The position numbers and the translations under genes are program-made. From Candidatus Bathyarchaeia archaeon (GTDB taxonomy: Archaea; Thermoproteota; Bathyarchaeia; Bathyarchaeales; Bathycorpusculaceae): 42,464 bases of DNA. The notes beneath the pieces were generated by a model, which was given only the letters and a program-made list of their open reading frames with translations, was not told the DNA's origin and did no database searches. Of this stretch, positions 1 to 42,464 are shown one piece after another (the stretch's first letter is position 1; every line of letters starts with the position of its first letter). The DNA lies in assembly GCA_050015395.1 (NCBI GenBank), contig JBEKBM010000027.1, positions 1 to 42,464 on the forward strand, written 5' to 3'.

Positions 1-488
1 TAACTATTCAGGGAACAGTTACTGACCAAAGTCCTGGAGCTATCGGCACCCCAGCAATCGCTGATCAATACATGAGTACATGGATGGCTTACCTTTACGA
101 GCAGCAGGCACTTCCAAGCAACTTCCCATGTGATAAAGCAGGCGTTCAGGTTACCTTTACCGCGTTCGATCCAAACCACAACACCATCACTATTGGCAGC
201 GCAATAAGCGACAGCAACGGACACTACGCCTTAGAGTGGACGCCTCCATCTGGGACTCCAGGACTATACACTATCACTGCTACATTTAACGGCACAGACT
301 CTTATTACGGCTCAGTTGCACAAACCTCAATAAGCACAGCACCAGCAGCAACAGCAACCCCAGCACCTACAGCTACCCCAACATCAATCGCTAACATGTA
401 CTTTGTCCCAGCAATTGCAGGCTTAGCCGTCTTAATCATCGTAGTAGCTATCGTACTAGTTCTTCTGATGCTTAGGAAACGACCGTAA
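1..488 (+). CDS. 3' end of a secreted/surface protein (PQQ-like beta-propeller family tail) with Thr/Pro linker and C-terminal membrane anchor; 5'-truncated by window edge
   Basis: Frame open from base 3 (TIQGTVTDQSPG...PAIAD..MS.WM.YLY.QQ); ATATPAPTATPT linker, hydrophobic helix, basic tail LRKRP; followed by T-tract. Confidence 0.75.
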   Translation, partial: TIQGTVTDQSPGAIGTPAIADQYMSTWMAYLYEQQALPSNFPCDKAGVQVTFTAFDPNHNTITIGSAISDSNGHYALEWTPPSGTPGLYTITATFNGTDSYYGSVAQTSISTAPAATATPAPTATPTSIANMYFVPAIAGLAVLIIVVAIVLVLLMLRKRP

Positions 489-508
489 AAATGCCGAACA
501 AAAACAAT

Positions 509-524
509 TTCCCCCTCTTTTTTT
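509..524 (+). terminator. Pyrimidine/T-tract archaeal terminator
   Basis: ttccccctcttttttt about 20 nt after the stop codon. Confidence 0.55.
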
Positions 525-713
525 AGTAAAGTATTGAGGAAAAAATTGATCTTTAAAAATTAGCGTCATCAGCTATTTTTTCGCCACAGTTAGAACAGTT
601 AGCCAAACTCATTCACCATAAATATCCATGTTGTATTGCAAATTTAAGCCTTTACTGATTTATGCAATTAGATAAAAAAAGAGGTATACGAAAAAAGTTA
701 GGTAAGAAGGACT

Positions 714-2072
714 TTAATGGAGTTTTTGTTTTGCTTCTTCAATAAGTTTTATCGTCTGTAATCGCCATGGCTCAAAGTTCTGCGTTGTTGTGGGGTACGT
801 GTTGTAGTGTGCACCAACCTGCCTCATCATCGTAACCGTCAAACGCAACTTTTTGAGAAATCCTACCCGTCGAATACCTCTGAAAACCCGTTTAGCAGTT
901 TCCGTAATGTTTAGGTGGAAGTCATCGCCCATACCTGCTTTTAGCACGTCATCTTCGGTCATGAGTTTCTCGTTCATGCCGTAGTTTAGGTCTTCATCGC
1001 TGCAGGATAAGAGGAACATGCGAAACACGTCCAAGCTTGCTTGTTTTTTGCCGTAAGTTTCAATGTACTTCTTATTATAACTCCACAACGCTTCTTTGGT
1101 AGGTTCGCCCTTAGCTAAGGCTTCAACGATTGTTTGCCCAGCAAAGTACCCGCTGAGCATTGATGGTCCGATGCCTCCGCCGTGAATCGGATTAACCAGC
1201 GAAGCAGCATCACCCACAAGCACGATGCCGTTGGCAACCATGTTATCCAGTGGTCTTCTTGTCGGGTCAAACCATGCACCCCCATTCAAAACAAGCGACC
1301 CCTCAAACGCCGGTTTCGCAAATGTGTTATCGTATAGCTGCTTTTTGGGACTAGGGTATTTGCCGCGCATGCATATGCCTAAGCCAACGTTAACTCTGAC
1401 GCCGCCTTTGGGAAAAATCCACACGTAACCGCCCGGAGCAACTTTCTGGTTGAGGTAAATTTCGCAAAACCGGGTGTTCTCGGTTTCCTGTTTTAGCTGA
1501 CGGATTTCGCGGTAACAAGCTTCAACATCCTCATTTTCTATTTCTTGGTCTATGCCCATTTCATCTGGAAGCTGATGTCTAACAACACCAAAGAAACCGC
1601 TGGCGTCAACAACAACTTTGCTTCTCAACTGCACAGTTTGACCAGTTTTCATGTTTTTAGCTGCTATACCAACCACTGCGCCCTTCTCAATTATGGGTGA
1701 ACGGAAATTCATGTTATCCTCAAGGATAGCGCCTCTGTCAGTTGCCTTTTTCAGTAGCCATTGCCCAAAAAGACGCCTGTTAAGCAAATACCCGACAAAG
1801 TCCTTATCCGCTATAGTGAAAACCGTGTTCTCGTCAGGGGAATAAATTTTGATACCGTCAATCCGAGTCTCCAATTCGCCGCCAGTTGGCTTCTCCAGCC
1901 CCAAAAACTTTAGGTGATGTTCTCCGAGAGCGTCGCCGCAGATTTTTTCTCCAATCTGCTCGCGCTTTTTCTTTTCAATTATGCAAACTTTTAAGCCTGA
2001 TTCAACCATGGTTTTTGCGGCTAAGCAGCCTGCTGTTCCTGCGCCAACAACTATGGCGTCATATTTTTCCAA
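714..2072 (-). CDS. Geranylgeranyl reductase family FAD oxidoreductase (digeranylgeranylglycerophospholipid reductase-like)
   Basis: GAGTAG dinucleotide motif, KICGD, DASG, PGGYVWIFPKG, GDAA..VNP..GGGI motifs. Confidence 0.9.
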   Translation of the reverse strand: MEKYDAIVVGAGTAGCLAAKTMVESGLKVCIIEKKKREQIGEKICGDALGEHHLKFLGLEKPTGGELETRIDGIKIYSPDENTVFTIADKDFVGYLLNRRLFGQWLLKKATDRGAILEDNMNFRSPIIEKGAVVGIAAKNMKTGQTVQLRSKVVVDASGFFGVVRHQLPDEMGIDQEIENEDVEACYREIRQLKQETENTRFCEIYLNQKVAPGGYVWIFPKGGVRVNVGLGICMRGKYPSPKKQLYDNTFAKPAFEGSLVLNGGAWFDPTRRPLDNMVANGIVLVGDAASLVNPIHGGGIGPSMLSGYFAGQTIVEALAKGEPTKEALWSYNKKYIETYGKKQASLDVFRMFLLSCSDEDLNYGMNEKLMTEDDVLKAGMGDDFHLNITETAKRVFRGIRRVGFLKKLRLTVTMMRQVGAHYNTYPTTTQNFEPWRLQTIKLIEEAKQKLH

Positions 2073-2148
2073 GAATTCTCTCCTCCAAGACCTGTCTTGA
2101 TATACTTTGTATACTTTGTTGTATTTGTAAACCCTTATAAATTATGAA

Positions 2149-2619
2149 GTGAGCCAAACTACACCGAGTGTAATCTCAATGAGTGCCCCTTTAACTTTAA
2201 GCGCTGAATTCCGAAAAATCGTGGAAACACGCATGAACCAAGTCTTAAAGGGCGTAGAGGAAACGTTCAACCAAATAATAGAAACCCAAAAGATAACGCC
2301 CACCGAACTCAAGGATGAACTTGATAGTCTGCAAGAAAGCTTCAACCTCTTATTCCAGAAATGGAGCCTTGAAATACTCTATACGCTACTGCTTAAAGAC
2401 GCCATCGGTTTTGGCGGTATAAAAAAAATCTTAACCGTCAATTCCCGCACGCTCTCAGATAAGTTGAAGATGCTTCAGAAGCATGGCTATATAACAAGAA
2501 ATGTTACTGCTGGCCCGCCACTGCGAGTGCAGTATTCTCTAACTGCTAAGGGAAAAAACACTGTACTTCTCGCTTTGCCGCTTCTGTACTATTCAAGCTC
2601 ATCGGAAGTTAAGGCTTAA
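2149..2619 (+). CDS. HxlR-family winged-helix regulator with N-terminal extension
   Basis: KWSLEIL...F..I...NSRTLSDKLK.L...G.I.R....PP.RVQYSLT.KG signature; divergent from the reductase. Confidence 0.85.
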   Translation: MSQTTPSVISMSAPLTLSAEFRKIVETRMNQVLKGVEETFNQIIETQKITPTELKDELDSLQESFNLLFQKWSLEILYTLLLKDAIGFGGIKKILTVNSRTLSDKLKMLQKHGYITRNVTAGPPLRVQYSLTAKGKNTVLLALPLLYYSSSSEVKA

Positions 2620-3123
2620 CTGGTTCTTCTCATTTCGCTTTAATGGTCGGGGCAGGCTTGTTGTTTCTTTCACAGTTTCAAAAACCATGCACGTCAGCGT
2701 CTTCTCTAACCCCTTAATCAATCGCAGCTTGTCAACTACAAATTTTCCGACTGCATCCACGTTTTCAGCACGAAGTTTCACTAGCAGATCCCAATCGCCA
2801 GTAATAATGTGGACTTCCTGCACTTCAGGAAACCGAGCTATCTCCTCAGCAACGGCTCTCTGAGAAACTGGGGCATCATCGGTTTTTGCCCTGTATGAAA
2901 CGGAGGCTAAGATGAAGGCGGCTGTGCCTAAATTCAGCTTTTCAGGAGACAGAATTGCCCTGTACTGTTTTATTATGCCTATTTCCTCCAAGCGTTTTGT
3001 TTTTGCGAAAACAGTGGTTATTGGCGAATTGATTTTTTTGGCGATTTGCTTGGCTGTGAGTTTACTGTTCTCTTGGATTAAAACTAAGATGGCTAGGTCT
3101 TTTTCGTCGAGTTTTATGCTCAT
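2599..3123 (-). CDS. Lrp/AsnC family transcriptional regulator
   Basis: LDEKDLAIL..IQENS HTH; PEVQEVHIITGDWDLLVK RAM domain; divergent from asnA. Confidence 0.92.
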   Translation of the reverse strand: MSIKLDEKDLAILVLIQENSKLTAKQIAKKINSPITTVFAKTKRLEEIGIIKQYRAILSPEKLNLGTAAFILASVSYRAKTDDAPVSQRAVAEEIARFPEVQEVHIITGDWDLLVKLRAENVDAVGKFVVDKLRLIKGLEKTLTCMVFETVKETTSLPRPLKRNEKNQLSLNFR

Positions 3124-3228
3124 ATGTAATTATTACATGTTATAGGTATAAAAGCTTGTGTTTTTTGTAATTTATCTATGTTTTATTATAAAAAACTTAT
3201 TATCTGCTTTGCACAGTGTAATTTCCAA
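3124..3228. promoter_or_regulatory. Divergent lrp/asnA promoter with palindromic candidate Lrp operator
   Basis: atgtaat-t-attacat palindrome at 3124-3138, further TGTAAT half-sites near 3166 and 3217, TATA-like elements. Confidence 0.5.
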
Positions 3229-3251
3229 TAAGCTAACTGAAGTGACTGCAC

Positions 3252-4229
3252 TTGAAAGGTAAACAAGAAACTATTCAAATGGAAATTCCAAAACCATTAG
3301 ACCAACTTTCACCAAGCGAATTAGAAAGGAAAGCCTGTATAGGCAAAATAATGACTTATACGCTAAAAAGCCTCACATCCACATTCGTAGACCAAGGCTT
3401 CCAGTGGCTGCTTCCAGTAGCCCTAAGCCAATGCACCGACCCACTCTGGCCAGACCCAGGCGCATCCATAGAGAAAAGAATAGAAGTTGACATCTACGGT
3501 AAACCTGTACACGCAACAGCAAGCATGATCATCCATAAACTCGTCGCCTCATCAACGGCTTACCCGAAGCTGTTCATTCTTTCCCCAAACATACGTATCG
3601 AGAAAGCGGAACGCGCCCAAACAGGCAAACACACCTACGAGTTCACACAACTTGACTTTGAAGCCAGAGACGCCACCTCAAAGGAAATCATGACATTAAT
3701 AGAAGATGCTCTTTGCACGCTAGTAAAAGATTTAAAACGTGAAATGAAAAGCGAATTAACTACGCTGTGCCGCTGTGACAATCTGAAGGCACCAAAGGCA
3801 CCATTCAAAATTTACGACCGCGTTGAACTAGAAGCAAGATACGGCGCGGACGGTTGGGAAGCAGGCATATCCAAAGACATAACAGAACCCGTTTGGGTGA
3901 TGAACATCCCCAGAGAATTCTACGATTATGAAGACTTCAAAACAGGCAAATGGGACAACTTCGACTTATTCCTGCCACAGTTCGGCGAAGTGCTGTCAGG
4001 TGCCAAACGTGAATGGGAATACTCAAAAATCTCGAAGAAGATCGAGCGTGACCAAGTTAAAAAAGAAAACTATGCGCTGATACTAACAATGGCTAAAGAA
4101 GGCCGACTGAAACCCACTGCTGGCGGAGGCATAGGCATGGAACGCTTAGTAGGCTGGATTGCAGGCGTCAAACACGTTGGTGAATGTCAACCGTTTCCAA
4201 GAATCCCCGGAACTGTAAATGAACTTTAA
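3252..4229 (+). CDS. asnA: Archaeal asparagine synthetase A (AsnRS-like catalytic domain without anticodon-binding domain)
   Basis: TDPLWPDP, SMIIHK, SPNIRIE, H..EFTQLDFE, GEVLSGA.RE, GGGIG.ERL class II aaRS-like motifs; 325 aa; TTG start. Confidence 0.9.
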   Translation: MKGKQETIQMEIPKPLDQLSPSELERKACIGKIMTYTLKSLTSTFVDQGFQWLLPVALSQCTDPLWPDPGASIEKRIEVDIYGKPVHATASMIIHKLVASSTAYPKLFILSPNIRIEKAERAQTGKHTYEFTQLDFEARDATSKEIMTLIEDALCTLVKDLKREMKSELTTLCRCDNLKAPKAPFKIYDRVELEARYGADGWEAGISKDITEPVWVMNIPREFYDYEDFKTGKWDNFDLFLPQFGEVLSGAKREWEYSKISKKIERDQVKKENYALILTMAKEGRLKPTAGGGIGMERLVGWIAGVKHVGECQPFPRIPGTVNEL

Positions 4230-4363
4230 TACTGTGTAAAGAAATGTACTGGCAATTATTACAATCCTCAACTTTCTTTGTCTTGCACAAAGTTTATCAT
4301 TTACCTATGCAACTGACTGAAAGGAACCGATTAAATCTCTAAAAACGATTGAAGTGAAAAGAA

Positions 4364-6268
4364 ATGGCTATAATGAATCCATACCTTGAGGCTCTACAGC
4401 CCAAACTTAGCGCGTCTGATTTCAAGAAACTAAGTGCTATAGATAATCCTAACGTCCATGAGTTTATAGCGAAAGAAAGCGACCTCTGTCAACCTAAAGA
4501 AATTTTCATTTGCAGTGATTCAGCTGAAGATATCGCACGTGTTCGGAAACAGGCAATCGCTTCAGGTGAAGAACAAGCAATCTTAAGCTTACCAGGACAC
4601 ACTGTCCATTTTGACGGCGAATATGACCAAGGACGAGACCGTCAAGCTACCAAGTACCTTGTACCCAAAGGAGTTTTCCTAAGCAAAGCCCTCAACCAAA
4701 TGGACCGTCAAGAAGGGTTAGCTGAGGTTAGAGGTTTACTTCGGGATTCCATGCAAGGAAAAACAATGATTGTCCGATTCATCTCGCTGGGTCCACAAGA
4801 TTCAATCTTTACTATTCTGGGGTTGCAATGCACAGACTCATGGTATGTCGCACATTCAGAAGACCTGCTTTACCGCTCTGGGTATGAGCAATTTGTAAAG
4901 GCAGGGCCAAAAAGTGACTTCCTACGTGTTCTACACTCTGCAGGAAAATTAAACGGGGACATGGTCAGCGTAGAATACAATAAAAAATGCGTCTACATCG
5001 ACCACATGGACAGCACCATCTACAGCGTTAACACTCAATATGCTGGAAACTCTGTCGGCTTCAAAAAACTCGCCTTCCGCTTGGCTATCCGTAAAGCAAG
5101 CAGCGAAGGGTGGCTAGCGGAACACATGCTGCTTATGGCCGTGTTTGGTCCTGGTGGACGTAAAACCTATTTTGCTGGAGCTTTCCCAAGCGCTTGCGGG
5201 AAAACTTCAACAGCTATGCTCCCGGGAGAAACAATTCTTGGCGATGACATAGCTTACATCCGAGACATGGACTCTGCTGCCTGTGCAGTTAACGTTGAAT
5301 CAGGCATATTTGGCATAATACAAGACGTTAACCCCAAGGACGACGCGTTAATTTACAAGCTTCTAACTAGCCCAGGCGAAATCATCTTCTCTAATGTGCT
5401 GGTTAAGGACGGCAAACCATACTGGCTTGGCATGGGACAAGAGCTTCCCAAAGAAGGCTTAAACTATACTGGAGCATGGTATGAAGGCAAAAAAGACGAG
5501 AACGGCAACGAGATTCCGCCTGCCAACAAGAACGCTCGTTACACACTAGCACTCAAAACATTGGAAAACTGTGACCCTCAACTTCACAATCCCATGGGTG
5601 TTGAATTAGGCGGCATAATGTACGGTGGACGCGATGCTAAGGCTTACGTGCCTGTTCAGCAAAGCTTCAACTGGGAACACGGCATCGTCGCTTACGGCGC
5701 ATCACTTGAGTCTGAAACCACATTTGCTACCGTCGGTCAAGAAGGCGTTCCAGAAATTAACATGATGAGCATCCAAGACTTCATCTCAATCCCACTCGGC
5801 AAAAACGTTCACAACAACTTGCATTTCGGACGGAAACTCAAAAAGCAACCCGTCATCTTCGGAGTTAACTATTTCTTAAAGGAAGTAGGCAACGGCAAAT
5901 ATCTAAACAGTCCACAGGATAAGCATGTTTGGTTAAAATGGATGGAACTGAGAGTACATAACGAAGTTGACGCTTTGAAATCTCCAACAGGGTACATTCC
6001 AAAATATGAGGACTTACGCAGGCTATTCAAACAAGTATTAGGCAAAAGCTATGCTAAAGACGATTACATTAAACAATTCACAATTCGGCTTCCAGAAAAC
6101 TTGGCGAAGATTGAACGGGTACAACGGTTCTACCAGGAAAACGTCACTGACACGCCGCTAGAATTATTCGGTGTATTATATCTGCAACGTCAACGGCTGC
6201 TTGAAGCTAAAGAAAAATACGGTGACTACATCTCACCCGAAAATTTCGAAAAAGAAAAAGCAGACTGA
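4364..6268 (+). CDS. pckG: Phosphoenolpyruvate carboxykinase (GTP)
   Basis: YAGNSVGFKK, WLAEHM, GAFPSACGKTS, GDDIAY, N.E.GIFG, NARY, GGR motifs. Confidence 0.95.
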   Translation: MAIMNPYLEALQPKLSASDFKKLSAIDNPNVHEFIAKESDLCQPKEIFICSDSAEDIARVRKQAIASGEEQAILSLPGHTVHFDGEYDQGRDRQATKYLVPKGVFLSKALNQMDRQEGLAEVRGLLRDSMQGKTMIVRFISLGPQDSIFTILGLQCTDSWYVAHSEDLLYRSGYEQFVKAGPKSDFLRVLHSAGKLNGDMVSVEYNKKCVYIDHMDSTIYSVNTQYAGNSVGFKKLAFRLAIRKASSEGWLAEHMLLMAVFGPGGRKTYFAGAFPSACGKTSTAMLPGETILGDDIAYIRDMDSAACAVNVESGIFGIIQDVNPKDDALIYKLLTSPGEIIFSNVLVKDGKPYWLGMGQELPKEGLNYTGAWYEGKKDENGNEIPPANKNARYTLALKTLENCDPQLHNPMGVELGGIMYGGRDAKAYVPVQQSFNWEHGIVAYGASLESETTFATVGQEGVPEINMMSIQDFISIPLGKNVHNNLHFGRKLKKQPVIFGVNYFLKEVGNGKYLNSPQDKHVWLKWMELRVHNEVDALKSPTGYIPKYEDLRRLFKQVLGKSYAKDDYIKQFTIRLPENLAKIERVQRFYQENVTDTPLELFGVLYLQRQRLLEAKEKYGDYISPENFEKEKAD

Positions 6269-6417
6269 GGCATCCAAAATTGAAAACGCTAACAATATTT
6301 CACCCCTTTCTTTGCGTCAAATTTTTAAATGGATCCTACTTACTGACTACTAATTCATAATCGTTAATTAAATAAAGCAGTCAAATGGAAATTTAAAGAA
6401 AACAAAGGTGAAGAGGA

Positions 6418-6660
6418 ATGATGATGAAAAAGCCACAAAAGAAAGATGATTCAGAATACAACATAAATCTAGTTAGTATTGACGGCGACGGCTCTTTTCC
6501 ATGCCCCAAATGCGGAATGACAATCTCACCAGAAGACGAGACAGAGAAAAGCTACAAAATCTTAGAAACTAAAGTTATCAACCAAGAACTTGCTGAATTA
6601 GTCATCGCATGTGGCAAATGCAGAAGCACAATAAAACTTACAGGCTTTCAAGGGCTTTGA
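6418..6660 (+). CDS. Small zinc-ribbon protein
   Basis: CPKCG and CGKC pairs, 80 aa, SD-like ggtgaagagg upstream. Confidence 0.75.
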   Translation: MMMKKPQKKDDSEYNINLVSIDGDGSFPCPKCGMTISPEDETEKSYKILETKVINQELAELVIACGKCRSTIKLTGFQGL

Positions 6661-6874
6661 CGCTTAGCTTGGCAAAAAGTTAACTAATTTTCATTTTGCC
6701 AAAGAAGCTTAGACGTAAATAGCCAAGATGACAAAGAAAAAAATAAAATTTCCGTCCATGGCTTCTTAAATTTTAATGAAGCGTTTGCTAGGCGAGCTAG
6801 TTTGCCATAACGAGTTTGGTTTTTGGGCAAATAGTTTATTTTCTCTTTCACCCTTACTGAATTGTTGGATTTGT

Positions 6875-7489
6875 ATGCTTATTGAGACGTTCACGGTTGG
6901 CATGTTATCAACAAACTGCTATGTCGTTAACTCGCAGCAAACGAGAGACGCAATCATAATCGATCCGGGATTGGACTTTTCTTCTGAAGCCCAACAAATT
7001 CTCGATTACATGACACAAGGCGCATTAAAAGTTAAGTTAATCGTGAACACTCATGGGCACTCTGACCACATAAGCGGCGATGCGATTTTCCAAGAAAAGT
7101 ACAATGTTCCCATTTGCATTCACAAGTATGATGCTTATTCTATTGAAGGGTTTAACAAAGGCAAGTTTCCAGCAAATGTCCTTTTGGAGGATGGGAGCTT
7201 AATCGAGTTTGGTGATGAATCTCTGAAGGTTATGCATACTCCTGGGCACACGCCTGGCAGCATCTGCCTTCTAGGCGAGCGGCTAGTTTTCACTGGCGAC
7301 ACATTGTTCGCTGGAGGGATCGGCAGAACAGATTTTCCAGAAGGCTCAGTCAGTGACATGAGGCTTTCTTTGCAAAAGCTTGTGCGTTTGCCTGATAATT
7401 TTTTAATTTACCCTGGGCATGGAGCCACATCTACAATGGGTGAAGAAAAAAGGGTTAATCCCTTTTTAAACAATAAAGACAGCTTTTAA
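6875..7489 (+). CDS. MBL-fold metallo-hydrolase (glyoxalase II-like)
   Basis: THGHSDH, HTPGHTPG, FTGDTLF, PGHG motifs; likely start ATG 6875 (MLIETF) rather than 6776. Confidence 0.9.
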   Translation: MLIETFTVGMLSTNCYVVNSQQTRDAIIIDPGLDFSSEAQQILDYMTQGALKVKLIVNTHGHSDHISGDAIFQEKYNVPICIHKYDAYSIEGFNKGKFPANVLLEDGSLIEFGDESLKVMHTPGHTPGSICLLGERLVFTGDTLFAGGIGRTDFPEGSVSDMRLSLQKLVRLPDNFLIYPGHGATSTMGEEKRVNPFLNNKDSF

Positions 7490-7509
7490 TTGAGCTTTGT
7501 TTTGCTGGT

Positions 7510-8475
7510 TTAGCTTATTTCTTGCAGTGCACGCAGACGCTTGATAATGTTTGGGTGAGTCGAGAAGATTTCAGTGAAGTTGTCCTTGTGTGTCGGCTTC
7601 TCTGCGAGTGTTTGTTTTAGTAGCTCTTTTTTGTCTGCTATTTGGTTTGCGTGTATTTCTGCTGAGTCAGCGTTTGCTCTGTCAGGGTCAGCGATGAATA
7701 ATGCTTTAAAGGCAGTGGTATTTTTTTGTTGTTGTCTGTTTTGTTTGCTGCTTCGTTGGCTTTCTTCAACTATTGTTACTAAGCCTGTTGAGAGCTTTTC
7801 TGCGCCGTTATCAACCACTGAAACGCTGTGTCTATCAGCATAGTACTCACGGAGTCTGCTTAGGTAAAGTGTGAATAAGGTTAGTACCCACGAGAAAGCC
7901 ATAAAGCCTAAGCCTAATAATGCGTTGCTGCCTCCTTTTTTGGCTCCTCCTCCGAAAATGCCTGAAAGCATAAAGGTGTAACCAATGAAGTAGAATAATG
8001 ATGGTAGGAAAGAAACTACCATCATGGCCTGCACGTCATGGTGCTTTAAATGGCCAAGTTCATGTCCAATGACAGCTTCAACTTCACCGTCATCAAGAGA
8101 CTTCAAAAGCCCCGAAGTTACGGCGACGCGGTTACCTGATAGAGGCGAGCCGTAAGCGAACGCGTTTGGAAGTGGAATCTGTGCTAACATAAGTTTTGGT
8201 GTTGATATTCCGCTTTTCCTGCTCAGGTTTTCAACTGTCTGGTGTAGTCCTGGGTTTTCGGCTTGTTTAAGTTCTCTAACTTTGTATATTGCGCCTATAA
8301 GGTATGGTCCCAATAACCATTGACCTATGTTCATGGCTACTACAAGTATCCCTATGGTTACTAGGGAAAGGCCTATTCCAGCTAAGGTTAGGACGACTGC
8401 GAATACGAGTGTGGATAAACCGAAGATTACGGCTAAAGTTGCAGCCATAGAAAGCCTAAGTTTCCAAGCGTTCAT
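7510..8475 (-). CDS. htpX: Zinc metalloprotease HtpX (M48)
   Basis: PNAFA, HELGH, SR.REYYAD, FSTHP motifs and TM helices; likely start ATG 8475. Confidence 0.92.
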   Translation of the reverse strand: MNAWKLRLSMAATLAVIFGLSTLVFAVVLTLAGIGLSLVTIGILVVAMNIGQWLLGPYLIGAIYKVRELKQAENPGLHQTVENLSRKSGISTPKLMLAQIPLPNAFAYGSPLSGNRVAVTSGLLKSLDDGEVEAVIGHELGHLKHHDVQAMMVVSFLPSLFYFIGYTFMLSGIFGGGAKKGGSNALLGLGFMAFSWVLTLFTLYLSRLREYYADRHSVSVVDNGAEKLSTGLVTIVEESQRSSKQNRQQQKNTTAFKALFIADPDRANADSAEIHANQIADKKELLKQTLAEKPTHKDNFTEIFSTHPNIIKRLRALQEIS

Positions 8476-8563
8476 GCATCGGTCACTTTCAATACCCACT
8501 GTCTTTCTATGGACACTTATAACTTTTATGCGCTAATTGAAAGAACAAATCCTTGAATATGAC

Positions 8564-9010
8564 TCATTCTGCACTAGCAACCAAGATAAGCCTGCTTGAA
8601 TTACGGCTAAAACTTTGCCCATTATAATCACCATAAACCCCCTTAACCATAAAGTCAGCTTTCTCCAACAACACTTGCAAACGCTTCAATTCATACAAAC
8701 GGGCAATATGCCTAAAAACTCTAATTTGTCCCCGTGCCTTATCATAAACCACCCACAAATCACACAGCCTCTCGCCACCTGCGTTTACCGTTCGTTTTTG
8801 GAGCAGGAAAAAGCTCGGATATTCTCTCTACTTGAAAAACCGAAAAAGCACTCGCTTAGCCAAACGATTGTTAAACTTCAATAAAATCGGTAAAAAGACC
8901 CATTTAAACTCTGTACGCCGATTTGCGTTGTACTTTAGCATTAAACATTCACGGTTGAAAACATCAACGATTAATACGCCGCCTTGACTGAGTGCTTCTC
9001 GCAGTTCCCT
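8564..9010 (-). pseudogene. C-terminal half of a class I SAM methyltransferase, with an in-frame TAG at 8828-8830
   Basis: Reads RELREALSQGGVLIVDVFN...FFK*REYP...RLYELKRLQVLLEKADF.V..VYGDY....F...S.RLILVA, a typical Methyltransf_25-type C-terminus. Confidence 0.8.
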
Positions 9011-9012
9011 TT

Positions 9013-9563
9013 AAGGGGGAGAAACGTTCTCCCCTAACACCCCTTCTAACTGGTTCGATTCATACCCCTATCTGATGATAGGAGGAATCTCACAAGGGGA
9101 AGAATCCCCTTCCCAACCCCCTCAACCATTAATGACATTGCATATAAAAACAGACCAAAAAAGAAGTAAAAGAACATACTTTTTTCTTTAGAGAAAAAAG
9201 GTATCAAAAAAGAACTTAGAGAAAAGAGGAAAAGAAGTAAATAGGGAATTATAATTTCAAAAGTCTAAAAACAGGCACAAACTCCAATTAACGCTAATCT
9301 AACATTAATCGCAAAACTCATATTAACGAACCACTTTCATTAGAGAAAATAACAAACTTTGGGCATTGTCCTAATTTAGATGAGTTAATTCTTGCAGCCA
9401 AGAAATCGCGCTTAAACTATATTTTGTGGTAGATTTTCAATAATTCATGGTTTATTCGCTATACACAATCAAAAAAAGGTCACAGGAAAAATAGAAATGT
9501 GTTAACCAATCTAAAGTGGGACAGTGCCAAACTTTTCTTAAAAGAAAAGATAACCAAAAGAAC
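9013..9563. repeat. Cluster of five short palindromes forming two repeated motif types
   Basis: ggggagaa-acg-ttctcccc (9016-9034), cctatc-tgat-gatagg (9067-9082), aagggga-agaa-tcccctt (9094-9111), cttttttct-ttag-agaaaaaag (9179-9200), cttttctt-aa-aagaaaag (9532-9549). Confidence 0.7.
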
Positions 9564-9646
9564 AGCCAAGACACATTAAAATTACCAAAAATATTTTTAC
9601 TACATAACCCAAATTAAGTATAAGACATTCACAGGTGGACTGAGCA

Positions 9647-10546
9647 TTGACTGAAGATAGGAAAAAATGTTTTGTAATTATGCCCTTTTCAAAAACGCGA
9701 GAAGAGCACACAGAAGAATATTGGAAAAGACATTTTTTTTCATTTTTAAAACCCCTTATCGAGGAAAAAGCCACACTGAAAGCGTATCGTTCTGAACCTT
9801 TGAGAGGTGATATTGCCAGTCAAATAATCACCGATTTAGTCAGCGCTGATATTGTAGTTGCTGAACTAACAGACCACAATCCAAATGTATTATGGGAATT
9901 GGGTGTCAGACAAAGCTTCAAGCAGTGTACAGTGACCATAGCAGAGAAGGGTACCCAGATACCTTTCCATTTTAGCCATAAAGGCATCTTATTCTATAAC
10001 GGAGACCACTTGGATAACAAAGAATTTGAAGAAACGTTCATTGCATCTTTGACAAACTGTATTGAATGCCCAAATGAACCAGACAGTCCAGTACTGGAAG
10101 CGATGGGTGGAAGAGGCACACTTTACAGCATAATTCATGCCGAAGAGAACAAAAGGAAATTAGATGCGTTAAAGATGGAAATTGAATATAACAAAATTCT
10201 GGTAGTAGAGATTTACGAAAATATTGAAAAAAATATATCCATTCGGTTAAAATGGAAAGAATCCTCAGAAAAAAAAGAACTTACTAGAATGTCATGTGGA
10301 GGTACAAAAACCTCTGCAGTTGAATACTTAATTGTCAACAGATATCTAGACCTCGAGGAGGGTTTCTACAGATTTTTAACAAATTATCAGGCTCATTTCA
10401 ACGCTATAAATGAACATCTTGTTGAATGGTCGAGAAACGCATTACACTCTGAGCAGTATCTCATTGAAACAAAGAATCGCACATTAGAAAATAACAAAAT
10501 GATGGATGAGTATATCGACAGAGCTTATAGCATATTAAAGGGTTAA
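9647..10546 (+). CDS. Nucleoside 2-deoxyribosyltransferase-like (NDT) domain protein with unknown helical C-terminus
   Basis: CFVIMPFS ... I...I...ADIVVAELT..NPNV.WELG ... IPF motif set; TTG start. Confidence 0.75.
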   Translation: MTEDRKKCFVIMPFSKTREEHTEEYWKRHFFSFLKPLIEEKATLKAYRSEPLRGDIASQIITDLVSADIVVAELTDHNPNVLWELGVRQSFKQCTVTIAEKGTQIPFHFSHKGILFYNGDHLDNKEFEETFIASLTNCIECPNEPDSPVLEAMGGRGTLYSIIHAEENKRKLDALKMEIEYNKILVVEIYENIEKNISIRLKWKESSEKKELTRMSCGGTKTSAVEYLIVNRYLDLEEGFYRFLTNYQAHFNAINEHLVEWSRNALHSEQYLIETKNRTLENNKMMDEYIDRAYSILKG

Positions 10547-10675
10547 CGAACTAAGAGAAAGATCACTTTCAAAATCCTGCTCAAAATTTGATTGTTATGT
10601 TTCGAGCCAAGCATTCTCCATTAAAAAAACCAGCGTACATTTTGTTAGTAACTATTAAATGTAGAATAGTAACGT

Positions 10676-10822
10676 TTAAAATGCTTCAAGAATCAGCCAA
10701 CCATCCTCATAAGACCAACGAGTCTTATCATAACCAGACAACTTAACCAACTGCTTCAAAGGAATAGACTCAATACGAGAACCCTGCTTACGAACCTTAA
10801 CAAACAAACGTAATTTAGCCAT
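10676..10822 (-). CDS. 48-aa AbrB/MazE/SpoVT-like DNA-binding micro-protein (not in ORF track)
   Basis: MAKLRLFVKVRKQGSRIESIPLKQLVKLSGYDKTRWSYEDGWLILEAF; KVRKxG..IP ... EDG.LI pattern; TTTAAA box upstream. Confidence 0.55.
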   Translation of the reverse strand: MAKLRLFVKVRKQGSRIESIPLKQLVKLSGYDKTRWSYEDGWLILEAF

Positions 10823-10940
10823 ACGTATCACAGGGTAAAAAGCAAAACAAACATTTAAAATTATTCCAAACGAGAGTTATCACAAACGATTTGGAAAAGC
10901 ATTAATCCTTAAACTCATAAAGAGAGTGTGGTGAATAGAA

Positions 10941-11381
10941 TTGGTTTACAAAATACTAATTGGCTTCAAGTTGGAACCAATAGAACCAGTGTCAAACAAG
11001 GAATTTTTTGTTACACTAACATTTCAAAATATTGGTGACTCAGTCTTCGTTGGAGGTCGTTTAGGGAAATTTTCTATTTCTGGAAAATCATCTACCCAAA
11101 AGATAATTGATGACAAATTACCGAAAGTACCTCCTATTAACATAAATCAGACAGTTACAATAGCCAAAGAAAGTTTTAATTTTAGAGAATCGGGTTCTTT
11201 ATGGCTACATGTTGCGGTGAAAGCAGATGATGCAGTCGAAGTGCAACATTTTCAAATTGCTGACTTCAATTTGGGTCAAGAATGGTCGAACATGTTTCTA
11301 GTTAGAGACCAAGACCTTGATACCATAATTAAGCTACTTGAGCGAATTGTCAACGTCCTAGAGAAGAAGGAAGCAAAATGA
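10941..11381 (+). CDS. Hypothetical beta-rich (Ig/CARDB-like) protein with C-terminal amphipathic helix
   Basis: 146-aa ORF, VTLTFQNIGD motif, ggtga SD before TTG, ATGA overlap with next gene. Confidence 0.6.
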   Translation: MVYKILIGFKLEPIEPVSNKEFFVTLTFQNIGDSVFVGGRLGKFSISGKSSTQKIIDDKLPKVPPININQTVTIAKESFNFRESGSLWLHVAVKADDAVEVQHFQIADFNLGQEWSNMFLVRDQDLDTIIKLLERIVNVLEKKEAK

Positions 11382-11785
11382 GCCAAGATAAGTCAGTAAC
11401 TTGGAAGCGAGAAGAACAAATAACGGTTCCGACTTATTCACAGGAAAGGCGAATTGCGATACGGTATCTCGATTGGGATAGATGCAAAAGAAGGCTGTCA
11501 AAAGCACGAAATGAAAAACCTCGATTAGATTTAGTTTTTTCTTTTCTCTTCGGAATTACTGCAACGTCGGGATTTTCAATTGCTACTTTTTATGCTGAAC
11601 CACATGCAAACCTTCCGAATTGGGCTTATCCTTTCTTCTATTTATTGCTAGTTTTCAGTCTTGGAACAGGCTTTGTTTTTGTTTATCTAGACAGAAAGCT
11701 AAACACGAATCGTGAATCAGAAATAGACGATATCATAAACGAAATGGAGAGCATCGAAAAAACTTTTCCGGAAGTAGCCTTATAG
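11378..11785 (+). CDS. Hypothetical two-TM membrane protein
   Basis: Two hydrophobic helices (LVFSFLFGITATSGFSIATF; FFYLLLVFSLGTGFVFVYL) with charged helical flanks; translationally coupled to the upstream gene. Confidence 0.7.
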   Translation: MSQDKSVTWKREEQITVPTYSQERRIAIRYLDWDRCKRRLSKARNEKPRLDLVFSFLFGITATSGFSIATFYAEPHANLPNWAYPFFYLLLVFSLGTGFVFVYLDRKLNTNRESEIDDIINEMESIEKTFPEVAL

Positions 11786-12037
11786 AACTGCATCTTCTCC
11801 CAGACTCTAAATTTAAAACCTAAAATGCCGAAATTAAGGTTTCTAACCTTTTAGTGCACACTATTCCATACCACAGGGTATAGCAGCGAAATAAGCCTTA
11901 TATCACACGACCTACCAGAGGAAAATAAAAATGGAAAAAAACAATAAACCAACCACAAGAAACACAGGGTAAAACCACAAACCCCATCAACAACCAAGAC
12001 AAAACAGAAACAGAACTAACAAAAGAACTAAGCCCAA

Positions 12038-12364
12038 AGGCAGGTACCCAAAACTCGTATCCATGCTAACTGTAGCCGAAAAAGCTCCAGCCTTAAAAGG
12101 CAAACACCGCGTATCACCCCTAACCAGTTGGATGTGGCTCCAGCGGTTCTTGGCTATCTTGAGAAGATTTAGTGATATGTCCAAACCGACCATATTGTAT
12201 CCTTCCTTGCTTAGGGGAATTAAGTGCCTGCCAGTTCCGCAGGCAAGGTCCAGAACCAACCCATTTTCTTTTAAGGTGTTTTTTATGAATTGTGTTTGCC
12301 GCTCAGTTGAGTTTTGGTCAGCTATCTCCGCCCAATAAACGCCCATTTCATCAAAAACACTCAT
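12038..12364 (-). pseudogene. N-terminal half of the class I SAM methyltransferase
   Basis: VLDLACGTGRH, GLDIS, RGD..CLPF, SMDTSFGYLP, then an abrupt switch to unrelated low-complexity sequence. Confidence 0.85.
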
Positions 12365-12900
12365 AATATTACTTTCTCGCACAGCCCTTTAAACAAGCGT
12401 CTGAGTGAGCAAGGATTCTCTCAGGCAAATTTGGGTTAACTCGAATTAGAGATTTAGCAAGCGTCTCTATGATTAACTCTCTAAAAAGCCACGGATTAAT
12501 TTTTTCAGCGATATGCGGAATGCGGAGCTTGGCTGATTGCTGGGCTGGCGTGTCAGGATAGGCGGGGAAGTTATATAGAAACAAGCGTTTGGCAAAATAA
12601 CCTCAAATCATCGAGTTGCAGGCTCATGCTTTTGCCACCACCTTAATGTTTTTCGATAGGATAAGGGTTACCATGAAAAGTGTAGAAAAAGCAGAGTCAT
12701 ATTTGGATCCTATATAGGAGCCTATTTGGATCATACAATAGACCGAGGGGGTAGGCTGTGAGAGAGACAGAGAGAGCAAGCGCATGGGCTTAGCATTTGG
12801 CTGTGGATGGGTTTTTAGTGGAATGATTTTCATGAGTCACTGTGCCTTTACTGCCGCTTTATATAGGGATTTTTAGGAACCCTGCGCGATAAATGCTTGA

Positions 12901-13002
12901 TTTAAGCCCCAAACAAAAAAAGCAACCTAAAACAAGCCCTGAACCCAAACCGCCTACCGATAGACCTACCCTAATATTTGTGCCAAAATTCAGCCACAAA
13001 AA
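12901..13002 (+). repeat. Dispersed ~100-bp non-coding repeat, copy 1
   Basis: Aligns along its length with the reverse complement of 27086-27187 (shared aaaaaagcaacc, aaaacaagccctga, tagacctacccta, tatttgtg, ccacaaaaa). Confidence 0.85.
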
Positions 13003-13155
13003 ACTGCTTGACCTATAGGTATACCCTAATTTTTACTGGTAGAATTCACCAATAAAAATGCTGAGATGAATATAACGAAGAGGTGTTAGTTTAAGGATTT
13101 TCGAGCCCCTTAAATACCGATGCATTTATTGTCTATTCTACTGGAGTTTCACACT

Positions 13156-13845
13156 TTGACTGAAAAGCAGGATTGGCAGCATCTTTACATGCTTCTTAAG
13201 CTCGCGGAGATGGGCGCTTACCGCCGAATCGCCAAAATTTCAACCGAGTTTTTAGCAGGCAAACTTGGAATTTCCCAGCAAACCGCGTCGCGCTATCTGA
13301 TAGAGCTTGAGCGCAGAGGGTGGATACAGCGAAACATTACTCCGGAAGGGAGCTTGATTAAAATTGAAGAGGCTGGAACTAAAGAGCTGCAAAAACTTTA
13401 TTCTAGCTTGAAATTTTTAGTTGAAAAATCGTATCCTCCTTCGGTAACTTTGGAAGGAACCGTTTTCACGGGTTTAGGTGAAGGCGCGTATTACATCGCA
13501 AAAGAGCCTTATCGGAAACAGTTTACTGAAAAGTTAGGGTTTGAACCTTACCCTGGCACGCTTAACCTTAAACTGTCAAGTGACTATGACATTAAAACTC
13601 GCATGGAAATAGAAGCTTACCCAGCAGTCGAGATTACAGGTTTCAAGAACGAAGACCGAACCTTTGGGCTGGTGAAATGTTACCCTGCAGTCATCGATAA
13701 CAAGGTTAAAGGCGCTTTAATAACAGCGTTGCGAAGCCACTATGATGTTTCAGTGCTCGAAATAATTGCGCCTGTATGCCTCAGAAAACAGTTAAACCTC
13801 AAAGACGGCAACACAGTAAAAGCGGAAATTTACATTATGCCCTAG
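13156..13845 (+). CDS. ribK: CTP-dependent riboflavin kinase with N-terminal winged HTH (RbkR-type)
   Basis: GISQQTASRYL HTH; G.V.TGLGEGAYY, PYPGTLNL, EIIAP..LR motifs; likely TTG start 13156. Confidence 0.92.
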   Translation: MTEKQDWQHLYMLLKLAEMGAYRRIAKISTEFLAGKLGISQQTASRYLIELERRGWIQRNITPEGSLIKIEEAGTKELQKLYSSLKFLVEKSYPPSVTLEGTVFTGLGEGAYYIAKEPYRKQFTEKLGFEPYPGTLNLKLSSDYDIKTRMEIEAYPAVEITGFKNEDRTFGLVKCYPAVIDNKVKGALITALRSHYDVSVLEIIAPVCLRKQLNLKDGNTVKAEIYIMP

Positions 13846-14451
13846 CTAAAACGGCGAAATGGAATGCTTATACTTAACTGAATACTGCTCATGCGGTTTA
13901 CGCATTGTACCTAACCAATAACCGATAAGCAAACCGAAACCTAATCCGCCTATATGAGCCAAATCATTCACGCCTGGCCCAGAACTGATAAACAGCAGAA
14001 AGAACGCGTAAACCAACGCTCCAAGAATAGATTGTCTAACAGAACGCCTATTATAAATCACAATTGCTCCGAACAATGAGAAAATTGCGCCTGAAGCTCC
14101 AACCGATAATAGGTTTGGTCCAAACGCTAAGGAAACAACGTTGCCTGCTAAGCCTCCAACGAGGTAGATTCCAAGGTACTCGGGCAGAGAAAACATTTCT
14201 TCTCCGCGTAAACCGAAGATGAATAGAAAAAGCATGTTGCCGCCAATATGCGCTATTGAGGCATGTATAAACATGGATGTGAAAAGCTGGTAATACCAGC
14301 CATGGAACACAAGAAAATTATATTGACCATATTGAAGCATAATGTTGTAGTTTGTGTTCAGCCAATTTCCGCCAACTATAGACGTGTAAATGTAGACAGC
14401 GACGTTTATGGCGATTAGAATGTACGTGGGCTTATACTTCACTGAATTCAT
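13846..14451 (-). CDS. Rhomboid intramembrane serine protease
   Basis: TSMFIH..IAHI..NM, GASGA, AHIGG motifs. Confidence 0.92.
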   Translation of the reverse strand: MNSVKYKPTYILIAINVAVYIYTSIVGGNWLNTNYNIMLQYGQYNFLVFHGWYYQLFTSMFIHASIAHIGGNMLFLFIFGLRGEEMFSLPEYLGIYLVGGLAGNVVSLAFGPNLLSVGASGAIFSLFGAIVIYNRRSVRQSILGALVYAFFLLFISSGPGVNDLAHIGGLGFGLLIGYWLGTMRKPHEQYSVKYKHSISPF

Positions 14452-14465
14452 GATGCATGACCGAT

Positions 14466-14609
14466 TTAGCCGTCAAGTTTGTCAATTATTTTCTGTTTAA
14501 TCTTTGATGAACTATCTAAAGTATTCTCTCCAAACTTGCCGATTCTAACAATTTTAACATTCACTTTGTGCTTATCCACGTAATTCGCGCGCTTCTCACT
14601 AGTAGTCAT
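14466..14609 (-). pseudogene. Orphan divergent copy of the ribL 3' end fused to a foreign start (47-codon ORF)
   Basis: MTTSEKR-ANYVDKHKVNVKIVRIGKFGENTLDSSSKIKQKIIDKLDG versus ribL SQYVNEHNLDVKIVRIGKFDADELDSSSKIREKVVEN. Confidence 0.8.
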
Positions 14610-15081
14610 GATCGCTCCTTCGTTTTCGCCAGTTTTCAACGACTTTCTCTCTTATTTTCGACGAAGAGTCCAGTTCATCTGCGTCGAATTTGCCTATCCG
14701 AACAATTTTCACGTCCAAGTTGTGTTCGTTCACGTATTGGGACACTCTTCTCTCCATTTCATCTTGGTCGTATCCTAAAGCAATTACATCGGGCTTAACT
14801 TTCTCAATAACTTCACCAATTTCAAGGTTCTCGTATCCAAGCACTGCTTCATCAACAACTTTCAACGATTCAACCAGTGTGCGGCGTTGATCCTCAGATA
14901 TTATGGGTTTTCTGCCCTTGGTTTTCTCTACCGTGCTGTCTCTTGCAACGATAACTACTAGTTTAGCGTTTTCTCCGCCTGCTTTTTTGGCATCTTCCAA
15001 AAATTTAACGTGCCCTAAATGAAGCAGGTCGAAAATGCCTGATGCTAAGACGACTTTTTTCTTTCTTGGTTTGTTGGCCAT
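14599..15081 (-). CDS. ribL: Archaeal FAD synthase (cytidylyltransferase family)
   Basis: SG.FDLLHLGH, VIVARD, K.KGRKP, PDVIALGYDQ, SSSKI motifs; near ribK. Confidence 0.85.
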   Translation of the reverse strand: MANKPRKKKVVLASGIFDLLHLGHVKFLEDAKKAGGENAKLVVIVARDSTVEKTKGRKPIISEDQRRTLVESLKVVDEAVLGYENLEIGEVIEKVKPDVIALGYDQDEMERRVSQYVNEHNLDVKIVRIGKFDADELDSSSKIREKVVENWRKRRSDHDY

Positions 15082-15332
15082 TCGAATTTCACAGCACCTA
15101 ATAGTTTTAAAGCGTCAAGGAGCCCTTCACAGTAGGCTACTGAAGTTAGGCTGGTTTCAAGCTTGCCTTGAGCCTTATAATACTTTGCGTCCTTCAAGTA
15201 ATCAGAAGCCCAACACAAAATATTAACCACAGATTCCTCTGTCACGCTAATGGGCACTTTTGTTTGTTGCAGTTCTTTAAGGACTTTTTCCGCTGAAAAA
15301 ATATACTTTGAAGTGAGCGCTTCTAGACTCAT
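15045..15332 (-). CDS. DUF357 protein
   Basis: YL.DAKYY...G....L..V.Y.EGLLDAL..LG; usual neighbour of dph5. Confidence 0.85.
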   Translation of the reverse strand: MSLEALTSKYIFSAEKVLKELQQTKVPISVTEESVVNILCWASDYLKDAKYYKAQGKLETSLTSVAYCEGLLDALKLLGAVKFEWPTNQERKKSS

Positions 15333-16126
15333 TTGGCAAGACTCCTAAACTCTGCTGGTGCGCCAGCAAAAGCAATCAAGGATTCGGTTTCCATAAAATG
15401 CATGTCGCCTGGAAAAATCAAACTGTAAGGTGGCTCGCCGAAGTCATAATTTACTAAATTTTTGACGAAATCAGCTTTCAAGGTTGGGTTGTTGCTTCCT
15501 GCCCGTGCGATGCCGACTGCAGCTGTGTCTGGGGTGATTACGCCTTTTTTGTTTTTTTGTTCAACCTCAAGTAGCATTGCGATGGCATGGTTGATATTTA
15601 AGAACTGCTTTTCGTTTGCTTTCAAATCTAAAAGGCAAAGGGTATGCAAACCAAGCTTCTTGTTTTGAACGATAACATTGTAGGGTGTCTCCGAAAAATT
15701 CTCAGGGAAGGGAACGGTAACTGTTTTTCCAAACTTGTAATTATGCAATCCCGATAAGCTAATTATCGCTGAAATTATTGAGGCCCCATGGATAATCCGT
15801 GTTTTTATTCCATGCTTTTCCGCATCAATTCGCAAAGTGACATGTGTCGTGGCGATAAATGGGTCACCGGGAACAAGAAACACTGCTTTGCCTTTTTTGG
15901 CGGCTTCAAGAATGATGGTGCCGTTTTCTTCCTCAAGTTCTTGTCTTGTAACTACTTGGATTTTTTTGCCGCACAAGGTCTCAAAGCTTTGCAGGTTAAA
16001 GTCTGGCATGAGGCTAGTGTAGAGTTCCATGAAAACGTAATCTGCAGTTTTGGTTTCTTCTAGACCTTTGATGCTTATGCCTTTTTCATCGTTTAATCCT
16101 AAACCTATGAAGACAAGTTCATTCAA
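15329..16126 (-). CDS. dph5: Diphthine synthase
   Basis: FIGLGL, E.YTS, GDPFIATTH, GLHNYKFGKTVT, GLHTLCLLD, LIFPG.MH..E. Confidence 0.95.
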   Translation of the reverse strand: MNELVFIGLGLNDEKGISIKGLEETKTADYVFMELYTSLMPDFNLQSFETLCGKKIQVVTRQELEEENGTIILEAAKKGKAVFLVPGDPFIATTHVTLRIDAEKHGIKTRIIHGASIISAIISLSGLHNYKFGKTVTVPFPENFSETPYNVIVQNKKLGLHTLCLLDLKANEKQFLNINHAIAMLLEVEQKNKKGVITPDTAAVGIARAGSNNPTLKADFVKNLVNYDFGEPPYSLIFPGDMHFMETESLIAFAGAPAEFRSLAK

Positions 16127-16168
16127 TTGTAAGCCCTTATAACTAATAAGGGAGTTAAAACTTAAACG

Positions 16169-16354
16169 TTATTTTTCCTTGATTTCGCCCTTTTTAACCA
16201 GTTGGTCGTAGTAAACGCGGCAAACGTCCATGGAAATTCCGTGTCGTTCACAAAATACTCCAAGAACTTTCTCTACTGGTTCATCAGGTTTTCTTTCTTT
16301 GACCATTTCCTTTAATTCTTGAATCTTATGCTTCTTATCAATTTTATCACTCAT
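16169..16354 (-). CDS. Small hypothetical protein
   Basis: 61 aa with protein-like composition (FCERHGISMDVC). Confidence 0.65.
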   Translation of the reverse strand: MSDKIDKKHKIQELKEMVKERKPDEPVEKVLGVFCERHGISMDVCRVYYDQLVKKGEIKEK

Positions 16355-16520
16355 ATGTGTCTTCCTTGCCTATTAGCCCTAGTATTAGCCACTCTCAAAA
16401 CCTTTTTGTTAATTAAGCCCTGCTTGTTTTTGGATGGAACATCCAACCAAACATTTATATGATTTACGTCAAAAAGAGAAACCTACATTTCAGCCGTGTA
16501 GCTGAAGGATTGAAACTTGA

Positions 16521-17651
16521 ATGAAGCCTGTTGAAAATCTAGTTAGAGATAACATAAAGAATCTTAAGCCATGCGTTCATGGTGGAGAGGTTTTGGATGC
16601 TGCAGGCAAGAGTGGTTTTAGACGGGAGGAAATTTTAGATTTCAGTTCAAGCGTGAATCCTTTAGGTCCATCAAAAAAGGCGCTTGAAGCAGCAAAAAAC
16701 AGTTTTAAAGAAATTCCTGCTTATCCAGACTCAAATTCTAACGAGTTACGGCAAGCTATTGCCAGTCACTTTAACGTATTAAACAAAAACAATGTCGTTG
16801 TTGGTAATGGCTCTACTGAACTTATATACTTGTTTGCTGAGGCTTTTATGAAAAAAGGCGACACCGCCATTATTCCTGCACCGACATTTGGGGAATACGA
16901 GAGTGCAGTTAGAAAGACTGGTGAAACACCAAAATTCGTAAAGCTTGACGGCAATTTCAACATTGAAGCGAATGCTTTTGAACAGGAAATGGCAGGCGCA
17001 AAGATTGTTTTCTTATGCAACCCCAACAATCCAACTAGCATTCTAGTTCCAAACGAAACTTTAACTGGAATAATTGAGCGGGCTTTGGAGCAGGATAGCC
17101 TTGTTTTTCTTGATGAAGATTTTTTGGAGTTTGTGGAAAACGAAAAAGCCCTATCACTGATAAACAAAATAAAGAGTTACCCTAACTTGTTTATTTTAAG
17201 GTCTTTTACGAAAATTTTTGGTTTAACTGGTTTGCGGGTTGGCTACGGAATTGCCTCTGAAGAAATCATCAATGTGCTATTGTGCGCGAAGATTCCTTGG
17301 AACGTTAACTGTTTAGCGCAGGCTGCCGCTGTTGCCGCGTTGAAAGACCAGGAGCATCTAAGGGTGACTCGTGAGCTTATCAAAAAAGAGAAAACACAAC
17401 TCTTAACCGAATTAGCGGAAATTAAGTCGTTCAAGATTTTTCAGCCTGACGCCAACTTTTTCTTCATTGACATTCGAAAATCAGGCTTAACAGCGACTGA
17501 ACTGAAGAATAAACTGTTGCGGGAGGGCATTTTGATTAGGGACTGCACCTCTTTTAGAGGACTTGACCAATACTATATTCGTGTAGCCGTTAAAACCCGT
17601 GTGGAGAATGAGCAGTTGATTGAAGCTTTGAAGCGGACAGTGAAGAATTAG
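16521..17651 (+). CDS. cobD: L-threonine-O-3-phosphate decarboxylase (class I PLP aminotransferase; HisC-like alternative)
   Basis: HGG...DFSSSVNPLG, GNGSTELI, CNPNNPT, RSFTKIFGL.GLRVGY, IRDC; upstream of cbiB. Confidence 0.8.
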   Translation: MKPVENLVRDNIKNLKPCVHGGEVLDAAGKSGFRREEILDFSSSVNPLGPSKKALEAAKNSFKEIPAYPDSNSNELRQAIASHFNVLNKNNVVVGNGSTELIYLFAEAFMKKGDTAIIPAPTFGEYESAVRKTGETPKFVKLDGNFNIEANAFEQEMAGAKIVFLCNPNNPTSILVPNETLTGIIERALEQDSLVFLDEDFLEFVENEKALSLINKIKSYPNLFILRSFTKIFGLTGLRVGYGIASEEIINVLLCAKIPWNVNCLAQAAAVAALKDQEHLRVTRELIKKEKTQLLTELAEIKSFKIFQPDANFFFIDIRKSGLTATELKNKLLREGILIRDCTSFRGLDQYYIRVAVKTRVENEQLIEALKRTVKN

Positions 17652-17678
17652 AAAAGACTAAGGTTTGAGTAGTGAACC

Positions 17679-18647
17679 ATGTTACCATTTGATTTCTCCT
17701 TGTTTGTCGATTCTGCCCTGATTTTTCTTTTAGCCTTTTTGATTGATGCACTCTTCGGAGAATATCCTAACAAGATTCACCCAACCATCGGCATAGGCAA
17801 AATAATATCTTACCTCAAACCAAAAGCGAAAAACCCAAACCCCAGAATCGAAAAAGCAAACGGCGTCATATTAGCCTTAAGTGTTATGCTGCTTGTTTCG
17901 GTTCCAGTGTTTTTGCTGCTTTTTTGGATTAGGCAATCCTTCGGTCCAATACCATACATTATTGTGGGCGCGGTTTTGTTTAAGGCTACTTTTGCAGTAA
18001 AAGGCATGGGCCAATACACCAAGCCAATAGCTGCTGCATTAAAGAAGAAGGATTTAGCTGAAGCGCGGAAATGGTTGCCCTTCATTGTCCGCCGAGATCC
18101 AAACACGCTAAATGAGAGACAGATAACTTCCGCTGCCGTGGAATCCATCGCGGAAAGCACCACAGACGGAATAACTGCACCATTCTTCTTCTTTGCCCTC
18201 TTCGGTGTTCCAGGCGCATTTGCATACCGTGTGGTTAACACATTGGATTCTATGGTTGGCTACAAGAACCCTGAAAACAAGAATATCGGCTGGTTCTCGG
18301 CGAATTTGGATACAATAGCTAATTATATCCCTGCCCGATTAACAGCTTACCTAATGGTTGCCGCCTCATTCTTTTTAAGGGAAAATTGGCGTGAATCATG
18401 GCGCATCCTGCAAAGAGACAAGGGAAAAACCGCGAGCATAAACGCGGGATGGACAATTTCAGCCATGGCTGGAGCATTGGGCACTCAACTGGAAAAGCAG
18501 GGCAACTACGCTTTAGGCGATGACCACGGCATCTCGCCAGAACACATCCCGAGGGCACTACGAGTAATGGCGTTGACTGCTGTACTGTTTGGCATAGTGG
18601 TGGTCGTGCCAGTTTTGGCTTTAAGAATCTATATTGCTGGCTTTTAG
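17679..18647 (+). CDS. cbiB: Adenosylcobinamide-phosphate synthase
   Basis: HP..IG, IV.RD, ESIAES..DG..AP, YRVVNTLDSMVGY, NYIPARL, NAGW...AMAGALG. Confidence 0.93.
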   Translation: MLPFDFSLFVDSALIFLLAFLIDALFGEYPNKIHPTIGIGKIISYLKPKAKNPNPRIEKANGVILALSVMLLVSVPVFLLLFWIRQSFGPIPYIIVGAVLFKATFAVKGMGQYTKPIAAALKKKDLAEARKWLPFIVRRDPNTLNERQITSAAVESIAESTTDGITAPFFFFALFGVPGAFAYRVVNTLDSMVGYKNPENKNIGWFSANLDTIANYIPARLTAYLMVAASFFLRENWRESWRILQRDKGKTASINAGWTISAMAGALGTQLEKQGNYALGDDHGISPEHIPRALRVMALTAVLFGIVVVVPVLALRIYIAGF

Positions 18648-18708
18648 TTGCATAGTTTTTAAACAGGCTTAGCATCAATATATAGGCATCAGAGAGGGAA
18701 CTACTGGT

Positions 18709-19884
18709 TTGAATGGGAAACCGCTCGTCAGCATAGTCAGCGCTGGCATGTCCAAATTCGGCAAGCATGATGGTTTACTTGCAAGAGAAATCTTTTCCGA
18801 AGCAGCTAAAGAAGCGTTCACTCGCTGCCCTAAACTTGACCCAAAAAACGATATTAAAGCCATGTTTATCGGGCATATGGGTGAAGCTTACGAGCATCAA
18901 GGACACATGGGAGCAGCCGTTGCTGATTGGGCGGGGCTCACTGGTATTCCAGCCACTCGGACTGAGGCGGCGTGTGCTTCTTCAGGCGCTGCATTGCGAA
19001 CGGGAATTTACGCTGTGATGTCTGGTCTTGCGGACGTGGTTTTGGTGGGCGGCGTTGAGAAAATGACGCATCGCACAACAGCTGAGGTTACAGAGTACTT
19101 GGCTATGGCGTCGGATTACCCGTTTGAACAGTGGCACGGCATCACTTTTCCCGGCTTATTCGCGATGATGGCAACCGCTCACATGCATGCGTATGGCACT
19201 ACTCAGGAGCAGATGGCGTTAGTAGCCGTCAAGAACCATTATCATGGAAGCCTAAACCCTAAAGCTCACATGCAAAAAGAAATCACCCTCGAAAACGTCA
19301 TGGCATCACGCTACGTGGCTTGGCCGCTCAAACTCTACGATTGCTCACTGATAACTGACGGCGCAAGCTGCATAATACTAACCAAGCCAGAATTCGCCTG
19401 CAAATACACCGATATGCCCGTACACATAATCGGCAGCGGACAAGCAAGTGACACCATCGGCTTATACGAACGCAAAAGCCTCACATCGCTAAACGCCACA
19501 AAGTTAGCGGCGAAAACGGCTTATGAAATGGCAAACACAAAACCACAAGACATAGATTTGGCTGAGGTGCATGATTGCTTCACATTCGCTGAATTGATGG
19601 CTTACGAAGACTTAGACTTCTGCTCCGTAGGCGAAGGCGGCAAACTGGTTGAAAGCGGCGAAACCCGCCTTGGCGGACGCCTTCCAGTTAACACGAGCGG
19701 CGGCTTAAAAGCCAAAGGTCACCCTGTCGGCGCTACAGGCACAGCGCAAGCCTACGAAATGTACCTGCAACTCACAGGGCAAGCTGGAAAACGCCAGGTA
19801 AAAGACGCGCAAGTAGGCTTAACACATAATGTTGGCGGGTCAGGAGCTACAGCGGCAGTTCACATTTACAGGAGCGACCAGTAA
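18709..19884 (+). CDS. Thiolase (archaeal/SCP2-type acetyl-CoA C-acyltransferase)
   Basis: EAACASS, GGVEKM, EVHDCF, NTSGGLKAKGHPVGATG, HNVGG. Confidence 0.92.
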   Translation: MNGKPLVSIVSAGMSKFGKHDGLLAREIFSEAAKEAFTRCPKLDPKNDIKAMFIGHMGEAYEHQGHMGAAVADWAGLTGIPATRTEAACASSGAALRTGIYAVMSGLADVVLVGGVEKMTHRTTAEVTEYLAMASDYPFEQWHGITFPGLFAMMATAHMHAYGTTQEQMALVAVKNHYHGSLNPKAHMQKEITLENVMASRYVAWPLKLYDCSLITDGASCIILTKPEFACKYTDMPVHIIGSGQASDTIGLYERKSLTSLNATKLAAKTAYEMANTKPQDIDLAEVHDCFTFAELMAYEDLDFCSVGEGGKLVESGETRLGGRLPVNTSGGLKAKGHPVGATGTAQAYEMYLQLTGQAGKRQVKDAQVGLTHNVGGSGATAAVHIYRSDQ

Positions 19885-20285
19885 TGAGCACAAAAGAACC
19901 ATTCACAATCGAGCAATTCTACAAGTTCCTGCAACAGCAGAAGCTTATGGCTGGAAAATGCCTCAAATGCGGAAAAATCCATTTGCCCCCAAGACCCTTA
20001 TGCGACAACTGCTTCTCACAAGAGTTCGAATGGGTCAGCGTTTCCGGAAGGGGCAAACTGCTCACTTACACCATCATCAATGTTGCGCCACAACAATTCC
20101 AAGCCCTAACGCCCTACGCCGTGGGCATTGTGCAGCTGGAGAACAGCAGCTTGAAAATCCCTGGAATGATACAGGGTTTAACGCAAGAGCAACTAAAGAT
20201 AGGCCTGGAGTTAACATTAGACTTCGGTTCATGCAGCACAACGCAGCAGTGGCCGCAGTGGACAAGATACTGCTTCAAACCTTGA
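19884..20285 (+). CDS. DUF35 Zn-ribbon/OB-fold thiolase partner
   Basis: C..CG....PPR..C..C, G.G.LLTYT, PYAVGIV; 1-nt overlap with thiolase stop. Confidence 0.9.
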   Translation: MSTKEPFTIEQFYKFLQQQKLMAGKCLKCGKIHLPPRPLCDNCFSQEFEWVSVSGRGKLLTYTIINVAPQQFQALTPYAVGIVQLENSSLKIPGMIQGLTQEQLKIGLELTLDFGSCSTTQQWPQWTRYCFKP

Positions 20286-20348
20286 CACTTTAAGCGAAAA
20301 TAAATAAGGGCTTATTCTGCTTGAAAGTTTAAAAAAAAGGTGAGTTTC

Positions 20349-20423
20349 CTACTCAACGATTGAAAATAAAACCCGTAATTCAGGAAGAGAGGGGGAAATA
20401 CGTTCCAACCATTTCATAGGCAT
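20349..20423 (-). CDS. Candidate 24-aa micro-protein with own promoter, SD and T-tract terminator
   Basis: MPMKWLERISPSLPELRVLFSIVE; ggtgagg before ATG; gaaaatttata box upstream; T8 run after the stop. Confidence 0.5.
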   Translation of the reverse strand: MPMKWLERISPSLPELRVLFSIVE

Positions 20424-20581
20424 TCCTCACCTACCAAGTTAATGCTTGCTTGTTTGATATAAATTTTCACCTAACCAAAACTTTTTTTGCTTAAAATTAT
20501 CGCCACGTTTTTTATTATGACACGGAGAAAAGCTTTATTGGCAATTGAATAACTAGGCTTCACTTAGAAGCTGAATAAACG

Positions 20582-21202
20582 GTGAACGAAAAAGCTAAGT
20601 TTTGTCTTGTTTCATGCAGCGTCTTAAGAGAGGAACTTGAGCAACTGGTTAAGCAGGGAAGCCTTGATGCAGAGTTAGTTTTTGTCAGCAAATACTTCCA
20701 TGTAGATTACGAAGCGCTGGAGAAAAACCTGCGTAAAGTTCTAGAACATACCCTCAAGTGTTTCAGTGGCAAAGTGGTGCTGGTTTATGGGGACCTCTGC
20801 CTTGGCCAAAACGATGAGATGAAAAAGTTAGCTGAAGAGTATGGGGTGGTCAAGGTTGATGCGGTTAACTGTATTGACTGCCAACTCGGCGGCAAAGGAA
20901 AATTCTTAGAGGCTGATCCTGAGCATAATCTCATGTTTATGGGTCCAGGAATGATCGAATTTTTCAAGCACATGAAGGAAAGAATGCTAAAGGAAGGGGT
21001 TGATGAGGCAGCCTTTGCTAACATGTTCAGCGGCATCAAAGGCATTGTGCTTCTAGATACTTGTGGGAACGCTGAAAAGTGCCGGGGCGAGTTGGAAAAG
21101 TCGGGCATGGGACTTCCAATTCTTGAAACAAGAGAAATAGGTCTTGAAAACGTTAAGCGAGTAATTTTTGATGCAATTGAACGTGCAACTAGAGCCAACT
21201 GA
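20582..21202 (+). CDS. DUF1638 family protein
   Basis: SC.VL..E, S...H......L...L, LVYG..C, VNCIDC.LGG motifs. Confidence 0.75.
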   Translation: MNEKAKFCLVSCSVLREELEQLVKQGSLDAELVFVSKYFHVDYEALEKNLRKVLEHTLKCFSGKVVLVYGDLCLGQNDEMKKLAEEYGVVKVDAVNCIDCQLGGKGKFLEADPEHNLMFMGPGMIEFFKHMKERMLKEGVDEAAFANMFSGIKGIVLLDTCGNAEKCRGELEKSGMGLPILETREIGLENVKRVIFDAIERATRAN

Positions 21203-21316
21203 CTCTTTTAACGCTCGAAAGTTAAGTAATTGATTGCTTGAACATCTTGGATTAACCGCAAATATTAAAGATGCATCCGCACTATAATGCAGACTATTAC
21301 GTGTGGATGTGGTTTG

Positions 21317-24300
21317 ATGACGCAAACGGTTACCTCCCAGCCTATGAAGAGAGTTGAAGATTGGAAGTCTCGATTAATCGACCTTTCAAAAAGAAACAAC
21401 CTCCTATATTTCCATAGGGCAAAGCGTGGAAGCCTGCCTATTTCTCAACCTGGCATGCAAGCAATTTTCAATGCTCTCGTGTTGAAGAAGCGTCGTTTAG
21501 AATTCTGGTTGCCTCCGGAAGAAACAAAAAAGCCTGAAAAGCCAGAGAATGCAAAAGGCAAAGTTAAAGCTAAAATGGCCAAAACCAACGTAAAAGCTGA
21601 TGTTAAAGCAGCAGATGTGCCGGAGGAACCAAAGCAGCGCCCCCCGGCAAATCAACTGGTCAGCGGAAGCTTAACTCGTGTCGACCTTGAAAGAAACCTC
21701 AAAGGCTTGCAGTGGCGCTCACTTCTCGATTACCGAGAACGCGGCGTTCGCATTCTGCACGCTGCTTTTGGCACCTTAAACTGGGTAGACTTGGAAACAA
21801 AAGAAAAAGTTCAGTCGCCCCTGATTCTTGTACCTTTAGAGTTAACAAGAGATTCTATACGAAAACCCTACGCGATCGCAGTGCCGCCAGTTGAGGAAGA
21901 GGCTGTTTTAAACCCTGCATTGCAAGTTAAACTGAAAAACGACTACAAAATTGACCTGCCGCCTTTGCCTGAAGAATGGGAAAACCAAAACTTAGCAGAC
22001 TACTTCAACTTGGTCAACCAAGCAGTTGCTGAAATGGGCTGGAAAGCAGAGTCATCAGTTGACCTGGGGCTTTTTTCATTCCAAAAACTCGTTATCTACA
22101 AAGACCTTGAAGCGAACGCTGATTTAGTTACACAGCACCCGATAATTCGAGCAATCGCCGGCATAAAAGAAGACAACCTCATCTTAGACGGCTTGCCGGA
22201 CGAGAAAGACGTAGACAAAATCGAGCTTCCAGAGAAAACCTATCAGGTCCTCGACGCAGACAGCAGCCAACGAGTCTCAATCGAATACGCCCTGCGTGGA
22301 CAAAGCTTCGTCATGAAAGGCCCACCCGGGACAGGAAAGAGTCAAACCATCGCAAACATAATCGCAGAATGCATCGCCAACGGAAAATCCGTGCTTTTCG
22401 TCAGCGACAAAATGGCCGCCCTCGAAGTGGTCTATAAGCGGTTAAGCGAGGTTGGTTTAGCGCATTTCTGCCTTGAACTTCACAGCAGCAAAGCGAACAA
22501 GCAGCAAGTTGTAGCCGAGCTCAAACGCAGCCTCGACGAAAACCTTGTCCCCCGTAAACTGCCGTCGGCTCATGAATTCGAGCGGATGACTGAGTACCGT
22601 GAAGCATTAAACGGTTACGTTACCGCGTTGCATGAGAAACGCCCGTACTTGCAGAGAAGCGTCTACGAAGTTTTAAGCTTAATTTCAAGCCTTGAGCGGG
22701 TTCCCTTTGTTCCTGTAGGCTTAACTGAACTGGGAACGTTGACTCCTCAGAAAATGCATGAGCTTGAAGAGCTTGTTTCTCAACTAAGCAAGGTTTGGCA
22801 AGTTATAGAAGAACCAGACTTCCCATGGCTAGGATACCGCGCTAACACCTATAATCTTGAAATTCGCTCTGAAGTGTTAACGGCGCTTGAAAACATTAAC
22901 GAAACATTACACGACCTACAGCTAGAAACCGAAGATTTTTCCGCCAAACTTGGAGTGTTTCCGCCTGAAACGTTTGCTCGGATAAAGTGGCTAATTGAAG
23001 TAAGCAAGTTCCTCTATGAAACCCCCAAGCCAGAAGCATACTGGCTAACCAACCCAGACATTGACAAACTCATAAGCGAAGCAAAAACTTACAATGACAC
23101 CTGCATCTGGATTAAGAACACGCGCGCCAGCCTCATGGAGCGCTATAACCCGTCCTTGTTCGACTTGGCCCTCAACAGGTCAGCGGAAATGAAACAGCAG
23201 CTTGACGCGCTTGGCAAGATGTTGCCAGCGGTAGGGTTGGAAGAAGGCGAATTTTTACAGAAACGAGAGAAACTCTTAGCCTTCGTAAAGAACACTCAGT
23301 TAGCCTCAAGGAAGTGGCGTGAAAACTCTCAAGCGCTCGCCCCAATGCTGGGATTAGATAGCGATGGCTTGACTATTAAGCAACTAAAAGAATTGTCCAG
23401 AATGGCACTGTTATGCTTCGCAGAGGACAAGCCTGAGCCGCAATGGTTTGATTCAGCATATTTTGAGCAAGTTCAAGAAATTGTGTCAAAAGCAAAACGG
23501 CTCTACCAAGACCACAACTTGCTAAAAAGCAGGTTAGACGAAACTTACAGCGACGGAATCTACGCCTTAGACCTTGACGAGCTCATAAGAAGATACAGTG
23601 GACCATACCAGAGCTCGCTAAAAATGTTCAATTCAACTTATCGTAGCGACCAAAAACAAATCGCCAGATTAACTAACGACGGCAAAGTTCCAAAAACCGT
23701 ACTAAGTGACCTAATTGATGCTAGAAAAGTCAAAAAGCTACATGCCCAGATTGAGGAGTCAGCTGAAACAGTCCGCAGCTTGCTTGGGCACTTCTACCGT
23801 AAATCCAGAACAGACTTCCAAGGCGCAGAAAAAGCCATGGAATTAACAGCTGAAATCCGCAAGCTGTCATGGGCAACACAAATCCCCGAAAACCTCCTCA
23901 AACTAATCACTAACACTTCCAGTCCTTCACCCATGATTAAGAATTTAGGCTTAGAACTTCAGGGGTCAGTTGATAGGTGGGAGCAGCTTGGCAAAGACTT
24001 AGAACAGCTCATACCTGCAAGCATGCCTAAATCCGCTGCGGCTATCACTCAGACGCCGTTGCCACTGCTTGAGGAATGGGCGACCGAAACAGAAAAACAA
24101 CTAAACCCACTGTGCGCACTGACAAAAGAGACACTAACAACATGCAAGCAAGAACCTCAGAACTATAAGCAGCTTGTGGGAGACCTCAAAACTGCTGAAG
24201 ACATAAGAAAGAAAGAAGCCGCCATAATAGGCGAAAAAGCCCAACTTCAAGCAAAATTCGGCGCACGCTTCAATGAGCTGGAAACAAACTGGCAAGACAT

Positions 24301-26986
24301 CCTAACTGTTCTTGAATGGGCAAAGAAAGTTCAAGCAGCTTTCCTTGACATCCCAGTTCCACAAGCTTTTGCACAGATTGCTGCTCAAGGACCAACCGCT
24401 GCACCATCAAACACAGAACTAAACCAAAAATACGACGCTTCATTGAAGATTCTGTCTGATTTTGAAGCTCGCTTTGAAACAGAAATGAAGTATCAAAACC
24501 AGAAGCTAAAGGAATTAGAAATCAAAGTAATCGGCGAACGAATCAAAGCGCTTCGAGAACGCGTTGATGACCTGCAAGTTTGGATTGACTTCAAAGACAT
24601 CAAAAACCGCTTTGCCCTCAGAGGCTTAGACCAGTTCTTCAACCGTTTGGCAGAGCAGCGGATTCCGGCAGCCGACCTAGTTGATGTTTTCCGCAGAGGC
24701 GTCTACCAAGAATGGATAAACAACCTCTACAACGAAGACCAGAAGCTGGGCAGGTTCAGAAGGGAGAACCATGAGCAGTTAATCGCTGACTTCAGAAAAC
24801 TAGACCAAGACCTCATTAAGCTAACATCCAGCATGGTTATTGAACAGGCAAACAGCCGAAAACCCCAAGACATACTGGTTCAAGCAGCCGACTCCGAAGC
24901 CAATATTCTTCTCAAGGAAGCCGCGAAGAAGAGGCAGCTAATGCCGATTCGCACGTTACTGCAAAAGATTCCTAACCTGCTTGTTAAGCTAAAGCCTTGC
25001 TTGCTGATGAGTCCCATAACCGTGAGCCAGTTCCTGCCTCCTGAAAGCAACAAGTTTGACCTGGTCTTGTTTGATGAGGCATCGCAGATTGTGCCTGAAG
25101 ACGCCATCGGCTCAATTTACCGTGGAAAAACGTTGGTTGTTGCAGGTGATAACAAGCAGTTGCCGCCCACATCGTTCTTCCAGAAAAACCTAATTGACGA
25201 TGTTGACTGGGACGAGTTAAGCGACGAGGACGTTGAAGTCTTCGACAGCATACTAGACGAGTGCTTAGGCATTGGGTTACCCGTTAAAACTTTGAAGTGG
25301 CATTACCGTAGCAGGCATGAAGGCTTAATTGCGTTCTCAAACCACCGTTTCTACGATGATACACTGATAACTTTCCCAGCGGCAAAAGCCCAAACCGACA
25401 GCTTAGGCGTAAAACTAGTCTACGTTCCTGACGGCATCTATGACCGCGGCGGCAAAAGAAACAACCCAACAGAAGCCGAAAAAGTGGCAGACCTCGTTTT
25501 CGAACATTTCCGCCTATACCCGAAGAAAACCTTAGGCGTTGTAACCTTCAGCATAGCACAAATGGAAACCGTTGAAGACGCTATAGACCGCCGACTCAAA
25601 GAGCAACCTGACTTCGAGCCGTTCTTTAAAGAAGACCGAATGGAAGGCTTTTTCGTCAAGAACTTAGAGAACGTTCAAGGCGACGAACGGGACGTTATAT
25701 TCTTCAGCGTCGGCTACGGTTACGACCAGCAGAAGCAGATGACAATGAACTTTGGTCCATTAAACAAGCCTGGCGGCGAAAGACGCTTAAACGTTGCAGT
25801 CACCCGTGCCCGCGAAAAAGTAGTAATAATCACATCGATTAAAGCTACTGATATTGACGCTGAAACTAAAGCAGTCGGCGTGCAAACCCTACGCTACTAC
25901 CTTGACTATGCAGAGCATGGGCCTGAAACGTTGGAGTCAGTTAAGTCTAGAGAAGGCGAGTTCGAGTCAGCCTTAGACGAAGATGTGGCAGCGGAAATAA
26001 AAAAGATGGGCTATGAAATAGTTCCGCAAGTCGGCTGTAGCGGTTACAGAATAGACATTGGCGTGGTCGACCCAGTTAACCCTGGAAGCTTCCTGCTAGG
26101 CGTAGAATGCGACGGCGCCACATACAAATCCAGCAGCAACGCACGAGACAGAGACCGCCTCCGCGAGCAGGTACTTAGACAGTTAGGATGGCGTATTCAC
26201 CGTATTTGGTCTCCAGCGTGGGTTGCAAGACGCGACTCTGAAATCCGACGGCTAAAAGAAGCGCTTGAACAAGCCAATAAGCAGCAGCTTGAAAAAGACA
26301 CGCAAAAACCGGTCATTGACGTTAAAGAGAGTATGGCGCCAAAGACTGATGTTCAAAAGATTCAGTTTGCAGGCATCGAAAAAATTGGCCAACCATACAA
26401 AATTTACCCGCTTAAGGCAGCATTCAATCCATACGTTAAAGTTACAACAGCATCCAACTACACGTATAATTCCCGTCAGAAAAATGAGTTTTATTTTCCA
26501 GAAAACAGAGAAATGCAAACAAAACTTCTCGCCGAGCTTGTGGAAAAGGAGGGTCCGGTTCACTTTGATTATGCTGTTGAACGTTTAGCAGCCGCATGGG
26601 GCGTCAAACAGGTAACGCCGCAGATAATTCATGCTGTAAAAGAAGCACTCAGCAACTTGCTAAGAGAACAAAAAGTAGTGATCAAAGGCAGTTTCCTTTG
26701 GCCGCCTGAACTCAAAGAAACACCAATCCGCGTTCCAGTGCAAGGTATTCCTGAATCCAAGCGGAAACCTGAGTATATTGCGCCTGAAGAAGTTGAATCC
26801 GCTATGAAGCTGGTTGCTCAGTATGCTTTAGGCATAAGTGAAGATTCATTGATTGCTGAAACTGCAAAAGTGTTTGGGGTTAACCATTCTGGCGAAGGCG
26901 TTAAAGAGGTGTTCTCTGAAATACTGAAGCGGCTGGTAAGAGACAGAAAACTCGTCTGCAAAGACGACGTCGTTACCGCTGCTTAA
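21317..26986 (+). CDS. DUF4011 + SF1 (Upf1/DNA2-like) helicase + Vsr-like PD-(D/E)xK nuclease + DUF3320-like protein (Hhe-type defence-like)
   Basis: WK.RLIDLSKRNNLL; DADSSQ, GPPGTGKSQTI, LMSP, FDEASQ, GD.KQLPP, HYRSR, ENVQGDERD, RRLNVAVTRAR; YRIDIGV..GVECDG..RDR.R..VL..LGW; likely start ATG 21317. Confidence 0.9.
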   Translation: MTQTVTSQPMKRVEDWKSRLIDLSKRNNLLYFHRAKRGSLPISQPGMQAIFNALVLKKRRLEFWLPPEETKKPEKPENAKGKVKAKMAKTNVKADVKAADVPEEPKQRPPANQLVSGSLTRVDLERNLKGLQWRSLLDYRERGVRILHAAFGTLNWVDLETKEKVQSPLILVPLELTRDSIRKPYAIAVPPVEEEAVLNPALQVKLKNDYKIDLPPLPEEWENQNLADYFNLVNQAVAEMGWKAESSVDLGLFSFQKLVIYKDLEANADLVTQHPIIRAIAGIKEDNLILDGLPDEKDVDKIELPEKTYQVLDADSSQRVSIEYALRGQSFVMKGPPGTGKSQTIANIIAECIANGKSVLFVSDKMAALEVVYKRLSEVGLAHFCLELHSSKANKQQVVAELKRSLDENLVPRKLPSAHEFERMTEYREALNGYVTALHEKRPYLQRSVYEVLSLISSLERVPFVPVGLTELGTLTPQKMHELEELVSQLSKVWQVIEEPDFPWLGYRANTYNLEIRSEVLTALENINETLHDLQLETEDFSAKLGVFPPETFARIKWLIEVSKFLYETPKPEAYWLTNPDIDKLISEAKTYNDTCIWIKNTRASLMERYNPSLFDLALNRSAEMKQQLDALGKMLPAVGLEEGEFLQKREKLLAFVKNTQLASRKWRENSQALAPMLGLDSDGLTIKQLKELSRMALLCFAEDKPEPQWFDSAYFEQVQEIVSKAKRLYQDHNLLKSRLDETYSDGIYALDLDELIRRYSGPYQSSLKMFNSTYRSDQKQIARLTNDGKVPKTVLSDLIDARKVKKLHAQIEESAETVRSLLGHFYRKSRTDFQGAEKAMELTAEIRKLSWATQIPENLLKLITNTSSPSPMIKNLGLELQGSVDRWEQLGKDLEQLIPASMPKSAAAITQTPLPLLEEWATETEKQLNPLCALTKETLTTCKQEPQNYKQLVGDLKTAEDIRKKEAAIIGEKAQLQAKFGARFNELETNWQDILTVLEWAKKVQAAFLDIPVPQAFAQIAAQGPTAAPSNTELNQKYDASLKILSDFEARFETEMKYQNQKLKELEIKVIGERIKALRERVDDLQVWIDFKDIKNRFALRGLDQFFNRLAEQRIPAADLVDVFRRGVYQEWINNLYNEDQKLGRFRRENHEQLIADFRKLDQDLIKLTSSMVIEQANSRKPQDILVQAADSEANILLKEAAKKRQLMPIRTLLQKIPNLLVKLKPCLLMSPITVSQFLPPESNKFDLVLFDEASQIVPEDAIGSIYRGKTLVVAGDNKQLPPTSFFQKNLIDDVDWDELSDEDVEVFDSILDECLGIGLPVKTLKWHYRSRHEGLIAFSNHRFYDDTLITFPAAKAQTDSLGVKLVYVPDGIYDRGGKRNNPTEAEKVADLVFEHFRLYPKKTLGVVTFSIAQMETVEDAIDRRLKEQPDFEPFFKEDRMEGFFVKNLENVQGDERDVIFFSVGYGYDQQKQMTMNFGPLNKPGGERRLNVAVTRAREKVVIITSIKATDIDAETKAVGVQTLRYYLDYAEHGPETLESVKSREGEFESALDEDVAAEIKKMGYEIVPQVGCSGYRIDIGVVDPVNPGSFLLGVECDGATYKSSSNARDRDRLREQVLRQLGWRIHRIWSPAWVARRDSEIRRLKEALEQANKQQLEKDTQKPVIDVKESMAPKTDVQKIQFAGIEKIGQPYKIYPLKAAFNPYVKVTTASNYTYNSRQKNEFYFPENREMQTKLLAELVEKEGPVHFDYAVERLAAAWGVKQVTPQIIHAVKEALSNLLREQKVVIKGSFLWPPELKETPIRVPVQGIPESKRKPEYIAPEEVESAMKLVAQYALGISEDSLIAETAKVFGVNHSGEGVKEVFSEILKRLVRDRKLVCKDDVVTAA

Positions 26987-27002
26987 CCCTTTTTGGCTAT
27001 AA

Positions 27003-27025
27003 GCAGGTTCGTGACCTGCCTTTTT
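27003..27025 (+). terminator. Hairpin plus T-tract terminator after the helicase gene
   Basis: gcaggt-tcgtg-acctgc followed by cttttt. Confidence 0.65.
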
Positions 27026-27085
27026 ACTCTATTTTTTAGTGTTAAAAATAGTGGGATGAAGGGTCGGCTGCTTTTGTTAGGATGC

Positions 27086-27187
27086 TTTTTGTGGTTGTTT
27101 TTTTGTCACAAATAGTAGGGTAGGTCTACGGGTGGCGGTTTTGGGTCAGGGCTTGTTTTGGGTTGCTTTTTTGGTTTAGGGCTTGAA
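27086..27187 (-). repeat. Dispersed ~100-bp non-coding repeat, copy 2 (inverted relative to copy 1)
   Basis: Reverse complement aligns with 12901-13002. Confidence 0.85.
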
Positions 27188-27319
27188 TTGGCTTCAGGTT
27201 AAACTGAAAATTTGGAAAAAAGAATAAAACGGATTGGAAACTTGCCTAAGCGAACGTATGCAAGGGCAAGCTGGAGAATTTATGAAAACGGGCACGCTGA
27301 TTGGCGATAAACGGGTGGT

Positions 27320-28003
27320 TTAAGTCTTATTTAATTCTTTAATAAGAACGGGCAAATCGTTTAATGAAGTTATAATGTAGTTTGCGCCATTATTCATCAA
27401 CTGCTCCATTGTGGACATGCCAGTTGGCAAACCTACCGCTATGGCTTTCAGTTTCTTGGCACTTTGCATGTCCACGACGCTGTCTCCAACTATTACAGCG
27501 GTTTGCAGGCTTGCGCCTAACGCTTTAAGTGCAACTTCAAACTGTTCCGTATTCGGTTTAACGTATTTCACCTTGTTCCTGGCAACCACAATTTGGAAGT
27601 AATCTTCTATCTTGAAGCGTTGAAGAATATAATTTGCCGCTTTCTCACTGCTGGTTGTGCACAAACCCATTTTCAGGTTAATACGCTTTAACTCCTTGAG
27701 CGTTTCATTGGCTCCCGGCAGCAAACTTGTGGTTGAGGCGGCTTCCATCTCGTATTTCTCAGCGATAGCCAAAGCTTGACTGCGAATTTCCTCAAATGCT
27801 TCAGAAGGTTTACCGTTGTTTTTAACGAAAATCTCAGATTTTATCAGCATTTCAAAAATGCTTTCATTAACACTCAGAACGGAGGCGGGAACACCTATTC
27901 TCATTAGGTAACTTCTGACTTCAGCGCGAAGAGTTTTGAAATCCAAGTTGAAATTGGCAAGTGTTCCGTCTAAATCGAATATTACTGCTTCAACGATCAC
28001 CAT
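27320..28003 (-). CDS. HAD-superfamily phosphatase (phosphoglycolate phosphatase-like)
   Basis: FDLDGTL, TTS, KP, VGDS..D motifs. Confidence 0.9.
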   Translation of the reverse strand: MVIVEAVIFDLDGTLANFNLDFKTLRAEVRSYLMRIGVPASVLSVNESIFEMLIKSEIFVKNNGKPSEAFEEIRSQALAIAEKYEMEAASTTSLLPGANETLKELKRINLKMGLCTTSSEKAANYILQRFKIEDYFQIVVARNKVKYVKPNTEQFEVALKALGASLQTAVIVGDSVVDMQSAKKLKAIAVGLPTGMSTMEQLMNNGANYIITSLNDLPVLIKELNKT

Positions 28004-28092
28004 TATTAGCTCCGTTATCTATCAGCGAAACTGGGGTTAACACTAACTCTAATAGAAATATACTTTGCGGTAAACGTTGCTCGTAGGAGTAC

Positions 28093-29064
28093 TTATTGAG
28101 TTATGATAACTTTCAAAGGCTTTTCCGATGGAGTATCAACTGTTTGCAGTGCTTTTTCAAATTCAGTAAGCTTGAACCTGTGGGTAATAAGCCCTCTCAC
28201 ATCCACCAGTTTTCTAGCAATTAACTCAACAGCAGACGGATACTCAACGGGCGAGATGTAAATCGTGAAAAACAATGCTTCATCAGCATCCTCCAAGTTC
28301 AAGTAACCCTTAGATTCGCCAACAAGCGCGACTTTTCCAGCTTTCCTCACCAAATAGGGCGTCTGCTCCACGGTACGTGTATTTCCAGCGGCTTCAATCA
28401 CCAAGTCAGAGCCTATTTTAGTCAGCTTTCTTACGGTTTTGATTACGTCTTCATGTTTAGCGTTTATAACTGCGTCTGCACCGTACTTTTCGCTGAGTTC
28501 AAGCCTGTAATCTTCCAAGTCTACTGCGATGACTCGGCATCCCTTCAGCTGTGCAACTTGCGTCATGAGTAAACCGATGGCTCCTTGCCCAATTACGGTT
28601 ACCCAATCGCCAAGATTAGGCTTCATGTAATCCAGAACGCGAAGTGCCAAAGCAACAGGCTCCACCACTGCTGCTTCCTCATCACTGACGTTTGAAGGTA
28701 TAGGAATTAAGCTTCTAGGCAGCATAGCCTTTGATTCTGCGAAGAAACCGTCCCTTGTTAAACCGTAAAAATTGCCTCGGACACAATAAGTTGGCAATCC
28801 CCGCAGGCAATAGTAGCAGTGACCGCAATTCACCATGGGCACCATAACAACCCGTTCACCCGTGTCCGCTCTAACGCCGCATGCATCATGCCCGATTATC
28901 AAGCCTTTTTTCATCCATTTCCAATCGCCCCTGTACAAGTGCATGTCGGTGCCGCATATGCTTCCAGCCTTAAATCGCACAAGCACTTTTCTGCCTGAAA
29001 CTTCCGGTTCCGGGACTTCTTCAATTTTGATGTTGTGAGGTCCACGATAAACGGCAGCTTTCAA
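28093..29064 (-). CDS. Zinc-dependent medium-chain alcohol/sugar dehydrogenase
   Basis: ICGTD.H, GHD (variant of GHE), CGHCYYC..G...C, EP, G.GAIGL. Confidence 0.9.
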   Translation of the reverse strand: MKAAVYRGPHNIKIEEVPEPEVSGRKVLVRFKAGSICGTDMHLYRGDWKWMKKGLIIGHDACGVRADTGERVVMVPMVNCGHCYYCLRGLPTYCVRGNFYGLTRDGFFAESKAMLPRSLIPIPSNVSDEEAAVVEPVALALRVLDYMKPNLGDWVTVIGQGAIGLLMTQVAQLKGCRVIAVDLEDYRLELSEKYGADAVINAKHEDVIKTVRKLTKIGSDLVIEAAGNTRTVEQTPYLVRKAGKVALVGESKGYLNLEDADEALFFTIYISPVEYPSAVELIARKLVDVRGLITHRFKLTEFEKALQTVDTPSEKPLKVIITQ

Positions 29065-29221
29065 AAAGAGTCAACTCTAATATTTCAAGCTGTGACGGCG
29101 AGGTATTAAGTTTATTGTATGTTGTGAGGATTCTACTTTTTCCCAGTGCGAAGGATATTTGTTAAGTCTTGACGATGCCCAAAATAAATGAAGTATCTGT
29201 GGAGAACGATTAGCTTTAGTT

Positions 29222-29473
29222 CTAGCATTCTTCAGTGAACTTTGAAGCTTCGAGAATTACTAGCCCAACAACCTTTCCATGTTCGTCTAAAGATGCCGTG
29301 ACAAGCCCTTTATCATCAAGGGTATCGTTATTGACTATTTTTGCGTGCCTAAATTTAACATAAAGAACGTCCGCTTCATCATCATAGTCGACAGAAACCA
29401 TTGTCTTTGGGAATTTTAGCTTTTTAGCACATGACAATGCGTTTTCTACTGTTTTGAATGGATCTATGGCCAT
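29222..29473 (-). CDS. DUF2283 putative antitoxin
   Basis: VDYDDEADVLYVKF ... D..GKVVGLVILEASK; likely start ATG 29473, just after the natural toxin stop. Confidence 0.85.
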   Translation of the reverse strand: MAIDPFKTVENALSCAKKLKFPKTMVSVDYDDEADVLYVKFRHAKIVNNDTLDDKGLVTASLDEHGKVVGLVILEASKFTEEC

Positions 29474-29475
29474 TC

Positions 29476-29844
29476 TCACTTTAATTTCCGCCATAGCCTA
29501 AACCTCTTCGTTAACCTCTTGTCAGAAATTACAAAAGCCGTTAATATAAATCAATTGGACTGAGAGAGTTCTTTATAGTGGACGGTAAGATTCTTTGCTA
29601 AACCAAAATCCGCAAGTCGATCAAAAACTTTAACAGATGCAAAATTCGATTCCATGCCAGGTGGCGAGAGATAAACTTTGTCAGGGTCGGCAATGGTTAA
29701 CAGTACTTCAAGCTGGAAATTTACAAGTTCTCTATGATATTCAACTATGTGAAGCCATCTTTCCTCAGTTAGTCTTACGTCCAAGTTATTTAGGGATTTA
29801 ACTATGGCGACGACGGTAGGTTCGGGATGCCACTCTATCTTCAA
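29476..29844 (-). pseudogene. RelE/BECR-like putative ribonuclease toxin with premature TGA at 29551-29553
   Basis: VRLTEERWLHI..H..L...TI.DPD; frame continues after TGA as FILTAFVISDKRLTKRFRLWRKLK, i.e. the family-like (G)FILTAF strand. Confidence 0.75.
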
Positions 29845-30094
29845 GTTTTGAAAGCACTTCCTTTTTTTATTTCAGCAAGTAATACCTTTGGTTATAACTT
29901 GGAGTTGGTCATTAGTTTTTCTGTAGAGTGAGAATGCCTGCAACAGTGAGATTAATTATGGGTAAAACTTTTCCTTAAAATGTAACATTGCCATTATATA
30001 AAACGAGAAATCGCAACATCTATGGTAGCAATCTAATGTTGATGTTTGCGTTTTGCGTTAGGTTAATAACCCTAATAGCGTATGCATGGTTTGA

Positions 30095-30325
30095 ATGCTT
30101 ATGAATTTGGATGAGTACACGAAAGAGAAGCTTTGGCAGTTGCTTGTTGAAGCAGTTCACGCTTCCGTTATGTACCCGACTCATAAGGCTTACACTCGTG
30201 ATAGTATTTTGCCGCAAAAAGCTGACGTTACTGCAAATGAGCTTGCGGAAAGGCTCGGGATGCCGCTTGGGGAAGCACTGGTAATTCTCAGCGAACTGAC
30301 AGAAGAAAGAAAATGCTCAACGTAG
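30095..30325 (+). CDS. Small hypothetical HTH-like protein
   Basis: TANELAERLGMPLGEALVIL helix-turn-helix-like segment. Confidence 0.7.
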   Translation: MLMNLDEYTKEKLWQLLVEAVHASVMYPTHKAYTRDSILPQKADVTANELAERLGMPLGEALVILSELTEERKCST

Positions 30326-30510
30326 ATGCTATTTTTACGGTATTTTTTGTTCAGTAGTGAGGTAGTTTCAAGCGCTCAACAATGTTTACATATGCATATT
30401 GGCTAACTAAAAAAACAGTGAAACAATGAATGAGAATTGAGGAGACGAATGAAAAAAGAAAAGAGAATATAACAGACTTCACGCGGGCGCCCAAAGGGAG
30501 CTAGATAGAC

Positions 30511-30545
30511 ATCGTTATGTTTGTGTGAACAGAACGGCTTAAATA
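30511..30545 (+). promoter_or_regulatory. Candidate ModE operator abutting the wtpA TATA box
   Basis: cgttatgtt-N6-aacagaacg inverted repeat (one mismatch) at 30513-30536, then cttaaata; resembles the ATCGnTATA-N-TATAnCGAT ModE box. Confidence 0.7.
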
Positions 30546-30577
30546 TTACCCGTGAGAAAATAATTCAGGGAAAATAT

Positions 30578-31765
30578 ATGACAGTTGAAAAACGCAAACT
30601 AAGCACTATGGCTTACTCGCTAATTATCATCGGTATATTACTTGGAGGCGCTGTGGGATTTACATTAGGTTACTTTACTTATTCATCGCAAATCAACTCG
30701 CTAAACTCAAAAGTAACGAACCTTCAGACCTCGTTCCAGAACTCTTTAGTAACTTTAGCTTCTAATTCGCCGCCGTTTGCAGTGGGTGCAGCTGGCACTC
30801 TAACATATGCGTTTGGCTCAGTTCTTAGTACGTTTGAAGCACAGTATTCCAGCATTACAGTTGCACCTCCTCTGTTTGAGGGGAGTAGTTTAGTTGCCCA
30901 AGCAGAGAGCACCACAAAACAGTTTAGTTTGGAAGCCGCTGCTGACACGACCGCTATGCCAAGTGTTCTCTTTCCTAAACTCGCAAATTACGAAATTGCC
31001 TTTGGCCAAACACAAATGGTCATTATTGTCAATCTCCAATCTTCCGCTGGGCTCCAACTCTACAACATGTGGAGTGACGTTCAAGGACTTACCGTAAATT
31101 CTACTCAGTGGACTCAGACTTGGCAACAGATGTTCACCTTGATTGCGCTTAACTCGACCACTGTAGTTGGTGTTTCGAATCCTTTCACTGACCCTAGCGG
31201 TTATCAGGCTGCTGGCATGATTCGATTGGCGGGCTTAACTTTCTTCGGAAATGTAACATACCTTTACGACGCGATATACAACAACCCGAGTAAATACGTC
31301 ATGGCAAACACTGAATCAACTCTGGTTACGCTTATGCAGACCCAACACATAGATTTCATAACGTCAGCTTACGAGTCCAACGCTATACCGCAGACGGCAA
31401 ATCAAACCCACCTCGCCTACATCACGCTACCCAGCACAGTTAACCTAGGAGTCTTATCGGACACCAGTTATTATAACAAAGCCAACTTCAGCTACACGGA
31501 ACTGGGAACAACCGAATCATTCGTTGTCAACCCAGTCATCTACTGTGTCACGATTCCAACAGCCTCCACTAACTCGGCAGCTGCCACCTTATTCATCCAA
31601 ACCTTATTCAGTCAAACCGGCCAGAACATACTAAAGAAATACGGGATAACTCCCTTGTTGCCGGGCATCGTCTACGGTAGCTACACCAGTATTCCAAGCC
31701 TAATCAGACCACTCACTACACCGGTTAACGCAACATATTCAGCCTTATTCCCAGCAGGGAGCTGA
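30578..31765 (+). CDS. wtpA: Tungstate/molybdate ABC transporter substrate-binding protein, membrane anchored
   Basis: AAGTL, GS, AAD, SNP.TDPSGY, AYES.A, LP..VNLG, I.Y.VTIP motifs; likely start ATG 30578. Confidence 0.8.
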   Translation: MTVEKRKLSTMAYSLIIIGILLGGAVGFTLGYFTYSSQINSLNSKVTNLQTSFQNSLVTLASNSPPFAVGAAGTLTYAFGSVLSTFEAQYSSITVAPPLFEGSSLVAQAESTTKQFSLEAAADTTAMPSVLFPKLANYEIAFGQTQMVIIVNLQSSAGLQLYNMWSDVQGLTVNSTQWTQTWQQMFTLIALNSTTVVGVSNPFTDPSGYQAAGMIRLAGLTFFGNVTYLYDAIYNNPSKYVMANTESTLVTLMQTQHIDFITSAYESNAIPQTANQTHLAYITLPSTVNLGVLSDTSYYNKANFSYTELGTTESFVVNPVIYCVTIPTASTNSAAATLFIQTLFSQTGQNILKKYGITPLLPGIVYGSYTSIPSLIRPLTTPVNATYSALFPAGS

Positions 31766-32556
31766 TTAAATTTAATGGGTCATTTAGAGCCATACTGATA
31801 TTCTGCGGCGCAATAATTATCTTTTTTTTTCTCTATCCAATCCTACTTATCATAGCACTAGGCGCTAAAAATCTCATTTCTGCGCTCGCGACAGGTTCTT
31901 TTTTGGCTTCGGTTGAGGTTACTTTCGTAATTGCCACAGCCGCAGCGATTCTTTCTGTGGTAGTAGGTACACCTTTCGCTTATCTTATGGCTAGATCCGA
32001 GTTCAAGTTGAAAGAAGTTATCGAAGCAATCATCGACATACCTGTTATGGTTCCACATGTCTTAGTTGGCATAATGATTGTGTTAGCTTTCTCCTCACAA
32101 TATGGGTTAGGTCCATTTCTTCAGGGACTCGGCATAAACCTGATTGATACGCTGATAGGCGCCATAATTACAGTTACCTATCTGTCAGCAACTTACTCTA
32201 TAAGGATGACTGAGTCGGCGATAAAAATGATTAACCCTGATGTCGAGTTGACCGCTCGAACACTAGGTTCCACACCAACATTTACGTTCATCCATGTTAT
32301 AGTGCCTAAAATCTGGAAGTCAATTGCCAACGGAGCGATACTTACTTGGGCAAGAGCGGTTGCGGAGGTGGGAGCGCTGCTCGTGGTAGCTTATTATGTG
32401 TACTTCAACGGTAACAATGTGTATCCAGCTTCAATCTATATTTATGAAGGATACGTAGCACTAGGGTTAACTGGTGTAGTAAAGTATTCAGCAGCTCTTC
32501 TAATAATAGTCCTCGCTACATTCATCATTTACAGGTGGATTCTAAGACACGTCTGA
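31762..32556 (+). CDS. wtpB: Tungstate/molybdate ABC permease; probable CTG start overlapping the wtpA stop
   Basis: PFAY.MAR, DIP..VPH..VGI, AR.LG, WARA..E.GA; frame open for 47 codons upstream of 31903 and encodes a TM helix. Confidence 0.8.
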   Translation: MIKFNGSFRAILIFCGAIIIFFFLYPILLIIALGAKNLISALATGSFLASVEVTFVIATAAAILSVVVGTPFAYLMARSEFKLKEVIEAIIDIPVMVPHVLVGIMIVLAFSSQYGLGPFLQGLGINLIDTLIGAIITVTYLSATYSIRMTESAIKMINPDVELTARTLGSTPTFTFIHVIVPKIWKSIANGAILTWARAVAEVGALLVVAYYVYFNGNNVYPASIYIYEGYVALGLTGVVKYSAALLIIVLATFIIYRWILRHV

Positions 32557-32570
32557 AAGAGAGGAATGCG

Positions 32571-33620
32571 TTGCTTCAAATACTTAATGTTGATCTCACG
32601 CTGGGCACTTTCAGGCTGAGCTCTATCAGCTTAAACGTTGATAAACAAGAATACATGATCATAATCGGGCGGACTGCCAGTGGCAAGACTACGCTTCTCA
32701 AGACAATCGCAGGAGCCTACAGACCATCCAGCGGTAAAATATTGATTGATGACTCAGATATTACAACCATGCCTCCTGAAAAGAGAAATATCGCTTACGT
32801 ATCACAGATTTTTTCTTCATTTGATCCGATGAATGTCCAAAGCAACATAGAGTTCGGGCTCAGAGCCAGAGGCGTGCCAAAGCCGGAGAGAAAACAGTTG
32901 ATTAACGGAGTTGTCAGAGACCTAGGCATTGAACATCTACTGGATAGGATGCCAGCTACGTTAAGCGGTGGAGAACAGCAGCGCGTTTCGTTGGCGAGAG
33001 CGTTGGTTACCAGCCCAAAGATATTACTCTTGGATGAACCGCTTTCGATGATAGACCCCGAGACTAAAGGGTCAATCATACGGCTGCTGAAAGCAATTCC
33101 TGAAAAGTACAACATTCCAGTAGTCCATGTTACTCATGAATGGGACGAGGCCTACACATTAGCAAGTCGAATCGCTGTTATACATCAGGGCAGAATAATT
33201 GAGGTTGGTACTCCTGAACAAATATTTAATGAACCAAGGAGCTATCTTACAGCGAAGCTGGTAGGTTTCTATGATATGCACAAAGGAGACGCTACTCTTA
33301 CTGATTCCGGGTCTACAATAAAGTTGGAGAACGGTATAGAACTGAAGTCGCGTATGAAAATTAGCGGCTCAGTTTACGCCTGTGTGAGGCCAGAACGGGT
33401 TAAACTGAATATTAGTAACGAGTTCAATACCCTTGAAGGAAGAATTGTAGACGTGTTCAGAGAGAGATTTGGGCTTCGCATAATCATCAGTATAAACAAT
33501 ATTGAGTTTACAGCTCTTGTTGGAAGCAAGCCTACAAGGGGAGATGTCGTAACAATTACAATACCAGAAGACAGTGTATACGTGATACCTGCTACAGAAC
33601 TTAATGGCGCGCCCCTTTGA
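32571..33620 (+). CDS. wtpC: Tungstate/molybdate ABC ATPase with C-terminal TOBE-like domain
   Basis: GRTASGKT, LSGGEQQR, LLLDEP, HVTH; likely TTG start 32571. Confidence 0.85.
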   Translation: MLQILNVDLTLGTFRLSSISLNVDKQEYMIIIGRTASGKTTLLKTIAGAYRPSSGKILIDDSDITTMPPEKRNIAYVSQIFSSFDPMNVQSNIEFGLRARGVPKPERKQLINGVVRDLGIEHLLDRMPATLSGGEQQRVSLARALVTSPKILLLDEPLSMIDPETKGSIIRLLKAIPEKYNIPVVHVTHEWDEAYTLASRIAVIHQGRIIEVGTPEQIFNEPRSYLTAKLVGFYDMHKGDATLTDSGSTIKLENGIELKSRMKISGSVYACVRPERVKLNISNEFNTLEGRIVDVFRERFGLRIIISINNIEFTALVGSKPTRGDVVTITIPEDSVYVIPATELNGAPL

Positions 33621-33659
33621 TTAGCTTTATATGGACTTTGCGACATAACCATATCTAGA

Positions 33660-34217
33660 ATGCTCACCAACAAAAAACATAAGCTCTCATGCAAAGTCTG
33701 GATAGAATACAAAGATAAACCGCTAATTGGCAAAGGCGGGGCAGAAATTCTAGAAGCCATCGATAAGGAAAACTCGATTTCTAAAGCTGCAGAAACGTTA
33801 GGAATGTCGTACCGTTATGTTTGGAATTATCTGCATGATATTCAAAAGACGCTGGAGGAGCCAATAGTCGAAACTTTTAAAGGCGGAAAATCCGGAGGCG
33901 GAGGCGCAAGGTTAACTGATTTAGGCAGGAGTTTGCTTGGTGAGTATAATCAAGTTGAGAGTTACTTAAGCAAGGTCTTATCGGATTCAGGCAGTTTGGA
34001 GGTGAAAGGTTTGAAGTTAAGTGCAAGGAACCGTTTTAAAGGAAAAGTTGTAAGTGTTGAAAAAGGCATTATTACAGCCAAAGTTAAAGTTGAAGTAAAA
34101 ATGCCCGTAACTGTCACGGCGGTTATAACAAAGGAAGCAGTTGAAGATTTAGATATTAAAGTTGGCGACGAAGTCGAAGCAATCGTGAAATCGACGGAAG
34201 TAATGATTGCCAAATAA
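33660..34217 (+). CDS. modE: ModE-family regulator (HTH plus single Mop/TOBE domain)
   Basis: SISKAAETLGMSYRYVW, GG.SGGGARLT, KLSARN ... AIVKSTEV. Confidence 0.85.
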   Translation: MLTNKKHKLSCKVWIEYKDKPLIGKGGAEILEAIDKENSISKAAETLGMSYRYVWNYLHDIQKTLEEPIVETFKGGKSGGGGARLTDLGRSLLGEYNQVESYLSKVLSDSGSLEVKGLKLSARNRFKGKVVSVEKGIITAKVKVEVKMPVTVTAVITKEAVEDLDIKVGDEVEAIVKSTEVMIAK

Positions 34218-34838
34218 TTTTTTTTAATATTTCCGTCTAATCTTCCGTCATTCGTTGATGCCATCGAAAGTTACTCCGAAAAACATGTAATTAGGTGATT
34301 CTATAGCTACTCTTACTGCACTTTTCTAAAAGTATTCGTCAATTGCTTTCGCATTAACGAAGGTACTTTGTTGCTCATCCATTTTTTTCATACAACCAAA
34401 TTTGCATGTATATTTTTGTATAAGCTAAAGCGGACTATCGGTTGCTCTTTTTTGGTTAAAACGAAAGAGAGGTGATCAGTGTTTTTTTTCCGAAAGATAA
34501 GTCTAAAAAGATAGCCTTAACTCCGAAAAAACAGGGCAAACAGGGACTTGCGGCTGCGTTGACATATAACCATGAATATGCGTGACTAGTAACAATGAAC
34601 GTGCGTGACATGAAAGAAGAGCCAAAAACAAGCCCTGCTCAACAAAAGAAGCTTAAAACAGACGCTGACGACGTAAAAAAAAAACTTTATCTTCACTGAA
34701 CTTATCAAGTAAAGGTAGTTGACTCTTAAATTTCTTATAAACCAAGAAGTAGGCTTAGTTTCTTGCTGGCAAAACTATTTCATAAAGTGCCTAGCTTCTA
34801 AAACAAGCCGTTGTATGCTTATGAAGCCATTGGTTTTT

Positions 34839-35393
34839 TTACTCTATTACGTACCTGTAAGTAATGTATTCGCCTGCCGTTGTGCTTTTCCTGGTGATTT
34901 TCAGTATATCGCCTGGTTTGGCGCCGATTGCTTTAACCGCTGGGTCGCCTGATTCTATCTGCGGAATCTGGTAGGGCTTAACTCTGTATTGGGCGAGAAG
35001 CTGGTTCTTTTCTTTTTCGCTTAGAATTTCGTGGAGAGGAACTAGTGCATGCTCAAAAATGTCGAAAACTGGGAAAGACTTGGGCAGTAATTCAACTTGT
35101 TTCTTCTTTGCGCCAAGTTTAACAGCGTGTGTGTAGCGTCCTTCAGTAACTACTATTGCGCGGTCGATTTCTTTTTCTTTCATCACTTTGTAGAGTGTGT
35201 TCATGGCGGCGATACCGACGGTTGCTTCACCTAAAATGCACCAGACAATTGCTTTCTCTTTATCCTGTGGAATGTCAATGATATAGCTTATTTCGCCGTC
35301 ATGTTTTTCTTTTTCAAGCAGTTTGTATTTTCTCAGTTTGATAAGTACTTCTGCCTTGCGTTCTTCAATTGTTTCTGTTTTATTGCTCAACAT
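34839..35393 (-). CDS. rpoH: RNA polymerase subunit H/Rpo5 with extra ~105-aa N-terminal Rpb5-jaw/Mrr-like domain
   Basis: C-terminal H.LVP.HEIL...E...LL..Y......P.I...DP....GAKPGD..KI.R.S.TAG....YRYV; 184 aa versus about 80 aa for typical archaeal Rpo5. Confidence 0.9.
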   Translation of the reverse strand: MLSNKTETIEERKAEVLIKLRKYKLLEKEKHDGEISYIIDIPQDKEKAIVWCILGEATVGIAAMNTLYKVMKEKEIDRAIVVTEGRYTHAVKLGAKKKQVELLPKSFPVFDIFEHALVPLHEILSEKEKNQLLAQYRVKPYQIPQIESGDPAVKAIGAKPGDILKITRKSTTAGEYITYRYVIE

Positions 35394-35454
35394 AAACCCT
35401 CAGGATGGGAATACGCGAAACCATAACAAACTATTACCCTTAAACTTTTCCCCT

Positions 35455-36175
35455 TAAAAAAGCGCGACGCCAAAGAAGATGACCCTGATATGCGTACTAA
35501 CCGTCATACTGGGCATCTCCTACAGAAAAATGGAGTCGCTACTACATATAATTAAGCTTCCAGAGCAGGAACCCATACCTGACCACAGCACTATACACGA
35601 CGCCTACAAACACATCAGCGAAGACTACCTCAACCGCGTACTCTCAAGAACAGCAGTGCTCTGCATAGCGGAGTCTGGATGGGTGAAAGGCATAGTTGCA
35701 CCAGACAGTACGGGCGTAAAAACAGACCGCTACCAGACCGTAGAGTTGAAAATGCAAAAGACCCGCAAACTAATCAACCTCAAATGGCACGTAACGGCTA
35801 TACTGGACTACAACATCATATTGACTGCGAAGATAACCAGCGGCAAAGCTAACGACTCTCGGGTTGGCGGATCAATGCTGGAGCATCTGCCCAGAATGGA
35901 GGGCAGCATCTTTGACGCAGATAGAGGTTACGATTCAAACAGAAACTGCATGCGGGCATACCAGAAGGGTATGAAGCCCAACATGAAGCAGCGCGAGACC
36001 GGAGGAGCCAACAGGGGCTTGCGGTTCAGGAAGAAGGCGGCTTTAGAGTTTGATGTGGAGGTTTATCATTTTCGCGGGTTGGTGGAGGGTATATTCGGGG
36101 CTTTAGAGGTTGAGAGGGGTTTGGAGACGAGGTGTCGGCTGAAAAGGACGCAGAAGCGTGGGATTTTGGGAGATT
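35455..36175 (+). mobile_element. Truncated IS5/IS4-like DDE transposase (no terminal repeats seen)
   Basis: G.SYR, P.PDHSTI, DSTG, K.H, DADRGYDS, Y..R..VEGIFG; homology appears to stop at the mch stop codon and the ORF then runs antisense into mch. Confidence 0.8.
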
Positions 36176-37171
36176 CTAAGTCAATCCAAGCGAGTTCTTC
36201 AGGACTTCCACATCCAAGCTGCCAGCACGGAAGGTTTTGCCGGTTCTCGCATTCGTTATGGCAACAACCGCAGGAGCGAAAATGTTGGTGTCAACCTTGT
36301 AAAAGTCAAAACCCGCTTCTTTGAAGATGTCTAGAAACCTCGGATTCTTCTGAGCTAAACGCTTAGCTTCCTGCAGCATTCCCGAAGCAGATGAAGGCGC
36401 CTGCTTCACTATGCCCTCAAGCTTCAGTTCATCTTCATAATCGACGGTGTAATTCGTTACTCCCCCGTACAGAATAGCGTCGTTTGTTCTACCCATGGCT
36501 TCACCTGAATTCGGATGCACCGGCACAATCGGCGCATAGCCCCAAGCATGCTTTACCATCAATGGGTCAAGTTCAAGTCTTTCAAGCTTGTGAAGCCCTG
36601 TTTCCACGATTCTCCCGGAAACCTGAGTGACTCCTGAAAGGCTGGTGGTGGAAAACATGACGATGAACAGGTTTTTCGGCGAGACGTTGCACTTTAAAGC
36701 AATCTGCTGGATTACAGGTTCGGGCGGCGCTTTTTCCGTTTCCAAGACAAGAACTGCTGTGTCTGATTCCTCTTTATGATTGAGCTTTAAGTAAAGGTCT
36801 TTGGGTTTGAGTGCAAGTGCCCTTGCAGGACCCGAAGCAATAGCTGAGTAGTCGTCGCCTTTTATTTGCCAACCTGCGAACTGCGAACCTAAAAGCGATA
36901 AGGCCGGGTGGTCTGTTTGAACAAAGACCGAGGGCAAAACCATGTCGCCATACTGCACTGGCAAGACGGTTGCTTTTCCGTATCCAGCGAGGCATATTTC
37001 GGTTATAATTTCGCCTGCAAGAAATCCGCCCTCCGCCTTGATACCCGCATCTACCAATGTTGTGCCTGACTCTGTCTGCTCAACTGTGACGCCGTACTTG
37101 TCGGATTCATCGCATATTTTTTTGAATAAGCCCAGAGCCGATTTGTTTAGGTTAATCTTGGATGTGGACAC
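36176..37171 (-). CDS. mch: Methenyltetrahydromethanopterin cyclohydrolase
   Basis: DAGI...GG, TDHP...LGSQ.AGW, SGPARALA, Q.SGR.VE.G.HK, MGRTND..LYGG, DFYK.D..FAPA. Confidence 0.93.
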   Translation of the reverse strand: MSTSKINLNKSALGLFKKICDESDKYGVTVEQTESGTTLVDAGIKAEGGFLAGEIITEICLAGYGKATVLPVQYGDMVLPSVFVQTDHPALSLLGSQFAGWQIKGDDYSAIASGPARALALKPKDLYLKLNHKEESDTAVLVLETEKAPPEPVIQQIALKCNVSPKNLFIVMFSTTSLSGVTQVSGRIVETGLHKLERLELDPLMVKHAWGYAPIVPVHPNSGEAMGRTNDAILYGGVTNYTVDYEDELKLEGIVKQAPSSASGMLQEAKRLAQKNPRFLDIFKEAGFDFYKVDTNIFAPAVVAITNARTGKTFRAGSLDVEVLKNSLGLT

Positions 37172-37309
37172 TTGAGGTTCCTCAGTTCTGCCTAGTGGAC
37201 AATTACATTCTCAAGTATAGATTAAGTTTTTCCTTGACCACAAAAGAAATTGATATCAACAAAAGCAAGGAAACTTTCGGCGTCTTTTTTCCATGCTGCT
37301 TTGTCTGGA

Positions 37310-37534
37310 AAGAGTGCGCTAAAGAAACTCGTTGAGCAATCGCCATCAAAAATATCAAAAGACTATGGTAAACCGTTCATGCAGATTTTCCGCGAAGCAG
37401 ACCGCGACTTCTACAAGATCGACCACGGCTTATTCGCGCCGGCAGTGCTAATGATAAACAACGCTAAAACAGGCAGAACATTCAAGGCAGGACAAATTAA
37501 CCCTGAGGTGCTAGCTGAATCCTTAGGGTTCTAA
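37310..37534 (+). pseudogene. Orphan 3' fragment of a second, divergent mch
   Basis: LKKLVEQSPS..SKDYGKPF..IF.EA..DFYKID..LFAPA...INN..TG.TF.AG..N.EVL..SLG aligns with the C-terminus of the adjacent mch. Confidence 0.85.
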
Positions 37535-37569
37535 TTTTCTTTATTTTTCGTAGTTGCAAGCCTTGTTCT

Positions 37570-38166
37570 TCATTTAGGCAAATTTAATTTAAGGATTTTT
37601 TGTATCCTGTTGGCAATCAAATAACCTATTGGAATGGTGTAGAGCGCCAATGTAGCGTTGAAGAAAGCTGCAAATGGAAGATATCCTATTGTAACTGCCA
37701 GTGGGAAACTAAAGCCGATTGGCGATGGTTGAGGAAGAGCAAAATAAAGAACCACTGACATGAAGGCTACTCTAGTTAGGATTCCTGTTGTTGTTGACAA
37801 GGCAGCCCATTTTGGTCCAAGTTCTGCTCCAGCCTTGTCTGGTTTTCCCCTATAAACTTTTTTTGCGATGATGTGTGCTGAATAGATTCCTACTTGCATG
37901 GATAATGTTGCGGCAAGGTTGTAGATAGGTCCTGTAGGTAGGGCTCCTGGGAAGATTGCGAATAATACTGCCGTGTTCACTAGTGATATGGATAGTCCTG
38001 CAATAGGGCTGATTAGTAGGAAAGCTACTACGATGGGTATTTCCCATATTTGGTATACAAGCCCTTGTGCGAAGGGGGCATAAAAGCCGATGTATGTGAA
38101 GGTTGGGTTTAATGCTATTGCTAAGGCAGCGAAGACTATTGTTAGTGAAAGTGTTTTTGTGTTCAA
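37570..38166 (-). CDS. ECF-type transporter S-component-like membrane protein
   Basis: K.L...IVFAALAIAL, P....L....WEIP, five to six TM helices, FN...A...IP. Confidence 0.7.
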   Translation of the reverse strand: MNTKTLSLTIVFAALAIALNPTFTYIGFYAPFAQGLVYQIWEIPIVVAFLLISPIAGLSISLVNTAVLFAIFPGALPTGPIYNLAATLSMQVGIYSAHIIAKKVYRGKPDKAGAELGPKWAALSTTTGILTRVAFMSVVLYFALPQPSPIGFSFPLAVTIGYLPFAAFFNATLALYTIPIGYLIANRIQKILKLNLPK

Positions 38167-38303
38167 TTTTGTTCGCTCTTTCGGTTGTTCAATGCCGCCG
38201 TTAGCTATTTAAGAGTAGCTACTCAAAAAATGGTAGTGTTCAAAGTAAAATTTGGAAATAATGATAAATAAGTCAATATAAGATAAGATACAGGGAAGCG
38301 CAT

Positions 38304-39554
38304 TTGACGGAAACAATCCAGTTCACATCATCTGGCGAAGTTAAACGGTGGCTTGAAAACCAGACAAGCTCAATCCTCTCGCCTGTGCATGCTCAAGCCA
38401 AAAAATTAAGGGACGATATGAACAACGCAATCGAGGCTGTCGGGGACGTAAGCCAGATGCTCTTGGATAATAGTACAAGAGAAATCGAAAGAAGAAACAT
38501 GAAAGTTTACAATCGAGCCAGAGCCCTAAACAAGCTTTCTCATTTATTTCTTGACCGTCTCAAAAAACTCAATCTTCCAGAAGAAATCTCTTACGATACC
38601 TTAAGTAGATATGCTCAGGAAATTCAAAAAGTCTTTATTGTAATCGATATAGACATTAAGAATTGGTTTCCAAGAATTTCACCCTTCTTCATTATGGATA
38701 GAAGAAAATTTTTAGCCATCTACGAAAGATCTAAACAAGCATATGCAACCCTCAATGACTTTGTTACAAAAGAGTACGTTAAAACTAAAACTTTGGAAGA
38801 AGCCTTCCAGCTTCTAAATGAACTTCAAAACGTCCAACAACAATTAGCTACAATCGGGGAAGAAAAAGAAAAAATAAAGGATGAGCGTACACCGATCGAA
38901 AAAGAAATCGCTGAACTGGAACAAAAAATTGCTGAGTTGAAAAATAGCGGACCGATTGATAAGCTAAACGTGGTAAACGCTGAGATAGACGTGTTAAGCA
39001 GTGAATTGAAACATTCGATTAGGTATCTGCAAAAACCCTTCATAAAAATGCAAGCATTAGCCACCACGGGTGGTGGAGGTGGAATAACTCCGGATGAGCT
39101 TAGCAAGGTGAATCAGTATTTGGAGAAGCCTCTTGAAGCGTTGATAGCTGAGGAGATTGGTTATCCGATGCTTAAGGAGATTTTGCAGAAGCTTGAGAGT
39201 TTAATGGCTGAGGACAAGCTTAAATTAAAATCTGATAAAGCAAGGAAAGCCGAGCAAGCCTTAAATGAGATACTCAAGACAGACTCGCTTGCAAAGCTTC
39301 AAATCAGATGCGTGGAAATGGCAACCACAAAAGAACAGCTGTCAGGTTCTCCAATGATGGATGAGGTAAAACGCGATCTATCCGTGTTTCAGGCGCAGGT
39401 TGACCAGCTAAAAGCGAGAAAAACTAGCATCGAAACACATGAAGCGGTCAAAGAAAATGCGTACAAAGGGGCTGTTGATAAAATCAGCAATCTCAAGCGG
39501 TCAATTGAAAGAGATATTTACAGTTCAATTGAAATAAAGGTTCAAATTCCCTAG
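38304..39554 (+). CDS. Conserved coiled-coil protein of unknown function
   Basis: 416 aa, long E/K/L heptad-rich helices, no Walker A motif. Confidence 0.7.
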   Translation: MTETIQFTSSGEVKRWLENQTSSILSPVHAQAKKLRDDMNNAIEAVGDVSQMLLDNSTREIERRNMKVYNRARALNKLSHLFLDRLKKLNLPEEISYDTLSRYAQEIQKVFIVIDIDIKNWFPRISPFFIMDRRKFLAIYERSKQAYATLNDFVTKEYVKTKTLEEAFQLLNELQNVQQQLATIGEEKEKIKDERTPIEKEIAELEQKIAELKNSGPIDKLNVVNAEIDVLSSELKHSIRYLQKPFIKMQALATTGGGGGITPDELSKVNQYLEKPLEALIAEEIGYPMLKEILQKLESLMAEDKLKLKSDKARKAEQALNEILKTDSLAKLQIRCVEMATTKEQLSGSPMMDEVKRDLSVFQAQVDQLKARKTSIETHEAVKENAYKGAVDKISNLKRSIERDIYSSIEIKVQIP

Positions 39555-39569
39555 TTGCCGTGTTTCGCT

Positions 39570-40490
39570 TTGGATTTATCTTTACTTGTCGAAGAAGCTT
39601 TAAGCGTTCAAAGCAGCGGCTTTATTGAGGCAGTGGACAAAGCCATGTCCTTGCTGCGGAATGAAGATGGGCGCGTCGGCAACTTAACAATAGTAAATCG
39701 GTTAGTTAAACTTGAACCGTTAGGCGAAGCATTAGTAATCGGCGACTTGCATGGCGACTTTGAAAGCCTCATCATTATCCTGCAAACAAGCGGATTCGTC
39801 GAGAAAATGGAGAAAACCAAAGAGGCAACATTGATTTTTTTAGGCGATTACGGCGACAGGGGAGACAAATCAGCAGAAATCTACTACGCAATTCTGAAGC
39901 TCAAGCTTGCTTTTCCCGGGCAAGTTGTTCTGTTGCGGGGAAACCATGAAGCGCCAAAAGACTTGTTGGGTTATCCGCATGATTTGCCCTTCCAATTCCA
40001 AAACAGGTTCGGGGAAGATTGGAAGATGGCTTACGAAAAAACACGGGCTTTATTCGCTTATCTCTATAATGCCGTGTTTGTTGAGGACCGATATTTAATG
40101 GTTCACGGCGGCGTGTCTCCCGAAATCAGAAGTCTCCAAGACATCGCTCAAGCTCAAGAAAACCGCAACGAGGCTTTGCTGGAAGATTTGCTTTGGAGCG
40201 ACCCCGACGAAAACGTACGAGGCATTTCTTCTTCGCCGAGGGGCGCAGGGAAACTCTTTGGCAAAAAAGTAACAAAAGAGGTTCTTGGAAAGTTGAACGC
40301 TAAAATTTTGATAAGAGGCCATGAATCAAGCGACGAAGGATTCAAAATTGACCATGATGGCAAAGTCTTAACTTTGTTCTCAAGAAAAGGCTCACCCTAC
40401 TTTAACAGGTATGGCGCATATTTGCAGTTGCCGCTTTCAGAAAAATTCGAAAACGCTCAGCAGCTTATTCAATGGATCCATAAATTTTAA
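39570..40490 (+). CDS. PPP-family Ser/Thr protein phosphatase
   Basis: GDLHG, GDYGDRG, LRGNHE, HGG, DLLWSDP, SPRGAG..FG, IRGHE, TLFS; likely TTG start 39570. Confidence 0.9.
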   Translation: MDLSLLVEEALSVQSSGFIEAVDKAMSLLRNEDGRVGNLTIVNRLVKLEPLGEALVIGDLHGDFESLIIILQTSGFVEKMEKTKEATLIFLGDYGDRGDKSAEIYYAILKLKLAFPGQVVLLRGNHEAPKDLLGYPHDLPFQFQNRFGEDWKMAYEKTRALFAYLYNAVFVEDRYLMVHGGVSPEIRSLQDIAQAQENRNEALLEDLLWSDPDENVRGISSSPRGAGKLFGKKVTKEVLGKLNAKILIRGHESSDEGFKIDHDGKVLTLFSRKGSPYFNRYGAYLQLPLSEKFENAQQLIQWIHKF

Positions 40491-40592
40491 CTATATCCAA
40501 AATTCTGGAAAATACAATAAACCCCTCTGTTGTGTCAAAGTCACACAACTTTATCTTTTAGTTCGATAACTGAAACAGCTGAGGTGAAAAAC

Positions 40593-40751
40593 ATGTCCAG
40601 TGAAATTGAAAAAATTAAGAAAAAACTAGATGAACTTGACGCAGACATTAAGAAACACGCCGTCCAAGCAGTGCATGCCGACAAGAAAAGACTTGACGAT
40701 TTAGATGCCCGATTGAAAGCCTTGGAAGAAAAAGCGAAAAAGAAAATGTAA
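40593..40751 (+). CDS. Small coiled-coil protein
   Basis: gaggtga SD before ATG 40593; 52 aa helical heptads. Confidence 0.7.
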   Translation: MSSEIEKIKKKLDELDADIKKHAVQAVHADKKRLDDLDARLKALEEKAKKKM

Positions 40752-41050
40752 TTAGGAATGTAGAGACCCGACGCCTCACAAAAACGGCAGTCTACAACCT
40801 GCCTTTTTATAAAATAGTGGATACCTCTTTGGCACTTCGCGCGCTGCCTTGTCCCTTTATTAGGCTCTGTTGGCTTTTGGGGTAAATACGTGGCTCAAGC
40901 TGGGAAGAATAATATCGAATAAAAATAGGGCTTCTATCTCGCGAGAAAGCAGCTTATTCTTTAACCGTCTATTTTGTGTGTCGCACAGCCTACGCACAAC
41001 ATATCATAACCTCCAAGAGACAAAATAATCTGAATCAGGAAGGAAATTCG

Positions 41051-41929
41051 ATGGAGATTGAACGATCATCTTTGGAGAACATGCCGCAATTTGAGATACA
41101 AGTCGAACCAAACATTGTGGTTAAAAAGCCGCAAATAGATTATAAGAAGGCTCTTCAGGATTTTTTAAAAAGTGAATTTTTGGAATTTACATTGGCTGTT
41201 GGTTGTCCCGTACAATGCCTCCGTTATTGTCCGCAAGAAGTGTTTATAAAAAAGTACGGAAATAAAGTACGGTTGATGAGCTTTGAAGTTTTTAAGCAAA
41301 TTCTCGCAAAGGTGCCAACAAGCGCAGGTATTATCTTTTCTGGGTTCTGTGAGCCTTTTGTTAACTCGGATTTCGTAAGGATGGCTGAATACGCATATTA
41401 TAATGGTTACAAATTGCTTGTCTTCACTACATTGTATGGCGCTAAAACAAGCGATGTAGAACGGCTCTTAAACTTGGAATATTCGGGGTTTTGTCTGCAT
41501 CTCCGCGATGGTCAAGTAATTAATTTTCCATTAAGCCCAGAGTATGAACATAACGTATTCAGAGTCATTGAAGGTTTGCCAAATGTCACGTTTAGCTTGA
41601 TGAACGAGTTGTTCACAACAAACAACAGAGAAAACGTAACAAGAGGGGTCCTGCCTATATCCAAGCATGTAGGATTTTGCTCAAAGCTTGTAACACCCCA
41701 ATTTGTTGTTCTTCCTAGCGGGTCTGTACAGCTATGTTGCAATGATTTTGGTCTTCAACATGTAGTAGGGAACCTGTTGAAGGAAGATTATGCTACCATT
41801 AAGAAGAGATTCCTAGCTAAAAAGTGCAGTTACCACTTATGCGAATACTGTAGCAGAAGCGTACCTTACACTCGACACCTGTATGACAAGATGACGGCGA
41901 AAGCCAAAAAAATTGCTGGCCTAAAATAA
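41051..41929 (+). CDS. Radical SAM protein with SPASM/twitch-type C-terminus
   Basis: GCPVQCLRYCPQ, FSGFCEP, C...VLPSG.VQLCC.DF...GNL...CEYC. Confidence 0.8.
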   Translation: MEIERSSLENMPQFEIQVEPNIVVKKPQIDYKKALQDFLKSEFLEFTLAVGCPVQCLRYCPQEVFIKKYGNKVRLMSFEVFKQILAKVPTSAGIIFSGFCEPFVNSDFVRMAEYAYYNGYKLLVFTTLYGAKTSDVERLLNLEYSGFCLHLRDGQVINFPLSPEYEHNVFRVIEGLPNVTFSLMNELFTTNNRENVTRGVLPISKHVGFCSKLVTPQFVVLPSGSVQLCCNDFGLQHVVGNLLKEDYATIKKRFLAKKCSYHLCEYCSRSVPYTRHLYDKMTAKAKKIAGLK

Positions 41930-42044
41930 TTTAGGAAGGTGTCAGCCCACTTTGTGGGCCAGTTAAGGTGTTATAGCAACCGGGCAATTGTTTTAGCTAT
42001 TGCTATTGTAGTTTCGATAGTTGCAGGTGTTCAGTATTTCTATT

Positions 42045-42342
42045 TTATTTTAGTGGAATCACTGTTTTGTCGACGGCGTTTCTGAGTTTGCCGTCGCTGT
42101 ATTGGCTGTCAGCTATCACACTTCTCAATTTAGCCTCAGACTGTTTGAGAATCAGCTTAGTCTTGTCCAGCAGGTTCAGTGAGTGTTTCTGCTCGTTCTG
42201 GTTGGCCGAAGCAAAAGTGCAAGTCAAAGGAAGCATAGTCACAGAATCGATGGATAAGTGAAGCTTGTAACCCAATCCGAAGGTTCTGCCTGCTCTGCCA
42301 ACTCTGGCTTCTATGTCAGAATAGCCTCTCTGATTATCAGTA
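42045..42342 (-). mobile_element. Internal fragment of an IS4/IS5-like DDE transposase
   Basis: SD.EARVG...GYKLHL..D....PL.....AN.NE ... ADSQYS; both ends missing. Confidence 0.75.
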
Positions 42343-42464
42343 GATCAAAAAATTAACCTCATAGTTCCTCCTGAAGACTTAACTCTCCATCAATCGGCTT
42401 CTCCAAATCTGGCAAAAAAGAAATCACCAAGAACACTGCCAAGTGCAGCCTCAAAACGTCAGCT

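Follow-up and report, generated by a model that had tools for sequence, protein, structure and literature searches.

A two-domain Rpo5 in Bathyarchaeia with an N-terminal domain resembling the jaw of eukaryotic Rpb5

Rpb5 is common to all nuclear RNA polymerases, and it has a jaw to which downstream DNA and several regulators bind. The eukaryotic subunit (Rpb5/RPABC1, PF03871 plus PF01191; 8uhd_E, 7eu0_E, 1dzf) consists of a jaw with a dead PD-(D/E)XK fold followed by an assembly domain, and the giant-virus homologs, which are viral polymerase subunits (ASFV 8q3b_E; vaccinia 6rfl_E/9ex9_E), are two-domain proteins as well. Canonical archaeal Rpo5/RpoH is a protein of 82 to 84 aa (4qiw_H, 8cro_H, 2pmz_H) whose gene heads the rpoH-rpoB-rpoA cluster, and Rpo13 is an unrelated helix-turn-helix protein encoded by a separate gene. 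In the passages of PMC2675907 that treat these subunits, the jaw is called eukaryote-specific, and its locus is described as open in the archaeal polymerase and partly taken by Rpo13, which in the Sulfolobales sits beside Rpo5 at the place that in eukaryotes is partly taken up by the jaw of Rpb5. Passages of two further papers describe RpoH as being without an N-domain (PMC6690254 and PMC3906176), a tabulation of polymerase domains gives Rpb5_N for Eukaryota only (table in PMC3424549), and in the passages on Rpo5 of a 2026 survey of archaeal small subunits no long form comes up (PMC13257274). The contact with downstream DNA is assigned, in a passage of PMC6690254, to the TPSA domain of the human Rpb5 jaw and likewise to T117, P118, and S119 of yeast. 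A literature check covering CC-licensed PMC papers and bioRxiv found no prior report of an N-terminal domain on an archaeal Rpo5; the domain architecture itself can already be seen in Pfam's precomputed annotation.

The window analyzed here, a stretch of 42,464 nucleotides that forms part of a Bathyarchaeia genome of 2.59 Mb (42 contigs, 98.9% complete and 3.3% contaminated), contains an rpo5/rpoH gene whose features are collected in Table 1. The reading frame begins at an ATG, codes for 184 aa, and contains exactly the residues quoted in the earlier note on this DNA; as the frame measures just 186 aa from stop to stop, a longer start is impossible. Downstream lies a convergent ModE-like gene, while the upstream side is flanked by a DDE transposase gene on the opposite strand and also by an Mch gene. 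No inverted repeats were found around the transposase gene. We compared this arrangement with the loci of 80 relatives, kept from 188 with 81 to 98% protein identity. The ModE-like gene was convergent and downstream of the long-Rpo5 gene in 60 of these 80 loci, as in the window, and the transposase and Mch genes were found within 3 kb of it in none. The upstream neighbor was divergent in one relative (L053). Given the arrangement of neighbors in the window and in the 80 loci, together with the divergent neighbor in L053, the Rpo5 gene stands alone, in agreement with the earlier note. In the same genome, rpoB is broken between the ends of two contigs (C30 and C22), neither of them the one that carries Rpo5, and the DNA ahead of it contains a small pair of genes of other types and no rpoH.

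Table 1. Features of the rpo5/rpoH locus, in positions of the window
Feature	Position	Strand	Remarks
rpo5/rpoH gene	34839..35393	minus	184 codons plus stop (34839-34841); open reading frame list, Pfam and NCBIfam matches
Putative promoter (upstream region)	35394..35478	minus	Short gap between the start codon and the neighboring transposase gene
N-terminal jaw-like domain, residues 1-106	35076..35393	minus	Predicted inactivated Mrr/PD-(D/E)XK fold; Mrr_cat, NA-iREase1, profile, AF2, and VIA evidence
Arg21 in helix 1	35331..35333	minus	Part of the R-x-Y / R-G-Y motif in common with Rpb5; R21 in 45/45 sequences
W-C-I, residues 51-53	35235..35243	minus	At the nuclease (E/Q)xK position; catalytic lysine gone
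Y-T-H-A-V-K, residues 87-92	35118..35135	minus	Conserved loop and beginning of a helix, Y-T-x-[S/A]-A-[K/R]; aligns with T-P-S-A-K of Rpb5
C-terminal assembly domain (Rpb5_C), residues 110-182	34848..35066	minus	PF01191 E 7.9e-30, same coordinates in the genome search

The C-terminal part of the protein is that of an archaeal Rpo5. The model RNA_pol_Rpb5_C (PF01191) scored 102.9 bits on residues 110 to 182 against a cut-off of 23.5, and the NCBIfam equivalog for RpoH (NF007129) 106.5 bits on residues 110 to 184 against a cut-off of 83. The best PDB sequence matches of the whole protein were the 82-aa Rpo5 of Thermococcus (E 5.4e-25) and of Pyrococcus (E 2e-24), and its alignments to eukaryotic Rpb5 extended past the C-domain, as far as residue 54 or 41. 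In a Foldseek comparison, the C-domain superposed on archaeal Rpo5 chains with an rmsd of about 1 Å. The protein thus shares with the canonical subunit the fold of this domain (47 to 60% identity) and passes the same equivalog model, but it has 106 more residues at the N terminus and its gene is not part of a polymerase operon. From family membership and the conservation of the assembly domain, we infer that the last 75 residues would anchor the subunit on Rpo1.

The earlier note had entertained the possibility that such a protein is an alternative subunit, a paralog beside a canonical short RpoH that gives the cell a second form of RNA polymerase. The genome gave a single PF01191 match, the two-domain Rpo5 itself, which is therefore single-copy, as is usual among its relatives. 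At 98.9% completeness, no second, short rpoH was recovered either by this search or upstream of rpoB, where one had been looked for as head of the rpoB operon. A match was present in 34 of 41 genomes of relatives, 32 of the 34 had only one, and 35 of the 36 frames listed measured 180 to 239 aa, the other being a partial match of 55 aa. What speaks for an alternative paralog is that some Bathyarchaeia of another family hold several long copies (three matches in genome G105 and two each in G168, G108, and G145). For the genome studied here, the idea of a second polymerase form is contradicted, and we regard the paralog reading as extremely unlikely.

The additional residues at the N terminus were recognized as a nuclease-type domain by the Pfam models. 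Residues 1 to 106 alone scored 33.8 bits with Mrr_cat (PF04471; cut-off of 21) and 33.4 bits with NA-iREase1 (PF22722; cut-off of 27), while RNA_pol_Rpb5_N (PF03871, 89 positions) gave no match at E ≤ 10 to the N-domain or to the genome. By these models the domain is Mrr_cat rather than Rpb5_N. The NACHT domain with which NA-iREase1 is associated was not detected in the protein by the Pfam search, the partner domain here being Rpb5_C. The scores agree with a reading in which an inactivated Mrr domain joined Rpo5 independently, its likeness to Rpb5 being due to a shared PD-(D/E)XK superfamily and to similar constraints. Mrr domains are indeed mobile and frequently fused, and in a paralog from the same class this domain is joined to another C terminus, one rich in Cys, both of which also favor a convergent fusion.

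The absence of Mrr-type catalytic residues, already suspected from the sequence, was borne out by an alignment of 45 sequences. The columns that correspond to the (E/Q)xK motif contained mostly W16, L9, H6, and Q6 at position 51, C26, A6, V6, and I5 at position 52, and I20, V10, L10, and T2 at position 53. The most frequent residues at the three positions are all hydrophobic, and lysine is not among the four commonest at position 53, which account for 42 of the 45 sequences (three not itemized). True Mrr enzymes recovered from this phylum with the N-domain profile keep the D...(E/Q)xK motif, as QSK (L160), ECK (L161), and QCK (L162), while sharing with the Rpo5 N-domain the pattern G-I-x-V...F/Y-T-x-x-A...I-E-L. 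Apart from R21 (Table 1), the positions best conserved in the N-domain are G60 (42 sequences), Y87 (41), T88 (35, plus 7 with S), and E101 (44), together with those of the loop, [S/A]90 (39), A91 (38), and [K/R]92 (42). The N-domain therefore resembles the Mrr_cat nucleases in its scores above both cut-offs and in its predicted fold (Z 10.1 over 99 residues with AF1548, 1y88_A), but differs from them by the lack of D...(E/Q)xK and by being joined to a polymerase subunit. Judged from its residues and its predicted structure, it is a catalytically dead Mrr-type PD-(D/E)XK fold.

The relation to the eukaryotic jaw emerged from profile searches against the PDB (177,635 distinct sequences, matches listed to E ≤ 10). 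As a single sequence, the N-domain had Rpb5 as its best PDB match, but with an E of 0.24, and among 1.84 billion representative sequences it found neither eukaryotic Rpb5 nor free Mrr at E ≤ 0.001, the 39 clusters below this threshold being long-form Rpo5 and fragments. A profile of 22 Bathyarchaeia N-domains (A2) gave Rpb5 in 11 of 14 matches, including the top eight places, with 9mu7_E at E 4.2e-5 and six others between 1.1e-3 and 3e-3; the first match of another kind was Kidins220, at E 0.36. With nine N-domains of Asgard type (A4), four of the five matches were Rpb5, the best of them, yeast Rpb5, marginal at E 0.031, and the first other match was a de novo protein at E 0.65. When both sets were combined (A5, 30 sequences), Rpb5 accounted for 11 of 14 matches and occupied the top 11 places, at E 8.2e-6 to 0.088. 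The next was the nuclease LlaBIII at E 0.41, and no nuclease among the 177,635 PDB sequences had an E below 0.4. As a control, we used a profile of ten N-domains of the Cys-rich paralog (A6), the family nearest to the Rpo5 N-domain (hhalign E 7e-20 to A5). Its sole match was 1pc2_A at E 1.1, and it found no Rpb5. The parallel to the RPB5 jaw that had been drawn in the earlier note is thus a likeness beyond chance (E 4.2e-5 and 8.2e-6 in this search space). A convergent fusion is harder to reconcile with these searches, in which 11 Rpb5 sequences and no solved Mrr-type nuclease came out better than E 0.4 and from which Rpb5 disappeared with the paralog.

The alignments locate this likeness in two elements. 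That of the A4 profile to yeast Rpb5 has helix 1 and the RGY motif at its start, and the same helix with RGY was aligned to Arabidopsis NRPB5 by the A2 profile. In the alignments to 9mu7_E and 28jc_E, the aligned region extends from the strands by way of a helix to Y-T-x-[S/A]-A-[K/R]; in animal Rpb5 the facing stretch is T-P-S-A-K. The archaeal stretch keeps T, S/A, A, and K/R, while the proline is absent. Both profiles showed gaps after helix 1 in their alignments to the eukaryotic jaw. The latter has about 130 to 140 aa and the archaeal N-domain about 105 (about 20 to 30 shorter), without the insertion that follows helix 1.

For a view of the whole chain, a model was built with AlphaFold2 from an alignment of 45 archaeal sequences (pLDDT 90.9, pTM 0.78); a prediction from the single sequence (pLDDT 48) was set aside. 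The N-domain of the model is made of H9-20, E24-31, E34-41, E46-53, H61-73, E78-83, H89-97, and E100-103, an order of helix, three strands, helix, strand, helix, and strand that is that of PD-(D/E)XK. In the Foldseek search of the PDB, the first 33 places were taken by Rpb5 chains with two domains (31 from eukaryotes, 2 from ASFV), led by 8uhd_E (E 2.8e-16, TMq 0.79, 200 columns, 28% identity), while one-domain archaeal Rpo5 chains reached a TMq of 0.39 to 0.40 and the first nuclease, EndoMS, came at rank 50. A comparison with VIA, which is independent of Foldseek, also placed Rpb5 chains at the top, over 172 to 179 residues: 7eu0_E (Z 16.0, 172 residues), 8q3b_E of ASFV (Z 15.6, 179 residues), and 8hil_E (Z 13.4). 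These were followed by the C-domain alone (2pmz_H, Z 12.1) and then by nucleases that covered residues 6 to 108, namely AF1548 (1y88_A, Z 10.1), NucS (Z 9.4), and AspBHI (Z 8.7). The giant-virus homologs superpose on the model with 15 to 19% identity.

Taken together, the results of both programs on this model indicate an N-domain of Mrr-type fold within a chain that is, as a whole, shaped like Rpb5. The fold matches to free nucleases leave room for a convergent fusion, while the superposition of the whole predicted chain (TM 0.79) speaks against it. Since AlphaFold was trained on Rpb5 structures and may partly recall them, the predicted domain arrangement carries less weight than the profile matches. 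As to the claim that this is a two-domain Rpo5, it is sustained by the PF01191 domain and, in the model, by an N-domain with a jaw-type fold. Sequence profiles and the predicted two-domain structure together support the view that the N-domain is closest specifically to the eukaryotic Rpb5 jaw. With eukaryotic Rpb5 the archaeal protein shares the order of the domains and the junction between them. It differs in still scoring with Mrr_cat and not with PF03871, in the missing proline of TPSA, and in a C-domain of archaeal type; the polymerase that it would serve is the single archaeal enzyme.

Two contigs from two metatranscriptome libraries, in which DNA carry-over is possible, contain both domains in one piece (X19, 559 nt, over positions 34861 to 35396, and X20, 564 nt, over 34855 to 35397). 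Each shows 23 differences from the window, from which we take them to come from a close relative that is 96% alike. In both, adapter letters stand directly beyond position 35396 or 35397, 3 to 4 nt before the ATG, which faintly suggests a near-leaderless mRNA, these being contig ends of a relative and not a mapped start. The flanks of the gene (34600 to 34847 and 35406 to 35500) were without cover in four RNA-library runs; the relative from which the contigs derive may differ there.

Next, we considered the distribution of the long form. Among 1,305 related proteins at E ≤ 0.001, the 120 listed measured 183 to 215 aa, were 86 to 98% identical, and had PF01191 together with PF22722 and/or PF04471. 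Nearly all relatives with 81 to 98% identity carry the titles Candidatus Bathyarchaeota, Bathyarchaeia, or Bathycorpusculum, in agreement with the assignment of a two-domain Rpo5 to a TACK-type lineage made in the earlier note. Other bin labels also occur among the relatives (two Nitrososphaerota, one Crenarchaeota, one Thermoproteota, one Methanocella sp., and three "uncultured archaeon").

In a class-wide sample, PF01191 matched in 146 of 151 genomes. Among the 144 Bathyarchaeia genomes listed, the frame had at least 172 aa in 84 and at most 154 aa in 60 (counted by hand), and the two lengths were sorted by family. The N-domain was detected with phmmer in 16 of 17 long-frame loci, and with the profile in the 17th, while phmmer found it in none of 17 short-frame loci. 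A split form was not seen either, as none of these 17 short-frame loci had an open reading frame of at least 60 aa matching the N-domain within about 1.5 kb. Likewise, the N-domain profile found nothing in 11 genomes of short-form families (f17, f14, f19, f23, f26, and f27). Across 401 genomes of the phylum, matches with E below 1e-24 were only those fused to Rpo5_C in Bathyarchaeia, and every one of the order's 51 genomes had a strong match, as did 2 of 13 genomes that represent other families in the class. Outside the class, weaker matches appeared in 25 of about 336 genomes; the four inspected were three true Mrr enzymes and one Cys-rich paralog.

The same architecture reappears outside the phylum in a family of 62 matches (P0155 family; 177 to 190 aa, PF01191 plus PF04471), from which the sequences of the A4 profile were drawn. 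Its N-domain belongs to the same family as that of Bathyarchaeia (hhalign E 4.7e-21), and one member (P0194) is labeled Candidatus Hodarchaeota, of the Asgard group, by NCBI. In a tree of the C-domain (78 columns; unrooted, without outgroup, and weak), three changes of the long/short label sufficed over 64 rows. The Asgard clade had a support of 100/100 and its attachment 90/61. Neither the order of gains and losses nor the position of the Asgard clade can be read from so weak a tree.

These patterns bear on where the two-domain protein came from. A recent transfer of a two-domain Rpb5 gene into archaea, from a eukaryote or a giant virus, is suggested by a protein-language-model search with the N-domain, in which the nearest clusters were Rpb5_N of Nucleocytoviricota and eukaryotes (scores of 0.82 to 0.86, which are below the 0.9 line of the tool, so that we treat them as a lead only). 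However, the C-domain is of archaeal type, with 59 to 60% identity to Rpo5 of Thermococcus and Pyrococcus against 26 to 35% to the eukaryotic chains (Foldseek), and the N-domain retains a clear Mrr_cat signature. In addition, the long form is fixed across the whole order and many families, with a distribution that follows the tree. We therefore give very little credence to a recent transfer.

Between the two origins that the earlier note had left side by side, a jaw older than eukaryotes and a convergent Mrr-fold fusion, the former is favored and the latter fares less well. Against convergence stand the identical order of the domains and junction into the assembly domain, the alignment to Rpb5 of two elements (the RGY-bearing helix 1 and the T-x-[S/A]-A-[K/R] loop), and the presence of the long form in the protein labeled Hodarchaeota. 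Weighed with the nuclease-like scores and folds described above, an independent fusion appears improbable. The probable common descent with the eukaryotic jaw is deduced from similarity and architecture.

The account that in our judgment is probably correct is that the protein is the sole Rpo5/RpoH of this genome and is Rpb5-like, with an assembly domain preceded by a disarmed Mrr-type N-domain that is homologous to the jaw and of archaeal origin. A Mrr_cat domain would have been fused to Rpo5 in archaea and then inactivated, and the long form would survive in many Bathyarchaeia and in Asgard archaea, with the eukaryotic jaw probably descending from its N-domain. By analogy with Rpb5, the N-domain may touch the DNA duplex through the Y-T-x-[S/A]-A-[K/R] loop and the following helix, as the counterpart of the TPSA contact, and it might also offer a docking surface for factors. 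Its place would be the locus left vacant in the polymerases of model archaea and, in Sulfolobales, taken in part by Rpo13. Because both would lie at the same locus beside Rpo5, Rpo13 is a possible functional analog of the N-domain.

We lean slightly towards the broader conclusion that the jaw is not a eukaryotic invention, but a Mrr domain that was captured and disarmed in an archaeal Rpo5 before eukaryotes arose, that still belongs to the functioning subunit of many Bathyarchaeia and Asgard archaea, and that was inherited by eukaryotes and giant viruses. An archaeal Rpo5 with a jaw would mean that yet another "eukaryotic" module of the polymerase dates back to archaea, and the long form would be intermediate in sequence between Mrr nucleases and the jaw, a bridge that leads from the latter to Mrr_cat. 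It may also mean that the polymerase models from Sulfolobus, Thermococcus, and Methanocaldococcus do not span archaeal diversity. The occurrence of long and short Rpo5 within one class provides a simple system in which to ask what the jaw does. If the reading is true, the polymerase of these uncultured archaea would hold downstream DNA in a lower jaw of eukaryotic style.

The long-form rpo5 gene (a catalytically dead Mrr-type, Rpb5-jaw-like N-domain followed by the assembly domain) adjoins, on one side, a cluster of transport genes with a regulator and, on the other, a transposase ORF. The cluster likely serves molybdate or tungstate uptake, and its ModE-like regulator is a conserved convergent neighbor of rpo5 in 60 of the 80 relatives (the loci kept out of 188, with Rpo5 at 81 to 98% protein identity). 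The transposase ORF lies 85 bp from rpo5, on its upstream side, and at its 3' end it runs into the terminal part of the Mch gene; a search for terminal inverted repeats at this ORF found none. Since neither transposase nor Mch occurred near rpo5 in any of the 80 relatives, this genome seems to have acquired the arrangement on its own, by insertion or rearrangement.

Coordinates of the features discussed
Feature	Location	Strand
Solute-binding protein, permease, ABC ATPase, ModE-like HTH+TOBE regulator	window 30521-34217	
DDE_Tnp_1 transposase ORF	window 35479-36324	+
Mch gene	window 36176-37171	-
Long-form Rpo5 with insertion, 210 aa (genome G151)	L036:1492-2121	-
Cys-rich paralog	L151:684-1250	+
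Cys-rich paralog	L150:673-1236	+

The jaw-like N-domain was also found in a paralog family of proteins of about 180 to 190 aa (loci L150 to L159), where the dead Mrr/jaw-like domain (E 7e-20 against the Rpo5 N-domain with hhalign) is joined to a Cys-rich C-terminal domain with the pattern C-x3-C ... C ... C and no Pfam match. These paralogs are spread over several Bathyarchaeia families and one genome from another class (G251), the holders being G163, G151, G175, G030, G528, G251, G113, G029, G131, and G513. In one long-form Rpo5 (L036), about 30 extra residues separate the jaw-like and assembly domains and carry two C-x-x-C pairs, a putative zinc-ribbon-like element.

Stop-to-stop frames of three long-form genes (L133, L134, and L125, from genomes G078, G115, and G046) reach 236 to 260 aa, with an extra upstream stretch of 55 to 80 codons that may lengthen the protein, belong to a preceding in-frame gene, or be untranslated. 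Three database proteins, P0142 (220 aa), P0130, and P0146, start as long-form Rpo5 and continue as unrelated sequence once the assembly domain has begun, most likely owing to frameshifts or chimeric gene calls in metagenome contigs.

Some Bathyarchaeia of family f24 have two or three diverged long-form genes on separate contigs (L126, L127, and L128 in G105; likewise G168, G108, and G145). Alternative polymerase forms are conceivable in these multicopy genomes, unlike in that of the window, but some of the extra copies may stem from bin contamination (4 to 5%).
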